A stretch of DNA of 64,000 bases from an uncultured Gammaproteobacteria bacterium (GCA_947258795.1 CAMYJU010000008.1:133122-197121), one strand, 5' to 3'. Shown: positions 1-64,000, numbered from the stretch's first letter. Notes: a model not told the origin generated them from the sequence alone. Program-made: numbers and translations.

Positions 1-108
1 GGCACTCTCGTACTCCAGTACCACAAGACTGATATGGCGTCCGAATTCTTTTTCAAAACCAGACCAGTCCCAGTAGCGCTTCAGTTTGGCTGCTATCTTG
101 CCTTTCAT
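1..108 (-). CDS. hypothetical protein, N-terminal part only (runs off window start)
   Basis: A minus-strand ATG at 106-108 opens MKGKIAAKLKRYWDWSGFEKEFGRHISLVVLEYESA. The frame stays open to position 1 (hand translation; too short for the ORF track). No family recognised. Confidence 0.25.
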   Translation of the reverse strand, partial: MKGKIAAKLKRYWDWSGFEKEFGRHISLVVLEYESA

Positions 109-109
109 T

Positions 110-397
110 TCATAACCGGAAACTGCCATCATCCATGCGGCCACTGTACAGACTGGAACCCGGATCAATAATCACCGCGCCCTTGCTGGTCAGCACGATC
201 ACCGGGTTATTCATAAAGCCCTTGTTGCCCGGATTAGGTAACTCGGTCGGTCCTTGTATCACATAGACATGTTCGCTCTGTTTCCACGCCGGGTAATCAG
301 GTATCTCCTGACCCGCATACAGCCCGGCACTAAACAACAGACTGAGTATCAAAAATAAATTTGTACATCTTTTCTCTCCCATACAGAGAATGAGCAA
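110..397 (-). CDS. hypothetical exported protein resembling the N-terminus of an MBL-fold hydrolase, possibly truncated
   Basis: 95-aa ORF with a signal-peptide-like LFLILSLLFSAGLYAG. The following VYVIQGP..PNPGNKGFMNNPVIVLTSKGAVIIDPGSS resembles the first strands of exported metallo-beta-lactamase-fold proteins. The frame stops before any HxHxDH motif. The ORF-track start is TTG; an alternative ATG lies at 380-382. Confidence 0.3.
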   Translation of the reverse strand: MLILCMGEKRCTNLFLILSLLFSAGLYAGQEIPDYPAWKQSEHVYVIQGPTELPNPGNKGFMNNPVIVLTSKGAVIIDPGSSLYSGRMDDGSFRL

Positions 398-486
398 GGC
401 CTGCCACCCATCCCGTTACCAAATATAACCAACATATCAATCATTCCAGCCGTGTTGAAGACTGACCTGTAATCATATCAATCAGT

Positions 487-1686
487 CTATTCAGCCCGCA
501 GTGCCTCCACCGGATCCAGCCGTGCGGCCCGCGCCGCCGGAAACACACCGGCCAGCAATCCGATCACCAGTGCCAGTAGCTCGGCCGCACCGGCATAGAC
601 CCACGACAGGTGGACCGGCAGTGCCGGTACAAACGCGTTTAACAACATCACGCCTCCGAGCCCGAACAGCAGCCCGAGCAAACCTCCGAGCCCAGCGAGG
701 AAGATCGACTCGACCAGAAACAGCCGGTGTATATGAAACTGCAACGCACCCAGCGCCCTGAGTAAACCGATTTCAACCGTGCGTTCACGTACCGATATCA
801 TCATGATCGTGGTAATCCCAATTCCGCCAACCAATAGCGAAATGCCGCCCAGGGCAGCAACTGCGAGGGTAATTACATCCAGTACCGAGCCCATCACATC
901 CATCATCTCCTGTTGCGTAGTTACGGTGTAATCCTCACGACCATGCCTGGCGGTCAATACACGCTTGATCGCTGCCACCACGTTATCGACATTGGCCTCA
1001 GGATTGTATATCAGGTCGATTTCCATCAGGCTGTTGGTATTGAACATATTCAACACCCGGGCCGCCGGTATATAGACCCCGTCATCCATATCAACGCCGA
1101 GGAATTCACCCTTGGGCTCCATCACCCCGATGATACGAAAACGGCTGCCGCCGATACGCAGGCGCTGACCCAGCGGGTTGTCATCACCATAGAGTTCATG
1201 CGCCAGTTTACTGCCAAGCACCGCAAAGGCGCGCGGGGACTCGGGATCGTCTGCTGGCAGGAAACGGCCCTTTGCAATCTCGAAACGGAACGCGACCGGA
1301 AAATCCGGCCCGACCCCATTCACCGATGTCCGGCGCCGGCGCTTGCCGGCCTCGACCTCGGCATTGCCCTGTGCAAACGGCACCACCGCTTCGGCCTCCG
1401 GCAAGCGCGCCAGTGCTGCGGCATCCTGCAAGGTGAGTGGCTTGTCTGTGCCGAAGATGCCGACGGCCGTGCCATGGGTGGTGGCGCGCCCCGGATTAAT
1501 GCCGACGATAGTGGTACCGAACTGGGTAAACTCATCGAGGATGAACCGCTGCACCCCCTTGCCGATCGAGGTCAGCAATACCACCGCGGCAATACCGATC
1601 GCGATACCCAGTACTGTCAGTGTCGCCCGCATCAACTGACTATGCAGCGCACCCCAGGTCAGACGCAACATGTCGGCAGTGCGCAT
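487..1686 (-). CDS. ABC transporter permease, FtsX/MacB family
   Basis: 399 aa. It has an N-terminal TM helix, a large periplasmic domain and a C-terminal FtsX-type 3-TM bundle (ISVRERTVEIGLLRALGA). It is the last gene of a four-gene efflux operon. Confidence 0.85.
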   Translation of the reverse strand: MRTADMLRLTWGALHSQLMRATLTVLGIAIGIAAVVLLTSIGKGVQRFILDEFTQFGTTIVGINPGRATTHGTAVGIFGTDKPLTLQDAAALARLPEAEAVVPFAQGNAEVEAGKRRRRTSVNGVGPDFPVAFRFEIAKGRFLPADDPESPRAFAVLGSKLAHELYGDDNPLGQRLRIGGSRFRIIGVMEPKGEFLGVDMDDGVYIPAARVLNMFNTNSLMEIDLIYNPEANVDNVVAAIKRVLTARHGREDYTVTTQQEMMDVMGSVLDVITLAVAALGGISLLVGGIGITTIMMISVRERTVEIGLLRALGALQFHIHRLFLVESIFLAGLGGLLGLLFGLGGVMLLNAFVPALPVHLSWVYAGAAELLALVIGLLAGVFPAARAARLDPVEALRAE

Positions 1687-1689
1687 GAT

Positions 1690-2901
1690 CTATAACCTCT
1701 GCGCCAGGGAGATCACCGGGTCCTGGCGCGCGGCGCGCCGGGCCGGCATTACCCCGAACACCAGCCCGGTTAACAACGCGATCAATGCACTGGATAACAA
1801 GGCCCAGTATGGGATCACAAACTCGACATCCGGGTAAGCGGCCTGTAACCAGGCACTGCCTGCCATACCAATGAAAATGCCAATAGCGGCCCCGACCAGG
1901 GACAACAACGCGGCCTCGGTCAGGAACAACAGCACCACCTGCTGCCGGTTTGCACCCAGCGCCTTGAGCAGGCCCACTTCCGCGGTACGCTGACTGACCG
2001 CGACCAGCATCACATTCATGATCAGGATACCCGCAACCAGTAGGCTGATGGATGCGATACCGGCAACCGTCAGCGTTAATGTGCCCAGGATGCGATCAAA
2101 GGTGTTCAGTACCGCATCCTGACTGATGACCGTAATATCTTCCTCGCCCTGATGACGGGTTTTGATCAGGGCGATGACCTGGTCTTCCAGGCTTTCCAGG
2201 TTTTCGCGGGTTTTCGCCTCGATCATGATGCGGATCAGCGAACTGGTATTAAACAATGCCTGGGCCGCCGCCACCGGTACAAATACGACATCCTGGACAT
2301 CGACACCGATCGATCGCCCTTCCGAGGCCATCACCCCGATTACCCGATAGCGTCGTTCACCGATACGCACCCATTCACCCAGCGCCTGCTGCCCGATAAA
2401 CAACTCGCGCTTCACGTTAGCGCCGATTACGCATACCGGACTGGCTCGTTCGGCATCACCCGGCGGCAAAAACTCTCCCTGTGACATCTTCCAGTGACGT
2501 ATGTCCAGCAATTCTGCGGTCGAACCAATCACCGCTGCATCACGATCACGTTGTTGCCAGGACACCCTGGCTGAACCCACCACCAGCGGACTGACACGCC
2601 GCACACTGGACAGGCGCTGCAATGCCATCGCATCCGCTATGGTCAGGTCACGTGTGGTTTCAGTGACGAACATACTGGCCGCAATACCCTGGGTCTCGCT
2701 CTTGCCGGGCAATACCACCAGCAGATTGGTGCCCAGTGACGCAAACCGGGACACGACATAGCGTCTTGCACCCTCACCAAGCGAGGTCAACACCAACATG
2801 GACCCAACACCGATACTCATCGCCACCAGTATCAGTATCGAGCGCGTGCGATATCGCGCCATCGCCGTGAACGCATACAGGATCAGGTCACGCCAGCGCA
2901 T
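1690..2901 (-). CDS. ABC transporter permease, FtsX/MacB family (second permease)
   Basis: Same architecture as the neighbouring permease (VAVSQRTAEVGLLKALGA). The likely start is the internal Met of MRWRDLILYAF at 2901, which overlaps the ATPase stop by a few nt. The ORF track extends to 2985. Confidence 0.85.
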   Translation of the reverse strand: MRWRDLILYAFTAMARYRTRSILILVAMSIGVGSMLVLTSLGEGARRYVVSRFASLGTNLLVVLPGKSETQGIAASMFVTETTRDLTIADAMALQRLSSVRRVSPLVVGSARVSWQQRDRDAAVIGSTAELLDIRHWKMSQGEFLPPGDAERASPVCVIGANVKRELFIGQQALGEWVRIGERRYRVIGVMASEGRSIGVDVQDVVFVPVAAAQALFNTSSLIRIMIEAKTRENLESLEDQVIALIKTRHQGEEDITVISQDAVLNTFDRILGTLTLTVAGIASISLLVAGILIMNVMLVAVSQRTAEVGLLKALGANRQQVVLLFLTEAALLSLVGAAIGIFIGMAGSAWLQAAYPDVEFVIPYWALLSSALIALLTGLVFGVMPARRAARQDPVISLAQRL

Positions 2902-3580
2902 CGGTATCGCCCGTGATATCTGCAACAATACGCCCGTCCACCAGGCGCAGTTTGCGATGTGCGCGATTGCCCAGGTCGGGGTCATGTGTCACCACGATCA
3001 GGGTAATGCCACGCTGATTCAGTGATTCCAGTATCTCGACCACATCATGACCGGAATGACGATCCAGATTTCCGGTGGGCTCGTCTGCCAGCAGCACATC
3101 CGGCTGCATGATCGTCGCGCGGGCGATCGCAACGCGTTGACGCTGCCCACCCGAGAGCTGGTCAGGGCGGTGATCCATGCGTTTTTCCAGGCCCACACTG
3201 CGCAACACCTGCTCGGCCCGTTGGTGACGCTCGGCGACCGGTATGCCTTCCAGCATCATCGGCAGCTCGACATTTTCACGTGCGGTCAGACGCGGCAACA
3301 ACTGGAAGAACTGGAATACAAAACCAATGCGCTTGCGCCTGACCTGCGCCTGCTGCATATCATCCATGGTAGTCACATCTTCGTTGGCGAGCCGGTAAAC
3401 ACCCGAACTGGGCCGGTCCAGCAGACCGATAATATTCAGCAAGGTGGATTTGCCCGAGCCGGAAGGACCCATCACCGAAATATATTCACCGGCACCGATG
3501 TCGAGATCCAGTTTGTCGAGCGCATGCACGGTCTGGTCACCCACCTGAAATTCCCGGCTGAGCTGTTCCAGCGATATCAT
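2888..3580 (-). CDS. ABC transporter ATP-binding protein (MacB/LolD-like)
   Basis: Walker A GPSGSGKST, signature LSGGQRQR and Walker B LLADEPT are present. The likely start MISLEQL (ATG at 3578-3580) lies just after the adaptor stop at 3585. Confidence 0.9.
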   Translation of the reverse strand: MISLEQLSREFQVGDQTVHALDKLDLDIGAGEYISVMGPSGSGKSTLLNIIGLLDRPSSGVYRLANEDVTTMDDMQQAQVRRKRIGFVFQFFQLLPRLTARENVELPMMLEGIPVAERHQRAEQVLRSVGLEKRMDHRPDQLSGGQRQRVAIARATIMQPDVLLADEPTGNLDRHSGHDVVEILESLNQRGITLIVVTHDPDLGNRAHRKLRLVDGRIVADITGDTDALA

Positions 3581-3584
3581 AGAA

Positions 3585-4739
3585 TCATTCAGACTCGATC
3601 TGCACGGCGGCACCGTCCTCCACACCGCTGCGATCGATCGAGGTCACGACCTGTTCGCCTGCCTGTAAACCGGACAGGATCTCGGTATAGCTCCAGTTGG
3701 ACAGGCCGGTCTTGACTGTACGCAATTCCAGCACGCCATCAGAGGATCGATAGACAAAAACCTGATCATTATCCTTGATCGCCTGGGTCGGTATGCGTAA
3801 CGCATCATTTATGGTATCCAGCAACACCTCGGCGTCGGCACTATAACCTGGCAGCAGGCGACTGGCATCCTGCGGGTCGGTGAAATCCACTTCGATATCA
3901 ACCGTGCGTGCCTGTTTTTCAATATCCAGTACATAATCGGCAATACGCCTGACCCGCCCCTTGAAGCTTTGTCCACGAAACGCGTCAAGGGTGATACGTG
4001 CGTCCATGCCCAGGCGCACCGTAGGCGCATCAACCTCGTCTATCGGTGCAATAATGTAGTAACAACTGGTATCGACCAGCACCACGGCCGGCAGGGTTGC
4101 CACACCTATCGGTGAAGGCGTGACCACCTCTCCGAGCTCACCATTGACCTCGGCGATGGTACCGTCAAAAGGTGCACGCAACAGGGTGCGTTCCAGATTG
4201 GCCTGTGTGACATCGACCTGTGCCTCGCTGACCTGCACCGCACTATGCGCGGCCGTGCAGGCAGCCTTACGTGCTTTCGCATCGCCCGTCGCCCGGTCAA
4301 GATCCTCTTCCGATGCCAGACCCTTTTTACGAAGCGTCTTGAGCCTTTTCGCTTCCCGGTCTGCCACTTCCGCCAGTACACAGCTCTCCTCGGCCCGTGA
4401 CCGGCTCGCCTTGAGCTGCATACGTGAAAGCTGCAATTGCGCCTGCAAATCCTGGTTCCAGAGCGCCAGCAGAACCTGGTCTTTTTTGACTACCTCGCTC
4501 TCCTTGACCGGCAAACGAGCTATCTGACCGGAAATCTGTGGTGCCAGGCTGGCACGCCGGCAAGCCGAAACTGTACCCGCACGGGTATTGCTAATGGTGT
4601 CTTCCACTGCGCCTTTATCCACTTTGCTGACGGTAACCATCACCGGTTCCGGACGCGTGGAGACCCATACCAGAACCGCAATTAGCAGTATGATAAGGAC
4701 CAGCCAGACGATTGTTTTCAATTTATTTGTCAATGCCAT
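3585..4739 (-). CDS. efflux periplasmic adaptor subunit (HlyD/MacA membrane-fusion family)
   Basis: 384 aa with an N-terminal TM anchor, a coiled-coil hairpin region, and barrel-sandwich and beta-barrel segments (LLRAPFDGTIAEVN). It is the first gene of the operon with the ATPase and two permeases. Confidence 0.85.
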   Translation of the reverse strand: MALTNKLKTIVWLVLIILLIAVLVWVSTRPEPVMVTVSKVDKGAVEDTISNTRAGTVSACRRASLAPQISGQIARLPVKESEVVKKDQVLLALWNQDLQAQLQLSRMQLKASRSRAEESCVLAEVADREAKRLKTLRKKGLASEEDLDRATGDAKARKAACTAAHSAVQVSEAQVDVTQANLERTLLRAPFDGTIAEVNGELGEVVTPSPIGVATLPAVVLVDTSCYYIIAPIDEVDAPTVRLGMDARITLDAFRGQSFKGRVRRIADYVLDIEKQARTVDIEVDFTDPQDASRLLPGYSADAEVLLDTINDALRIPTQAIKDNDQVFVYRSSDGVLELRTVKTGLSNWSYTEILSGLQAGEQVVTSIDRSGVEDGAAVQIESE

Positions 4740-5238
4740 CCAATGAACTCGGCGGAGAAGAATTCAGTAGCCCTGTGTCTGTTCGATCAAACCATACTGC
4801 TGCTATCCATCTGTGTATGCATACCTTATTAATGTTTTATACCTGTTAAATACCGATCATACAAATCAACGACCATTTTTCTGGCCGTTGATATCCTCCA
4901 CTCCAGGCGCAGTCATATCAGCCAAACCTGTTCGCACTCCGAATGATAAGCGTCAAAACAGGAATGGGCGTATGTCTGCATATCAACCCGGTTGCAGGGC
5001 ATGTCTGGCCAAGCCATCAACCAGGCGTGATCCGGTTCACAGTTCCTGTGCCGATGTCTGATTTACAACGATAAAAGCCACTGATATCCATTATTCAGCG
5101 TTGCAGATATCCTCCGCGATGCCGATATGCTTGATATATGTAGCCCTAACGCTATGATTTCACTGCATAGACGGGATTTAGGTAGGGAAAAACCATTATA
5201 CTTTAGTATAATCCTGTTATCCGCATTTCTGGTGACAT

Positions 5239-5976
5239 ATGTCCGCTAGTGTTCAAAGAATCCTGATTACCAATGCCAAGGGTGGTTGTGGCAAAAGCAC
5301 GGTCGCGACCAATCTGGCCAGCCTGTATGCCGCTCAGGGTATCGGTGCCGCGCTGTTTGACCATGACAGCCAACGTTCCAGTATGCGCTGGCTGTCCCGG
5401 CGGCCGGACGACAAACCGTCTATTCACGGGGTCGATGCCTCCGCTACATCTTGTCTGAACGTCACCCGTACCTGGCTATTACGGGTTCCGGAGAATGTAC
5501 AACGTATCGTCATCGATACGCCAGCCGGACTGAAAGGCGACGAACTGGTACGCCAGACCCGGGATATCGACTGCATTATCATACCGGTACTGCCGTCACC
5601 GATCGACATCCAGGCAACGGCTGACTTTATCCGCGACCTGTTGCTGTTGTGCAAGGTACGAGAACGCCATATCAGGCTGGCGATCATCGCCAATCGTACG
5701 CGTACTAACACCCTGTCATTCAAGGCACTGGAAAAGTTTCTGGCTACGTTGAAAATTCCGGTCATCGCGCGCTTACGTGACACCCAGCAATATACCCGTG
5801 CGGTCGAACAGGGCTGCGGGGTACATGAACTCAAATCCAGCAGCGCCCGACTGGACCATGCACACTGGAACCAGTTACTGGCCTGGTTGGAAGCGGACAC
5901 CGTAAACACTCCTGCCCCTGTAGAACCGAAAAACGCTGAGCACACCCCACCCCAGAGCCACCCCCTGGCGCAATAA
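5239..5976 (+). CDS. ParA/MinD-family P-loop ATPase (orphan)
   Basis: Deviant Walker A NAKGGCGKST at the N-terminus and a VIDTPAG Walker B-like motif. A TATAAT hexamer at 5207-5212 precedes the ATG. No parB-like partner is nearby. Confidence 0.8.
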   Translation: MSASVQRILITNAKGGCGKSTVATNLASLYAAQGIGAALFDHDSQRSSMRWLSRRPDDKPSIHGVDASATSCLNVTRTWLLRVPENVQRIVIDTPAGLKGDELVRQTRDIDCIIIPVLPSPIDIQATADFIRDLLLLCKVRERHIRLAIIANRTRTNTLSFKALEKFLATLKIPVIARLRDTQQYTRAVEQGCGVHELKSSSARLDHAHWNQLLAWLEADTVNTPAPVEPKNAEHTPPQSHPLAQ

Positions 5977-6128
5977 ATCTCATTGTAATTCAGTTGTTTA
6001 TTGTTACTTTTAAAAAGCGGTAACTGGTTCATGTTAGTAAAAACTCTAGTAAAAGTACGTATTGTTTCATGATTGCCCACTGCGTATATTAGCTGAACAA
6101 TTAAAACTTTAAGTTTAGGGAGTTTGCT

Positions 6129-8243
6129 ATGAGCAGGAAGTCTATACGTATATATGGATGTGTAACCTTATTATTTCTGTCCTTGGTCTCTACCGCAGCA
6201 ATTGCTGCAGGCGTTATCCAGCAAGGCCAGCAATATGCTGCAGACGAGGTATTGATCAAATACAGCGCAGGGATTTCAACCACACAAACCAATTCGGTTG
6301 CACAGGCGAACGGCGTTGCAGCCGTAATTCCATTCCAGACCGGCCCGGCCACATCCGCCATGAGCCGCTGGGCACGGGTCAAGCTCAAGCCCGGTATGTC
6401 GGTTGAACAGGCCATGGCGCAGTTTGGCAACGATGCGAATATCGAACTGGTCGAACCCAACTACGTGGTCAGCATCAAGCTAACACCGAATGACCCCAGT
6501 TACTCTTCGCTGTGGGGCCTGCATAACATCGGTCAAACCGGCGGTACCCAGGATGCCGATATCGATGCACCGGAGGCCTGGGACACCAACACCGGTTCCA
6601 GCAGTGTGATTGTTGCTGTGATTGACTCTGGCGTGGATTACAACCACCCGGACCTGGCCGCGAACATGTGGACCAATACCGGCGAGATCGCAGGCAACAG
6701 CATTGACGATGACGGCAACGGTTATGTCGATGATATCTACGGTTACGACTTTGTCAGTAATGACGGCGACCCGATGGACGACAACAGTCACGGCACCCAT
6801 GTCGCCGGAACCATCGCCGCAGTCGGTAACAATGGTGTCGGTGTGGTCGGCGTTGCCTGGAATGCCCAGATCATGGCGGTCAAGTTCCTGAACGCGGCCG
6901 GTAGTGGCTTCACCTCGGATGCGGTTTCATCGGTACTGTATGCAGCCAACAACGGCGCTGCGATCATGAACAACAGTTGGGGCGGCGGTGGTTATTCTCA
7001 GGCCCTGCAGGATGCGATCACCACGGCCAATTCGACCAATTCACTGTTTGTCGCCGCAGCAGGCAATAATGGCCTGGACAACGATATATTCCCGAACTAT
7101 CCGTCCAACTACAGTGGCCCGCATATTATCGCGGTCGCCGCAACCGATGACAGTGACGCGATCGCATTTTTCTCGAATTATGGCGCCACCACCGTCCATC
7201 TGGGTGCACCGGGTGTATCGATCTTCAGCACCGAGCCGGGTAACACCTATGGCAACAAGAGCGGCACCTCGATGGCTTCACCGCATGTTGCCGGTGCGGC
7301 AGCGGTCATCCTCGCGGCCAACCCAAGTATGACCAATGTACAGATCAAGGATCAGATCCTTAACAATGTCGACCCGACACCGGCCATGGCCGGTGTAACC
7401 ATAACCGGCGGCCGCCTGAACCTGAATGCGGCACTGGGTGGTGGTACACCTCCAAATAACCCGCCGGTCGCGGTACCGGGTGGTCCATACAATGGTGTTG
7501 TCGGTGTACCGGTACTGTTTGACGGCTCCGGTTCTTCCGACCCGGACGGCGATCCGCTGACCTATGAGTGGGGTATCCCGCCTGTGGTCTACACCACCGG
7601 TGTACAACCCTCATGGACCTTCAATGCCCCGGGCACTTACAGCATCTCATTGCGTGTCAATGACGGTACGGTTTATTCAAGCTGGGTTAACACCACCGTG
7701 ACCATTACTACTGGTACCAACCAGCCGCCGGTAGCGGATGCCGGTGGACCCTATAGCGGTACCGAAGGCCAGTTGGTTCAATTCGACGGCACCGGTTCTT
7801 CCGACCCGGATGGCGATCCACTGAGCTACAGCTGGACCCTGTCTGATGGCCGCACCATGACCGGCTCGCAGCCAAGCATCAGCTTTGCGACCGCGGGTAG
7901 CTACACAGTAACCCTGGTGGTATCGGACGGTCAGGCCAGTTCGACACCATCGACTGCGTCGATCACGATTACCGCCGGCACAAGCAACAACCCGCCGGTA
8001 GCTAATCCGGGCGGACCTTACTCAGGCACTACAGGTGTACCGGTGGTATTTGACGGTTCTGCCTCAACGGATCCGGACGGTGATCCATTGACCTATGCCT
8101 GGGGAATCCCGCCGGTTGTCTATGCGACCGGTGTGTCACCGACCTGGATATTCAACGCACCGGGTACCTACACGGTGTGGCTGAAGGTCAATGACGGTAC
8201 GGTTGATTCACCCTGGGTGAGCACCACGGTTACGATCCAGTAA
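6129..8243 (+). CDS. secreted subtilisin-like serine protease (S8 family) with three C-terminal PKD domains
   Basis: Signal peptide followed by an I9-like propeptide. The catalytic triad motifs are VIDSGVD (D166), HGTHVAG (H221) and GTSMASPHVAG (S381). Three ~85-aa PKD-like repeats (FDGSGSSDPDGDPL..W) lie at nt 7458-7709, 7722-7976 and 7989-8240. Confidence 0.9.
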   Translation: MSRKSIRIYGCVTLLFLSLVSTAAIAAGVIQQGQQYAADEVLIKYSAGISTTQTNSVAQANGVAAVIPFQTGPATSAMSRWARVKLKPGMSVEQAMAQFGNDANIELVEPNYVVSIKLTPNDPSYSSLWGLHNIGQTGGTQDADIDAPEAWDTNTGSSSVIVAVIDSGVDYNHPDLAANMWTNTGEIAGNSIDDDGNGYVDDIYGYDFVSNDGDPMDDNSHGTHVAGTIAAVGNNGVGVVGVAWNAQIMAVKFLNAAGSGFTSDAVSSVLYAANNGAAIMNNSWGGGGYSQALQDAITTANSTNSLFVAAAGNNGLDNDIFPNYPSNYSGPHIIAVAATDDSDAIAFFSNYGATTVHLGAPGVSIFSTEPGNTYGNKSGTSMASPHVAGAAAVILAANPSMTNVQIKDQILNNVDPTPAMAGVTITGGRLNLNAALGGGTPPNNPPVAVPGGPYNGVVGVPVLFDGSGSSDPDGDPLTYEWGIPPVVYTTGVQPSWTFNAPGTYSISLRVNDGTVYSSWVNTTVTITTGTNQPPVADAGGPYSGTEGQLVQFDGTGSSDPDGDPLSYSWTLSDGRTMTGSQPSISFATAGSYTVTLVVSDGQASSTPSTASITITAGTSNNPPVANPGGPYSGTTGVPVVFDGSASTDPDGDPLTYAWGIPPVVYATGVSPTWIFNAPGTYTVWLKVNDGTVDSPWVSTTVTIQ

Positions 8244-8269
8244 TCACTGGCTACCGTAGCAGTAAAAAA

Positions 8270-8307
8270 GGGGTAAGCGGGAATTCCTGCTTACCCCTTT
8301 CTTTTTT
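8270..8307. terminator. bidirectional rho-independent terminator between convergent S8 protease and yaaA
   Basis: The 9-bp stem ggggtaagc/gcttacccc encloses a 10-nt loop. It is flanked by an A-run upstream and tttctttttt downstream, so it carries a U-tract in either orientation. Confidence 0.75.
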
Positions 8308-8376
8308 AGAGGAGCTCTGGTTAATTCAGGGCTTAAAAGAATATTTTTCGATGTTCCCTGATGCTAAAAAACTGAC

Positions 8377-9159
8377 TCAAGCCTTCACTGGCAAGCGGCG
8401 TGTAAACACCCAGTTGTTATCCTTGGAAAGCTTCTTGTTAAACCGGTAGCCTTCCAGGTCGAAGTCCTTGATCTGCTGCGGGTCGTCAATGCGATTCTGG
8501 ATAATAAAGCGGCTCAGCATGCCACGCGCCTTTTTCGCATAAATGCCGATCATCTTGTAGTCGCCGTTCTTGTATTCCTTGAATGCCGGCGTGATCAGCT
8601 CGGCATCCAGCAGTTTCGGTTTGACCGACTTGAAGTATTCGTTCGAGGCCAGGTTAACCAACACCTTCGATCCACTTTTCCTGAGCTGCTTGTTCAGACC
8701 ATCGGTAATACGCTCACCCCAGAACTCATACAGATTCTTGCCGCGCAGGGTCTCAAGTTTCGTACCCATCTCCAGACGGTAAGGCATCATCAGGTCGAGG
8801 GGGCGCAACAGTCCGTACAGACCGGACAGGATACGCAAATGTGTTTGCGCATATTTGAAATCAGCCGCCTTGAAACTGTCTGCATCCAGGCCGGTATAGA
8901 CATCACCCCTGAACGCCAGTATTGCCTGACGGGCGTTGTCTGGTGTGAAATCCGGCGTCCATTGCTCATAGCGATCAAAATTGAGCTCGGCAATCTTGCT
9001 GCTGACATGCATCAATTCCGATATATCGAGACTGGAGAAATCACGCATACGCTTAATCAGCAACTGAGACTGGTCGAGATAATCCGGTTGGGTGTAGACA
9101 GTGGTTTTCGGTTTCGACTCGTAATCGAGCTTCTTCGCGGGCGAAATAACAATTAGCAT
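8377..9159 (-). CDS. yaaA: peroxide stress protein YaaA (UPF0246/DUF328)
   Basis: 260 aa starting [13 protein letters not shown], with the characteristic YaaA N-terminus and length. Confidence 0.85.
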
Positions 9160-9222
9160 AAATGGCTCTGCTGGTCGTATAAAACTGCGATTATAGCAAA
9201 GTGGGTAACGACAGCGTAGAAA

Positions 9223-9299
9223 ATGGTGGCTATGGGTGGACTTGAACCACCGACATCAGCATTATGAATGCTGCGCTCTAACCGACTGAGCTACATAGC
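9223..9299 (-). tRNA. tRNA-Met (anticodon CAU), elongator-like
   Basis: The reverse complement reads GGCTATGTAGCTCAGTCGGTTAGAGCGCAGCATTCATAATGCTGATGTCGGTGGTTCAAGTCCACCCATAGCCACCA. It folds as a cloverleaf with anticodon loop TTCATAA, GTTCAAG in the T-loop and an encoded CCA. There is no GGG/CCC initiator anticodon stem. A lysidine-modified Ile2 identity cannot be excluded. Confidence 0.9.
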
Positions 9300-9406
9300 C
9301 ATGTTTGAACCGAACAGGCTGCCTGCTTGCCTGATCGAGCGGGGCATTTTGCGTTTTTACAGCCTAAAAGTCAATATCGCGGCCAGGCCGGACCAGTTTG
9401 CAAGCC

Positions 9407-10498
9407 CTACACATTGAAACGGAAATGCATCACGTCGCCGTCCTGGACGACATAGTCCTTGCCTTCCAGGCGCCATTTGCCAGCCTCCTTCGCACCGGCC
9501 TCGCCGTTGTATTTTACAAAGTCGTCATAGGCGACCACTTCGGCACGGATAAAGCCCTTCTCGAAATCGGTGTGAATCACCCCGGCCGCCTGTGGCGCAG
9601 TCGCTCCGGTCCTGACCGTCCAAGCACGGACCTCCTGTACCCCGGCGGTGAAATAGGTCTGCAGACCCAGCAGGCGATAGGCGGCATGGATTACCCGGTC
9701 CAGGCCTGGCTCATCCAGTCCCAGCTCGGCCAGAAAATCGGCCTTGTCTGCCTGGTCCAGCTCGGCGATCTCGGCCTCGATGGCTGCACACACCGGCACC
9801 ACCACCGCACCTTCTTCATCTGCAATTTTACTGACCGCATCGAGGTAAGGATTGTTGTCAATGCCGTCTTCAGCGACATTGGCGATGTACATGGTCGGCT
9901 TGATGGTGAGCAGGTGCAGGTCGTGCAGCATAAGCAACTGGTCTTCATCCAGCTCCATGGTGCGTACCGGTTTGACCTGATCCAGCTGTTCCTTGACCTG
10001 CAACAATAGATCACGTTTCTTGATGATGTCCTTGTCGCCGCTCCTGGCCGTTTTCTCGGCCTTGAGCAGGTTTTTCTCGACCGTCTCCAGGTCCGCCAGG
10101 CACAGCTCGGTTGCGATTACATCGATGTCCGCGGCCGGGTCGATCTTGTTGGCGACATGGATGACATCGTCGTTTTCGAAACAGCGCACCACCTGCGCCA
10201 CCGCATCGGTTTCGCGGATGTTGGCCAGAAACTTATTACCGAGGCCTTCACCCTTCGATGCACCGGCGACCAGCCCGGCGATATCGACGAATTCCATCGT
10301 CGCAGCCAGTACCCGCTCGGGTTTGACGATATCGACCAGCTTGTCCTGACGCGTGTCAGGCACCGGCACCACACCAACATTCGGATCAATAGTACAGAAC
10401 GGGTAGTTTTCAGCCTGTATGCCCGCCTCGGTCAGCGCGTTGAACAGTGTAGATTTACCGACATTGGGCAGACCGACTATGCCACATTTAATCGCCAT
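9407..10498 (-). CDS. ychF: redox-regulated ribosome-binding ATPase YchF
   Basis: 363 aa starting [23 protein letters not shown] (G1 motif), with a TGS-like C-terminus. It sits in the conserved pth-ychF context. Confidence 0.95.
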
Positions 10499-10540
10499 AT
10501 GTATGATCCTGCACAGACCGGCGGCAGCCGTCTGTCGTTG

Positions 10541-11122
10541 TTATTTCGTATGTAAGCTATTCATGGCCTTTTCCATGCCATGCTCGATCAGTTCCGGCAG
10601 CGTCTTGCTGGCCTGCCAGATGGCATCATCGATTTGCTGACGCTCGGTGCGGGATGCGCGCCCCAGCACATAATCATGTACCTGGTCCTTGTGACCGGGA
10701 TGACCGATTCCGATACGCAAACGCGCAAAATCCTTGCCCAGATGCTGGATCAGGTCACGCAGGCCATTATGACCACCATGACCGCCACCGCGTTTGAGCC
10801 TGGCGCTACCGGGTGGCAGGTCCAGTTCGTCGTGCACCACGAGTACGGATTCGATCGGGATCTTATAATACCGGGCCAGGGCCGCCACGGCCTGACCGCT
10901 GCGATTCATGAATGTCATCGGCTTGAGCAGCCACACATCCTGGCCGTTGACGACCAGTTTACAGACCTCGCCCTGGAACTTTTGATCGGAACGAAACTGG
11001 CCCTGCCAGGCAGCGGCCAGTTCGTCCGCAAACCAGAAGCCGGCATTGTGTCGGGTTTCTGCGTATTCTGCCCCGGGATTGCCAAGACCGGCTATCAGCT
11101 GGACAGGCTGCTCCTTCGCCAC
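10541..11122 (-). CDS. pth: peptidyl-tRNA hydrolase
   Basis: 193 aa containing LIAGLGNPGAEYAETRHNAGF and GHGGHNGLRD motifs. Confidence 0.95.
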   Translation of the reverse strand: MAKEQPVQLIAGLGNPGAEYAETRHNAGFWFADELAAAWQGQFRSDQKFQGEVCKLVVNGQDVWLLKPMTFMNRSGQAVAALARYYKIPIESVLVVHDELDLPPGSARLKRGGGHGGHNGLRDLIQHLGKDFARLRIGIGHPGHKDQVHDYVLGRASRTERQQIDDAIWQASKTLPELIEHGMEKAMNSLHTK

Positions 11123-11158
11123 CAGGACCGGCTCAGCTCGCTAGCGATCGAGAGAGGC

Positions 11159-11803
11159 TCAGGAGCCCTCTTCCTCGCCGGCAGCCTCTTCGCCACCTTC
11201 GGGTGCAGCCGTTTCTTCGGCTTCAGCGGTACCACGAGGTTTGTGGATACTGACCACGGCCTGATCGCCATGTGCCAGGCTGACCAGCGACACACCGGCA
11301 GGCAGTGCCACTTCAGACATATGGATCGCATGTCCTGCCTCCAGGTCGGCCAGATCCACCTCGATGTACTCAGGCAGGTCCTTGGCCTTACAGGAGACTT
11401 CCAGGTCGGACATTAGATGCGACACCAGGCCACCCTGCTGTTTGACACCCGTGGCAGTGTCTTCGTTGATGAAATGCAGTGGCACATGCATCTGGATAGT
11501 CTCTTTTTCACTGACACGCAGAAAATCGATATGCATAATCATATCCCTGGCCGGATGGCGCTGGATATCACGCATAATCGCCTTTTGCGCCTTGCCCCCG
11601 ATCTTCAGGGTCAGGATATGTGAATAAAAGGCCTCGTGCTGCAGGTGCAGACCCATTTCAATCTGATCCAGCGTCAGTGACTGTGGATCCTTGCCGCCAC
11701 CATAGACGATAGCAGGCAGTTTGCCTTCCTGACGCAGGCGGCGGCTCGCACCCTTCCCTGAGTCGGAACGCGGTTCAGCATTCACTTCAAAGTTTTCACT
11801 CAT
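11159..11803 (-). CDS. rplY: 50S ribosomal protein L25 / general stress protein Ctc
   Basis: 214 aa with an L25/Ctc-type N-domain ([15 protein letters not shown]) and an acidic C-terminal tail. It lies between prs and pth as in many gammaproteobacteria. Confidence 0.9.
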
Positions 11804-11948
11804 TTCGGTTCTCCGGTTAATCCGGCGGCACCCGCGACCAGGTGACCACCATAAAAGGACGGGCGATTATAGCAGAAAGATCAGGCAGGTAGAAGGCTGA
11901 TATATAAGGCCAGGGAATCCGGATCCGGCCCGGGTAGCGCCAGACCGC

Positions 11949-12923
11949 TTAATCCATATAGAGTTCGCTGACCGATTCTTCGTTGTGCAGCCGGCGCATG
12001 GTCTCAGCCAGCATCTCGGCCACGCTCAGCTGGCGAATCTTGCCGCAGGCGCGTGCCTGTTCCCGTAGCGGGATGGTATCGGTCACCACCAGTTCATCGA
12101 GGTCCGAATTGCTGATATTATCGATCGCCGGACCCGACAGCACCGGGTGGGTGATATAGGCGACGACCCGGCTGGCACCCTGCTCTTTAAGCGCCCGGGC
12201 GGCCTGACACAGCGTACCGGCGGTATCGACCAGGTCGTCGATCAGCACACAGCTGCGATCCTTGACGTCACCGATGATGTTCATGACCTTGGCCTCGTTC
12301 GGGCGCGGGCGACGCTTGTCGATAATGGCCAGATCGGCATCGTCCAGACGCTTGGCCAGCGCCCTGGCCCTGACCACGCCACCAACATCCGGTGACACCA
12401 CCATCAGGTTGTCGTATTTCTGACGCCAGATATCGCCAAGCAAAATCGGCGAGGCGTAGACATTGTCGACCGGGATACCGAAAAAACCCTGGATCTGGTC
12501 CGCATGCAGGTCCACGGTCAGTACCTTGTCGGCACCAACGGTACCGATCATGTTTGCCACCACCTTGGCGGTGATCGGTACGCGCGCGGAACGCGGCCGG
12601 CGGTCCTGACGGGCATAACCGAAATACGGGATCACCGTGGTGATGCGCATGGCCGAGGCACGGCGCAACGCGTCCACCATGACCAGCAGCTCGATCAGGT
12701 TGTCGTTGGTCGGCTGACAGGTAGGCTGGACGATATAGACATCCTTGCCGCGCACGTTTTCCATGATTTCGACCATGGTCTCACCGTCGCTGAACTGCTC
12801 AACCACGGCACGGCCCAGTTGCATGTGCAGGTGATCGGCGATTGCCCGTGACAATTGCGGATTGGCGTTACCGGTAAAAACCACCATCTGGCTGTTATCA
12901 CCACGATTTCTGTTAATTACCAC
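11949..12923 (-). CDS. prs: ribose-phosphate pyrophosphokinase
   Basis: Contains [13 protein letters not shown] and the PRPP-binding loop [13 protein letters not shown]. The true start may be the internal [12 protein letters not shown] at 12887. Confidence 0.95.
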
Positions 12924-13095
12924 GCCACTGTCCTCAATCTTAATGCGAGAAATCTTTATTGAGTCCTGTTAGTACAACCCGCCCGGGTATGGACAACAGG
13001 ACCGTTTTTCTGGTCTGCCTAACCTTATCACGTCACAGGCTGTCTGTGAGTGTAACGCTTGACGACACACGTCCTGGCGGACGTGGGCCAGTAAT

Positions 13096-13170
13096 TGGTT
13101 GGGATGCCAGGATTCGAACCTGGGAATGCGGGGATCAAAACCCCGTGCCTTACCACTTGGCGACATCCCA
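13096..13170 (-). tRNA. tRNA-Gln (anticodon UUG)
   Basis: The reverse complement reads TGGGATGTCGCCAAGTGGTAAGGCACGGGGTTTTGATCCCCGCATTCCCAGGTTCGAATCCTGGCATCCCAACCA. The anticodon stem is CGGGG/CCCCG with loop TTTTGAT. It sits between ispE and prs as in Pseudomonas. Confidence 0.9.
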
Positions 13171-13175
13171 ATGAC

Positions 13176-14060
13176 TCAGTCTGCCTTGCCGGTGCTGTTA
13201 CCGAGGCATTCCAGCAAGGGTGACCGGTTCATGGTCCTGATCACGTGCGAACGCCAGTTGCCAGGCAGCTGTTGCTGTATTGTACAGGCGCTGGCACGAT
13301 CATTAAACAGTGCAAACACACTGGCACCGGTGCCGGACATCATTACCGAGCGTACGCTATCCATGTCACTCGTCAGGTCCCGCAGCCGCCCCAGCGCACT
13401 GGCAACCTCTGGATAACGCTGCGTCACCACCACTTCACAATCATTGTGACCATGACCCTGCTCGAAATCGGCTATTCTGATTGGCGTGGTGTTACGTGTC
13501 AATTCCGGCGCTGAAAAAACCGCCGCAGTCGACACCTGGACATCCGGGATTACCAGCAGACACCAGGGACAATCCAGTTCCAGCGGCTGCAATCTGTTGC
13601 CAGTGCCTTCGGCCCAGGCCGCTTGTCCATATATGAACACCGGTACGTCCGCGCCCAGGCTGTTACCCAGTTCGGACAGGCGCGGTATTGACCAGTCCAG
13701 ATCCCAGAGCCGGTTCAACGCGACCAGTGTAGTCGCCGCATCCGAACTGCCACCACCTAGCCCGCCACCGGCCGGAATCTGCTTACGAATATGGATATCA
13801 ACCCCGCGCTGATAATCGGACTGCTGTCGTAGCAGCCGCGCTGCCCTGACTACCAGGTCCTGTTCAGCAGGCCAGTCGCCGGTGTGACCGTGTAACTCGA
13901 TAGCCTGGTCGTTGCGCGGACTGAAGCGCAGCTGGTCGGCCAGGTCGATAAACTGGAACACCGTCTGTAACTCGTGGTAACCATCGGCGCGTCGACCGAG
14001 GATATGCAGAAAGCGGTTGATCTTTGCTACTGCCGGCCAGATCTGTTCCTCAACTAGCAT
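13176..14060 (-). CDS. ispE: 4-diphosphocytidyl-2-C-methyl-D-erythritol kinase
   Basis: 294 aa with a GHMP-kinase motif IPAGGGLGGGSSDAAT, in the conserved lolB-ispE-tRNA-Gln-prs order. Confidence 0.92.
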   Translation of the reverse strand: MLVEEQIWPAVAKINRFLHILGRRADGYHELQTVFQFIDLADQLRFSPRNDQAIELHGHTGDWPAEQDLVVRAARLLRQQSDYQRGVDIHIRKQIPAGGGLGGGSSDAATTLVALNRLWDLDWSIPRLSELGNSLGADVPVFIYGQAAWAEGTGNRLQPLELDCPWCLLVIPDVQVSTAAVFSAPELTRNTTPIRIADFEQGHGHNDCEVVVTQRYPEVASALGRLRDLTSDMDSVRSVMMSGTGASVFALFNDRASACTIQQQLPGNWRSHVIRTMNRSPLLECLGNSTGKAD

Positions 14061-14197
14061 GAGTCACCTGAAATATAGTATCTGGGCTTATTTCCATTAC
14101 CAGGCGCCTGACACAAAGCTTTCCCGCAGCAATTATTTTGGTATCTCAGCATATGTATAGTTTTGAAAGGCATGGTTTTTGGCTATGTGATAACTGA

Positions 14198-14225
14198 AGT
14201 AATCCCTTCTCCCTGAGGGAGAAGG
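14198..14225. repeat. REP-like palindromic repeat unit (copy 1)
   Basis: The sequence is agtaatcccttctccctgagggagaagg. It contains a perfect 9-bp stem ccttctccc/gggagaagg (14205-14225) with a 3-nt loop. It is near-identical to 21578-21605 (1 mismatch, in the loop). Confidence 0.7.
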
Positions 14226-14263
14226 AGAAATCAGCATAGAAACCTAATTGCCTGGAGTACAAG

Positions 14264-14878
14264 CTAAATCTGCCATGTGGTTATCACCAGCCGCAAGCGG
14301 TAACCGGGACGCTTCAGGGTCAACTTTTCGGGCAGCTCGTAATCACTATACTGACCATAGCGCTGATAGCTGACCTGCCACTCGCCGCTTTGCATTTCCA
14401 GCAAGCGGCCTTGCTGATCCAGGCTGACTCGGGTCTGCGCATCCGGGGCGGGTACCCCAACCAGCCAGTAGCGCAGTTGTTCGACCGGGATGCTCCAGCC
14501 GTACATGGCGTGCAACAGGTCCTCTGCACGCGGGGCGAACAACGGGCTTTGGCCGCTATCGAACACCAGGGTCACGCCATCCGGGCCGCCCTTCAGTTCC
14601 GCGCCGCCCATACCCAGCGGTGCGATGATACGTAACAGATAGGTTTGCCGGTCCTGCTGCCAGTCCAGCGAGGCCTGCCAGCCCTCGTCTTCGACACTGA
14701 CCGCCAGCCGGCCGCTGAAATGCCAGCGCTCCAGTGCCTGCAGACGTGCCTGACGCAGGCTCCAGTCCGATGGGGTGGTGACAATGGTTTTCGGGGCCGG
14801 CGTACAGGCGCCCAGTAACAATGAGATGAAGCAGCAGACCAGCCAGGACCGGCGCACTGATACTAGCCGGGGCATCAC
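14264..14878 (-). CDS. lolB: outer-membrane lipoprotein LolB
   Basis: 204 aa with the lipobox LLLGAC. It sits between the TPR protein and ispE, and its start overlaps the TPR gene stop. Confidence 0.85.
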   Translation of the reverse strand: MMPRLVSVRRSWLVCCFISLLLGACTPAPKTIVTTPSDWSLRQARLQALERWHFSGRLAVSVEDEGWQASLDWQQDRQTYLLRIIAPLGMGGAELKGGPDGVTLVFDSGQSPLFAPRAEDLLHAMYGWSIPVEQLRYWLVGVPAPDAQTRVSLDQQGRLLEMQSGEWQVSYQRYGQYSDYELPEKLTLKRPGYRLRLVITTWQI

Positions 14879-16620
14879 TGAATCAGTCTTTGCTGCACTT
14901 CTTTGAGGTACGGGCTGTCCGGATCGCGCATCGCGGCCTCTTTCAACAAACTGCGGGTCTCTTCCTTTTTACCCTGCGCCCACAGGACTTCGGCCAGATG
15001 GGACGCGATCTCGGCATCCTTGTTCAACGCATAGGCACGACGCAAATGCTGTTCGGCCAAATCAAGATTACCCAACCGATAATTAATCCAGCCCATGCTG
15101 TCGATGACCGCCGGCTCATCAGGTAGCAGCTTCAGTGCCTGTTCGATATAACCCAGCGCCTCCTCATAGCGGGTACTATGATTACTGAGCATATAACCCA
15201 GTGCATTCAGCGCATGGCCGTTTTGCGGTTCCACCTCGAGCAGAATACGCAAATCGGCCTCGGCCATTTTCATATCACCCATTTTTTCAGCGACCAGGGA
15301 ACGCGCGTACAACAAATCCACCTGTTTGGGCTGTTTCTCCAGCGCCGCACTGACCACCGACATCGCATCGGTATAACGGCCGGCGGTATTCAGGATATCC
15401 ACCTCGGCCAGATAAATCTGGATGGATAGCTCCGGATTATGCTTCAACAATTCGTACAGGAAACGGCGCGCCGCCTCGACATCACCCTTGCGACCGAGCA
15501 GGCTGGCTACCCGGAACTGGGCATCCAGTCCGCGTTCACCAGTCTGTACCTGTGTGTACCACTGGATGGCCTGGTCAAAATGATTGCGTTGCTCCGCGAT
15601 CCGGCCCAGATAGTAATGCGCATCATTGACGCGCGCCTTCAGTGACAACATGCGATGCAGAAAGGCCTCGCCTTTCTTCAGTCTGTCCACCTCGATCGCC
15701 AACAGGGCCGCCGCGTAGAGCAGATCAGCGTCATCGGGCTGTTTCTTGAGCAGGATTTCGAATTGCTTGACCGCCTCATCATACTTGCTGGCGAGTGCCA
15801 GCAGGCGAGCGTAACTGATGCGCAGGCGTCGGGACTCGCTATACTGCGCCAATACATCTTCCAGCACCTTGAGTGCCTGCTCCTGCTTGCCCTGTTGCAT
15901 CAGGATGCGCGCATACAGTTCCTGGTAGCTTTGTTCCTGCGGGCGTTTGGCCAGCGACCGCTGGATCGTCTGGTGGGCCAGATCCAGTTGCCCGGCCTTC
16001 AGCGCCAGGCGCGCGGTACCAAAATCCGCATTGGCACTCTCCGGATAGTGTTCCCGAACCTTAATCATTAGCGCGGTAGCCGCCTGCACATCCTTTTCCT
16101 GGCTGAGCAGACCGGATACCTGCAGGATCAAAGTCTCGCGCTGTTTTTCATCCGCCTCACTGATCAGACGACTGAGTTCATCTGTTGCCTTATCGATCTG
16201 CCCGGTACGTAAATACAGCAGCGCCAGGGACTGGCGCGCCCGGGATGCTCCAGGACTCAACTCCACCCAGCGTTGGGCCGCACGTAAGGCCATATCGTTA
16301 TCTTGTGCAAACAGGGCAACGCGCATCGCGCGTTCGGCCACCTCGCTGCTGTTGCCCAGCTGCGCCGCCAACAGGTACTCGGATGTGGCCAGGTCAACCT
16401 GCTTGTTTTTCAGCGCCAGCTCGCCGACCATCAGGTGATACAGAATCTGCCCGCGCTGGTCCTCCTCCGTACCTTTCATACTGCCCTGCAAACGCGCCAT
16501 TGCGGCCTCGTTTGCTGCATTCGGATTGCGCGGTACGGTCTGACAGGCAGTCGACAACAACACAGCCAGGCCGGCCGCTACCAGTACTGATTTTCTGACT
16601 ATCCTTACGCCCACAGACAT
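14875..16620 (-). CDS. tetratricopeptide-repeat lipoprotein (conserved partner upstream of lolB)
   Basis: 581 aa with a lipobox-like LLSTAC, then many 34-aa TPR-like repeats (A..Y..AL...P....A...LG). It is divergent from hemA as in Pseudomonas. Confidence 0.85.
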   Translation of the reverse strand: MSVGVRIVRKSVLVAAGLAVLLSTACQTVPRNPNAANEAAMARLQGSMKGTEEDQRGQILYHLMVGELALKNKQVDLATSEYLLAAQLGNSSEVAERAMRVALFAQDNDMALRAAQRWVELSPGASRARQSLALLYLRTGQIDKATDELSRLISEADEKQRETLILQVSGLLSQEKDVQAATALMIKVREHYPESANADFGTARLALKAGQLDLAHQTIQRSLAKRPQEQSYQELYARILMQQGKQEQALKVLEDVLAQYSESRRLRISYARLLALASKYDEAVKQFEILLKKQPDDADLLYAAALLAIEVDRLKKGEAFLHRMLSLKARVNDAHYYLGRIAEQRNHFDQAIQWYTQVQTGERGLDAQFRVASLLGRKGDVEAARRFLYELLKHNPELSIQIYLAEVDILNTAGRYTDAMSVVSAALEKQPKQVDLLYARSLVAEKMGDMKMAEADLRILLEVEPQNGHALNALGYMLSNHSTRYEEALGYIEQALKLLPDEPAVIDSMGWINYRLGNLDLAEQHLRRAYALNKDAEIASHLAEVLWAQGKKEETRSLLKEAAMRDPDSPYLKEVQQRLIQ

Positions 16621-16841
16621 TCCTTAATAGATTCGATCATGACCCCTGGTCTTTTTGATACCATATCACCAAATGGCGAGTTTGACCCTGTTGATTATGA
16701 TTTTCATACATTATTTCCATCCCGCAAGCTGATTATCAGGGCATTAACCGTATATTTGACCCCTTATACTAAGAATTGTTGTATTATTAGACCAGATTGC
16801 TCAACAATTCCTTTTATTTACGGTAGATTGCGTCCCTTCGC

Positions 16842-18101
16842 ATGTTACACACCATCGGTATCAATCACAAAACGGCCCCGGTCGACTTGCGCGAACGTCT
16901 GTCTTTTGCACCCGAGCAGATGGGTACAGCGCTGAAGGCCTGCTGTGACCTGCCTGGCATACATGAGGCCGCGATCCTGTCGACCTGCAACCGTACCGAG
17001 TTGTATTGCAATATGGAGTCGGACGCGGACCAGGCACTGGTGCAGTGGCTGGCTGATTATCATGGCCTGGAACCGGTTGATATCAAGCCGATCATCTACG
17101 CCCATCCGGACAGTGACATGATACGCCACATGATGCGCGTCGCTACCGGACTGGATTCGCTGGTGCTGGGTGAGCCGCAGATCCTCGGCCAGATGAAAGA
17201 CGCCTACCATCATGCCGACAAGGCCGGTACGCTGGGGCCACTGCTGAACCGCCTGTTTCAACATATCTTCACGGTCGCCAAGCAGGTCCGTACCGACACC
17301 TCGATCGGCGGCAGCCCGGTGTCGGTCGCGTTTGCCGCGGTACGCCTGGCCGGACAGATCTTCGGTCAGTGGCCGCAGCAGACCGCGTTGCTGATCGGCG
17401 CCGGGGAAACCATAGAACTGACCGCACGCCACCTGCATGAACAAGGTATCGGGCATATGATTATCGCCAACCGTACCGCGGAACGGGCGCATGAACTGGC
17501 CAACCAGTTTGACGCCTATGCGATCGGCCTGCCGGAAATCCCGGCCCACCTGGCCGATGCCGATATCATTATCAGTTCCACTGCCAGCCCGACCCCGGTG
17601 CTGAAATACGAACCAGTACGCAAGGCCCTGAAAGCCCGCAAACACAAGCCGATGTTCATGGTCGATATTGCCGTGCCACGTGATATCGAGACCGAAGTGG
17701 CCGGACTGGAAGATGTTTACCTGTACACCGTAGACGACCTGAAAGACGTGATCGAGGACAACATGCGGTCGCGTCGGGCCGCGGCACAGGAGGCCGAGGA
17801 GATTATCGATGTCCAGGTCACCCATTTCCTCGGCTGGCTGCGTTCCATGGATGCGATCAGTACCATCCGCGCGTTACGCAGTAATGCCGAACAGACCCGG
17901 GACGAGGTACTCGACAAGGCCCTGCAGCGCCTGGCCCAGGGAAAGCCGGCCGAAGAGGTGCTGCGATTCCTGTCCCATACCCTGACCAACAAACTCATCC
18001 ACCAGCCCAGTGCCAGCCTGCGTGAAGCCAGTTTTGAAGGCCGCCAGGAAATGATCAAGGCCGTACAGGAGCTGTACAAGCTGCCTTCAGACAAGGACTA
18101 G
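16842..18101 (+). CDS. hemA: glutamyl-tRNA reductase
   Basis: 419 aa starting [20 protein letters not shown], with the active-site STCNRTE and NADPH-binding LIGAGETIE. Confidence 0.95.
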
Positions 18102-18133
18102 CCTGGCCGGCCGGCCGGCGGTACCCGCGTATT

Positions 18134-19225
18134 ATGAAAGAATCCATGCTAGAAAAACTGTCCGTGCTCAGCGATCGCCATGAGGAAATCGCCGGCCTGT
18201 TGTCCGACCCGGACGTGATCGCCCGGCAGGACCAGTTTCGCACGCTGTCGCAGGAATACGCACAACTGGAACCGCTGGTCAAAACCTGGTCTGACTATCA
18301 GAAAACCATGGAAGACCTGGACACCGCCCAGGCCATGCTCGCTGAAAATGACCCGGAACTGCGCGCCATGGCCCAGGAAGAGATTGAAGCGGCACGCGAA
18401 CAGCAAAAAGGCCTCGAGCAGGAACTGACCAAACTGTTACTGCCACGCGACCCGCATGATGACAATAATATCTACCTGGAGATTCGTGCCGGCACCGGTG
18501 GTGACGAAGCGGCAATCTTTGCCGGGGACCTGTTCAGAATGTACAGCCGCTATGCCGAGATGCAGAGCTGGCGCATGGAAGTACTCAGTGAAAATGAAGG
18601 TGAACACGGTGGCTATCGTGAGGTCATCTGTCGTGTGATTGGTAACGGTGCCTACTCGCGCCTGAAATTCGAATCCGGTGCCCACCGCGTACAGCGTGTA
18701 CCGGAAACCGAGTCACAGGGGCGCATTCATACCTCGGCCTGCACGGTCGCGATCCTGCCCGAGGTCGACGAGGTCGAGGCGGCCGATATCAATCCGGCCG
18801 ACCTGAAGGTGGATACCTACCGTGCCTCCGGCGCCGGTGGCCAGCATGTCAACAAGACCGATTCGGCCATCCGCCTGACCCATTTACCGACCGGTATTGT
18901 GGTCGAATGCCAGGATGAACGCTCCCAGCACAAGAACCGCGCGCGCGCGATGGCCCTGTTGCAGGCGCGTATCCTCGCCGCGGAACAGGAAAAACAGCAA
19001 CAGGAACAGGCCGCCGCGCGCAAATCACTGGTGGGCAGCGGCGATCGCTCGGAACGCATCCGTACCTATAACTTCCCACAGGGTCGTGTCACCGATCACC
19101 GTATCAACCTGACCCTGTACAAACTGGATGAAGTCATGGCCGGCAACCTGACCCTGGTGATCGAACCACTGAGTAATGAATACCAGGCGGAGCTGATGGC
19201 GGAAATGGGGGATACCCAGGGGTAA
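18134..19225 (+). CDS. prfA: peptide chain release factor 1
   Basis: 363 aa with the PAT-type recognition region (CTVAILPEV) and the GGQ motif ([14 protein letters not shown]). Confidence 0.95.
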
Positions 19226-19230
19226 GGTCA

Positions 19231-20112
19231 ATGCAGGCACACGCCAGTCAAGGAACCACCCTGCACGCCGCGCTCACGGCCGCCGTCAAACTGCTACAGC
19301 AGAGTGCCACAGACAGCGCACGTCTCGATGCCGAAATCCTGCTCGCCTGGGTCCTGAACAAACAGCGCGTCTATCTGCATACCTGGCCCGAACACATACT
19401 GACCACCGAGCAGGAACTGGCCTACCGTCGGCTGATCATCAAGCGTCAGCAAGGCGTACCCATAGCCTATCTGACCGGCCAGCGCGAATTCTGGTCGTTG
19501 TCCCTGACGGTAAACCCGGACACACTGATCCCGCGACCGGATACCGAAACCCTGGTCGAAATCGCATTAAACAAACTGCATGACAAACCGGGTCAGCGTA
19601 TCTGTGACCTGGGTACCGGTAGTGGTGCGATCGCGCTGGCCCTGGCCTCGGAGCGACCCGACTGTGAGGTGCTGGGCACCGATATCTCCACAGCCAGCCT
19701 GCAGGTGGCCGAACAGAATGCGCTGCATCTGGGGCTACGCAATATCCGCTTCCTGCACAGCGACTGGTTTGAGGCGCTGGCCACTCACCGCTTTGAGCTG
19801 ATTGTCAGCAATCCGCCCTATATAGCCGAGCAGGACCCGCACCTGTCCGAGGGCGACGTCGCGCATGAACCCCGACATGCGCTGAGCGCCGGCCCGCAAG
19901 GCATGGACGACCTGCAAGCGATCGGGGGACAGGCGCTGTCATTTCTGACCCCGAGTGGCTGGCTACTCATGGAACATGGTTACCAGCAGGCCGAAACAAC
20001 TTGCAACTTATTGATGGAAAAGGGTTATTGCAATATCCGTACATGGCAGGACGCCGCCGGGCTGCAACGCGTCAGCGGCGGACAGCGCCATTCTGACCCG
20101 GCTGATGAGTAA
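19231..20112 (+). CDS. prmC: release-factor glutamine N5-methyltransferase PrmC (HemK)
   Basis: 293 aa with SAM-binding DLGTGSGAIAL and the catalytic NPPY (VSNPPYI). It lies directly after prfA. Confidence 0.92.
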   Translation: MQAHASQGTTLHAALTAAVKLLQQSATDSARLDAEILLAWVLNKQRVYLHTWPEHILTTEQELAYRRLIIKRQQGVPIAYLTGQREFWSLSLTVNPDTLIPRPDTETLVEIALNKLHDKPGQRICDLGTGSGAIALALASERPDCEVLGTDISTASLQVAEQNALHLGLRNIRFLHSDWFEALATHRFELIVSNPPYIAEQDPHLSEGDVAHEPRHALSAGPQGMDDLQAIGGQALSFLTPSGWLLMEHGYQQAETTCNLLMEKGYCNIRTWQDAAGLQRVSGGQRHSDPADE

Positions 20113-20165
20113 ACTGCAGCCCAAATAACCCTTGAAGTTCCAAGTCATTCCGCTAGGATGGGCTT

Positions 20166-20576
20166 ATGGAACAGCCTGACACGGATACAACACGGTTTCG
20201 CGAAATTCATTTCAATCCGATGCACCCGGACCCGTCGCAGGCGCAAAGCGCCATACTGCTACTCAGCGATATCCATGGAATCACCCACCTGGATCTGGTC
20301 AACTCCCTGAAACTGCGCATTGGCTATAATCTGAAACACATCAACCTGCGCCATATCGAGCAGGCATTGATCGATGTCGGCTTTCATCTGGACAACAGCA
20401 TACTGGTCAAAATAAAACGCGCCCTGCACTACTACACGGAAGACGTACAGTGTGAAAATATGGGCTACCCGACCAAGGACAGCAACAGCACCAAGCAGGT
20501 GTTTATCAATCGCTATCAACGCCTGAAACACGGCTGTCGTGATGAGCGTCCCGATCACTGGCGGCGGTATTTGTAG
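20166..20576 (+). CDS. hypothetical protein
   Basis: 136-aa ORF with reasonable codon usage and no recognisable motif. Its Cys/His/Arg-rich C-terminus reads RLKHGCRDERPDHWRRYL. Confidence 0.5.
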   Translation: MEQPDTDTTRFREIHFNPMHPDPSQAQSAILLLSDIHGITHLDLVNSLKLRIGYNLKHINLRHIEQALIDVGFHLDNSILVKIKRALHYYTEDVQCENMGYPTKDSNSTKQVFINRYQRLKHGCRDERPDHWRRYL

Positions 20577-20625
20577 CTACATCCGCTATCGACCAGTTCA
20601 AAATTTCAACAGCATCGCCCATCAC

Positions 20626-20709
20626 AAAGTCTGGCAAAGACACGTTGTCAATACTTCCCTGAAAACTCGACGGCCGCGTCCATGCGGCCGACGGTCTTTG
20701 CCAGACTTT
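20626..20709. repeat. long-range perfect 16-bp inverted repeat enclosing a GC-rich inner hairpin
   Basis: aaagtctggcaaagac (20626-20641) is the exact reverse complement of gtctttgccagacttt (20694-20709). The inner hairpin is cggccgc(gtccat)gcggccg at 20671-20690. The element is intergenic, between the hypothetical gene and moeB. Confidence 0.7.
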
Positions 20710-20787
20710 CTGATAGGCTCATAAGCTACAGCCTATATGTCAGCACACCATATTCCTGCAAGGCTGGCTCACGTATAATCTCTAGCC

Positions 20788-21531
20788 ATGGACGACGACC
20801 AGCTATTACGCTACAGCCGCCAGATCATGCTGCCCGGCTTCGGTATCGAGGCCCAGCAGAGACTGCTGGATGCGCGGGTCCTGGTCATCGGCGTCGGCGG
20901 CCTGGGTTCACCGGTGGCGATGTACCTGGCCGCGGCCGGCGTCGGTCAGCTGGTCCTGTGTGATGACGATGTCGTCGACCTGTCCAACCTGCAACGCCAG
21001 ATTGTGCACGACACCGGAAACCTCGGCCAGACCAAGGTCGAGTCGGCCCGGCAAAGCATAGAAAAACTCAACCCGGACGTCTGTGTCACCACCATCGATC
21101 ACCGTCTCGACGCCGGCGAACTGGAGGCTCAGGCCAGAGATGCAGACGTGCTGGTCGATGCCAGCGATAATTTTCAAACCCGGCACTTACTGAACCGGAT
21201 CAGCGTCGCGACCCGCACGCCACTGGTATCGGGTGCGGCGATACAACTGGATGGACAGGTCACCGTATTCCGACCCGATCTGGAGCACCAGCCCTGTTAT
21301 CGCTGCCTGTATCGCGAGGGTGACGAACCCGAACAAACCTGCAGCGATACTGGCATCCTCGCACCATTGGTCGGTATTATCGGCAGCATACAGGCGCTGG
21401 AAGTGATCAAGGTTTTAACCGTCCTGGGCAAGGATCTGGGCGGACGCCTGCTGATACTCGATGGCCGTACAATGGAATGGCGTAGCCTGAAACTGAAACA
21501 GGACCCGAACTGCCCGGTATGCGCAAGTTAA
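20788..21531 (+). CDS. moeB: MoeB/ThiF-family adenylyltransferase (molybdopterin-synthase adenylyltransferase-like E1)
   Basis: 247 aa with RYSRQIMLPGFG, the Rossmann motif VIGVGGLGSPVAMYLAAAGVG, and two CxxC pairs (CYRC, CPVC). It occupies the position after prmC, as moeB does in Pseudomonas. Confidence 0.88.
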   Translation: MDDDQLLRYSRQIMLPGFGIEAQQRLLDARVLVIGVGGLGSPVAMYLAAAGVGQLVLCDDDVVDLSNLQRQIVHDTGNLGQTKVESARQSIEKLNPDVCVTTIDHRLDAGELEAQARDADVLVDASDNFQTRHLLNRISVATRTPLVSGAAIQLDGQVTVFRPDLEHQPCYRCLYREGDEPEQTCSDTGILAPLVGIIGSIQALEVIKVLTVLGKDLGGRLLILDGRTMEWRSLKLKQDPNCPVCAS

Positions 21532-21577
21532 GGAATAAAACTGGCAATCATAATTTTTAACAAAACTTTCAACATGG

Positions 21578-21677
21578 AGTAATCCCTTCTCCCTCAGGGA
21601 GAAGGTCAGGATGAGGGGATAAAGAATATTAATTTATTGTAATCCCTCACCCCGACCCTCTCTCTATGGGAGAGGGG
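21578..21677. repeat. REP-like palindromic repeat units (copy 2 plus a related second unit)
   Basis: agtaatcccttctccctcagggagaagg (21578-21605) is followed by tcaggatgagggg. A second gtaatccctcaccccgaccctctctctatgggagagggg unit follows, with a ccctctc/gagaggg stem. Confidence 0.65.
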
Positions 21678-21682
21678 CTAAT

Positions 21683-22123
21683 ATGAAAAAGATGATGACA
21701 GACACACACAAAGGCCGTATTGAACTACCGCGCACGATCGTCAATCAGATCCTGAGCCATGCCCAGCACTACCCCGAGCAGGAGATCTGCGGTCTGATCG
21801 CCGCCCGCGATGGCATACCGGAACAGATCTATCGTATTCACAACAGTGCAGCCCAGCCGCAAAAACTGTTCGAGATGGACCCTGAACAACAGATCGATGC
21901 GATGCGCAGTATGCGTGAAAGTGGCGAACAACTGTTTGCGATTTATCATTCACATCCACACAGTCCGGCACTGCCTTCTGTGACCGACCTGCACGAAGCC
22001 GCCTACCCGGACACCCTGTATCTGATCGTATCGCTGGATACCAAGGGTGTGTTGCAATTAAAGGGTTTTTATCTGGATGCGAACAAGGAAAGCATCCAGA
22101 ACGTGGACCTGTCTGTCGTGTAA
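21683..22123 (+). CDS. JAMM/MPN+ (Mov34) family metalloprotease
   Basis: 146 aa with the catalytic Glu in EICGLI and a complete HxHx7Sx2D motif (HSHPHSPALPSVTD). It lies immediately downstream of the MoeB-like E1. Confidence 0.85.
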   Translation: MKKMMTDTHKGRIELPRTIVNQILSHAQHYPEQEICGLIAARDGIPEQIYRIHNSAAQPQKLFEMDPEQQIDAMRSMRESGEQLFAIYHSHPHSPALPSVTDLHEAAYPDTLYLIVSLDTKGVLQLKGFYLDANKESIQNVDLSVV

Positions 22124-22255
22124 GCAATCGGTAAACTTACGCATTGCAGTACACACGTTCTTGTTATGTTTGACACATGCGCATGTTAATTCTACGACTT
22201 GATGGTTAGGAGTGTGTTGGCGACCCTGATCCCAGCTTAGGCCGGTAATCAATCG

Positions 22256-22276
22256 CCAGGGGGATGCACCCCCTGG
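22256..22276. terminator. GC-rich hairpin between the convergent JAMM and TIR genes (possible terminator)
   Basis: The 8-bp stem ccaggggg/ccccctgg has a 5-nt loop atgca. It lies 37 nt past the TIR gene stop. No clear U-tract on either strand. Confidence 0.3.
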
Positions 22277-22312
22277 ACCCCCGCAAAGGGCAAAAGAACA
22301 AAGTATAAAGGG

Positions 22313-24406
22313 TCACTGCTCGAGGTCCTGGGCGAGACGAAAACCAACATTGTAGCTTCGGGAGCCGGTGAAGTTCCTGAAGCGGAAGGAGGAACGCAGG
22401 TACCTCGGTTCGCTGTACCAGGAACCGCCGCGAAGCACGCGTAGGCCACAGTCGCCGCCTGCGCCCTTTTCCCAGGCCCTGCCGTCATCAGGCGCGTTTT
22501 CATACTTTTTATGCCAACAGTCCTGCGTCCATTCCCACACGTTACCCGCTGTGTCGAACAGCCCGAACGGATTGGCCGTAAATGAACCCACCGGGGACGT
22601 CTGTTTCCCGCCCCAACGCCCATCGCAACCCTTGCAGTTCGCCATACCCTCCTTCATCTCATCTCCCCACCAATACGCACTCGGCTCATTCGCGCGTACG
22701 GCATACTCCCACTCCGCTTCGCTGGGCAGCCGATAGCGCTTGCCGGTTTGTGCGCTCAACCATTCGGCATAGGCCACCGCGTCATCCCAGTTCACACACA
22801 CCACTGGTTGGCGTGCAGATTGTGGAAAACCCGGATTGCGCCAGCTCCTGGCTGTGTCTATCTTCCATACACTACCTGTCCAAATGTAGCAGCCTGTACC
22901 GCTCTCCGCTTGTATCTTGTAGTTGGTCTGCTTGACAAATTTCTCGAACTCGCCAACTGTCAGTTCGGTCACCATCAGCGCAAACGGCCTGGCGATCTTA
23001 ACGTGATGGACAGGTTTTTCGTCTTTGTTGCCTACTCCCTGGATATCGCCCATGCGAAACGTACCGGCCGGAATCACCACCATCTCGGGGCCCTCGCTAC
23101 CGTCCTTAAGCCGGTCGCGGAATGCTTTTCCTGCTGTTAGCTGGCGATCGGGCGCCGGGGGGCTTGCTGCTTCCAGGTCCGCCACAAAGTGGCGCAGCGC
23201 CGGGTGACCAGGGTCCACCGATCGGGCCTTGGCCAGATAGTCCTCCGCCTTGACGAAGCGGCGTTGGGCCTGGGCCTGCTCCGCCCACGCAATATACTGC
23301 TCGGTCACGCGCTTGAGGCCTGCGCGTGCGTCCGGGTTGCCGGGATCAAGTGCGAGCGCATCGCGGTAGTAGCCCACGGCGTTGTCATGTTCGGGGGTGG
23401 TTAAGCGACGTGCCTGCTCGGCCGCCGCGCCTTGTGTCAGCAAATCAGCCAACTTTTGCTCGCGCTCGCGGTGTACTTCTGCTGTCTTTGACGCAGTTGC
23501 TTGCTCAGCCTTGCGTATCGCTTCTTCCTCAGCTCGACGTTTTGCCTCCTGCTGCGCCTCGGATGGGCTTACTAAGGGCGGTGTAACTGGATCTGGAACA
23601 GGTTCATGCTGGCTCAGGCTTATTATCACAGTGACGACTATGATGGCGAGGGCAATACCTGCCGGTACAATGAGCTTATTCGTCATTGGCCGCGAACCAT
23701 TGGGTGTGTCGTGAGTGATGGGTGGCGGCTCTGTTGGCTTTGATGCAGCTACTTGCGCAGCCTTGCGCCTGGCGGCCTGTTCATCCTGTTTGCGCTGGGT
23801 TTCTTGTTTTGCCTTGCGCTGCGATGCTTGCTGTTGTTCAGCCTCTTTCACGGCCCGTTCGCGCTCTTGCGCCGCCGCTTCCTCGGCTTTGCGTTTCGCT
23901 TCTTCCTCGACGCGCTGCTGTTGCTCGGCCTGCGCCTTGCGCCGCGATTCTTGCTCGGCCTTGTGCGACGCCTCCCGTTCAACCTGCCGTTGCTGCTCTT
24001 CTGCTTTGGCTGGCGCGATACCGAGGATGTTGGAAAGATCGGCGAGCAGCCTGTCGAATTCCGTCGACGGTGCGTTACCATCCCAGTCGGCGAGTTTTGC
24101 GGACTGGATGCTGCGAAAACCCATCGGCGGTAATATGTGATCGATCAGCACCGGCGCAAGCACACCGCGCCGTTTGCCCTCGTCGGCCTCTTCGTGCACC
24201 CAGTCGGAGTCGACAGAATGCTGCGACCAGACCACGATCATGCAGCGGCAGTTGTCGATCTCTGTGCCGATCGCCTGTCGCCAGGTTGCGCCGACCGGAA
24301 TGGTCCGATCCCAAAACACCGACCAGCCGGTCTGTTCGAGCGCGCGCAGCAGGGGCCTGATCCTGTCCAGGTCCTCATTGGCATAGCTGACGAAGATGTC
24401 GCTCAT
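22313..24406 (-). CDS. membrane-spanning TIR domain protein: TIR / charged coiled coil / TM / TPR-like / FGE (SUMF1)-like C-terminal domain
   Basis: 697 aa, with the following regions.
- aa 1-130 is TIR-like (DIFVSYANED..., MIVVWSQHSVDSDWVHEE with an SxW[CV]xxE glutamate at E73).
- aa 131-225 is an E/Q/K/R/A-rich coiled coil.
- aa 245-264 is the TM helix LIVPAGIALAIIVVTVIISL.
- aa ~285-415 is a second coiled coil plus a TPR-like region.
- aa ~438-695 is an FGE-sulfatase fold (MVVIPAGTFRMGD, YRLPSEAEWEYA, GNVWEWTQD, RGGSW), but with no CxxxxC catalytic pair. Confidence 0.85.
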   Translation of the reverse strand: MSDIFVSYANEDLDRIRPLLRALEQTGWSVFWDRTIPVGATWRQAIGTEIDNCRCMIVVWSQHSVDSDWVHEEADEGKRRGVLAPVLIDHILPPMGFRSIQSAKLADWDGNAPSTEFDRLLADLSNILGIAPAKAEEQQRQVEREASHKAEQESRRKAQAEQQQRVEEEAKRKAEEAAAQERERAVKEAEQQQASQRKAKQETQRKQDEQAARRKAAQVAASKPTEPPPITHDTPNGSRPMTNKLIVPAGIALAIIVVTVIISLSQHEPVPDPVTPPLVSPSEAQQEAKRRAEEEAIRKAEQATASKTAEVHREREQKLADLLTQGAAAEQARRLTTPEHDNAVGYYRDALALDPGNPDARAGLKRVTEQYIAWAEQAQAQRRFVKAEDYLAKARSVDPGHPALRHFVADLEAASPPAPDRQLTAGKAFRDRLKDGSEGPEMVVIPAGTFRMGDIQGVGNKDEKPVHHVKIARPFALMVTELTVGEFEKFVKQTNYKIQAESGTGCYIWTGSVWKIDTARSWRNPGFPQSARQPVVCVNWDDAVAYAEWLSAQTGKRYRLPSEAEWEYAVRANEPSAYWWGDEMKEGMANCKGCDGRWGGKQTSPVGSFTANPFGLFDTAGNVWEWTQDCWHKKYENAPDDGRAWEKGAGGDCGLRVLRGGSWYSEPRYLRSSFRFRNFTGSRSYNVGFRLAQDLEQ

Positions 24407-24458
24407 TGTTTTTTCACGTCCCGCTTGTGGCGCTTGCCCGTGTCAGGCATGCGAATTT

Positions 24459-25226
24459 TCAGTGTTCTTTGCTTTCGCCTTTATGTGAATCCGATATGGA
24501 TTCTTCAAGTGCGCTTAAGGCTGACGACATTTCCGATGCATCACTGGTCCATTGTCGATGTTCCAGGGAAAGCTGGTCATTAACCGCATCGACATATTCA
24601 ATGATTATCGCGGGATTTTTTCCTTCATTCACCACAACGATAACATCATCATGCCTTTCAGCTATGTTGCTCAGGATATCTGCGGTACGACTGTATCGTT
24701 CTGCATTTCTTTCATCCTGATTAAGATCCTCTCTTCTGCTGGCGATGGCACTGAAATAACCCAAACGCTCAGTTTCAGCCTTGGCCCTGGCTTCCATCCA
24801 ACGTTCTAGTAATTTTTCAGTTTTAATCAAATGCAGCCTGTATACCGCAAAACCACCGCCAACGGTTGCAATAAAACCCAGCGCAAATAATAAATATGAT
24901 GTTACCAAGTCATTTGGATCGAGTTTTTTAGCTGCCGCCAAAGCCGCCAGCAGACTACCGGCTATTGCCGCACAACCAATTGCCCATGTTGCCTGATGAG
25001 CGAATCCCTTGAACTTAGCTTGAGTAGCGATTGCTACAGCATCGTGCTGCTCATACCGACCGGCTTTTTCCTGAAAAGAGGAATACTGCAGGATTGCACT
25101 TAATTCAGATGCGTATTTTTTCAGCTTGTCAGGGAAATCTGTAGGTGTGATCTTATAGTCATCTGGCGCGCCCCGCCCTAGCGCCAAGCTTGCCTTTTCT
25201 ATTAGGTCTTGCATAAACCGATGCAC
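24459..25226 (-). CDS. two-TM membrane protein, SLATT/DUF4231-like candidate effector
   Basis: 255 aa. It has an N-terminal helical region and two closely spaced TM helices (aa ~79-99 ATWAIGCAAIAGSLLAALAAA; aa ~110-130 SYLLFALGFIATVGGGFAVY). An amphipathic helix follows (LERWMEARAKAETERLGYF), then a ~90-aa soluble tail. It lies 52 nt upstream of, and co-oriented with, the TIR gene. It is much more AT-rich than its neighbours. Confidence 0.6.
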   Translation of the reverse strand: MHRFMQDLIEKASLALGRGAPDDYKITPTDFPDKLKKYASELSAILQYSSFQEKAGRYEQHDAVAIATQAKFKGFAHQATWAIGCAAIAGSLLAALAAAKKLDPNDLVTSYLLFALGFIATVGGGFAVYRLHLIKTEKLLERWMEARAKAETERLGYFSAIASRREDLNQDERNAERYSRTADILSNIAERHDDVIVVVNEGKNPAIIIEYVDAVNDQLSLEHRQWTSDASEMSSALSALEESISDSHKGESKEH

Positions 25227-25430
25227 CTTGTTTTATTGATACTTAATGAAGCACTTATCAGGTAACTGAAACCGGTTGCCAGCAAGGGCAAATCACCTCG
25301 CCATTATCCACTCTGGACCTTATAGAGCAGTTTGGTTGCAATAAGATTAGATATCAAGGCACATTGGATAATGGGCACTACTTAAACATCTGACCATCGT
25401 CCGGGTAATAAACCCGCTATTCCAGTTACA

Positions 25431-26315
25431 TCAGTGCGTGGTACCCGAACCATCATGCGTAGACCCGTCAATAAATAATTGCGTCATATCAACCCGGTCA
25501 AATTCATAGTGCTGTTTACAGAAACCGCAATCGACAGCCACGACGCCCTGCTCTTCAATCAACTGCATCATGTCATCCTGCCCGAGGCTGCGTAATGATG
25601 TGGCCACCCGCGTTCGCGAGCACTTGCAGCGAAAGCTGACCGGCTCGGGTTCAAATAAACGCACACGTTCCTGATGATATAGCCGATACAGAACATCAGT
25701 CATCGGAAACTCAAGCAGTTCCTGTGCTGTGACAGTTTCTGCCAGGTGCACCAGATGCTCCCAGGAATACTCATCAGATTCCGTTTCGGTTTCGCTTGCC
25801 GGCATTTCCTGCAATAGCAGACCAGTACTGTAATGATGATCCGTAGCCAGCCAAAGACGGGTCTTCAGCTGTTCTGATTGTTCGAAGTAACTGTCCAGCG
25901 CCTTAGCCAGACCGCCCTGGCCCACTGAAATAATACTCTGGAAGCGTTCACCGGTGCTGTTCGATTCCACCGTAATCACCAGCCTTGCATCGCTACACAT
26001 TTCATGCAAACTGGCATCGGACACTTCGCCATTCCACTCGGCCATGCCGCGTAAACTGCGATCAGCACTGACTTGTGCAACCAGCAAGGTCAACGGCCCG
26101 CTGCCCTGTATCTGCAGGATCAGCGTGCCATCGTATTTGATCGTGGCACTTAACAAGGCCGTAGCCGCCAGCGCCTCACCCAGCACCCGCGCCACCGCTT
26201 CAGGGTAATCATGCCGCGCCAGCGCCGCTTGCCAACTCGCATCCAGGCGCACCCATTCACCCCTGACGCGGGTACCGTCGAACAGAAAGCGTGTTAGCTG
26301 GTCTGAATCTTTCAT
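25431..26315 (-). CDS. hslO: redox-regulated chaperone Hsp33
   Basis: 294 aa with the C-terminal zinc centre CKCSRTRV...CGFCKQHY and an Hsp33 N-domain (RGEWVRL). Confidence 0.92.
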   Translation of the reverse strand: MKDSDQLTRFLFDGTRVRGEWVRLDASWQAALARHDYPEAVARVLGEALAATALLSATIKYDGTLILQIQGSGPLTLLVAQVSADRSLRGMAEWNGEVSDASLHEMCSDARLVITVESNSTGERFQSIISVGQGGLAKALDSYFEQSEQLKTRLWLATDHHYSTGLLLQEMPASETETESDEYSWEHLVHLAETVTAQELLEFPMTDVLYRLYHQERVRLFEPEPVSFRCKCSRTRVATSLRSLGQDDMMQLIEEQGVVAVDCGFCKQHYEFDRVDMTQLFIDGSTHDGSGTTH

Positions 26316-26345
26316 GTATTAGCCAATAATGATGGCAGAACCGCG

Positions 26346-26385
26346 AAAAAGAAAAGAGGGCGGGAAACCTGTGTTATCCGCCCTC
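26346..26385 (-). terminator. rho-independent terminator downstream of the CsgG-like gene
   Basis: On the minus strand, the stem gagggcgg/ccgccctc (26356-26363 / 26378-26385) is followed by ttttcttttt (complement of 26346-26355). Confidence 0.7.
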
Positions 26386-26435
26386 GATTTACCTGGTCCG
26401 TCATTTGACCCGTTTTACCCTACCTCGCTGGGCAC

Positions 26436-27650
26436 TTATTCAAAGCCTTCTTCTTCAGAAGCGTCCGAACTGCTAGACGAACTGCCACCACTGAAAAAAC
26501 CTTCCTCTTTCCAGGCCGGACCATAGGCCAGACTGGCCGGCGCTGAACGGGCCTGCACTTTGTCACCCTTTCTGATCTTGCCGCGCACAGTACCGACGAC
26601 CTTCGCAATCGAATATTTCTTCTTCACGTTAGTAATCAGTACACTGCCAATTTCTTCCTCTTCACCACCGAGCGAGATACCGGTTTCCGGATCGATCAAC
26701 GCCTCGCCAGTGGCCATCAGGGATAGTGTGTCGCCGGTCTTGACTGTACCCTTGCCCAGGTTAATGTAGATCTTGCCTTTGGAGGCCTTGATCACCGTGC
26801 CGCGCACCGGTTCGGCACCAACCTGTTTGACCAGGTCGTAGACACCCTTGTTGACCGCGGCAATGACCGCCTGGCCGATCGGGGTCTTGGAATAGGAATT
26901 GACAAAGCCACCGGCCGCGCCTTTGCTGCCCCAGCCGATGCCACCGAGACCGATGCCGGATTCCTCCAGTACCGCCTCGACCTGTTTGGAATAAGCAATC
27001 TCACTGGTCTCGGCATTGATCAAGCGAAAGTTCATGCCGACCATGGACTTCTTTGAATTAACCGACAGGCCGCCGAGAAAACCACCGACCAGGCCACCGA
27101 CGCCGACATTATTGCCTTCAAAGTTCGGTTCGTAATGGGTCACCACCGCCTGGATCAGGTACTGCGCACCCAGGGTCTTGCCGGTCTTGGCGCCGGAGGG
27201 CTTGCTGATCCGGCCGCTGCTGACCAGGTCCTGCTCGGCGAAGGTCTTTTTCAGTGCGGTCCGTTCGACCACCCGGAAACGGCCGCTGCGATGCAGCACG
27301 TCGGTCAGGATCGCATCGATACCCTCGACTGGCACACCGGAGCCCCCGACCTTATAGCTGGTAGTGCCACCCCCGTACAGGTAGCCATAAGGACCATAAC
27401 CGCGACGGTTGTTATGGATTACCACGGTCTGCGCAGTAGAAGTGTTATCCACTTTCATCACGCCGACACGCGCCTTGTTGCCCTTGTATTTACCCCATTC
27501 GACCTTGATCAGGTTCTTGGCCGGTATTTCATCGACTCTTTCCGGCAGGGGCTTCTTGTTACCGTCGATGACCGCATAGGCGACATAATCGGCCTGCGCG
27601 ACTGGCAGGGTCAATAGCATGGACAGGGCCAGCAAGATAAACCGCTTCAT
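26436..27650 (-). CDS. CsgG/HfaB-family periplasmic/outer-membrane protein with C-terminal beta-rich domain
   Basis: 404 aa with a signal peptide (LLTLPVAQA). The CsgG-like core reads ILTDVLHRSGRFRVVERTALKKTFAEQDL..GAQYLIQAVVTHYEPN. A Gly-rich segment and a Ser/Glu-rich tail follow. Confidence 0.7.
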   Translation of the reverse strand: MKRFILLALSMLLTLPVAQADYVAYAVIDGNKKPLPERVDEIPAKNLIKVEWGKYKGNKARVGVMKVDNTSTAQTVVIHNNRRGYGPYGYLYGGGTTSYKVGGSGVPVEGIDAILTDVLHRSGRFRVVERTALKKTFAEQDLVSSGRISKPSGAKTGKTLGAQYLIQAVVTHYEPNFEGNNVGVGGLVGGFLGGLSVNSKKSMVGMNFRLINAETSEIAYSKQVEAVLEESGIGLGGIGWGSKGAAGGFVNSYSKTPIGQAVIAAVNKGVYDLVKQVGAEPVRGTVIKASKGKIYINLGKGTVKTGDTLSLMATGEALIDPETGISLGGEEEEIGSVLITNVKKKYSIAKVVGTVRGKIRKGDKVQARSAPASLAYGPAWKEEGFFSGGSSSSSSDASEEEGFE

Positions 27651-27750
27651 AACACAACCTCCATATTTGTAATGGCGCGTACCAGACCGTCAGTCCGGAC
27701 TGGTTTCATTTTATGGGTTTGACAAATGACTGTTTTTTATAGGGTCAATT

Positions 27751-29190
27751 CTACTTCTGCTTCAGCTTTTCGCGCAATAGGGAGTTTACCTGACCCGGAT
27801 TGGCTTTTCCCTGAGTTGCCTTCATCACCTGGCCGACGAAAAAGCCCATCAGCTTGTCCTTGCCGGCCAGCAACTGCTCGACCTGGGCCGGGTTGGCGGC
27901 AATGATATCATCGATGACCTTTTCGATCGCACCGGTGTCGGTAATCTGCTTCAGGCCCTTGCTTTCGATAATCGCATCGGCATCGCCCTCGCCGTTCCAC
28001 ATCGCCTCGAATACCGTTTTGGCGATCTTGCCGGAGATGGTTTCATCGGCGATACGCTTGACCAGGCCACCGAGCATCGCGGCACTGACCGGACTTTCGG
28101 TAATGTCGAGATTGTTCTTGTTCAACAACGCGGCCAGCTCGCCACTGACCCAGTTGGCCACCAGCTTCGGCTGATCACCGCCAGCGCTGGCTGCATCCTC
28201 GTAATAGGCCGCCAGCTCACGACTGGCGGTCAGCACACCGGCGTCATAGGCACTCAGGCCATATTCCTTCATAAAACGATGTTTCTTCTCATCGGGCAGC
28301 TCCGGCAGGGTCTTGCGCACTTCCTCCAGAAACGCTGCATCCACCTCCAGCGGCAACAGGTCCGGGTCCGGGAAGTAGCGATAGTCGTTGGCCTCTTCCT
28401 TGCTGCGCATCGAACGGGTTTCGTTCTTGGCCGAATCGTACAGTCGGGTTTCCTGCACCACCTCGCCGCCACCTTCCAGCACATCGATCTGGCGTTCGAT
28501 CTCGTACTGGATCGCCTTTTCAACGAAGCGGAACGAGTTGATGTTTTTCAGTTCGGCACGGGTACCGAATTCTTCCTGACCTTTGGGCCGTATGGATACG
28601 TTTGCGTCACAGCGGAACGAACCTTCCTGCATGTTGCCATCACAGATCTCGATATAACGCACCAGCGAATGGATTTTTTTCATATAGGCGACCGCCTCGG
28701 CCGGCGACCGCATATCCGGTTCGGATACAATCTCCAGTAATGGCGTACCGGCACGGTTCAGGTCCACACCGGTCATGTCGTGAAAGTCCTCATGCAGGGA
28801 TTTGCCGGCATCCTCCTCCAGGTGCGCGCGGGTGATACCTATGGTCTTGCTGCTGCCATCCTCGAGTTCGATCTCGATCGATCCCTGGCCCACAATCGGC
28901 AGTTCGAACTGGCTGATCTGGTAACCCTTGGGCAGATCCGGGTAGAAATAATTCTTGCGGGCAAACACCGAGCGCGGAGCGACCTGCGCACCGATCGCCA
29001 GCCCAAAGCGCGACGCCATCACCACCGCCTGCTCGTTCAATACCGGCAATACGCCCGGCAGACCCAGGTCTACCGCACAGGCCTGGGTATTCGGTTCAGC
29101 GCCATAGGCGGTTGAAGCGGCACTGAATATCTTGCTCTGGGTTGCCAGCTGGGCGTGGATCTCCAGGCCAATTACAACTTCCCATTCCAT
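27751..29190 (-). CDS. gatB: Asp-tRNA(Asn)/Glu-tRNA(Gln) amidotransferase subunit B
   Basis: 479 aa starting [15 protein letters not shown], with RCDANVS and a C-terminal YqeY-like domain. Confidence 0.95.
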
Positions 29191-29242
29191 AATCCTGTTC
29201 CTGTCTTGACTATCTGCTTAGCGTTTAATGGATGCCCGGTAC

Positions 29243-30697
29243 TCAGCTGAACTGTTCCGGAATTCTTCTGTGCCAATCTGTCTGTTGCTGGTACTGGTGC
29301 GCGACATTCAGCAGGCGCGTTTCATCGAAATAGTTACCGATAATCTGCAGGCCCGCCGGCAGCTCATTGATAAAACCAGCCGGTACCGACATACCCGGCA
29401 GTCCGGCCAGGTTGACCGCTATGGTATAGATATCACTCAGGTACATGCTGACCGGGTCTTCGCTTTTCTCGCCGATGTTGAACGCAACCGAGGGTGATGT
29501 CGGCCCCATAATCACATCCACCTGCTCAAACGCCTGTTTGAAATCGTCCGAGATCAGGTGACGCAGCTGCTGGGCCTTCAGGTAATAAGCATCGTAATAA
29601 CCTGCCGACAGGGCATAGGTGCCGATCATGATGCGACGCTTGACCTCGTCACCAAAACCTTCGCCGCGCGAACGCTTGTACAGGTCTTCCAGGTCCTGCG
29701 GGTCTTCGCAGCGATAGCCGTAACGAACCCCGTCGAAACGCGACAGGTTGGACGAGCACTCGGCCGGCGCCACCACATAATAGGTCGGCACCGCCAGCGT
29801 GGTATTCGGCAACGAAATCTCGACCAGTTCGGCGCCCAGGTCACGAAACACCGCAATCGCATCATCGATGACCCTGGCCATCTCATTATCCAGACCATCG
29901 CTGAAATATTCCTTCGGCAAACCAATGCGCAGGCCTTTCAGGTCCTGCTCAAGACCAGCCATATAGTCCGGCACCGGCTGCTCGACGCAGGTCGAATCAC
30001 GCTGGTCGAAACCGGCCATCGCACCCAGTACCAGTGCGGCGTCTTCGGCGCTCTGGGTCATCGGCCCGGCTTGATCCAGGCTGGATGCAAACGCGACCAT
30101 ACCGTAACGCGAAACCCGACCATAAGTAGGCTTGATGCCGGTAATGCCACACAGGGCTGCTGGCTGCCTTATCGAGCCACCGGTATCGGTACCGGTTGCT
30201 ATCGGGGTCAGCCTGGCCGCCACCGCCACCGCCGAGCCCCCGGATGAACCACCCGGTACCGCGGCCAGATTCCATGGGTTCTTTACCGCTCCGTAGTAAC
30301 TGGTTTCGTTGGATGAACCCATCGCGAACTCATCCATATTGGTTTTACCGAGCATGACCATGCCGGCCCGGGCCAACTGTTCGCTGACATTGGACTCATA
30401 CGGGGCAATGAAGTTATCCAGCATGCGCGAACCACAGCTGGTACGCACACCCCGGGTACAGAAGATGTCCTTGTGGGCCAGCGGTATACCGGTTAACGGA
30501 CCGGCCTCGCCGGCGGCGATGCGCGCATCGGCGGCCTGAGCCTGCTGCAGGGCCAGGTCGGCCGTGGTGGTGATAAAACAGTTCAGGTCCGGGCCAAATT
30601 CATCTATGCGCTCCAGGTATCTGTGGGTCAGTTCAACACTGGTAAATTCTCCTGCCTGGAGACCTTGAGCCAGTTGCGCCAGCGATTTAGTATGCAT
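29243..30697 (-). CDS. gatA: Asp-tRNA(Asn)/Glu-tRNA(Gln) amidotransferase subunit A
   Basis: 484 aa with the amidase signature [13 protein letters not shown]...[12 protein letters not shown]. Confidence 0.95.
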
Positions 30698-30755
30698 TGG
30701 GTATTATTTCCATAAATATCAATTATTTAGTTCCCGTGCCGACGATCGGCTATGA

Positions 30756-31046
30756 CTATTCAATCACCTTGGGTACGAGATACAGGCCGGCCTCTACCTG
30801 CGGGCCGTTATGCTGGAATGCGTCGCGCTGGTCGGTCTCGGTGACCACATCCGGGCGCAGGCGCTGGGCCAGTGACAGCGGGTGGGCCATCGGCTCAACA
30901 CCTTCGGTTGAAACTGCGCTCATCTGCTCAACCAGGTCCAGAATACTGGACAGATTGCGGGCATATTCGGCTACGTTGTCCTGCGAGATTTCCAGTCGGG
31001 CCAGGTGGGCAATTTTGGCCACGTCATCAGCATCGAGCGACATCAC
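30756..31046 (-). CDS. gatC: Asp-tRNA(Asn)/Glu-tRNA(Gln) amidotransferase subunit C
   Basis: 96 aa with VAKIAHLARLEISQDNVAEYARNLSSILDLVEQM typical of GatC. It lies upstream of gatA. Confidence 0.92.
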   Translation of the reverse strand: MMSLDADDVAKIAHLARLEISQDNVAEYARNLSSILDLVEQMSAVSTEGVEPMAHPLSLAQRLRPDVVTETDQRDAFQHNGPQVEAGLYLVPKVIE

Positions 31047-31161
31047 TAAACTCCTTGCCAGTGCTAGTTAACAAAGACGCTTACGTTATCACACAATGTA
31101 CCTTGCCCAAAGTCCCCCCCGTTGGTAAAGTGCTTGTTTGTGTAGATTTCCAAGGCATTAA

Positions 31162-32214
<1,053 letters not shown>

Positions 32215-32304
32215 AGACCAGTCGGATAATGACAGCACATTCAACGGATCGTATAACAGGCAAACCCTGACCGGCATTACAAGGGAGAGACTCCGATCAA
32301 GCTG

Positions 32305-33165
32305 TTGTTTACACAAGGCCCGTCGCTGACCGTCAGACTGGTAGTACTGGTACTGATCTCGATTCTGCTGATGACCCTGGATCATCGCCAACAACATCTG
32401 AGCGCGGTACGCAGCAGTCTGTCGATAGTGGTCTCGCCTATCCAGTTTCTGGTTGACCTGCCTGGCAACCTGGGCAGCTGGGTGACCGAAAACCTGTCCA
32501 CCCGTCGCACTCTGCTGGAAGACAACGCCCGGCTACGCTCACAGCACCTACTACTGGAAGCCCAGATCCAGAAAACCGCGGCACTGGAGCGCGAGAACCG
32601 CCGTCTGCGTGAGTTACTGGGATCGTCTTTCAAGGTTTCAGACCGGGTATTGATCGCCGAGCTGTATAAAGTAGATCTTGATCCGTACAAACACCTGGTA
32701 CGTGTCAACAAGGGCAGCGGTGACGAGGTCTATATCGACCAGCCGGTACTGGATTCAGCCGGTGTGATGGGACAGATTATCGAAGTAAACCCTATTTACT
32801 CCACGGCACGTCTTATCACCGATAGTAGCCAGGTCATTCCGGTACAGGTAAACAGGAACGGCTTGCGCACGATTGCGGTCGGTACCGGCTCACTGAATCA
32901 GTTATCCCTGCCCTACCTGCCCAATCATGCCGATATTCGCAAGGGGGACCTGTTAATCACTTCGGGTCTGGGCGGCATCTATCCGTTCGGTTATCCGGTA
33001 GCGGTCGTGATGGATGTGGTCGCGGACCCGGGCAGCCCTTTTGCCCATATCACCGCAGCACCCACCGCACACCTGGACAGGAGCCGCGAAGTATTACTGG
33101 TGTGGTCCGGGTACAACCTTGAACAGGATGAAATCGATACACCCGGGCCGGAGGCGCGACCCTGA
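32305..33165 (+). CDS. mreC: rod shape-determining protein MreC
   Basis: 286 aa with an N-terminal TM, a coiled coil (ENRRLRELL) and beta-barrel domains. The ORF-track start is TTG. Alignment to the MKPIFSRGPS-type N-terminus suggests the real start is 2-3 codons upstream at a non-ATG codon. Confidence 0.9.
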   Translation: MFTQGPSLTVRLVVLVLISILLMTLDHRQQHLSAVRSSLSIVVSPIQFLVDLPGNLGSWVTENLSTRRTLLEDNARLRSQHLLLEAQIQKTAALERENRRLRELLGSSFKVSDRVLIAELYKVDLDPYKHLVRVNKGSGDEVYIDQPVLDSAGVMGQIIEVNPIYSTARLITDSSQVIPVQVNRNGLRTIAVGTGSLNQLSLPYLPNHADIRKGDLLITSGLGGIYPFGYPVAVVMDVVADPGSPFAHITAAPTAHLDRSREVLLVWSGYNLEQDEIDTPGPEARP

Positions 33166-33650
33166 TGTACGGTCGTCAACAGGGCGGACTGGCCATCCTG
33201 ATCAGCATGATTTTAGCGCTGGCCCTGACCGTGATCCCGATGAGCGACGTGCTGCGCCTGATAAAACCCGAGTGGTGTGCGCTGGTGGTGATCTACTGGT
33301 GTATGGCCGTACCCGGTCGCTTCAGTGTAGGCAGCGGCTGGTTTGTCGGTCTGCTACTGGATGTACTGCAGGGCAGCCTGCTGGGTCAGCATGCGCTGGC
33401 CATGGCCCTGGTTGCCTATATCACCGTCAACCTGCACCAGCGTTTACGCGTATTCCCTGTCTGGCAACAGGGCCTGACCGTGCTGATGCTGCTATCCCTG
33501 TATCAATTATTGCTATTGTGGTTTGACGGCATCATCGGCCTGCAACCCAAGGCCTGGACATACTGGTTACCACCCATCAGTGGTATGTTGCTTTGGCCAT
33601 GGACATATCTATTACTGCGTAAATTGCGCAGATACTATAATGTCACCTGA
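33165..33650 (+). CDS. mreD: rod shape-determining protein MreD
   Basis: 161-aa polytopic membrane protein immediately after mreC (TGATG overlap). Confidence 0.88.
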   Translation: MYGRQQGGLAILISMILALALTVIPMSDVLRLIKPEWCALVVIYWCMAVPGRFSVGSGWFVGLLLDVLQGSLLGQHALAMALVAYITVNLHQRLRVFPVWQQGLTVLMLLSLYQLLLLWFDGIIGLQPKAWTYWLPPISGMLLWPWTYLLLRKLRRYYNVT

Positions 33651-33653
33651 ACC

Positions 33654-35498
33654 ATGCCGAGATATTCACGTCAGCAGCTCAAAGACCATTTTGCCGAGGC
33701 CCGCCAGTTTCTTAACCGGACCATCCTGGCCCTGATCCTGATTGCGATCTTCACCGGTACCACCATTACCCGGCTGGTGTACCTGCAGGTGATTGAAAAT
33801 CCGCACTACACGACACTGTCGGATGACAACCGGGTCAAGATCACGCCGATCACCCCGACCCGTGGCCTGATCTACGATCGCAACGGTGTCATACTCGCCG
33901 AAAACCTGCCGTCTTATCGCCTCGAGATTATCCCCGAGCAGGCCGGTAATATGGATGCGTTACTGGAACAGCTGGCGACACTGGTTGAAATCAATGACGA
34001 CCACATCAAACGATTTCAAAAGGCGCTCAAACGCAAGCGTTCATTCCAGGCCACACCACTGCGCTTTCTGCTCAGTGATGAGGAGGTGGCGCGCATCGCG
34101 GCCATCCAGCATCGTTTACCCGGTGTACGTATCACCGCCGACCTGACACGTCATTACCCGTTGGGCAGCCCGCTGGCGCATGTGGTCGGCTACATGAGCC
34201 GTATCGATGAGCGCGACCTGAAACGTGTCGACAATACCAACTATTCGGCCTCGACCCATATCGGCAAGACCGGTATAGAAAAACATTACGAGGATGTTCT
34301 GCATGGGCAGGTTGGCCTGCAACAGGTGGAGACCAATGCCCAGGGACGTGTGATGCGCATCCTGAACAAGACGCCACCGGTGCCCGGCAAGAACCTGCAT
34401 CTGACCCTGGACACCAACCTGCAAAAACTGGCCGAAGAGCTGTTTAATAGTGAACGCGGCTCGCTGGTCGCCATTGATCCGAACAATGGCGAAATACTGG
34501 CCATGGTCAGCACGCCCGGTTTCGACCCGAACGCGTTTGTAAACGGTATCAGTCATGTCGATTACAACAAACTGCGTGAAGACCCGGCCCAGCCCTTGTA
34601 TAATCGTACCCTGCTGGGACGCTATCCTCCTGGCTCCATCATCAAACCGTTTATCGGACTGGTGGGTCTGCAGTCCAGGGTCACCAATGAACATCATGAG
34701 CTGTTCTGCCCGGGTTATTATCTGCTCGAGGGTGAAGAGCGCAAATTCCGTGACTGGAAAAAAACCGGCCACGGCATTGTTGACCTGGACCAGGCCATCG
34801 CACAGTCCTGCGACGTGTATTTTTACGACCTGGCACTGAACCTGGGCATAGACCGTATTGCACCATTTCTGTTCAACTTCGGCTTTGGTCAGTTAACAGG
34901 CATCGACATGCCGGTGGAAAACGCCGGCTTGCTGCCATCACGTGAATGGAAACGGGCCACCAGAGGCCAGGCATGGTATCCGGGGGAGACGCTCAATACC
35001 GGTATCGGCCAGGGATTTCTGCTGTCGACACCGTTGCAACTGGCTTCGGCAACCGCAACCCTGGCCATGCGTGGCAAGCGCGTACAGCCCCACCTGCTCC
35101 GCCATATAGAGCAGGAACCCGTATCACCCGAATCATCCTACCTGCTGCCGGGCGTCAGTGACGTGTCCAGGCATCACTGGGACTACATTATCAAATCCAT
35201 GGAACACGTAGTCAGTCATCACCAGGGCACCGCCAAGTATATCCATACAGACCAGTACGATATCGCCGGCAAGACCGGCACTGCACAGGTGTTCGGTATC
35301 AAGCAGGAAGAAAAATACGAGGCCGAAAAAATCGTCAAGCGGTTGCATGACCATGCCCTGTTTATCGGTTTTGCACCTGTCAGAAAGCCGCGTATCGCCG
35401 TCGCAGTCATCGTCGAAAACGGCGGTAGTGGCGGCCGTGTTGCCTCGCCGATTGTAGGCCAGTTGATCAAACGTTATATGCAGGACAGCAGTTCATGA
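33654..35498 (+). CDS. mrdA: penicillin-binding protein 2 (peptidoglycan D,D-transpeptidase)
   Basis: 614 aa with transpeptidase motifs SIIKP (SxxK), SCD (SxN-like) and KTGTA. Confidence 0.95.
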   Translation: MPRYSRQQLKDHFAEARQFLNRTILALILIAIFTGTTITRLVYLQVIENPHYTTLSDDNRVKITPITPTRGLIYDRNGVILAENLPSYRLEIIPEQAGNMDALLEQLATLVEINDDHIKRFQKALKRKRSFQATPLRFLLSDEEVARIAAIQHRLPGVRITADLTRHYPLGSPLAHVVGYMSRIDERDLKRVDNTNYSASTHIGKTGIEKHYEDVLHGQVGLQQVETNAQGRVMRILNKTPPVPGKNLHLTLDTNLQKLAEELFNSERGSLVAIDPNNGEILAMVSTPGFDPNAFVNGISHVDYNKLREDPAQPLYNRTLLGRYPPGSIIKPFIGLVGLQSRVTNEHHELFCPGYYLLEGEERKFRDWKKTGHGIVDLDQAIAQSCDVYFYDLALNLGIDRIAPFLFNFGFGQLTGIDMPVENAGLLPSREWKRATRGQAWYPGETLNTGIGQGFLLSTPLQLASATATLAMRGKRVQPHLLRHIEQEPVSPESSYLLPGVSDVSRHHWDYIIKSMEHVVSHHQGTAKYIHTDQYDIAGKTGTAQVFGIKQEEKYEAEKIVKRLHDHALFIGFAPVRKPRIAVAVIVENGGSGGRVASPIVGQLIKRYMQDSSS

Positions 35499-36637
35499 AA
35501 GTACGCCTGGATGAAAAAAGCGGTCACTATGGCAGCGGCATGCCAGCACTGGACCGCCTGCTGTGGCGTATACATATGGACCTGCCACTCATGCTGGCAT
35601 TAGTACTACTCAGTGCTGTCGGCCTGTTCATTCTGTACAGTGCCAGCGGCGAAAATATACAAACCCTGTATCGTCAGGCCACGCGTATCGGGCTGGGCCT
35701 GACTGCCATGTTTTTCATGGCGCAGATTTCACCTCAAAGCTGGAAAAGATGGACACCGCGCGTGTACATCACCGGCATTATCCTGCTGGTTGCGGTAATT
35801 ATCTTTGGCGACACCAGCAAGGGCGCACAGCGCTGGCTGGACCTGGGCCTGATCAAGTTCCAGCCATCGGAACTGATGAAACTGGCCCTGCCTATGATGG
35901 TCGCATGGTTTCTGTCGGAGAAACCCCTGCCGCCCCGAATGCGCAACCTGCTGGTATGTACCGTCATCATCATCGTGCCGGTGGTGATGGTCGCGAAACA
36001 ACCGGATCTGGGCACCTCGTTACTGATCGCCGCAGCGGGCCTGTTCACGCTGTATCTGGCCGGCCTGAACCTGCGTTTGCTAATGGCAAGCCTGGTCGGA
36101 GCGGGCGTGATGGCTTACCCGGTCTGGGAATATGTATTGCGCGACTACCAGAAACAGCGGATCATGACCTTCCTGAACCCTGAAAACGATCCGCTGGGTA
36201 GCGGCTACCATATCATCCAGTCCAAGATCGCAGTCGGCTCCGGCGGGGTGTATGGCAAAGGCTGGCTGAACGGCACCCAGTCACAACTCGATTTTCTGCC
36301 CGAGCGCAATACAGATTTTATCTTTGCGGTGTTTACCGAGGAATTCGGGTTTATCGGTGCAATCCTTTTATTTACCTTGTACCTGTTCGTCATCCTGCGC
36401 GGACTGTATATCGCCGTGCAGGCACAGGACACGTACTCGCGACTGCTTGCGGGCAGCCTGAGCCTGACCTTCTTCGTCTATGTATTTGTCAATACCGGCA
36501 TGGTGATCGGCTTGCTGCCGGTTGTGGGTGTCCCCTTGCCGTTAGTCAGCTATGGCGGCACCTCTATCGTTACCCTGATGGCCAGTTTCGGTCTGCTGAT
36601 GTCGATCCATACGCACAGGAAGCTGCTTTCGCCCTGA
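35495..36637 (+). CDS. rodA: peptidoglycan glycosyltransferase RodA (SEDS family)
   Basis: 380-aa polytopic protein with SEDS motifs (QPSELMKLALP, TDFIFAV, PLPLVSYGGTS). Its start overlaps the mrdA stop. Confidence 0.95.
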   Translation: MKVRLDEKSGHYGSGMPALDRLLWRIHMDLPLMLALVLLSAVGLFILYSASGENIQTLYRQATRIGLGLTAMFFMAQISPQSWKRWTPRVYITGIILLVAVIIFGDTSKGAQRWLDLGLIKFQPSELMKLALPMMVAWFLSEKPLPPRMRNLLVCTVIIIVPVVMVAKQPDLGTSLLIAAAGLFTLYLAGLNLRLLMASLVGAGVMAYPVWEYVLRDYQKQRIMTFLNPENDPLGSGYHIIQSKIAVGSGGVYGKGWLNGTQSQLDFLPERNTDFIFAVFTEEFGFIGAILLFTLYLFVILRGLYIAVQAQDTYSRLLAGSLSLTFFVYVFVNTGMVIGLLPVVGVPLPLVSYGGTSIVTLMASFGLLMSIHTHRKLLSP

Positions 36638-36747
36638 TCTGCCTGTGCATGGACTGGCGCCAAACCGGAATTATGACTCATTAACTGAAATATTTAGTTT
36701 GACCTGACCGTTACATGGAATAAAATCGATACAGGAAACAACGGATT

Positions 36748-37773
36748 ATGAAATCGAATATGATAAAAGCCTCGACACTTTACCTCCGGCTCCTGATGCT
36801 GCTGGCGATCCTGAATAGCGGATTGCTGATAAGCACCACCGCCCATGCCAACAACAGCTATCTGCAACGTGATGATGTACAAGATTTTATAGGGGATCTG
36901 GTCAAAAAAGACGGCTTTGACCGGGCGCAACTGGAGCAGTTGTTCCGCTCGGTCAAACCGCGTCCGAATATTATCGAGGCTATCAGTCACCCGGCGGAGG
37001 CCAAGCCATGGCATCAGTACCGGCGGATATTCATCCAGGAGTCCCGCATCAGAGGCGGGATTAAATTCTGGAACAAATATGCCAGCACGCTTGAACGTGC
37101 CGAGTCAGAATATGGTGTCCCGGCCGAGATCATCGTCGCGATCATCGGTGTCGAAACCCGTTACGGACGAAACACCGGCCGTCACCGGGTGATGGAATCA
37201 CTAGTCACACTGGGATTTGATTATCCCAAGCGCGGGAAATTTTTCCGCAGCGAATTACGCCATTTCCTGATACTGACCCGGGACGAAGACATCGACCCTC
37301 TGAGCCTGAAGGGATCGTATGCGGGCGCGATGGGTATACCACAGTTTATCTCCAGCAGTTACCGTCGCTACGCCGTTGACTTCGACGGCGATGGCAAGCG
37401 TGACCTGCATAACAACATCAGTGATGTGATTGGCAGCGTCGCCAACTATTTCCACCTGCATGGCTGGAAGGCCGGGGATGCTATCGTCTCGCGTGCCAGT
37501 ATTGCGTCCGATGCACGCGTGGCAGACTTCCCGAAAGGCATGAAACCGTCGCTATCCCTGGAGAAACTGAAGGATCTGGGTATCAGCAATACCAACGCGG
37601 TCAAAGGCAATCCCAAAGCCGCGCTGATCAGCCTGGAACAAACCGATGACATGGAGTACTGGCTGGGTTTCAACAACTTTTATGTAATCACCCGCTACAA
37701 TCATAGCCCGCTATACGCAATGGCTGCCTATCAACTGGCGGAACTGATCCGCAGCCGCCGGCAGGACAGTTGA
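36748..37773 (+). CDS. mltB: lytic murein transglycosylase B
   Basis: 341 aa with a signal peptide, GVETRYG (catalytic Glu) and GAMGIPQFISSSY motifs. Confidence 0.88.
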   Translation: MKSNMIKASTLYLRLLMLLAILNSGLLISTTAHANNSYLQRDDVQDFIGDLVKKDGFDRAQLEQLFRSVKPRPNIIEAISHPAEAKPWHQYRRIFIQESRIRGGIKFWNKYASTLERAESEYGVPAEIIVAIIGVETRYGRNTGRHRVMESLVTLGFDYPKRGKFFRSELRHFLILTRDEDIDPLSLKGSYAGAMGIPQFISSSYRRYAVDFDGDGKRDLHNNISDVIGSVANYFHLHGWKAGDAIVSRASIASDARVADFPKGMKPSLSLEKLKDLGISNTNAVKGNPKAALISLEQTDDMEYWLGFNNFYVITRYNHSPLYAMAAYQLAELIRSRRQDS

Positions 37774-37785
37774 GCATCGAATAGC

Positions 37786-38610
37786 ATGACAACCCTGGCA
37801 CGCCATATTCTGATTCTTTCCGCAGCCGGTCTACTGGGCGCCTGCAGTAGCGGCACCATCCGGGACAGCGGTCCGGAACAGGATATCGATGTCAGCCATA
37901 TCCCGGATGCCCAGCCCCGACCGACCACCCCCAGCCGCTATGGCAACCCGGACTCCTATGTCGTCTATGGCGTGCGCTACCACGTCATGGACAGCAGCAG
38001 GAACTACCGTCAGCGCGGGGTTGCCTCATGGTATGGCAACAAGTTCCACGGTCGCCGCACCTCAAGTGGCGAGCCGTATGACATGTATGCGATGACAGCT
38101 GCGCACAAATCACTGCCTCTACCCACTTATGTTCAGGTCACCAACCTTGATAACGGACGCCAGGTGATCGTCAAGGTCAACGACCGCGGCCCGTTTATCA
38201 AAAACCGGCTGATCGATCTGTCATATGTAGCGGCGAAGAAACTCGGCATCAGCGCAACCGGCACCGGGCTGGTGGAAGTACGTGCCATAGACCCTGATCA
38301 CAAACCGGCGCCAAAACCTGCCACGACAGGCAACAGTACCGTTACCGCGGCCCTGCCTGGCAGCATGAGCATGTACCTCCAGGTCGGCGCCTTCGCCAAC
38401 CGTGTTAATGCCGAACAATTACAAATCAGTTTGCAGGAACTACTCTCGGCCAGGGTCAGCATAGAACGCCTGGTTCGTGACCAATTGCCGCTATTCAGGG
38501 TGCGCGTCGGCCCCGTTGCCAGTGTCTCGGAACTGGATCGCATGACCGAATTACTGGGGCAACGAGGCATAGACAGTTCGAGTATCGTTATCGATCAGAA
38601 ACGACCCTGA
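37786..38610 (+). CDS. rlpA: septal ring lytic transglycosylase RlpA (DPBB domain + C-terminal SPOR domain)
   Basis: 274 aa with the lipobox LLGAC, the DPBB motif ASWYGNKFHGRRTSSGEPYD...VTNLDNGRQVIVKVNDRGPF, and a SPOR-like YLQVGAF...FRVRVGP. Confidence 0.9.
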   Translation: MTTLARHILILSAAGLLGACSSGTIRDSGPEQDIDVSHIPDAQPRPTTPSRYGNPDSYVVYGVRYHVMDSSRNYRQRGVASWYGNKFHGRRTSSGEPYDMYAMTAAHKSLPLPTYVQVTNLDNGRQVIVKVNDRGPFIKNRLIDLSYVAAKKLGISATGTGLVEVRAIDPDHKPAPKPATTGNSTVTAALPGSMSMYLQVGAFANRVNAEQLQISLQELLSARVSIERLVRDQLPLFRVRVGPVASVSELDRMTELLGQRGIDSSSIVIDQKRP

Positions 38611-38660
38611 CCTGCTGACAACCATACACAAGCGACGCCATTAGTGAGAAGGAGCATCCT

Positions 38661-39044
38661 ATGAGCATCACCCGAACCTTACCCGGCATGACATATTTGC
38701 TGCTCGCATTGATTTGCATGGGCACCGCGACGGCATCGGACTACACCATCACGTTCAAAACGACCGAATGTAACGGGGACCGGGGTATGGCCTCCGTGAA
38801 CATGGACACCATCTGGCGCATGAGTTCAATTGAATGCCGCTCACCGGACAACCCGGACGAAAAACTCATGCAGTTACTGGTCAGGTCAACCAGTGGCCTG
38901 AGTACCTATGACGTTTACCGGATCACACCGGCCGAGGCAGAACGCATACAGAAGAAGATAGATCGCTACATGGATGCGAAGGCCCGTTCACTGGAAAACA
39001 GCGAACACCACAATATCAATATCAACCGCCCATACAGATACTAG
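38661..39044 (+). CDS. hypothetical exported protein
   Basis: 127 aa with the signal peptide LLALICMGTATASD and no recognised domain. It sits between rlpA and dacA. Confidence 0.5.
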   Translation: MSITRTLPGMTYLLLALICMGTATASDYTITFKTTECNGDRGMASVNMDTIWRMSSIECRSPDNPDEKLMQLLVRSTSGLSTYDVYRITPAEAERIQKKIDRYMDAKARSLENSEHHNININRPYRY

Positions 39045-39268
39045 GGAAAAACCCCGTACGGACAGGACCGGTCAATGACCGACCGCCGTCAAATTGGCAG
39101 CAGCGGTCAAGCCCCATTGCGAAACAGACGCCAACAGGCTGGTCGTTTGGGCAGGCCAAACCGTAGCCGAAAATCACGACATTGTTCATAGTTTTAGCGG
39201 GGGATCGGTTTCCTCCCTGGTCCCGGCCACGTTACAATAGCGCACATCTATATACAGTATTCGGACAC

Positions 39269-40414
39269 ATGATGAAGATATTTCCATACCTGGTTTCCAT
39301 GATCTGCAGCCTGCTGATATCCCAGACACTGGCAGCGGCCGCCTTGCCTACACCAACACCACCACCGGTCAGCGCAGGCAGTTACATTGTCATGGATTTC
39401 AACAGCGGCAAGGTCCTGACCGAGAAAAAGACCGATGAACGCATGGAACCGGCCAGCATCACCAAGCTGATGACCGCCTATGTCATCTTTACCGAGATCA
39501 AGGCCGGTCGCATCCAGCTGACTGACCAGGTGCTAATCAGCAAGCGATCACGCAGTATGATCGGTTCACGCAGTTTTATCGAGGCCGGCTCACGGGTTTC
39601 AGTCGATGATCTGCTACACGGCATGATTATCCAGTCAGGTAACGATGCCACGGTAGCACTGGCCGAGCATGCGGCCGGCAGTGAGGAAACCTTTGTTTCA
39701 CTAATGAATCAGCATGCCGCAAAACTGGGTATGGCGGGTACACACTTCGTCAACAGCACCGGGTTACCCGACAAAAAACATTATAGTACGGCCCGTGACA
39801 TAGCCATACTGGCGCGTGCCGTAATCAAGGAGTTTCCGGAATTCTACCCGCTCTACGCGCAAAAGAAATTTACCTATAACGGCATTACCCAGCACAACCG
39901 AAACCTGCTGTTATGGCGTGATGACAGTGTCGATGGCCTGAAGACCGGTCATACCGATTCCGCCGGCTACTGCCTGGTGTCATCAGCCATGCGGGACAAC
40001 ATGCGCCTGATTACTGTTGTGCTGGGTGACAAGAGTGAGAATAAACGCGCGGTCAGCAGCCTGGCGCTGCTGAATTACGGTTTTCGCTTTTTTGAAACCC
40101 GCAAGCTGTACGCTGCCGGCCAGGTACTCAAAAAAATTCGTGTCTGGAAAGGCGACAGGGAGCAGCTACCGGTAGGATTGAACCGGGATCTTTACCTGAC
40201 TCTGCCACGAGGCTCATTCCAAAACCTCAAGGCCTCGGTTAAATTACCCGCACAACAAATGGCGCCCATCAGCAAGGGAAAAACCCTGGGTACGCTTAAC
40301 ATATCCAGTGATACCATACTGGTTTCAGAACAGTCACTAATCGCACTTAACGATGTCAACGAAGGTGGTATCTGGACACGACTATCCGATAGCGTCCTGC
40401 TCTGGTTTGAATAG
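39269..40414 (+). CDS. dacA: D-alanyl-D-alanine carboxypeptidase (PBP5/6 family)
   Basis: The likely start MMKIFPYLVS (ATG at 39269) gives a signal peptide. Motifs are SITKLM (SxxK), SGND (SxN) and KTGHT. The ORF track extends upstream to 39182. Confidence 0.92.
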   Translation: MMKIFPYLVSMICSLLISQTLAAAALPTPTPPPVSAGSYIVMDFNSGKVLTEKKTDERMEPASITKLMTAYVIFTEIKAGRIQLTDQVLISKRSRSMIGSRSFIEAGSRVSVDDLLHGMIIQSGNDATVALAEHAAGSEETFVSLMNQHAAKLGMAGTHFVNSTGLPDKKHYSTARDIAILARAVIKEFPEFYPLYAQKKFTYNGITQHNRNLLLWRDDSVDGLKTGHTDSAGYCLVSSAMRDNMRLITVVLGDKSENKRAVSSLALLNYGFRFFETRKLYAAGQVLKKIRVWKGDREQLPVGLNRDLYLTLPRGSFQNLKASVKLPAQQMAPISKGKTLGTLNISSDTILVSEQSLIALNDVNEGGIWTRLSDSVLLWFE

Positions 40415-40434
40415 GTCCTAATCAGAGGTTCCTT

Positions 40435-41304
40435 ATGACAACATCAACAGTTTACCTGAACGGGCAGTATCTGCCTGCTGAGCAAGCCTGTGTCCCGGTG
40501 ATGGACCGCGGCTTCCTGCTAGGCGATGGGATCTATGAAGTCATCCCGGTGTATGGCGGCAGACCCTTTCGCCTGTCACAGCACCTGCGGCGTTTGCGTA
40601 ACAGTCTCCATGAAATCCGGCTGGAACTGGATTACAGCGACGAACAGTGGACTGAAATACTGGACCGCCTGATTAGCTGTCATGACAGTACCGACCTGTC
40701 TGTTTACCTGCAGGTGACACGTGGTTCAGCTGCCAAACGTGACCACAGTTTTCCGAATCACATCAAGCCAACGGTTTTTGTGATGGTCAGCCCGATGCCT
40801 GCGCACAACCCGGAGTTGTCATATAAAGGTGTACATGCCGTACTGCTGGACGATATACGCTGGCAGCGCTGCGACATCAAGGCCATTACCCTGCTTGCCA
40901 ATGTACTGCTGCGCCAGCGGGCAAACGATCGGGGTGCGCAGGAGGCGATACTGGTACGGGATGGCCTGGCGCTGGAGGGTGCGGCCAGCAACCTGTTCGT
41001 AGTAGATGGGAATACACTGGTTACGGCGCCGAAAAGTCGTCACCTGCTCCCTGGCATCACCCGCGATCTGGTTATTGAACTGGCCCCTGAAGCCGGGCTA
41101 AGTGTTATTGAGAGCAATATTGCCGCCCAGGCATTGCCTGATTATGATGAAATCTGGTTAACCAGTTCCACCAAGGAAATCATGGCGGTGACCCGGTTGG
41201 ATGATATGACGATCAGCAATGGCAAACCGGGGCCAGTGTGGAAAAAAATGATGCAGGTCTACCAGGATTTCAAGCGGGCGCTCAGCCAGGGGACACAGGC
41301 ATGA
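40435..41304 (+). CDS. class IV (D-amino-acid / branched-chain) aminotransferase
   Basis: 289 aa with the fold-type IV PLP enzyme pattern (RGFLLGDGIYEV, catalytic-Lys region CDIKAITLL, EGAASNLF). Confidence 0.85.
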   Translation: MTTSTVYLNGQYLPAEQACVPVMDRGFLLGDGIYEVIPVYGGRPFRLSQHLRRLRNSLHEIRLELDYSDEQWTEILDRLISCHDSTDLSVYLQVTRGSAAKRDHSFPNHIKPTVFVMVSPMPAHNPELSYKGVHAVLLDDIRWQRCDIKAITLLANVLLRQRANDRGAQEAILVRDGLALEGAASNLFVVDGNTLVTAPKSRHLLPGITRDLVIELAPEAGLSVIESNIAAQALPDYDEIWLTSSTKEIMAVTRLDDMTISNGKPGPVWKKMMQVYQDFKRALSQGTQA

Positions 41305-41570
41305 CAGGAACAGATGAATCAGCGCTCAAGTTCCCGTGCCAATTCCCGATCAAGGCCATGGGCAGGGCCGAACACGATATCAAAACTATCACTCTGGAAA
41401 TACTCAGACGTCACGCGCCCGACCAGGATGACTTCCAGGTCAGGATACAGGACAGCAGTAACGGTAACTTTGTCTCGGTCACAGTAACCGTTGTCGCAAC
41501 CAGCCGCGAGCAACTGGACGCGATCTACCAGGACCTTAGCAGTCACAGCGCGATACTGATGTCGCTGTGA
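41301..41570 (+). CDS. ybeD: YbeD-family protein (DUF493)
   Basis: The likely start MTGTDESALKFPCQFPIKAMG gives an ATGA overlap with the aminotransferase stop. It has a typical YbeD motif and lies upstream of lipB/lipA. Confidence 0.85.
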   Translation: MTGTDESALKFPCQFPIKAMGRAEHDIKTITLEILRRHAPDQDDFQVRIQDSSNGNFVSVTVTVVATSREQLDAIYQDLSSHSAILMSL

Positions 41571-41590
41571 CTACCGCTAGTTTACGGTAA

Positions 41591-42034
41591 CTAGTGACGG
41601 TGTCTCCTGCCTAACAGACTGATTAAAATTAGTCCTGTACCAAACAGTGCAAGTGTCCCTGTTTCCGGAATATCGTAATAGCGGTCGCGGCTATTATCCA
41701 CTGAAGACAAACCTGCCACTGCACCGGACTTGAAACCACTGGTGTTGTAATAGCGATTACCCTCAGTCATTGTCAATTGGGAAACCACCGCACCGGATTT
41801 AGAGCCTGTGGCAAAAAAGCGGTTAGCGTTTGCATCCGTGACAAACTGGGCAACATTGCCGGATTTGAAACCGGTTGCATAGTAGCGGTTCTGCTCCACT
41901 GTCACTGTCGGCTGACTGATCACCGCACCGGATTTGACGCTACCATCGAATGTGCTCGTTACCGCTTGTGATATGGCTGGGGCCAGCAACAGCGCTGATA
42001 CCAGGGTCAGGTTTGAAACGTATCTTGCTTTCAT
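41591..42034 (-). CDS. PEP-CTERM sorting-signal protein with internal ~18-aa repeats
   Basis: 147 aa with the signal peptide LLLAPAISQA. It has three to four repeats (N/D)R(Y/F)(Y/F).TG.KSGAV. The C-terminal IPETGTLALFGTGLILISLLGRRHRH has the PEP-like motif, TM helix and basic tail of a PEP-CTERM signal. Confidence 0.75.
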   Translation of the reverse strand: MKARYVSNLTLVSALLLAPAISQAVTSTFDGSVKSGAVISQPTVTVEQNRYYATGFKSGNVAQFVTDANANRFFATGSKSGAVVSQLTMTEGNRYYNTSGFKSGAVAGLSSVDNSRDRYYDIPETGTLALFGTGLILISLLGRRHRH

Positions 42035-42386
42035 ATCACCACCTCCTGAAAGAACTTGATTACGTTTGTTAAGCTTTTGTAATTAATAAAGCATAAAACG
42101 TACCAGCCATTTATTTATTTACATTAATCAGGTGGTTACATGTTTCAGACCTGGAGCCTTTCAGTAAAATTAGCAGTTCATTGTTAACTCACTCGACTAA
42201 AAATCCCGGTAATATTACCTAATAAAAAGTAAAATATTATAATAAACAATAAGTTATAGTATTTTTCTATAAGTATCCTGATGTAAATTTTTTCAACACC
42301 TGCTGATCAAGCATATGCAAGCTGTAAAAAAACTATAAAATACTCAGCTTGTTATTGATCCGGAAACTGCTGGACTGAATCTGAAT

Positions 42387-43067
42387 ATGACCGCTGCCAT
42401 CAACATTCGCTATCTGGGATTACAGGAATATGAACCGCTGTGGCGGCGTATGCAGTCGTTTACCCTGCAGCGGAACGCTAACACCGTGGATGAAATCTGG
42501 GTAACTGAACATCCGCCTGTATTGACCCTGGGTCTTAACGGCAAGCCGGAGCACATACTCAATGCCGGCAAGATCCCGGTCATCCAGGTCGACCGGGGCG
42601 GACAGGTCACCTACCATGGCCCGGGGCAACTGGTTATTTACACCCTGCTCGATCTGAACCGGCTCGGTATCGGGGTACGCGAACTGATCAGCAACATCGA
42701 GCAGGCCATAATCGCAACCCTGGCCCTGCATAAGCTCAAGGCCAGTAGCCGTGCCGATGCGCCGGGTGTGTATATCGATGGCGCCAAGATCGCCGCCCTC
42801 GGCCTACGCATTAAAAAGGGTTGTAGTTATCACGGCCTGAGCCTCAACCTGGATATGGACCTGAGCCCGTTTCTGGGTATTAACCCTTGTGGTTACGAGG
42901 GCATGGATGTTTGTCAGCTTTCTGATTTTAAAGAAAAAATAAATTTTTCCCTGATTACAGATCAACTGCTCACACAACTACTCGCCAATCTGGGATACAC
43001 TATGCCGGATTCTGAAACAGGTACACGGTATGACAAGCTCCAAACGTACAATCGTCACACCAGGTGA
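42387..43067 (+). CDS. lipB: lipoyl(octanoyl) transferase
   Basis: 226 aa with [16 protein letters not shown] and a [16 protein letters not shown] catalytic Cys/Lys region. Confidence 0.93.
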
Positions 43068-43986
43068 ACGCCAGCGCGGTGCAGACAAGGTCGCCCGTAT
43101 CCCGATCAAGGTGGAACCGAGCACCTCGGTCAAGCGTAAACCACACTGGATCCGGGCAAAATCCCCGGCACACCCGGAGGTTAAGCGGCTCAAACAAATC
43201 CTGCGTGACAACAAACTGTATACCGTCTGCGAAGAGGCCTCGTGCCCGAACCTGGGAGAATGTTTTGGCCACGGTACCGCCACATTCATGATCATGGGTG
43301 ACATCTGTACACGCCGCTGCCCGTTCTGTGATGTGGCCCATGGCAAACCCCTGCCACTAGACCAGGATGAGCCGCTTAATCTAGCCCATACGATCAGGGC
43401 CATGGGGCTCAGCTATGTGGTGATTACCTCGGTAGACCGCGACGACCTGCGTGACGGTGGTGCTGGACATTTTGCCCGTTGCATTGCAGCTATACGCGAA
43501 CACAATCCGGAGACCATGATCGAAATCCTGGTACCGGACTTTCGTGGACGCCTTGAGGCCGCCATGAAAAACCTGGCGCCACATCCAGCCAACGTCTTTA
43601 ATCACAACCTTGAAACCGTCTCCAGGCTGTACAAGCAGGCCCGCCCGGGTGCCGACTACGACTGGTCGCTAAAGGTATTGCAACGTTTTGGATCGCTGCA
43701 CCCCGAGGTGCCGACCAAGTCCGGCCTGATGCTCGGACTCGGTGAAACACTGGACGAGGTTGAACAGGTTATGCGCGATCTGCGCAGCCATGATGTGACC
43801 ATGTTGACACTCGGACAATACCTTCAACCCAGTCTTTCGCATCTGCCGGTTGATCGTTTTGTGCATCCGGATGAATTTGAGCGGCTGGCCGAACTAGCCC
43901 ATGAGCTGGGATTTACCCAAGTCGCCAGTGGCCCGATGGTGCGTTCGTCCTACCATGCCGATCTGCAGGCTGCCGGCAAATTCTGA
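43030..43986 (+). CDS. lipA: lipoyl synthase
   Basis: 318 aa with the auxiliary cluster [12 protein letters not shown] and the radical-SAM motif CTRRCPFC. Confidence 0.95.
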
Positions 43987-44024
43987 ATACCAGACCAGCC
44001 TGGCTACCCGTCCAGACGTAACAC

Positions 44025-45299
44025 CTAGATTGGCGGGCCGTTGTAACTGCACACCTGGTCACGCCCCTGGTGTTTGGCATTGTACAGAGCCTGATCAGCG
44101 GCATCGACCAGTTGCGTTGGCGACAAGGCATGGTCCGGCAATACCGCCAGACCGATACTGACCGTGATATGAAACGCCTTGCCCGCTATGCTGAACTCGT
44201 TTCTGGCAATCGAACGACGTATGCGCTCCGCCAGTGCACGGGCATGGATGATATCAGTCGTCGGCAGGATAATTGCCATTTCCTCACCACCATAACGAGC
44301 CACTGCATCAATCTCACGCACATTGCTCTGCAACAATACTGCCATCTGCCTCAGGATTTCGTCTCCGGTTGGATGTCCATACTGGTCGTTAACCTGTTTA
44401 AAATGATCGATATCCAGCATGATCAGCGCCAACGGCTGGTTATAACGTCTGGAGCGCTTATGTTCATCCTCCAGGCGGTCATCAAACGCGCGACGATTCA
44501 GCAACCTGGTCAGACCGTCCTGCATGACCAGCGACTCGAGCTCTTTCGACATATTGTTCATGGCATTGGCGAGCTTGTGAAACTCGACCTGGTTACTGGG
44601 CAATACGATACGATGTGAAAGTTGTCCGGCCGCCAGTTGGTCTGCGCCATGCTCCAGTATCGCCAGCGGCCGGGAGATCAGGCGCACCAGCAGGGTACCG
44701 AGCAGAATAATAATGATCAGTGTGACTGCGGAAAGTACAAATACCAGCAGATAGACCCTGCTCTTGTTTTGCAATACCGAGGCATGTTCCAGCTCGACTT
44801 CATTCTGGATAATCACATAAACGCGTTCCAGTTCGGACAGCATCGCCGAGAGCTGTTGATGAAAAAAATCAAGCTGCTGCAGTTCGTTCTCGCTGGCCCT
44901 GCCTTCGAGCAGATCCAGCCCGATCTTACGTGCCTTGTGCCAATGCTGCTCGGCACTATTCAACAGATCTTTTTCGTTCTGCTCGGAAAACCCGATATCT
45001 CTCAGTTGTTGGCATAACACCTTGATTTGTCGACTTGCACTGTCAAAGCGGCTGCGTGAGGTCGGTTCCGCATGCAAAACAAATTCATCGACGCTGTAAC
45101 TGGCATTAAGAACCACGCGTTGTAGTTCGGTGACCGGTACCAGTTCATGCAGCAGCTCTTCGGCCACTTCATCAAATGAGGAGACGGTCTGGTTAAACAG
45201 CAGGTAAATCGCCCCGGCCAGGGCGAACATCGGCAGGATGAGTACGAACATACCCAGCACCATCCGATAACGTATAGATATTTCTCTAATTTTTTTCAT
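44025..45299 (-). CDS. membrane-bound diguanylate cyclase (periplasmic helical sensor - HAMP - GGDEF)
   Basis: 424 aa with two TM helices flanking a ~150-aa helical sensor and a HAMP domain (RPLAILEHGADQLAAGQL). The GGDEF domain has active site GGEEM and I-site REID five residues upstream (nt 44277-44318). Confidence 0.88.
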   Translation of the reverse strand: MKKIREISIRYRMVLGMFVLILPMFALAGAIYLLFNQTVSSFDEVAEELLHELVPVTELQRVVLNASYSVDEFVLHAEPTSRSRFDSASRQIKVLCQQLRDIGFSEQNEKDLLNSAEQHWHKARKIGLDLLEGRASENELQQLDFFHQQLSAMLSELERVYVIIQNEVELEHASVLQNKSRVYLLVFVLSAVTLIIIILLGTLLVRLISRPLAILEHGADQLAAGQLSHRIVLPSNQVEFHKLANAMNNMSKELESLVMQDGLTRLLNRRAFDDRLEDEHKRSRRYNQPLALIMLDIDHFKQVNDQYGHPTGDEILRQMAVLLQSNVREIDAVARYGGEEMAIILPTTDIIHARALAERIRRSIARNEFSIAGKAFHITVSIGLAVLPDHALSPTQLVDAADQALYNAKHQGRDQVCSYNGPPI

Positions 45300-45433
45300 C
45301 GACCCGGACCGCTTGCTGTTCTGGAATAATACCCATAAATACCAAACAATACATATAGCATATTATTAGTAAGGTAATTATGACCGAGATCAATAAAGCG
45401 TGTCAAATCCGCCATACCTGATGGCGGTCCGAC

Positions 45434-46465
45434 TCAGGCCAGATCGAGCGGATATCGCTCCATCAGGTAGCCCAGACAGTCCTGGCGAATAACCCGCTCG
45501 TTACGAGTCAGCATGGATGGCATCACCGCGCGGGCCAGACTGATCTCGCCATCCTGGTAGCGAAAGAAACTGCTGCCCACTTCGTAACCATTATTATCCC
45601 AGGCGGTCAGGCGGTGCCGGCCATCATCATTAATATGACCCAGGCAGGTGCCTGCGGCCAGCTCGCGAAAGTTCAGGTGATCGATCTCCGGATCCAGGAC
45701 GATATCGGCTCGATTGATCCCAAACCCGATCGACGCCTGTTCGGGCACCTTGACTATCGCCACCGTATGAAACAGATCGAGGTCATGTTCGGCAACCGGG
45801 TGCGCGGGCAGTTCGGACAGATTCAGGCAGGCCTGCATGTATTGCAGGGCATGCTGATCGGCAAATTCCTGTCCGACCTGGCCACATTCCACCGTCACCG
45901 CAGGACAGATCCCGGCGAATGCTGCGGATTGCACACCCAATGGCCGGGTGAAATAGACCACGGTCCTGCTGAACAGCGTCGCCAGGTGCAGGAAATCATG
46001 CTGGACCACGTTAACACAGGCGTAATGTGGATTAATGCCGGTATTGTTATGCACATCCACGCTCGCAAAGACCTGGCGTTCGCGCATGGTGTCAGTAATA
46101 CCTTGCATCATTCTGGATTCCGGACTCTCCCTGCTATCCGTACCCGGCCATGAACGATTATAGTCAGGCTGATCATCCAGATGCCGCAAACCTACCCGGG
46201 CGGCCTCGACATTACCGATAAAAACCGACAAGGCTCGTGGCAGGGTCTGGTCCCGGTACTGTCGTAACAGCGCCCTGAGTGCGTGCCAGCCGGTCACCTC
46301 ATTGCCATGCAGCAATACGGAAAAAAACAGCGGTTCCAGACGCCGCCCGGGCAGGTGAATCAGGGTCGGACCACCGAGTATCTGGTGCAGTTCCGTCGCT
46401 TCGGCCTCATACAAGGCTTCAGGTATCTGGTTTAGTTCATTGAGCATCATCAGTCTGTTGACCAC
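45434..46465 (-). CDS. succinylglutamate desuccinylase/aspartoacylase (AstE/AspA) family zinc hydrolase
   Basis: 343 aa with a zinc-ligand-type motif VLLHGNEVTG. The ORF-track start is GTG. An alternative ATG at 46448-46450 overlaps the upstream gene stop in a TGATG arrangement. Confidence 0.7.
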   Translation of the reverse strand: MVNRLMMLNELNQIPEALYEAEATELHQILGGPTLIHLPGRRLEPLFFSVLLHGNEVTGWHALRALLRQYRDQTLPRALSVFIGNVEAARVGLRHLDDQPDYNRSWPGTDSRESPESRMMQGITDTMRERQVFASVDVHNNTGINPHYACVNVVQHDFLHLATLFSRTVVYFTRPLGVQSAAFAGICPAVTVECGQVGQEFADQHALQYMQACLNLSELPAHPVAEHDLDLFHTVAIVKVPEQASIGFGINRADIVLDPEIDHLNFRELAAGTCLGHINDDGRHRLTAWDNNGYEVGSSFFRYQDGEISLARAVMPSMLTRNERVIRQDCLGYLMERYPLDLA

Positions 46466-47937
46466 TCATGTACTGGCTGACCCTGATGCTGGCGTTCGGC
46501 ATAGGCCAGGGTAAGACCGCCCATATCATTGCCGTGCTCACCGACCCAGGCCCGCTGCCACGCCGAACCGGTCTGCCTGCTGTTAACACGGTCCCGGATG
46601 ATGCCAAGATAGAGATTGATGTCATCCCTGTCTATATCCAGGACCTCGAGCCCGGATATCGCCGCCGGGACCAGTTTCTCCTGTAGCAACTGCCTGACCG
46701 GAATACGACGCCCATCCATCCAGTCCAGCCGGGCCTCAAGCCCGTAACGGGCAGCCGCATAAAAGTTGTCACGCACCTCGTTAAACGCCAGGATAGTCTC
46801 AGGCGCATCCACAGACATGGCCAGATGGTGTACCAAACCATAAAACAAGGCTGCATTGGCGATTGCGTCAACGACAGTCGGGCCGGCCGGTATGACCCGG
46901 TGCTCGATGCGTAAATGCGGTTTGCCATCCCTGTCCGTGCCCAGCAAGGGGCGATTCCAGCGCCAGATCGTACCATTGTGCAGACGCACATGCTGCATGC
47001 TCTCCGCTGGCTCCTGGCTGAGCATGGGCAGCAGTATCGGAAAGTGTTCGAGATTTTCAGCGAAACACTCAAACAGGGATTGTCTTGCATATCCTGAACC
47101 GAAGCCAACCCGCTTGAGTGGTCCGGCGGAGGCACCGGAAAAACCACCGGTAGCGACTGATTGCTCGAACAGCGGGATACGTGTTTCATCCCACAGGTCA
47201 TGACCGAACAGGTAGGGTGAATTGACACAGGCGGCCAGCACCGGAGCCGACGCGACTATCGCTGCATTATAGTAACGCACGGCGTTGTCCATATTGACCT
47301 GCAGGTGTAACTGGAACGAGGTCGTTGCCGCCTCCAGCATGACATTATGATGGGTGGTACGCAGATGCTCCCGGCCAAGTATATCCAGCTGCAGGGGCCT
47401 GCCTTCACGATGCCTGAAAACCTGTTCGTTCAGCGCCCGGTAGCGCTTCATATGTGACATGTTGGCCAGTATCAGCTGTGTCTCTTTCACACTGGGCAGG
47501 ATACCGATCATCATCAGGTCGATATCCATTTGCCGGGCGACGCCGGTGCAATGTAACCAGTTGCGCAGCAGGTCATCGTAAAGCTCACTGAGCACCCCGC
47601 CATGAAGCGCGGCCGGACGCACATTCAGTTCTACGTTAAACAGTGATAGCTCGGGTGAGACCCACTGGCTGTCGAGATGAGACAGAAAATCGATGTTGAC
47701 CGGCGCCGGGCTTCCGGTCTGGTCGATCAGCCAGGCCTCAAGCTCAAATCCGGCGATTCCGCTTTGCTGACTGAAATGCCTGTCTTCAAACCAGTGACCT
47801 AACAGCGCGGTTTCCCGGGTCAGGACAGCACGGTATTCCACGAAATCCCGTTCGCTGAACTCTGTGGTTTGGATTTCCTGCCCCATAGCAATCAAGATAC
47901 CCATGCCAGACACGCGATACAAGCAAATTATTAGCAC
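46450..47937 (-). CDS. glutamate-cysteine ligase family 2 (GCS2)-like carboxylate-amine ligase
   Basis: 495 aa with the GCS2-like pattern (GFELEAWLID, FQLHLQV, RIEHRVIPAGPT). The start is uncertain (GTG 47937, ATG 47904 or ATG 47886). Confidence 0.7.
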   Translation of the reverse strand: MLIICLYRVSGMGILIAMGQEIQTTEFSERDFVEYRAVLTRETALLGHWFEDRHFSQQSGIAGFELEAWLIDQTGSPAPVNIDFLSHLDSQWVSPELSLFNVELNVRPAALHGGVLSELYDDLLRNWLHCTGVARQMDIDLMMIGILPSVKETQLILANMSHMKRYRALNEQVFRHREGRPLQLDILGREHLRTTHHNVMLEAATTSFQLHLQVNMDNAVRYYNAAIVASAPVLAACVNSPYLFGHDLWDETRIPLFEQSVATGGFSGASAGPLKRVGFGSGYARQSLFECFAENLEHFPILLPMLSQEPAESMQHVRLHNGTIWRWNRPLLGTDRDGKPHLRIEHRVIPAGPTVVDAIANAALFYGLVHHLAMSVDAPETILAFNEVRDNFYAAARYGLEARLDWMDGRRIPVRQLLQEKLVPAAISGLEVLDIDRDDINLYLGIIRDRVNSRQTGSAWQRAWVGEHGNDMGGLTLAYAERQHQGQPVHEWSTD

Positions 47938-47940
47938 TGC

Positions 47941-48612
47941 TCAGGACAGCATTCTGTCTAGTTCAGCAAGGCGTTCCGGTGTACCGATGTCGTACCAAAT
48001 GCCGTCATAATATTGTCCGGCAACCTGGTTTCCCTGCATGGCTGTTCGTAGCAATGGGGCCAGCGGGAAGGCCTGATCAGGCATAGATGCAAACAAACGC
48101 GGATCATAGACCCCGATACCACTGAAAGTCAGAGCAGGCCTGCCGCTATCGGCAACACGCCCCTGGTGCAGGTAAAAATCGCCTTGCGGATGATGTTCCG
48201 GGTTGTCGACCAGCATCAGCCACGCCAGGTCTGCCGTATTCAGACCCAGGCCCGATAATTGAAAATCGGTCCAGATGTCGCCATTAATAACCAGGAAAGC
48301 ATCGTCACCCAGCATTGGCAGTGCGTGACGAATTCCCCCGCCGGTCTCCAGCGCCGACTCACCTTCATTCGAGTATTCGATCGTCAGACCATAACGGGAG
48401 CCATTGCCCAGGGTTTCGATAATCTGCTTCGCCAGATAGGAAACATTGATCACGATGTCGGAATAACCGGCCGCTTTCAGATTAAACAAATGGTACTCAA
48501 TCAATGCATGCCCCCCCACCTTCAACAGGGGTTTGGGTGTGTCACGGGTCAATGACATCATGCGTTCACCGCGACCGGCTGCAAGTATCATGGCTTTCAT
48601 TGATCCAATCAT
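47941..48612 (-). CDS. murU: N-acetylmuramate alpha-1-phosphate uridylyltransferase-like nucleotidyltransferase
   Basis: 223 aa with the nucleotidyltransferase N-terminus MKAMILAAGRGERM..TPKPLL. Its start ATG overlaps the amgK-like stop (TGATG). The amgK-murU pair next to lptD matches the Pseudomonas arrangement. Confidence 0.8.
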   Translation of the reverse strand: MIGSMKAMILAAGRGERMMSLTRDTPKPLLKVGGHALIEYHLFNLKAAGYSDIVINVSYLAKQIIETLGNGSRYGLTIEYSNEGESALETGGGIRHALPMLGDDAFLVINGDIWTDFQLSGLGLNTADLAWLMLVDNPEHHPQGDFYLHQGRVADSGRPALTFSGIGVYDPRLFASMPDQAFPLAPLLRTAMQGNQVAGQYYDGIWYDIGTPERLAELDRMLS

Positions 48613-49622
48613 CAGTCTGGCAAGGGTGCAGCGGTGATTACCGGTTCCACGTATTGTCTGATCAAATCCTGCAGCCCGGCAAGTTCGGCATAGCGCTCAC
48701 AGACATCCATCACATAGGCCAGCACCAGCGGCAGATCATCCAGGTAAGCCGGCTTACCGTCACGATAGTTCAGGCGTGCAAAAATACCCAGCACCTTGAG
48801 GTGCCGCTGCACACCCATCAGGTCAAACCAGCGCAGAAAGGTCTGTTCATCCTGATGTTGTAACACACCGGACTGCAATGCCAGTTCATGATAGCCTAGC
48901 ACCCAGTCCTCGATACGGGAACGAGGCCAGGCGATATAGCAATCACGTAATAATGAGACCAGGTCATAGGTAACAGGACCGGTGACCGCATCCTGAAAAT
49001 CCAGTATGCCCGGATTGTTTGTTTCGACCCGCATCAGGTTACGTGAGTGGTAATCACGGTGAACACAGACCCCCGGCTGTTCCAGCGCGTTGTCCACCAG
49101 TAGCTTGAAGCTGTTGTCCAGCACCGCCTTAATCCCCGCATCGACACTAACGCCTAGATGCCTGATCAGGAACCATTCCCTGAACAGATCCATTTCGGTC
49201 ACCAGCAACGCCTCCGAATAGGGCGGAAGGTTTTCATAATCAGGCGCACAGGCCTGTAGCACCAGTAACGCCGACATTGCGTCACCATACAGACGATCCA
49301 CCGTCTGCCCGTCCAGTTCCTGCAAGTACTGGCGGTTACCGAGATCGCTTAACAGCAGCAAACCCTGCGACAGATCCAGTTCAAGCACTTCCGGCAGATT
49401 CAGCCCCTGTGCGCGCCAGGCCCGGGAAATGCGTACAAAATCTGTGCAATCCTCCTGTGCAGGCGGCGCATCCATCACGATCCAGCTTTGACCACCCTGG
49501 CTGACCCGGAAATAACGCCTGAAACTGGCATCGGCCGATGCCGGTTGTATGCTGTAGTTCCCGAACCGGCCCAGGCTATCCAGCCATGCCAGCACCTGCC
49601 GGTAACGATCATCCTGCATCAA
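48612..49622 (-). CDS. amgK: aminoglycoside-phosphotransferase-fold sugar kinase (AmgK-like anomeric MurNAc/GlcNAc kinase)
   Basis: 336 aa with the APH-fold catalytic loop VHRDYHSRNLM and ILDFQDA. It is divergent from lptD and upstream of murU. Confidence 0.8.
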   Translation of the reverse strand: MMQDDRYRQVLAWLDSLGRFGNYSIQPASADASFRRYFRVSQGGQSWIVMDAPPAQEDCTDFVRISRAWRAQGLNLPEVLELDLSQGLLLLSDLGNRQYLQELDGQTVDRLYGDAMSALLVLQACAPDYENLPPYSEALLVTEMDLFREWFLIRHLGVSVDAGIKAVLDNSFKLLVDNALEQPGVCVHRDYHSRNLMRVETNNPGILDFQDAVTGPVTYDLVSLLRDCYIAWPRSRIEDWVLGYHELALQSGVLQHQDEQTFLRWFDLMGVQRHLKVLGIFARLNYRDGKPAYLDDLPLVLAYVMDVCERYAELAGLQDLIRQYVEPVITAAPLPD

Positions 49623-49800
49623 ACACCTGACCTGACTGAACAGGAATACGGGGCTGTTTTTGTGGTTGAGTCCAGATTAGAATAGTGACAGACAGGGCAC
49701 TCATACCCGGGGTTCGCAACACAGAACTTGAATTATTCAATTTCATCCGCACAACCGTAACAGAATTAAAGAAAAAACATAATATGCAACCAGTCCCTGC

Positions 49801-52056
49801 TTGGCCACTCGGGTAATGACAGTGGCTATTAAAAATGTGATCAACGCCTACATCATGTCCTTGCCTGGCACTATGTTGCTGGCAGGTATTGCCTTTGCAT
49901 TGCCTGGTCATGCCCTGGCCGAGGACGCGACACCGGACAGTCTTGCCTCCTGCCGAACCAGCATTACCACCGAAAAACTGCCGCCACTGGGAGCTGCCGG
50001 CACTGATACCCGTATACAGGCTGACAGTAGCAGCGGAACGCTAACCGAATGGCTGTTACAGGGCAACGTGCTGATCGAGAAGGATGAGAATCGGCTGCTA
50101 GCCGACCAGGTTACCTATTTCAGTGAGTCCGGGCGCGCCATTTTACAAGGCAATGTGGTCATACAGCAGCCTGACCTGACTATCACCGGAGATTCCGGTG
50201 AACTTCATATCAACAGCCACGCGGGCGAGATCCACAGTTCACGTTATGAGCTGCCGTTACGGGCAGGCTGGGGTCATGCAGATGCTATCCATGTGTTGGA
50301 TCCGCAACACACAGCCATGACAAATATCACCTACTCCACCTGTCTGCCGGACAGGAAAGACTGGGAATTACAAGCCGACAGGATCGAACTGGATCAGGAA
50401 CAGAGTATCGGCCGGGCAAAAGGGGTGGTGATGCGGTTCAAGGATGTACCGGTTTTTTACGTACCCAGGATGAGCTTTGCGCTGGATGACAGTCGTAAAT
50501 CCGGTTTCCTGGTTCCCGGACTGGGCCATGATGATGACAGCGGTACCATCGTCACCATCCCGTATTACTGGAACATTGCGCCTAACCGCGACGCTACCAT
50601 TACACCACGCCACTTTGCCCGACGTGGAACACAGCTGGGCCTGGAATATCGTTACCTGCATGAAAACGGCAAAGGCATACTGGCCGGTGAATACCTGCCG
50701 GACGATGAACTGACCCATGACGACCGGGGGGTATTCAGCTATCAGCATAGCAGTCGCTATGCTGGCAACTGGTCTTTGAACGCCAACCTGAATCATGCGT
50801 CGGACCGGAATTATTTCGAGGACCTGAGCAGCAATCTAATCCTTTCCAGTATTACCAACCTCGAACAACGCGTGGACCTGGGATGGCGGCGTAACAGCTG
50901 GCGCTTGCTGGCCCGCGTACAGGCCTTTCAGCCGGTCGGCGATACCAGCGAAACCTATCGCCGCCTGCCACAACTGCTGCTGGATGGCACGCCAACAGCC
51001 AGGTCAGGCGAACTGGAATTTCCACTACATGCCGAACTGGTCCGCTTTGATCATGAAAACAATGTCACCACCGGTAGGCGATATGACATCTACCCGGCAA
51101 TACGCTATGACTACCGTCAACCGGCCTATTTTCTGACACCCAAACTCGGCTTGCGCCATACCCGTTACGATACCGTTGACCCGGCAGGCCGGCTACCGGA
51201 CAGCCAGTCCCGTACCGTACCGATCGCCAGCCTGGATAGCGGCCTGTTTTTTGAAAAACAGGCCCAGGTTTTTGGCCGGAACGTGGTGCATTCGCTCGAG
51301 CCAAGACTGTACTATTTGTATGTACCTTTCCGCGACCAGGATGACCTCCCGGTTTATGATACAGGTCTGTACACCTTCACTTTTGCACAGATGTTCCGCG
51401 AAAACCGTTTTACCGGGCCTGATCGTCAGGTTGATGCCAACCAGCTTAGCGTGGCACTGACCCATCGGACCCTGGATACCGAAACCGGTGATGAAATACT
51501 ACGTCTCGGCCTGGGGCAGATCCTGTATTTTCGTGATCGTGAAGTGACTCTGCCAAATCGTGCGGTTGCAACACTATCCCGATCCGAGCTGGTTGCAGAG
51601 GTCGGCATGCAAATCGGCCGGCACACAAATGCGGCAGCCGCAGCCGTATGGGACCCGGAAGCCGAACAGACCACACGATCGTCGATCCGCATGCAGTATC
51701 GCTCTGACAACAGGCACATCCTGAACCTGTCGTACCGGTTTGAGCAGGATGACTTTGAGCAAACAGACCTGTCTTTTATCTGGCAACTGAGCCACAACTG
51801 GGCAGGGATAGGACAATGGAACTACGCCCTGGACGATGAACGTACCCAGAATGCATTACTGGGTCTGCAATATGAAACCTGCTGCTGGCTGTTCAGGATA
51901 GTCGGTCGCAGCTACCTGCTGGATGAAGACGAAGACCGCAACAATTCCGTATTCCTGCAAATCCAGTTCAAGGGGCTGGGCAACTTTGGCAACCGGGTCG
52001 AGGAGTTGCTGGAGCGCACGATTTTTGGCTATCGGGACGATGAAGGCGTACAATAG
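49801..52056 (+). CDS. lptD: LPS-assembly outer-membrane protein LptD
   Basis: 751 aa with an N-terminal OstA-like domain and a large beta-barrel. It lies upstream of surA-pdxA-rsmA. The ORF-track start is TTG. Internal ATGs at 49816 or 49852 (MSLPGTMLLAGIAFALPGHALA signal peptide) are plausible true starts. Confidence 0.92.
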   Translation: MATRVMTVAIKNVINAYIMSLPGTMLLAGIAFALPGHALAEDATPDSLASCRTSITTEKLPPLGAAGTDTRIQADSSSGTLTEWLLQGNVLIEKDENRLLADQVTYFSESGRAILQGNVVIQQPDLTITGDSGELHINSHAGEIHSSRYELPLRAGWGHADAIHVLDPQHTAMTNITYSTCLPDRKDWELQADRIELDQEQSIGRAKGVVMRFKDVPVFYVPRMSFALDDSRKSGFLVPGLGHDDDSGTIVTIPYYWNIAPNRDATITPRHFARRGTQLGLEYRYLHENGKGILAGEYLPDDELTHDDRGVFSYQHSSRYAGNWSLNANLNHASDRNYFEDLSSNLILSSITNLEQRVDLGWRRNSWRLLARVQAFQPVGDTSETYRRLPQLLLDGTPTARSGELEFPLHAELVRFDHENNVTTGRRYDIYPAIRYDYRQPAYFLTPKLGLRHTRYDTVDPAGRLPDSQSRTVPIASLDSGLFFEKQAQVFGRNVVHSLEPRLYYLYVPFRDQDDLPVYDTGLYTFTFAQMFRENRFTGPDRQVDANQLSVALTHRTLDTETGDEILRLGLGQILYFRDREVTLPNRAVATLSRSELVAEVGMQIGRHTNAAAAAVWDPEAEQTTRSSIRMQYRSDNRHILNLSYRFEQDDFEQTDLSFIWQLSHNWAGIGQWNYALDDERTQNALLGLQYETCCWLFRIVGRSYLLDEDEDRNNSVFLQIQFKGLGNFGNRVEELLERTIFGYRDDEGVQ

Positions 52057-52147
52057 ACCTCCTGTGACCATGGTTTAAACTATATTTTCATTTAATTCAA
52101 AGTGTTAAGGCTGTCCAGGAGATGACCCTGTGTCGCCGGAGTAGCTG

Positions 52148-53476
52148 ATGAGCGTTATTCTCAAACCCGCATTATTTTTCCTGATCCCAGCCCTGCTATG
52201 CTTACATGCACTCGGCGTCAGTGCCGCCAGCGGCACAGCGGATCGCGGTACAGCTGCGGAACTGGACCGGATTATCGCCGTTGTTAACGATGACGTCATC
52301 CTGCTCAGCGAACTGGATGACTTCCTGCGCAAGATTATCCAGCAACTGCGTAGCCGCGGCAGTCGCCTGCCCAGTCTGGAAAACCTGCAACGACAGGCAC
52401 TGGAACGTATGATTATCCGCCGCCTGCAGTTGCAACTGGCTGAAAGCACCGGTGTCCGGGTCGATGATGACACCCTGAACAAGGCCATACGCCGCATCGC
52501 CAGCCAAAACCAGCTGAGTATTGACGAATTGCGTTCCGCCCTGACCCAGGACGGAGTCGATTACGCGGAATTCAGACAGCAGATTCGTGAAGAAATTATC
52601 CTGACAAAACTCAAGCAACGCCAGGTCAACAACAAGGTTCGTGTGAACGACCAGGAAATCCAGGACTATCTCGGTGAGCAGGACATGAAACAGTCTGCAC
52701 ACGTGCAGTATAATTACTCACATATCCTGGTTGCATTACCGGAGGCTGCAAGCCCGGAACAAATCGGCGAAAAACGCAAAAAGGCCGAAAGCATACTGGC
52801 CAGACACAAGGCCGGTGAAGACTTTGCGGATCTGGCTATATCGATGTCTGACGGGCGCAAGGCACTGGAAGGTGGTGCCCACGGCTGGAAGTCGCCAGAC
52901 CAGTTACCGACATTGTTTGCTGGTGTCCTGCCCGATATGAAGGCCGGCGAAATCAGTGAGCCCATACAAAGCTTCAACGGCTTTCATATCCTGAAGCTGA
53001 ACGAAATACGTGGCACCTCGGAAAGACATACGGTAGAACAGACCCTGGCCAGACATATCCTGATTCGCACCAGCGAGGTCGTATCTGACCAGGAAGTAAA
53101 ACTGCGGCTGGAACAGCTTAAACTGCGCGCCGAAGGTGGCGATAACTTTGCAGAGCTGGCGCGTGCACATTCAGACGACACCCTGTCGGCCAAGGAAGGT
53201 GGCAACCTCGGCTGGGTCAGCCCTGGAGACATGGTCCCCCAGTTTGAACAGCAAATGAATGAAACGGTGATTAACCGGATCAGCGAACCGTTCAGGACAC
53301 AGTTTGGTTGGCATATCGTGCAGGTACTTGATCGCCAGGTACGGGACAATACCGAACAATACCTGGAAAACAATGCCCGCAAGATTCTGCGCAACCGCAA
53401 GATTCAGGAAATGACCGAGCAATGGCTGCGTCGCTTACGCGATGAGGCCTATATCGAATACCGCCTGGAAAGCTAA
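52148..53476 (+). CDS. surA: periplasmic chaperone / peptidyl-prolyl isomerase SurA
   Basis: 442 aa with a signal peptide, the SurA N-domain and two parvulin domains (HILV..., FGWHIVQV). Confidence 0.93.
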   Translation: MSVILKPALFFLIPALLCLHALGVSAASGTADRGTAAELDRIIAVVNDDVILLSELDDFLRKIIQQLRSRGSRLPSLENLQRQALERMIIRRLQLQLAESTGVRVDDDTLNKAIRRIASQNQLSIDELRSALTQDGVDYAEFRQQIREEIILTKLKQRQVNNKVRVNDQEIQDYLGEQDMKQSAHVQYNYSHILVALPEAASPEQIGEKRKKAESILARHKAGEDFADLAISMSDGRKALEGGAHGWKSPDQLPTLFAGVLPDMKAGEISEPIQSFNGFHILKLNEIRGTSERHTVEQTLARHILIRTSEVVSDQEVKLRLEQLKLRAEGGDNFAELARAHSDDTLSAKEGGNLGWVSPGDMVPQFEQQMNETVINRISEPFRTQFGWHIVQVLDRQVRDNTEQYLENNARKILRNRKIQEMTEQWLRRLRDEAYIEYRLES

Positions 53477-53487
53477 ATCACGTTCCC

Positions 53488-54525
53488 GTGACACACCTTG
53501 CACCACCACGTATCGTTATTACGCCGGGCGAACCGGCCGGTATCGGTCCGGACATCAGCCTGGCCCTGATTACATCGAAACCAGACTGTGAAATCGTGCT
53601 GGTGGCGGACCGGGACATGCTGCTACAGCGTGCCCAAACACTGGGACTTTCAGTGCCAATGGAAACCGTGGCAGCTGAACAGTTACAGGAACCACCCCGT
53701 GCCGGCTGTGTTCGTATTGTAGATGTGAGCCTGGTCACGACGGCCATTCCGGGACATCTAAATCCTGCCAATGCCGCCTATGTCCTGGAGTGTATCAGGG
53801 TGGCAACCCGGCTTTGCCTGGACGGAAAGGCCCAGGCACTGCTTACCGGCCCGGTACACAAGGGCATCATCAACCAGGCCGGTATCGCGTTTAGCGGGCA
53901 CACCGAGTTCCTCGCCGAACTCTGCCACTGCCCACAGGTAGTGATGATGCTGGCCACACCCGGTCTGCGTGTGGCGCTGGCGACCACGCACATCCCCCTG
54001 CATGAAGTAGCAGAAAATATATCACACGACTTGCTGGAAGGCGTTATTCGCATCATCGACCATGACATGCGCACACGTTTCGGCATTGCGCAGCCACGTA
54101 TCAGGATATGCGGACTTAACCCGCATGCCGGGGAAGACGGACACCTAGGCACCCAGGAACGGGATTTCCTCTGCCCGCTGATCACCGAACTCAAGCAGCA
54201 GGGGATGGATTTGCAAGGGCCGGTATCGGCAGACACCGCGTTCCTGCCTGATACCCTGTCAAATACCGATGTCATTCTGGCCATGTACCATGACCAGGGC
54301 CTGCCGGTACTCAAGTACGCCGGTTTCAGACAGGCCGTGAACATTACACTGGGCCTGCCGGTGGTCCGCACCTCGGTTGATCATGGCACCGCCCTGCATC
54401 TTGCTGGAACAGGCAAGGCCGACAGCTCCAGCATGGACTATGCATTGACCGTAGCCATGCAAATGATTTGCTCCAGCCACCATCAGGATGTCGCAACAAC
54501 GATGTCTGCCGAAAATGAAACATAA
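53488..54525 (+). CDS. pdxA: 4-hydroxythreonine-4-phosphate dehydrogenase
   Basis: 345 aa with PdxA motifs (ITPGEPAGIGPD, GLNPHAGE, MYHDQGL, RTSVDHGTA). Its ~15-aa C-terminal tail overlaps the rsmA start. Confidence 0.93.
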   Translation: MTHLAPPRIVITPGEPAGIGPDISLALITSKPDCEIVLVADRDMLLQRAQTLGLSVPMETVAAEQLQEPPRAGCVRIVDVSLVTTAIPGHLNPANAAYVLECIRVATRLCLDGKAQALLTGPVHKGIINQAGIAFSGHTEFLAELCHCPQVVMMLATPGLRVALATTHIPLHEVAENISHDLLEGVIRIIDHDMRTRFGIAQPRIRICGLNPHAGEDGHLGTQERDFLCPLITELKQQGMDLQGPVSADTAFLPDTLSNTDVILAMYHDQGLPVLKYAGFRQAVNITLGLPVVRTSVDHGTALHLAGTGKADSSSMDYALTVAMQMICSSHHQDVATTMSAENET

Positions 54526-55297
54526 GGCGCGAAAAAGGTTTGGCCAGAACTTTCTGCATGATGACAATGTCATCTCTCGTATCATCGGCTCGATCAATCC
54601 GTCAGCCAGCGAACATGTCATCGAAATCGGTCCCGGTCAGGGAGCAATTACCCGCCCGCTATTGCAGCGCCTGGACTCGCTGGATGTAGTGGAACTGGAT
54701 CGTGACCTGGTCGCGATACTGGAACAGCTCGATACGGGTGGCAAGTTGCGCATCCATCAGGCAGATGCACTCAAATACGATTTTTGCCGGGCGGCGGGGA
54801 CGGAAAAACAAATACGTATCGTGGGTAATCTGCCCTATAACATTTCCACACCGCTGTTGTTTCACCTGTTCACACAGAATTGCATCATGGACATGCATTT
54901 CATGCTGCAAAGAGAAGTCGTGCAACGCCTGGCCGCCAACCCGGGTAACAAGCAGTATGGCCGCCTGAGTGTGATGGCACAGTACTACTGTGAAGTTGTA
55001 CCCTTATTCGATATCGGCCCCGAGAGTTTTGACCCCGCCCCGAAAGTCACCTCGGCGTTTGTCAGGCTGACACCCAGACCAGGCGGACAACGCACTGTAA
55101 AAAACATTTCCATACTGAAACAACTGGTCAGCAAGGCCTTTCATCAACGACGCAAGACCCTGCGCAATGCCTTGTCAGGTATTGCCACGATAGCGGATAT
55201 GGAGGCAGTTGGTATTACACCGGGAAGTCGGGCCGAAACAGTGAGCGTGGAGGATTATGTCGCGCTTGCAAACCGTCTAAACGAAAACTCCGGGTAA
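54488..55297 (+). CDS. rsmA: 16S rRNA (adenine1518/1519-N6)-dimethyltransferase
   Basis: Contains KRFGQNFL and the SAM-binding VIEIGPGQGAIT and GNLPYNISTP. The more likely start is MKHKARKRFGQNFL at 54515. Confidence 0.93.
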   Translation: MSQQRCLPKMKHKARKRFGQNFLHDDNVISRIIGSINPSASEHVIEIGPGQGAITRPLLQRLDSLDVVELDRDLVAILEQLDTGGKLRIHQADALKYDFCRAAGTEKQIRIVGNLPYNISTPLLFHLFTQNCIMDMHFMLQREVVQRLAANPGNKQYGRLSVMAQYYCEVVPLFDIGPESFDPAPKVTSAFVRLTPRPGGQRTVKNISILKQLVSKAFHQRRKTLRNALSGIATIADMEAVGITPGSRAETVSVEDYVALANRLNENSG

Positions 55298-55307
55298 AAC
55301 CCGGAGT
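55279..55307 (-). terminator. rho-independent terminator for the 160-aa gene, overlapping the rsmA stop codon
   Basis: The 8-bp stem actccggg/cccggagt (55287-55294 / 55300-55307) has a 5-nt loop. On the minus strand it is followed by ttttcgttt. Confidence 0.65.
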
Positions 55308-55357
55308 CCTCATAACAGAAACAGTTTGAACGAAAGTCCGGTGTCAGCCTGACTTGC

Positions 55358-55840
55358 TTACCAGCGCTTGCCGATGGACATAAACATCATTGGACCGGTA
55401 ATGCGATACTGGTCCTGACGGGTACCCAGCAGCAGGTCATCTTCACCCATACCACTGTCCAGCGCCTGGTTAACAGCCGGGTCACGATAACCTACACCCA
55501 GGGTCATTTTCATCGCACTTGAGTTTTCCCGATCCAGCAGGCTGGAGGAGGATGAAGGGGTATTGGATATCTGCAGCATGTAAACGCCTTGCTGTACCTG
55601 GCCATGCAGGTTTGAAGGCGTCAGCCAGTTAAATCCGGCCTGGTCACGATCGTTATCTTCGCCCCAGTCTACATTCAGATCGATCCCTGAATGGACAGGC
55701 GCCGATTCATTCATGAACAACCTGCCCGCATAGTCCTCGTCGGCTTGCGCAAGCGTGGTCAGCAGCATACTAAACAGCACAAAAACCGTTAGCAGCAAGA
55801 TCGGATGCTGATGCCAAATATGTGTTTTGCGGTAGATCAT
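55358..55840 (-). CDS. hypothetical exported protein
   Basis: 160 aa with an N-terminal hydrophobic signal (ILLLTVFVLFSMLLTTLAQA), a Ser-rich middle and a C-terminal aromatic residue (GKRW). No family recognised. Confidence 0.5.
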   Translation of the reverse strand: MIYRKTHIWHQHPILLLTVFVLFSMLLTTLAQADEDYAGRLFMNESAPVHSGIDLNVDWGEDNDRDQAGFNWLTPSNLHGQVQQGVYMLQISNTPSSSSSLLDRENSSAMKMTLGVGYRDPAVNQALDSGMGEDDLLLGTRQDQYRITGPMMFMSIGKRW

Positions 55841-56110
55841 ATCTCAGTCTCCACTCGATTCAGTGGATCAAGATCCTTCTTAACCCGGTAACATCATTAA
55901 CTTAATTTAATAATGGTTGTTACCTGTTCAAAATTCCGTGAATAAGCTCACAACTCGGCTAAATAAGCCTGGTTTATCCGGCTGATCACGGACATCGCCG
56001 TATCGGCCTGAAAGTATTGCCGAATCGTCCACTAATTCATGGATTTATATTAGGCGGAATAAGCAGAAACCCGTATTGATCCAAGTCATACATGGGCCAT
56101 TAATGAACAA

Positions 56111-56130
56111 AATGTGACTTGTGTCACATT
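56111..56130. promoter_or_regulatory. perfect CRP/Vfr-type palindrome TGTGA-N6-TCACA (alternatively a terminator hairpin for the DUF945 gene)
   Basis: The sequence aaTGTGActtgtgTCACAtt has its core at 56113-56128. It lies 35 nt past the DUF945 stop and ~280 nt upstream of the 160-aa gene start. On the minus strand the 8-bp stem is followed by ttttgtt. Confidence 0.45.
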
Positions 56131-56164
56131 CTGTCTGTCAACCAATCTGCTGTCGGCTTGTCGG

Positions 56165-57625
56165 CTACTGTCCACCCTGCATGCCGCTCATTAACGCAGC
56201 CACGGGTATCTCCTGGCCATTCAACACCAGCTTGCCAGACTCAAACGTCACATTCATGGTGTACTCACTGTCAGCAAAGACAAGCATCCCCTGGGCCACC
56301 AGCGGTGACATTTTCATGGTTACCCTGCTCTTCGCCATCTCCTCGATCATCTCGGGGGTGTGCTCAAGGCTTTCAGCCTCCAGCTCTTTCCTGACCTCCA
56401 GCTTCTGCAGTTCAACCAGCAAAGACTCGGGCATATTCAGGTTCAGGTCAGCGATGATCGCCTCGACCAGCAGGAACGGGTTTGCCATGGCCAGTTCATT
56501 ACTGGCATCGACACGTATACTGCCAACCACATTGAGTTTGCCAAACGGGCTTTCCAGGCTGATGTCCCTGATAATCAGTTCCGGCGCTTTTTTAAGCAGA
56601 TCCGGTAATACCGAAAACATGGTCGACGCAGCCATCATCGATAGCTGCTCCTCAGGCATATCGGTTTTCTGCAGTTCCTTGAGCTGTTTCTGGATTTTGG
56701 CGATAGAGGCGGCGTCCAGGTTATTCAGATCCAGGCTCATCACTGCCGGGCCATATTTCACGCCCTCAATATTAAACCCGTCTATTTTCATAGTCACAGT
56801 ACTGTTGACCAGCTCACTCGATTCACCCGAGGCTGTTGACCCGGCCTCCATCGACATACCATCGATCGTGACACTTTTTTTGCCTTTGTCCCCGCTCGCC
56901 TGGATAGAGACCTTGCTGATCGTGGCACTTGCGTCACCCAGTTCGAGCTCATGGGAGCCGACATAAGTGTCTGTTTCAAATGCCATGTTTTCTATTTTGA
57001 CCGCACCATCCTCGGCATTGATACTTAACAAAGGCGCGCTCAGATCGATTGCAGTACGGGTATAGCCATTATTGAATACCAGCTGGCCGCTGATGCCGTC
57101 CCATTGCAGCTGTGCCTCGCCATCGGCGATATCACCGGTCCAGTTCTCCATCGACAGCTTGCTCTGACCACCTCCGGCCAGCTTGAACAGGGTTTCGATG
57201 TCGATCGGCAATAGCTCGTTGGCCTTGTCACCATCCACCTCGTCAACAAAAACAAGCGTATTGACCCGGGAGACCACCGGGCTGAATGATGCACCCATAT
57301 CGGCGAAAGAGGCTATTGCAACAGGGCCATGGTAAAGCCTGTTCTTGAGCATTACGCCCGGGTTTGCCGCCACCGGCTTACCCGCCTGTACACGGGAATT
57401 GGAATAGGCCTCCGCCAGATCACCGGAAATCTCCATGACCACATCCATTTCAGTTGAAAACCATCCTCGTTCAGTTCGCAATACTGTATAATCCAGCATG
57501 CCGGATTCAGACAACTTGTCCAGCAGACCAATAAAACGCTTGTCCGCAACAAAACTGAGACCGAAAGGCGCCACCAGAATCACGACCAACGCCACAACCA
57601 AAACTGCAATTAGTGATTTTTTCAT
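56165..57625 (-). CDS. YdgA/DUF945-family membrane-anchored protein
   Basis: The likely start MKKSLIAVLVVALVVILVAP (ATG at 57623-57625) gives 486 aa. The N-terminal anchor, the length and the C-terminal ...LVLNGQEIPVAAL resemble E. coli YdgA. The ORF track extends to 57796. Confidence 0.7.
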   Translation of the reverse strand: MKKSLIAVLVVALVVILVAPFGLSFVADKRFIGLLDKLSESGMLDYTVLRTERGWFSTEMDVVMEISGDLAEAYSNSRVQAGKPVAANPGVMLKNRLYHGPVAIASFADMGASFSPVVSRVNTLVFVDEVDGDKANELLPIDIETLFKLAGGGQSKLSMENWTGDIADGEAQLQWDGISGQLVFNNGYTRTAIDLSAPLLSINAEDGAVKIENMAFETDTYVGSHELELGDASATISKVSIQASGDKGKKSVTIDGMSMEAGSTASGESSELVNSTVTMKIDGFNIEGVKYGPAVMSLDLNNLDAASIAKIQKQLKELQKTDMPEEQLSMMAASTMFSVLPDLLKKAPELIIRDISLESPFGKLNVVGSIRVDASNELAMANPFLLVEAIIADLNLNMPESLLVELQKLEVRKELEAESLEHTPEMIEEMAKSRVTMKMSPLVAQGMLVFADSEYTMNVTFESGKLVLNGQEIPVAALMSGMQGGQ

Positions 57626-57832
57626 TATAATTACCTTAGCGAACAGAACTGGATTATTGGTCAGCCACCCTGTACTAGTCAGACAGCATGCCCTTTTATT
57701 AATCCGGGCCAAACCAGCTAACAGCATAGCACAGCCGGAAATACGGGAACACAAGCAGCCACCAACGGTGGACAAAACGGATGCTGAAGAATACATTTAC
57801 CAGGATCCAGACAGCACCATTATGAGAACACC

Positions 57833-58216
57833 ATGACTGAGCAGACAGATAAAGACATACACATCTCTATTGAAACCAGCTACATCGAGGATCAATCCGA
57901 TCCGCTGAGTGAACGCTATGTCTTTTCGTACACTATCACCATATCAAACGCAGGTAACACACCTGCCAGACTGATCAACCGGCATTGGATCATTACCGAC
58001 GCCAATGGCGATGTTCAGGAGGTAAGAGGTGAAGGCGTAGTGGGTGAGAAACCATATCTGAAGCCAGGCGAGGCCTTTCGCTATACCAGCGGCACGGTGA
58101 TGCAGACACCGGTTGGCAGTATGCGCGGCAGCTATGAAATGATCAGTGATGCCAACGAAACCTTTGATGTTGAAATACCGATGTTCACGCTGTCGATACC
58201 CGGCGTCCTGCATTAA
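57833..58216 (+). CDS. apaG: ApaG (DUF525) protein
   Basis: 127 aa with typical ApaG motifs (YVFSYTITISN.G...ARLINRHWIITDANG, GEGVVGEKP.L.PGE.F.Y.S). Confidence 0.93.
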   Translation: MTEQTDKDIHISIETSYIEDQSDPLSERYVFSYTITISNAGNTPARLINRHWIITDANGDVQEVRGEGVVGEKPYLKPGEAFRYTSGTVMQTPVGSMRGSYEMISDANETFDVEIPMFTLSIPGVLH

Positions 58217-58228
58217 ATACAAACAGTC

Positions 58229-59059
58229 GTGAGCATCTATGCAATAGGCGATATCCAGGGGTGTCAGCCATCCCTGCTGAAGCTGCTGGATAAGATCAGG
58301 TTCGACCCGCAACAGGACCAGCTATGGTTTGCCGGTGACCTGGTCAACCGCGGGCCTGGCAGCCTGGACACCCTGCGCTTCGTCAAAGACCTGGGCGAAC
58401 AGGCGGTTACCGTGCTCGGTAATCATGATTTACATCTGCTTGCCGTTGCACATGGCTATGCAACGGAACATTCAGAAGACACCCTGACTGAGATACTAAA
58501 CGCCCCGGACCGGGATGAATTACTCGACTGGCTGCGCATGCAACCGCTGATCCATCATGATCCGGCGATTGGCTACACCATGATCCACGCCGGTCTGCCA
58601 CCCCAGTGGGACCATGATCAGGCCATCAGCCTGTGTGGCGAGGTAGAAAGCATCCTGCGCAGCACGCATTACACCGAATTCCTGAACAACATGTATGGCA
58701 ACTACCCGGATCAATGGCAAGAATCACTCGAGGGTTGGGACCGCCTGCGCTATATCACCAATTGCCTGACCCGATTACGTTATTGTAACAAGGACGGCCT
58801 GCTATGCCTTTCTGCAAAAGGCAGCCCGGGCAGTCAGCCGAGTGGATTCAAACCCTGGTTTGAAATAAAGAAACGTGCCAGCCGTCAACACCGAATCATA
58901 TTCGGCCACTGGTCAACGCTGGGTTTCCATGATAACCAGAATATCCACTCACTGGATGGCGGCTGCCTGTGGGGTGGATCCCTGGGCGCAATCCGGCTGG
59001 ACAAGAAAAAAACAAAGCGTGTCAGTATCGACTGTCCGGAATGGCGCAAGGCCAGGTAG
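58229..59059 (+). CDS. apaH: bis(5'-nucleosyl)-tetraphosphatase, symmetrical
   Basis: 276 aa (GTG start) with the metallophosphoesterase motifs YAIGDIQG, GDLVNRG and GNHD. It follows apaG. Confidence 0.93.
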   Translation: MSIYAIGDIQGCQPSLLKLLDKIRFDPQQDQLWFAGDLVNRGPGSLDTLRFVKDLGEQAVTVLGNHDLHLLAVAHGYATEHSEDTLTEILNAPDRDELLDWLRMQPLIHHDPAIGYTMIHAGLPPQWDHDQAISLCGEVESILRSTHYTEFLNNMYGNYPDQWQESLEGWDRLRYITNCLTRLRYCNKDGLLCLSAKGSPGSQPSGFKPWFEIKKRASRQHRIIFGHWSTLGFHDNQNIHSLDGGCLWGGSLGAIRLDKKKTKRVSIDCPEWRKAR

Positions 59060-59064
59060 CGTAA

Positions 59065-60123
59065 TTATTGCGATTCTGCCTTGACGACTTCATCAGCCGG
59101 CGGCTGCCCGCTACCCAGCAACACCGAGATCCAGTGGGTATGCTCACCATTTTCCAGCGCGAGCTTGGCCAGCATGGTCAACGGTACGGACAGGATCATA
59201 CCAACCGGCCCGAACACCCAGCCCCAGAAGATCAATGACAGGAAAACGATCAGCGCAGACAGACCCATACCACGCCCCATCACACGTGGTTCGACCACAC
59301 TGCCAATCACGATATTGATTACGGCATAACCCAGTGCGGCGCCAAGCGCGGCTGGTACACCAAACTGGATCAGGGCAAGCAATACCGCAGGTACCGCGGC
59401 GATAATCGAACCGATGTTGGGAATATAATTAAGCAAGAACGCAATCAGGCCCCATAACAGGGGAAAGTCAACGCCCATCACTGCCAGCATCACCGCAACC
59501 AGCACACCGGTTGCGAGGCTGGTCATGGTCTTTAAGCCGATGTAATGCTGCACGCTGGCCAGGAAATGATCGATATAATCGAATTTCACTCTGCCGGAGT
59601 TTGCGATCGCCTCCAGCTTGCCTGGAAAACTCGAGGCCTCCAGCAGAATCAACAAAACTGTAAACAGGATCAGAAAGGCATTGGTAAACAGATTGCCCAG
59701 ACCATCCAGCATCCTGTTTACCAGCTTGATGGCCGAACCCGGATCAAAGGCCTCGCGGATGCCGGTACTGGACAGCTCAACGCCCATACCGGACAACCAT
59801 CCGATAAACCCATTGAACAGCTGTTGCAGCTTGGCCTGGTAACCCGGCATCGCGCTGCTGAAACTCTGCACCGATGTGCCGACGGCCAACATTAACAGGA
59901 AACCAATCAGCAGGACAGCAAGCAGAATAATCAGTACGGCCAGCACTGCCGGAACACGTCGGCGCGTCATCCAGGCCAGCGGTGGTGCGCAGATAATCGC
60001 GATAAATACCGAGAACAGGAAAGGTACGATGATTGAGGCGGCGGCCTTCATGCCGGCGATCACCACTACCAGCGCGGCAAGGGTCAGCAGGACAGAAGTG
60101 GCCTTGAAAGTAGTATCGGACAT
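59065..60123 (-). CDS. AI-2E family transporter (PerM/YhhT-like permease)
   Basis: 352-aa polytopic membrane protein with the AI-2E pattern (LLNYIPNIGSIIAAVP..., PRVMGRGMGLSALIVFLSLIFWGWVFGPVGMILSVPL). Confidence 0.85.
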   Translation of the reverse strand: MSDTTFKATSVLLTLAALVVVIAGMKAAASIIVPFLFSVFIAIICAPPLAWMTRRRVPAVLAVLIILLAVLLIGFLLMLAVGTSVQSFSSAMPGYQAKLQQLFNGFIGWLSGMGVELSSTGIREAFDPGSAIKLVNRMLDGLGNLFTNAFLILFTVLLILLEASSFPGKLEAIANSGRVKFDYIDHFLASVQHYIGLKTMTSLATGVLVAVMLAVMGVDFPLLWGLIAFLLNYIPNIGSIIAAVPAVLLALIQFGVPAALGAALGYAVINIVIGSVVEPRVMGRGMGLSALIVFLSLIFWGWVFGPVGMILSVPLTMLAKLALENGEHTHWISVLLGSGQPPADEVVKAESQ

Positions 60124-60176
60124 ATCGATATAACAACCTCTTTGGATCGGTTTTTTGTTATTACTGTAAAACGTTT

Positions 60177-60800
60177 CTATACGGGTAGCTTAAGCCCTGT
60201 ACCACCCAGCCCACAGTAACCCATCGGATTCTTGGCCAGGTACTGCTGATGATAGTCTTCGGCATAATAGAACTCGGCTGCGGGCAGGATTTCCGTGGTA
60301 ATGTCCCCAAGGCCATTCTGCAACAGCACGGACTGGAAGCTGTCACGTGTCGTCAATGCCGCGGCACGCTGTTCATCTGTAAAATAATAGATACCCGAGC
60401 GATATTGGGTCCCGATATCATTTCCCTGCCGCATACCCTGGGTTGGGTCATGTGACTCCCAGAATAGGCTCAGCAAGCAAACATAATCAACCGCTCCGGG
60501 ATCATAGACCACCTGCACAACTTCATTGTGTCCGGTCTGCCCGCTACAGACTTCCTGATAGCTGGGATTCGGTGTCAGACCGGCTGCATAACCAACCATG
60601 GTCGAGTACACGCCCGGTAGCTCCCAGAATTTCCGTTCCGCTCCCCAGAAGCACCCCATGCCGAACAACGCGAGCTGCAACCCTTCCGGAAAGGGTGGCT
60701 GCATACGATGACCGTTGACTGTGTGCTGTACCGCCACCGGCATCCGCTCATCCCGTCCTGGCAATGCGGTATCAGCAGTTGGTAGCGACAAGGTTTTCAT
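60177..60800 (-). CDS. msrA: peptide-methionine (S)-S-oxide reductase
   Basis: The likely start is [10 protein letters not shown] (ATG at 60798-60800). The active site is GMGCFWGAE. The ORF track extends to 61013, but that region overlaps the upstream gene. Confidence 0.92.
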
Positions 60801-60825
60801 ATAGGTGTCTCCCTGAACTCCCCGT

Positions 60826-61191
60826 TCATTGTCCAATTGACACAAAGGGGCCGATGAACAGATATAACAGAAAAATGATAATGGCGATATAGAATACAAA
60901 GGTAAGTGGGGCCTGCCTGATCCTGTCTGCAAGCGTTTCATACTGACCGGTACTTTTTCGCTGTTCGTATTCACGACGCATACGGACCGATCGTTCCTCC
61001 TGATAATCATCAATCAGTTTTCTGGCCTGATCATACTGGTGTTCATCATCAAGCCAGATCGCCGGCATGGATATCCCCCAGTTACCGGCAGAGGTCTCGT
61101 AGTAGTCTATACCATGACGGGATAATAGCTGACGGACATCCTCGGCCTCGTCCTCCGGCACCCCCCGTAAGCCAAATAACTTTTTAGCCAT
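60826..61191 (-). CDS. small conserved membrane-anchored protein (DUF-type, unknown function)
   Basis: The likely start is [23 protein letters not shown]. It has a soluble N-domain and one C-terminal TM helix ([22 protein letters not shown]). An alternative ATG lies at 61224. Confidence 0.6.
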
Positions 61192-61723
61192 TTCCGGGAT
61201 ACCCGCCAGGTGCCTGACGTTCATAGCTCACATAGATACAGGCGTATGCGTTTTCTTCATCCTTGTCTGATGCCTCCCTGCCCGTTTCATGCCAGACGCT
61301 AAGGTCCAGTTCCGGGAACCAGGCATCTCCATTAAACCTACCCTGAACAAAGGTCAGGTACAGCCGGTCAACCAGGTCCAGGGTCTGTCCATAAAAACTG
61401 GCACCACCGATGATCATGGCCTCGTCAACCGGGCCTGCTTCATCCAGCGCCTGCTCCAGCGAGCCGACCATCACGGCACCGGGAGCCTGGTACTGACTGT
61501 CGCGGGTCAGCACGATATTCTTACGTTCAGGCAATGGCCGGGAACCGAAAGACTCCCAGGTCTTGCGTCCCATCAATATAGGCTTACCCAGGGTATGCCG
61601 GCGAAACCATTTCATGTCGGCCGGCAGGCGCGGCCACGGCAGGTCATTATCGGCGCCGATCAATCTATTCTGATCCATCGCGGCGATTAACGAAACGATT
61701 CTGGGTCTGGACTGACCACTCAT
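61184..61723 (-). CDS. folA: dihydrofolate reductase
   Basis: 179 aa with LIAAMDQNRLIGADNDLPW, GRKTWESFG and the GGASFY motif. Confidence 0.93.
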   Translation of the reverse strand: MSGQSRPRIVSLIAAMDQNRLIGADNDLPWPRLPADMKWFRRHTLGKPILMGRKTWESFGSRPLPERKNIVLTRDSQYQAPGAVMVGSLEQALDEAGPVDEAMIIGGASFYGQTLDLVDRLYLTFVQGRFNGDAWFPELDLSVWHETGREASDKDEENAYACIYVSYERQAPGGYPGNG

Positions 61724-61840
61724 ACCAGGCTGCTCTCCATTAAATGTGACATTCCGTCATACTCTAGCTTGCCGATTGTTTCAGAATTCTGGCAGCAGGT
61801 CGATAATCTGATTAGTAACAGCGACTATCTTGTACCGAGC

Positions 61841-62038
61841 ATGGAAATCAACAGTATTGCAACACTCGCCAGCAACCAGGCCCAGGCCAGTTTCGCTACC
61901 CAGGCGGAGGTACTGTTGCTGAAAAAGGCCATGGAGATCCAACAAAGTTCAGCCCTGGCGTTACTGGAGGCCATACCACCGGCACCGACGGCTGACGCAA
62001 ACCCGGCGGTAGGCCGGAATGTCAATGTCTACGCCTGA
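61841..62038 (+). CDS. YjfB-family putative motility protein
   Basis: The likely start is MEINSIATLASNQAQ.... The core LLLKKAMEIQQSSALALLEAIP and the C-terminal GRNVNVYA are typical of the ~60-aa YjfB family. The ORF track starts at 61769. Confidence 0.65.
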   Translation: MEINSIATLASNQAQASFATQAEVLLLKKAMEIQQSSALALLEAIPPAPTADANPAVGRNVNVYA

Positions 62039-62050
62039 CAGTACCCGCTA

Positions 62051-62884
62051 CTAAACTGCCATCGGCGCCTTGATTGCCGGATGATGTTCATAATCAAGCA
62101 GGCGCACATCGTCCATAGTAAAGTCTTCCAGCCGCGTAATCTCCGGATTCAACCATAAACTTGGCAAGGCCTTGGGCTCACGGGCCAGCTGTTCCTGTAC
62201 CGCGTCGAAATGGTTGTTATAGATGTGTACATTACCGAGGCTGCCAACCACCTCGCCTGGCCGGTAACCGCAAACCTGTGCCAGCATATGGGTCAGTACC
62301 GCGTAACTGGCAATATTGAAGCTCAGGCCCAGAAACAGGTCGATGCTACGTTGCGACCACATCAGCGACAGGGTACGGTCACGTGTGTTGGCATAAACCT
62401 GGAACCCCATATGACAGGGCGGCAGACATTGCTGGTCGGTCTCGCCAGGATTGTAGGCCCAGACCAGCATACGCCGGTCGGTCGGATTGCTGTTCAGGGT
62501 ATCTACCAGATTCTGCAACTGGTCCACACCGGCGCCATCCGGACGCAGCCAGTTACGCCACTGCACCCCGTAAACACGTCCCAGGTCACCGTCAAACCGG
62601 GGCTTGCCCGCCCCTTTCCAGTAATCCGCCTCATAGTTCGCATCCCAGATATGGCAATTGTTTTTCTGCAGGTCATGGATATCCGAGCTGCCACTGATGA
62701 AGAACAGCAATTCGGCCAGCATGGTCTTGAACGCCAGACGCTTGGTGGTCAATGCCGGAAACCCGGCCTGCAGATCAAACCGGACCATACGACCGAACAC
62801 CGAGCGGGTGCCGACGCCGGTGCGGTCCTGCATGTCCACGCCCTGCTCGATCACATCGCGTAACAAATCCAGATAGGCCTTCAT
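62051..62884 (-). CDS. thyA: thymidylate synthase
   Basis: 277 aa with [12 protein letters not shown], the active-site LPPCH and YGVQWRNW. Confidence 0.95.
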
Positions 62885-63669
62885 GCCGAAACCCGATCGC
62901 GTTTATACGCGAGGACCAGCAACAACATACCCAACAGGATCATCGGCGCAGACAGGACCTGGCCCATCGTGACCCAACCGAAAGCCAGATAGCCCAGGTG
63001 CAGGTCTGGTGTGCGTACAAACTCGACCGCGAACCTGAACAGACCATAGAACAGCAAAAACATGCCGGATACCGCCATCGTCGGACGCGACCTTGCCGAG
63101 TACATCCACAAGATGATAAACAGCAACACACCCTCGAGCACGGCTTCATACAACTGGCTGGGGTGCAATGCCGGCAGTGCCGGTGTTACCTGCATCGCCC
63201 AGGGCAGGTCGGACGGGCTGCCCCAGAGCTCGCCATTAATAAAGTTACCGATACGTCCGAGGCCAAGGCCGATAGGTACCAGCGGCGCAACAAAATCAGT
63301 GATCTCGAAAAAGCGGCGCTCCAGCCTCCTGGCAAACAGCCACATCGCCAGCATGACACCCAGCAGACCGCCATGAAAGGACATGCCGCCTTCCCAGATC
63401 CTGAGCAGACTGACCGGGTCTTCAAGAAACCCGGAGAATCCATAGAACAGGGTATAACCCAGCCGACCGCCGAGTATCACCCCGAGGGCGATATAAAAAA
63501 TAATGTCGCCGACCTGTTCCGGTTTTAGCGGGCTGAATTCCTTTCTGGCACGTACACGCCCCAGGTACCAGGCGCAGAAAAACCCGACCAGATAGGTAAT
63601 GCCGTACCAGTGCACATCAATCGGACCAAGGGAAATCGCAACAGGATCTATATCAGGATAACGTATCAT
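62881..63669 (-). CDS. lgt: prolipoprotein diacylglyceryl transferase
   Basis: 262 aa with [17 protein letters not shown] and the signature [13 protein letters not shown]. Its stop overlaps the thyA start. Confidence 0.95.
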
Positions 63670-63717
63670 GGGTACAGCAGTTTACCACGTCCCGGGGCTT
63701 TTTCATGCCGGTCCTGA

Positions 63718-64000
63718 TCAAGCTGCACCGGGACGCAACACCCGGGCGAACACTGCCTTCAGGTAGGCCGTCTCCGGGATCGCCGGATGTACCGGGTGGT
63801 CCGGACCCTGCTGACCCTGCTCCAGCACAGAAAGCCAGGCACCCTGCTGGCGCGAGGCCCGCAGCAATATCCGCGTCAGCTCTTTCGCGGCCAGATGAAA
63901 CGAACAGGAGGCCGATAACAGCAGGCCATCATCGACCAGTACCCGCATCGCGCGTTCATTCAGGCGCTGGTAGGCCTCGATACCAGCCTTGTGATCCTTG
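63718..64000 (-). CDS. class I SAM-dependent rRNA methyltransferase (RlmI/YccW-like), C-terminal part only
   Basis: The frame is open from the window end (KDHKAGIEAYQRLNERAMRVLVDDGLLLSASCSFH...GPDHP...ETAYLKAVFARV). The M at 63948 in the ORF track is internal. Confidence 0.6.
   Translation of the reverse strand, partial: KDHKAGIEAYQRLNERAMRVLVDDGLLLSASCSFHLAAKELTRILLRASRQQGAWLSVLEQGQQGPDHPVHPAIPETAYLKAVFARVLRPGAA

Follow-up and report, generated by a model that had tools for sequence, protein, structure and literature searches.

A receptor-like TIR protein beside an internally deleted tandem-SLATT gene: a candidate Thoeris-like cassette in an uncultured gammaproteobacterium

Operons that combine a TIR protein with a SLATT-family protein (ThsB and ThsH) form type VII Thoeris, which defends against phages via canonical cADPR (Yirmiya et al., December 2025; bioRxiv 10.64898/2025.12.03.692087). 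The association of SLATT with TIR has also been recorded elsewhere (PMC7159879), and the SLATT/DUF4231 2TM effectors are predicted to be nucleotide-responsive pore formers (Burroughs et al. 2015, as cited in PMC7159879). FGS/CLec-fold domains, in turn, have been proposed as antigen sensors of conflict systems that act in the cytoplasm or the periplasm (PMC7159879, PMC10907252).

We analyzed a 64-kb stretch of DNA (the window) from an uncultured gammaproteobacterium, which carries a SLATT-family gene (A) and a TIR gene (B) side by side. An earlier note on this DNA had described two co-oriented minus-strand genes spaced by 52 nt and wedged between MoeB/JAMM genes and hslO, and both observations agree with the ORFs and with the HSP33, Prok-JAB and MoeB profile matches that we found (Table 1). 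The note did not recognize the pairing as a named system; this view had to be given up, because the type VII Thoeris validated in December 2025 consists of just such operons. On balance, we favor reading the locus as a Thoeris-like TIR-to-SLATT signaling cassette with a logic closest to that of type VII Thoeris (ThsB plus ThsH), and an anti-phage role of the two-gene cassette is probable. The pairing being known already, what is new relative to type VII Thoeris is the receptor-like TIR-TM-sensor topology of B.

Table 1. Positions of the cassette, its parts and its neighbors in the window (residue numbers refer to the respective protein).
Feature	Position	Strand	Description and basis
Gene A	24459..25214 (ORF to GTG 25226)	-	Tandem-SLATT (ThsH-like) membrane effector gene, internally deleted
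TM1-loop-TM2 hairpin of A, residues 79-129	24840..24992	-	First SLATT_3-like module; hydrophobicity, modeled pLDDT >90
Helix WMEARAKAETERLGYF after TM2 of A	24753..24800	-	Invariant, cytoplasmic; alignment of 72 sequences
Deletion junction in A, …LGYF/SAI…	24750..24757	-	276 nt (92 codons), in-frame; single gap in DNA alignment with full-length relative L034
Gene B	22313..24406	-	697 aa; TIR-coil-TM-TPR-FGE-fold, receptor-like ThsB-type TIR protein; ORF, Pfam TIR_2 and FGE-sulfatase
TIR_2 domain of B, residues 1-125	24032..24406	-	Cytoplasmic; Pfam match 4-121, E 1.4e-21
Codon of E73, predicted catalytic glutamate	24188..24190	-	Aligns with the Glu of AbTIR W-T-N-Y-E
Charged coil of B, residues ~131-225	23732..24016	-	E/K/R/Q/A-rich, cytoplasmic; sequence, weak TolA-like match (E 1.4e-6)
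Single TM helix LIVPAGIALAIIVVTVIISLS of B, residues 245-265	23612..23674	-	Kyte-Doolittle maximum 2.81
Pro-rich segment, coil and weak TPR-like helices of B, residues 269-438	23093..23602	-	Extracytoplasmic; sub-threshold profiles, PDB match
PvdO-like FGE/C-type-lectin-fold domain of B, residues 439-697	22316..23092	-	Extracytoplasmic; FGE-sulfatase 439-692, E 6.4e-66
Hairpin-containing element, 73 nt, directly after the B stop	22233..22305	-	CCAGGGGG-TGCAT-CCCCCTGG
hslO	25431..26315		Pfam HSP33, 3e-77
Prok-JAB	21683..22123		
MoeB, beyond Prok-JAB	20788..21531		NCBIfam MoeB subfamily, 332.7 bits (cut-off 266)

The layout that had been proposed for B, with a TIR domain followed by a coil, a TM helix, TPR-like helices and an FGE fold, is borne out by profile matches, hydrophobicity and PDB matches. 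Among solved structures, the NADase AbTIR is nearest to the TIR domain (E 2e-8), followed by TcpB. E73 is invariant across eight SLATT-associated TIR domains, namely those of the window and of six other loci and the near-identical one of the relative L034, and the domain is under strong constraint (dN/dS of 0.11 relative to L034). The TM helix is flanked by two K/R residues on its N-terminal and none on its C-terminal side, and a signal peptide is absent; by the positive-inside rule, this predicts a cytoplasmic TIR domain and an FGE-fold domain on the outer side of the membrane. This agrees with the earlier placement of the sensor parts in the periplasm as far as B itself is concerned, but the arrangement is not obligate in the family: a TM segment separates TIR and FGE in 23 of 42 TIR-FGE homologues, while the other 19 lack it and are soluble, so that extracytoplasmic sensing is not family-wide. 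Charged linkers comparable to the coil of B occur in the soluble homologues as well. In members of the same TIR clade without an FGE domain, a TM helix follows the TIR in 31 of 32 cases.

On the far side of the membrane, TPR_19 (E 4e-4) and TPR_14 match residues 340-410 below the Pfam cut-off, and a match to designed TPR proteins of the PDB has an E-value of 3e-5; the dN/dS of the 269-438 segment is 0.38. The sensor half diverges faster than the TIR domain (dN 0.22-0.23 vs 0.04), with a roughly sixfold dN in the FGE-fold domain. We presume that the PvdO-like lectin-fold domain is the sensor. Its best solved relative is PvdO (5hha, E 1.5e-48 over the whole domain), a periplasmic protein of pyoverdine maturation that also lacks the catalytic Cys pair of FGE. 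In contrast to PvdO, the domain in B is fused to a TM helix and a TIR, and pyoverdine genes are not found nearby. Assignment to the PvdO (dihydropyoverdine dehydrogenase) equivalog was rejected with 198.5 bits for NCBIfam NF051459 against a cut-off of 500. An FGE/SUMF1 enzyme was likewise rejected: B has GGSWYSEPRYL where the S. coelicolor FGE has GGSYLCHDSYC, and the Cys pair (…LCHxSYC…) is missing. Among the homologues, Cys630, Cys653 and Cys594 are conserved preferentially in those with a TM anchor.

The domain resembles the FGS/C-type-lectin-fold sensors of conflict systems, to which DGR-diversified targets also belong, in standing C-terminal to the signaling or effector domains, in line with their 'always C-terminal' syntax, in its interchangeable fusion to TIR, kinase, caspase or cyclase modules, and in that cytoplasmic as well as periplasmic versions are predicted. 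It differs from them in being PvdO-like rather than TvpA-like, and DGR, STAND, vWA and MoxR components are lacking at the locus. A DGR-diversified CLec sensor was rejected, as no part of the 3' end of B has a second copy within the 64-kb window. With animal Toll-like receptors, B shares the predicted topology, in which one TM helix separates an extracytoplasmic binding domain from a cytoplasmic TIR. However, its sensor is of the lectin-fold/TPR and not the LRR type, the TIR stands at the N-terminus, so that the orientation is the reverse, and this TIR is a predicted enzyme instead of an adaptor; we found no evidence for common descent of the whole architecture.

The ORF of gene A encodes 255 aa from a GTG start. 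The ATG at 25214 is the likely start, giving a product of 251 aa, because homologues begin at the position of Met5. Two hydrophobic segments (79-100 and 107-129) precede a helix in which W143, M144, R147, A148, E151 and R154 are invariant among 72 family members. The earlier description of two TM segments followed by a W..R..AE helix is thus accurate for the sequence at hand, but the length of 255 aa is probably not, and the two-TM layout is not native. The SLATT assignment stood only by way of relatives, since the profile matches of A itself (E 0.18-0.62) fall well short of the Pfam cut-off. Its 82 homologues are mostly ~336 aa long, and many carry a precomputed PF18181; the whole family comprises 1,057 matching 50%-identity representative clusters. 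The full-length relatives reach 26.7-33.7 bits for SLATT_1 (gathering score 26.3) with a barely detectable first module in a layout of ~335 aa, HHalign of the family profile with a canonical SLATT_3+SLATT_1 protein is colinear (92% probability, E 7e-7), and the full-length model is all-helical with four TM helices (pLDDT 93.6). It is on these homologue scores, the profile-profile comparison and the confident four-TM model that we assign A to the SLATT superfamily, visible only via its relatives, and its family to divergent tandem SLATT_3+SLATT_1 proteins of ~336 aa with four predicted TM helices. A retains a single 2TM hairpin and conserved cytoplasmic helices, a feature of the superfamily. 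Like a canonical tandem SLATT, the family has two colinear modules, yet it is very divergent, and the window copy is without TM3 and most of TM4. By analogy with the SLATT/DUF4231 effectors, its role may likewise be nucleotide-responsive pore formation.

A survey of homologous loci showed that the pairing with TIR recurs. Of 35 loci, 11 have a TIR ORF less than 400 nt away from the tandem SLATT gene and 16 have one within 3 kb, while about half have no TIR nearby. These pairs span KSB1, Desulfobacterales, Zixibacteria, Zetaproteobacteria, Phycisphaerae, Acidobacteriota and Gammaproteobacteria, and one protein (P0390) combines tandem SLATT and TIR_2 in a single chain. Recurrent adjacency and this fusion support a putative functional link between SLATT and TIR. 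The earlier idea that the pair should co-occur elsewhere therefore applies to SLATT and TIR in general, across phyla; the exact pair of A and B is found only in the closest relative.

It is unlikely that B works alone as a self-contained TIR NADase, in which ligand binding would directly trigger NAD+ depletion and the SLATT gene would be an independent or dispensable neighbor, for which reason its decay would be tolerated. Such a single-gene sensor-effector would be in agreement with the AbTIR-type NADases as the nearest solved TIRs and with a damaged SLATT gene next to an intact B with a strongly constrained TIR. At four other loci with TIR-FGE genes, two of these genes are solitary (L036, L038) and another has a patatin partner, and a Thoeris survey places standalone TIRs in a category separate from Thoeris signaling. 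The TIR also matches the PADLOC single-gene candidate PDC-S66 (E 9e-12), for which we found no characterization in the literature, but the match is limited to the TIR core (positions 150-224 of the 282 in the profile), and B was rejected as a full-length PDC-S66. Furthermore, SLATT-TIR adjacency is far above chance in the family of A and is accompanied by the fusion protein, while an unrelated TIR-TM-PG_binding-FGE protein (L037) also adjoins a canonical SLATT_1/DUF4231 gene. Other members of the clade of B occur with patatin effectors in clusters of multiple TIRs, as is typical of ThsB proteins that produce a signal.

Returning to the favored TIR-to-SLATT cassette, its effector gene deviates from its relatives. 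The protein alignment has an internal gap of ~85-92 residues exclusive to the window copy, and the corresponding segment is kept at 35 of 35 other loci. In L034 it is flanked by a 10-bp imperfect direct repeat (TCAaTGCCaT / TCAgTGCCgT); judged from the sequence, the deletion arose by microhomology, and it could be an assembly artefact. The two-TM effector layout of the earlier note hence stems from the in-frame loss of 92 codons, which is peculiar to this genome. This loss deprives the SLATT_1 module of the helix before TM3, of TM3 itself and of most of TM4, and takes with it 13 of the 64 positions conserved to at least 90%, including the invariant F179, Q187, Y191 and H198. As TM3, most of TM4 and the invariant motif are gone, the effector arm of the window is most likely inactive or attenuated with the TIR-sensor gene intact, and the effector gene is probably disabled.

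We consider it improbable that the two-TM product still functions, with its N-in/C-in topology kept, as a single-SLATT-like protein in an active, remodeled Thoeris-like system. The deletion leaves the ORF otherwise intact and spares both the invariant W..R..AE helix and the QLSLEHRQW helix at the C-terminus, and there are single-module SLATT proteins of ~156 aa that have TIR-FGE partners. The retained parts are 85% identical to L034 with a dN/dS of 0.135, but this low value mostly reflects the history before the deletion. The loss of the whole pre-TM3 helix and of the four invariant residues argues against a working product, as does the AF2 model, in which the pLDDT drops from >90 to 48-75 past the junction and the pTM is 0.57 instead of the 0.86 of the full-length tandem SLATT. 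In addition, the breakpoints fall at non-equivalent positions of the two SLATT repeats, and the split into two stretches that is expected of such a deletion was seen in none of the 150 best matches listed, out of 1,057 clusters.

With type VII Thoeris, the locus has in common the co-oriented, adjacent TIR and SLATT-family genes of a two-gene cassette, the catalytic Glu of the TIR (E73 in the window) and an all-helical membrane effector with conserved positive and aromatic cytoplasmic helices. One tandem-SLATT operon (L001) also bears a protein with a Pfam ThsB_TIR match (E 5e-21), which is similar to validated ThsB TIRs of type VII (E 8e-10). The window TIR, in contrast, belongs to another, TIR_2/AbTIR-like clade: phmmer gave no significant match to the validated ThsB TIRs, and a profile of SLATT-associated TIRs reached only 13.9 bits with three type VII TIR sequences (Table S1). 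It is also membrane-anchored with an extracytoplasmic FGE-fold sensor, whereas the type VII paper mentions neither FGE nor sulfatase nor periplasm. The SLATT protein, likened to ThsH by analogy, is of the divergent four-TM tandem form and internally deleted; the intact SLATT effector typical of type VII is present in L034 and lacking in the window.

A further difference, assessed for this locus and a few relatives, is the position of the window cassette outside any defence island; PADLOC detected no other system at the window locus. The flanking genes (hslO, a CsgG-like gene, gatB/gatA, JAB and MoeB) are housekeeping genes. CBASS type II, which the E1-like and JAB neighbors might suggest, was rejected, as the ThiF protein (247 aa) lacks the E2 part of a Cap2 E1-E2 fusion and scores above the cut-off for the MoeB subfamily; a CD-NTase or other cyclase was not found in the neighborhood. 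Elsewhere, the exact pair is found only in the nearest relative (L034/L035), where it is intact and likewise flanked by JAB-ThiF; in L034, the B orthologue has 687 aa and a duplicated JAB 3' fragment brackets the cassette. Its presence varies among close relatives, with three differing arrangements adjoining hslO/rhodanese in three related genomes, and its setting is a variable chromosomal junction. Very improbable is a role outside defence, with B as a TM receptor for envelope or metabolite cues (e.g., siderophore-related or from the cell wall) that uses TIR and NAD+ for physiological signaling and SLATT as a regulated channel: the housekeeping flanks without defence genes, the closeness of the sensor to periplasmic PvdO, the peptidoglycan-binding domain of the L037 homologue and the absence of both protein families from plasmids and phages would suit it, but the PvdO equivalog cut-off is far off, variable presence and bracketing by a target-gene fragment are typical of accessory cassettes, the genes of clade relatives lie in clusters with multiple TIRs, patatin and TPR-S, and the characterized bacterial TIR+SLATT operons are all anti-phage.

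For the intact ancestral form of the Thoeris-like cassette, as in L034, we propose that the PvdO-like lectin-fold domain together with the TPR/coil region would bind a ligand outside the cytoplasmic membrane, presumably a cue in the envelope that betrays phage attack or damage of another kind. As in TIR enzyme activation in general, binding may cluster the single-pass protein via its long coils, so that the cytoplasmic TIRs assemble and, using the aligned catalytic residue E73, would cleave or cyclize NAD+ to a cADPR-type signal. By analogy with ThsH, this signal may bind the conserved, Arg/His/Trp/Tyr-rich cytoplasmic helices of the four-TM tandem SLATT, which would oligomerize and breach the membrane, aborting the infection.

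TIR-TM proteins carry interchangeable extracytoplasmic domains, among them FGE-fold, Big_2, cytochrome c, Sel1/TPR, PEGA, NHL and PG-binding. Tentatively, B may exemplify a broad bacterial class of receptor-type TIRs, built from a cytoplasmic TIR at the N-terminus, a coil, one TM helix and an exchangeable binding domain, that sense phage attack or envelope damage outside the cytoplasm and relay a cADPR-type messenger to SLATT or patatin effectors; this is a possible, still doubtful generalization. If true, it would mean a Thoeris-like immunity with TLR-like topology, acting before or at genome entry.

Finally, the hairpin-containing element behind B may act as a terminator or belong to a small repeat type. 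Lacking a T-run, it was not picked up by a simple scan for terminators, and it is 82% identical to an element of L034 situated between the SLATT and the TIR gene.

The two minus-strand ORFs reported in the earlier note were located exactly at its positions, 52 nt apart, and this observation is confirmed; its interpretation holds in part. The most plausible reading of the cassette is a TIR-to-SLATT module of Thoeris-like, type VII-like character, with the downstream protein B as a ThsB-type membrane receptor with a predicted external, PvdO-like lectin-fold sensor. The suggestion that the pairing is not a named defence system did not hold, because TIR+SLATT operons have been validated as type VII Thoeris, which consists of the TIR protein ThsB and the SLATT effector ThsH (Yirmiya et al., bioRxiv, 3 December 2025, doi 10.64898/2025.12.03.692087). 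In that work, ThsB made canonical cADPR upon infection and membrane oligomerisation was predicted for ThsH; the survey left out standalone TIRs and made no mention of FGE, sulfatase or periplasmic sensors. An association of SLATT genes with TIR-type effectors had also been described by Kaur et al. (2020, PMC7159879). The TIR+SLATT kind is therefore already named, and a receptor-type TIR topology in combination with SLATT represents a variant of it not characterised so far.

Coordinates of the cassette and of further features in the window and in homologous loci of other genomes (L numbers)
Feature	Sequence	Position	Strand	Remark
Protein A ORF	window	24459..25226	(-)	255 aa, GTG start
Protein B ORF	window	22313..24406	(-)	697 aa
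Hairpin element	window	22233-22305		73 nt, directly after the B stop codon
Hairpin element homologue	L034	2243-2313		82% identical, between SLATT and TIR genes
JAB 3' duplicate	L034 (L035: same range)	814-976		163 nt, upstream of SLATT gene; in L034 encodes residues 90-146, 79% identical to window JAB
moeB/JAB intergenic stretch	window	21581-21676
gatB/csgG-like intergenic stretch	L040	6581-6683		77% identical to the moeB/JAB stretch over 103 nt
136-aa ORF	window	20166-20576	(+)	prmC-moeB interval
CsgG-family lipoprotein-like gene	window	26436-27650	(-)	404 aa, between gatB and hslO
GC dip	window	42001-43000		GC down to 0.45 locally, mean ~0.55
Mixed TIR operon	L001	2664-6880		KSB1 bacterium
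TIR-like remnant	L004	5334-5534		67 aa, E 1e-4, after SLATT gene
Canonical SLATT_3+SLATT_1 gene	L019	4781-5788	(-)	actinobacterial MAG; E 5e-44 and 8e-36
Multi-TIR cluster	L043	717-7712

The family of the upstream protein A was determined by homology, since its own matches to SLATT profiles were insignificant (E 0.18-0.62). A homology search recovered 82 relatives, nearly all of ~336 aa, whose alignment to A is interrupted by a gap between two blocks. In the full-length relatives, SLATT_1 covers residues ~182-312 with scores around the gathering threshold, and the first half scores weakly for SLATT_fungal or DUF4231. A profile of 71 members proved colinear with a canonical SLATT_3+SLATT_1 protein over 263 columns (92% probability, E 7e-7). 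The SLATT assignment of A thus holds through its relatives and profile-profile comparison, not through a significant match of its own. An exhaustive profile search extended this divergent tandem-SLATT family to 1,057 representative clusters, of which 384 reach E ≤ 1e-30; nearly all of the best 150 are 330-360 aa long and were matched as one unbroken stretch. The AlphaFold2 model of a full-length member (P0002; pLDDT 93.6, pTM 0.86) is all-helical, with four TM segments and long cytoplasmic helices. A Foldseek search for a PDB relative of this model gave no meaningful match (best E 0.009, TM ~0.2), every hit being an unspecific helical bundle, for example a ClyA-type toxin or the TM domain of an ABC transporter.

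Compared to its closest full-length relative, in locus L034, A lacks exactly 276 nt (92 codons) in frame, while the retained parts are 86-87% identical at the DNA level. Imperfect copies of a direct repeat (TCAaTGCCaT / TCAgTGCCgT) mark the end points in L034, suggesting that the loss arose by slippage or microhomology; the deleted segment is kept in all 35 other loci. Lost are TM3 with its preceding helix and the greater part of TM4, together with 13 of the 64 positions at which conservation reaches at least 90%, among them the invariant F179, Q187, Y191 and H198. The model of A is confident (pLDDT >90) up to about residue 150 and then falls to 48-75 (pTM 0.57). The deletion and the degraded model indicate that the "2TM SLATT-like" layout described in the earlier note is a secondary state of a four-TM family. 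The deleted effector is probably crippled. As the topology of A is preserved, residual function is possible, and the deletion product may be a remodelled but active effector. The missing 276 nt may also be an assembly artefact. If genuine, the locus documents the natural decay of a toxic effector through microhomology deletion with the sensor kept, which bears on the gain, taming and loss of such cassettes.

The domain order proposed for B was largely recovered: TIR_2 (residues 4-121, E 1.4e-21), a coil rich in E/K/R/Q/A (131-225), a single very hydrophobic helix (245-265, Kyte-Doolittle 2.81) and an FGE-sulfatase domain (439-692, E 6.4e-66); the TPR matches at residues 340-410 all stayed below threshold. 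The closest solved structures to the TIR domain are the AbTIR NADase (E 2e-8) and TcpB. Its predicted catalytic residue E73 (W-V-H-E-E) aligns with the catalytic Glu of AbTIR (W-T-N-Y-E) and is invariant among eight SLATT-associated TIR domains, namely those of the window, of six other loci and of L034 (near-identical to the window's). No signal peptide was found in B, and the N-terminal flank of the helix holds two K/R, its C-terminal flank none, which predicts a topology with the TIR domain inside and the C-terminal half outside. Nearest to the C-terminal domain is periplasmic PvdO (5hha, E 1.5e-48); however, B scores 198 bits against the PvdO equivalog cut-off of 500 and has GGSWYSEPRYL where FGE carries its catalytic Cys pair (GGSYLCHDSYC). 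A true FGE or PvdO enzyme is thereby ruled out, and the domain is a lectin-fold module. A search of the window for a template repeat of DGR diversification found none. FGS lectin-fold domains have been described as strictly C-terminal modules of conflict systems that contact invader molecules directly (Kaur et al., 2020, PMC7159879), and CLec/FGE domains have been proposed as antigen sensors in cytoplasm or periplasm (Doré et al., 2024, PMC10907252).

Genes of the two families also lie together elsewhere, the exact pair only in the closest relatives. Loci L034 and L035, the closest relatives, encode an intact pair, a 340-aa SLATT followed by a 687-aa TIR-FGE protein (TIR 94%, FGE 62% identical to B), with the same JAB-ThiF flank as in the window. 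Among 35 loci (33 species-level tandem-SLATT genome loci plus L034 and L035), a purpose-built TIR HMM placed a TIR ORF within 400 nt of the tandem SLATT in 11 and within 3 kb in 16; the TIR-adjacent loci belong to very distant phyla. The partners differ (a TIR-TGT-like protein, a 1,066-aa TIR protein, TIR-DUF5919, upstream TIRs), and P0390 is a direct tandem-SLATT/TIR_2 fusion. One operon (L001) also encodes a ThsB_TIR protein that resembles the validated type VII ThsB TIRs (E 8e-10). Proteins combining TIR_2 and FGE-sulfatase are common (dozens of clusters) and their contexts are mixed: multi-TIR clusters contain a canonical SLATT_1/DUF4231 gene in L037 and patatin in L039, and further members of the B-TIR clade adjoin patatin, TPR-S or more TIR genes. 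Such modularity would be expected if the TIR sensors produce a signal and their effectors are interchangeable. B may also be a standalone NADase; TIR-FGE genes are solitary in L036 and L038. Neither tandem SLATT nor the TIR-FGE fusion was found in plasmid and phage collections. Two candidate relatives, the 336-aa gene at the head of the TIR cluster in L037 and the gene downstream of a TIR-Big_2 protein in L045, proved unrelated to tandem SLATT.

A periplasmic FGE-like sensor, as envisaged in the earlier note, is predicted for B but is not a family-wide feature. A TM segment separates TIR and FGE in 23 of 42 TIR-FGE homologues; the other 19 have a charged linker only and must be cytoplasmic. 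Without an FGE domain, 31 of 32 homologues carry a TM after the TIR, and other domains in the clade include Big_2, cytochrome c, Sel1/TPR, PEGA, NHL and PG-binding. Cys630, Cys653 and Cys594 of the FGE-fold domain are kept in 20/23, 18/23 and 12/23 anchored forms compared to 9/19, 6/19 and 2/19 soluble forms (Fisher p 0.004-0.008, uncorrected for phylogeny), a sequence pattern that fits disulfides in an oxidising compartment. Between window and L034, the TIR domain shows dN 0.04 and ω 0.11 and the external linker and FGE-fold dN 0.22-0.23 and ω 0.28-0.38, indicating a conserved enzyme and a faster-evolving sensor; ω was 0.135 for the SLATT gene and 0.14 for ThiF, and overall no positive selection was detected in this comparison.

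To our knowledge, every characterised Thoeris ThsB sensor is cytoplasmic and detects phage components inside the cell. A membrane TIR enzyme with an outward lectin-fold sensor and a SLATT effector would, if true, add sensing outside the cytoplasm to the scope of TIR signalling immunity, and such a membrane-anchored system would be a tractable bacterial model for receptor-type TIR activation. In a 2024 survey of E. coli TIRs, TLR hallmarks such as membrane association seemed to be missing in bacterial TIR systems (PMC11350192). The family data offer concrete test constructs, both the TM-after-TIR forms and the soluble or anchored FGE-fold forms.

In its genomic setting, A probably starts at ATG 25214 (251 aa), since homologues begin at its fifth codon position. 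Upstream on the same strand lies hslO; the host is an uncultured gammaproteobacterium whose nearest named HslO relatives (Thiogranum, Chromatiales, Nitrosococcus) are only ~50-55% identical, and Prok-JAB and MoeB-type ThiF genes converge on the side of B. A CBASS role for the latter two was rejected, as ThiF is a housekeeping-type MoeB and neither an E2 domain nor a cyclase is present. The GC content (0.52-0.61, window mean ~0.55) is unremarkable, and simple promoter and terminator scans yielded nothing beyond shuffled expectation. A close relative, L042, keeps gatB-csgG-hslO followed by a rhodanese gene without the cassette; L034 has the same rhodanese gene, the JAB 3' duplicate, the cassette and the complete JAB gene; both the rhodanese gene and the JAB fragment are missing from the window. 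These three arrangements place the cassette in a variable junction. JAB 3' sequences on both sides of the L034 cassette look like an insertion footprint. A clean empty site was not found, as L042 diverges past the rhodanese gene and hence shows only junction variability. No recognisable defence island was found at the locus, and B may be a non-defence receptor.

Several minor features were recorded. The hairpin element behind B (CCAGGGGG-TGCAT-CCCCCTGG) is placed differently in L034, suggesting that it is a small relocating element, either a repeat or terminator-like, and the moeB/JAB intergenic stretch may be another dispersed intergenic repeat. Pfam, NCBIfam and PADLOC gave no match for the 136-aa ORF, the 3' region of which is conserved beside ThiF in L034 (85% over 86 nt). 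The CsgG-family gene, which additionally has an FlgT_C-like region and ends in a Ser/Glu-rich tail, keeps its synteny in L040 and L042. The GC dip may mark foreign DNA. Among the other loci, the L001 operon combines tandem SLATT, a TIR with a TGT-like C-terminus, an Ogg-HhH-like glycosylase, QueC and ThsB_TIR, mixing TIR signalling with 7-deazaguanine-pathway-like genes. Signs of decay are seen in L004, with its TIR-like remnant, and in L025, L029, L032 and L033, and several loci gave partial tandem-SLATT matches only. In L019, the canonical gene adjoins a divergent tandem-SLATT gene in convergent orientation; the two tandem-SLATT paralogues are direct neighbours, and no TIR lies in the vicinity. 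Finally, the L043 cluster, with TPR-S (PF20308) and patatin beside a TIR-TM homologue of the TIR of B, is similar to putative Thoeris arrangements in which patatin is the effector.
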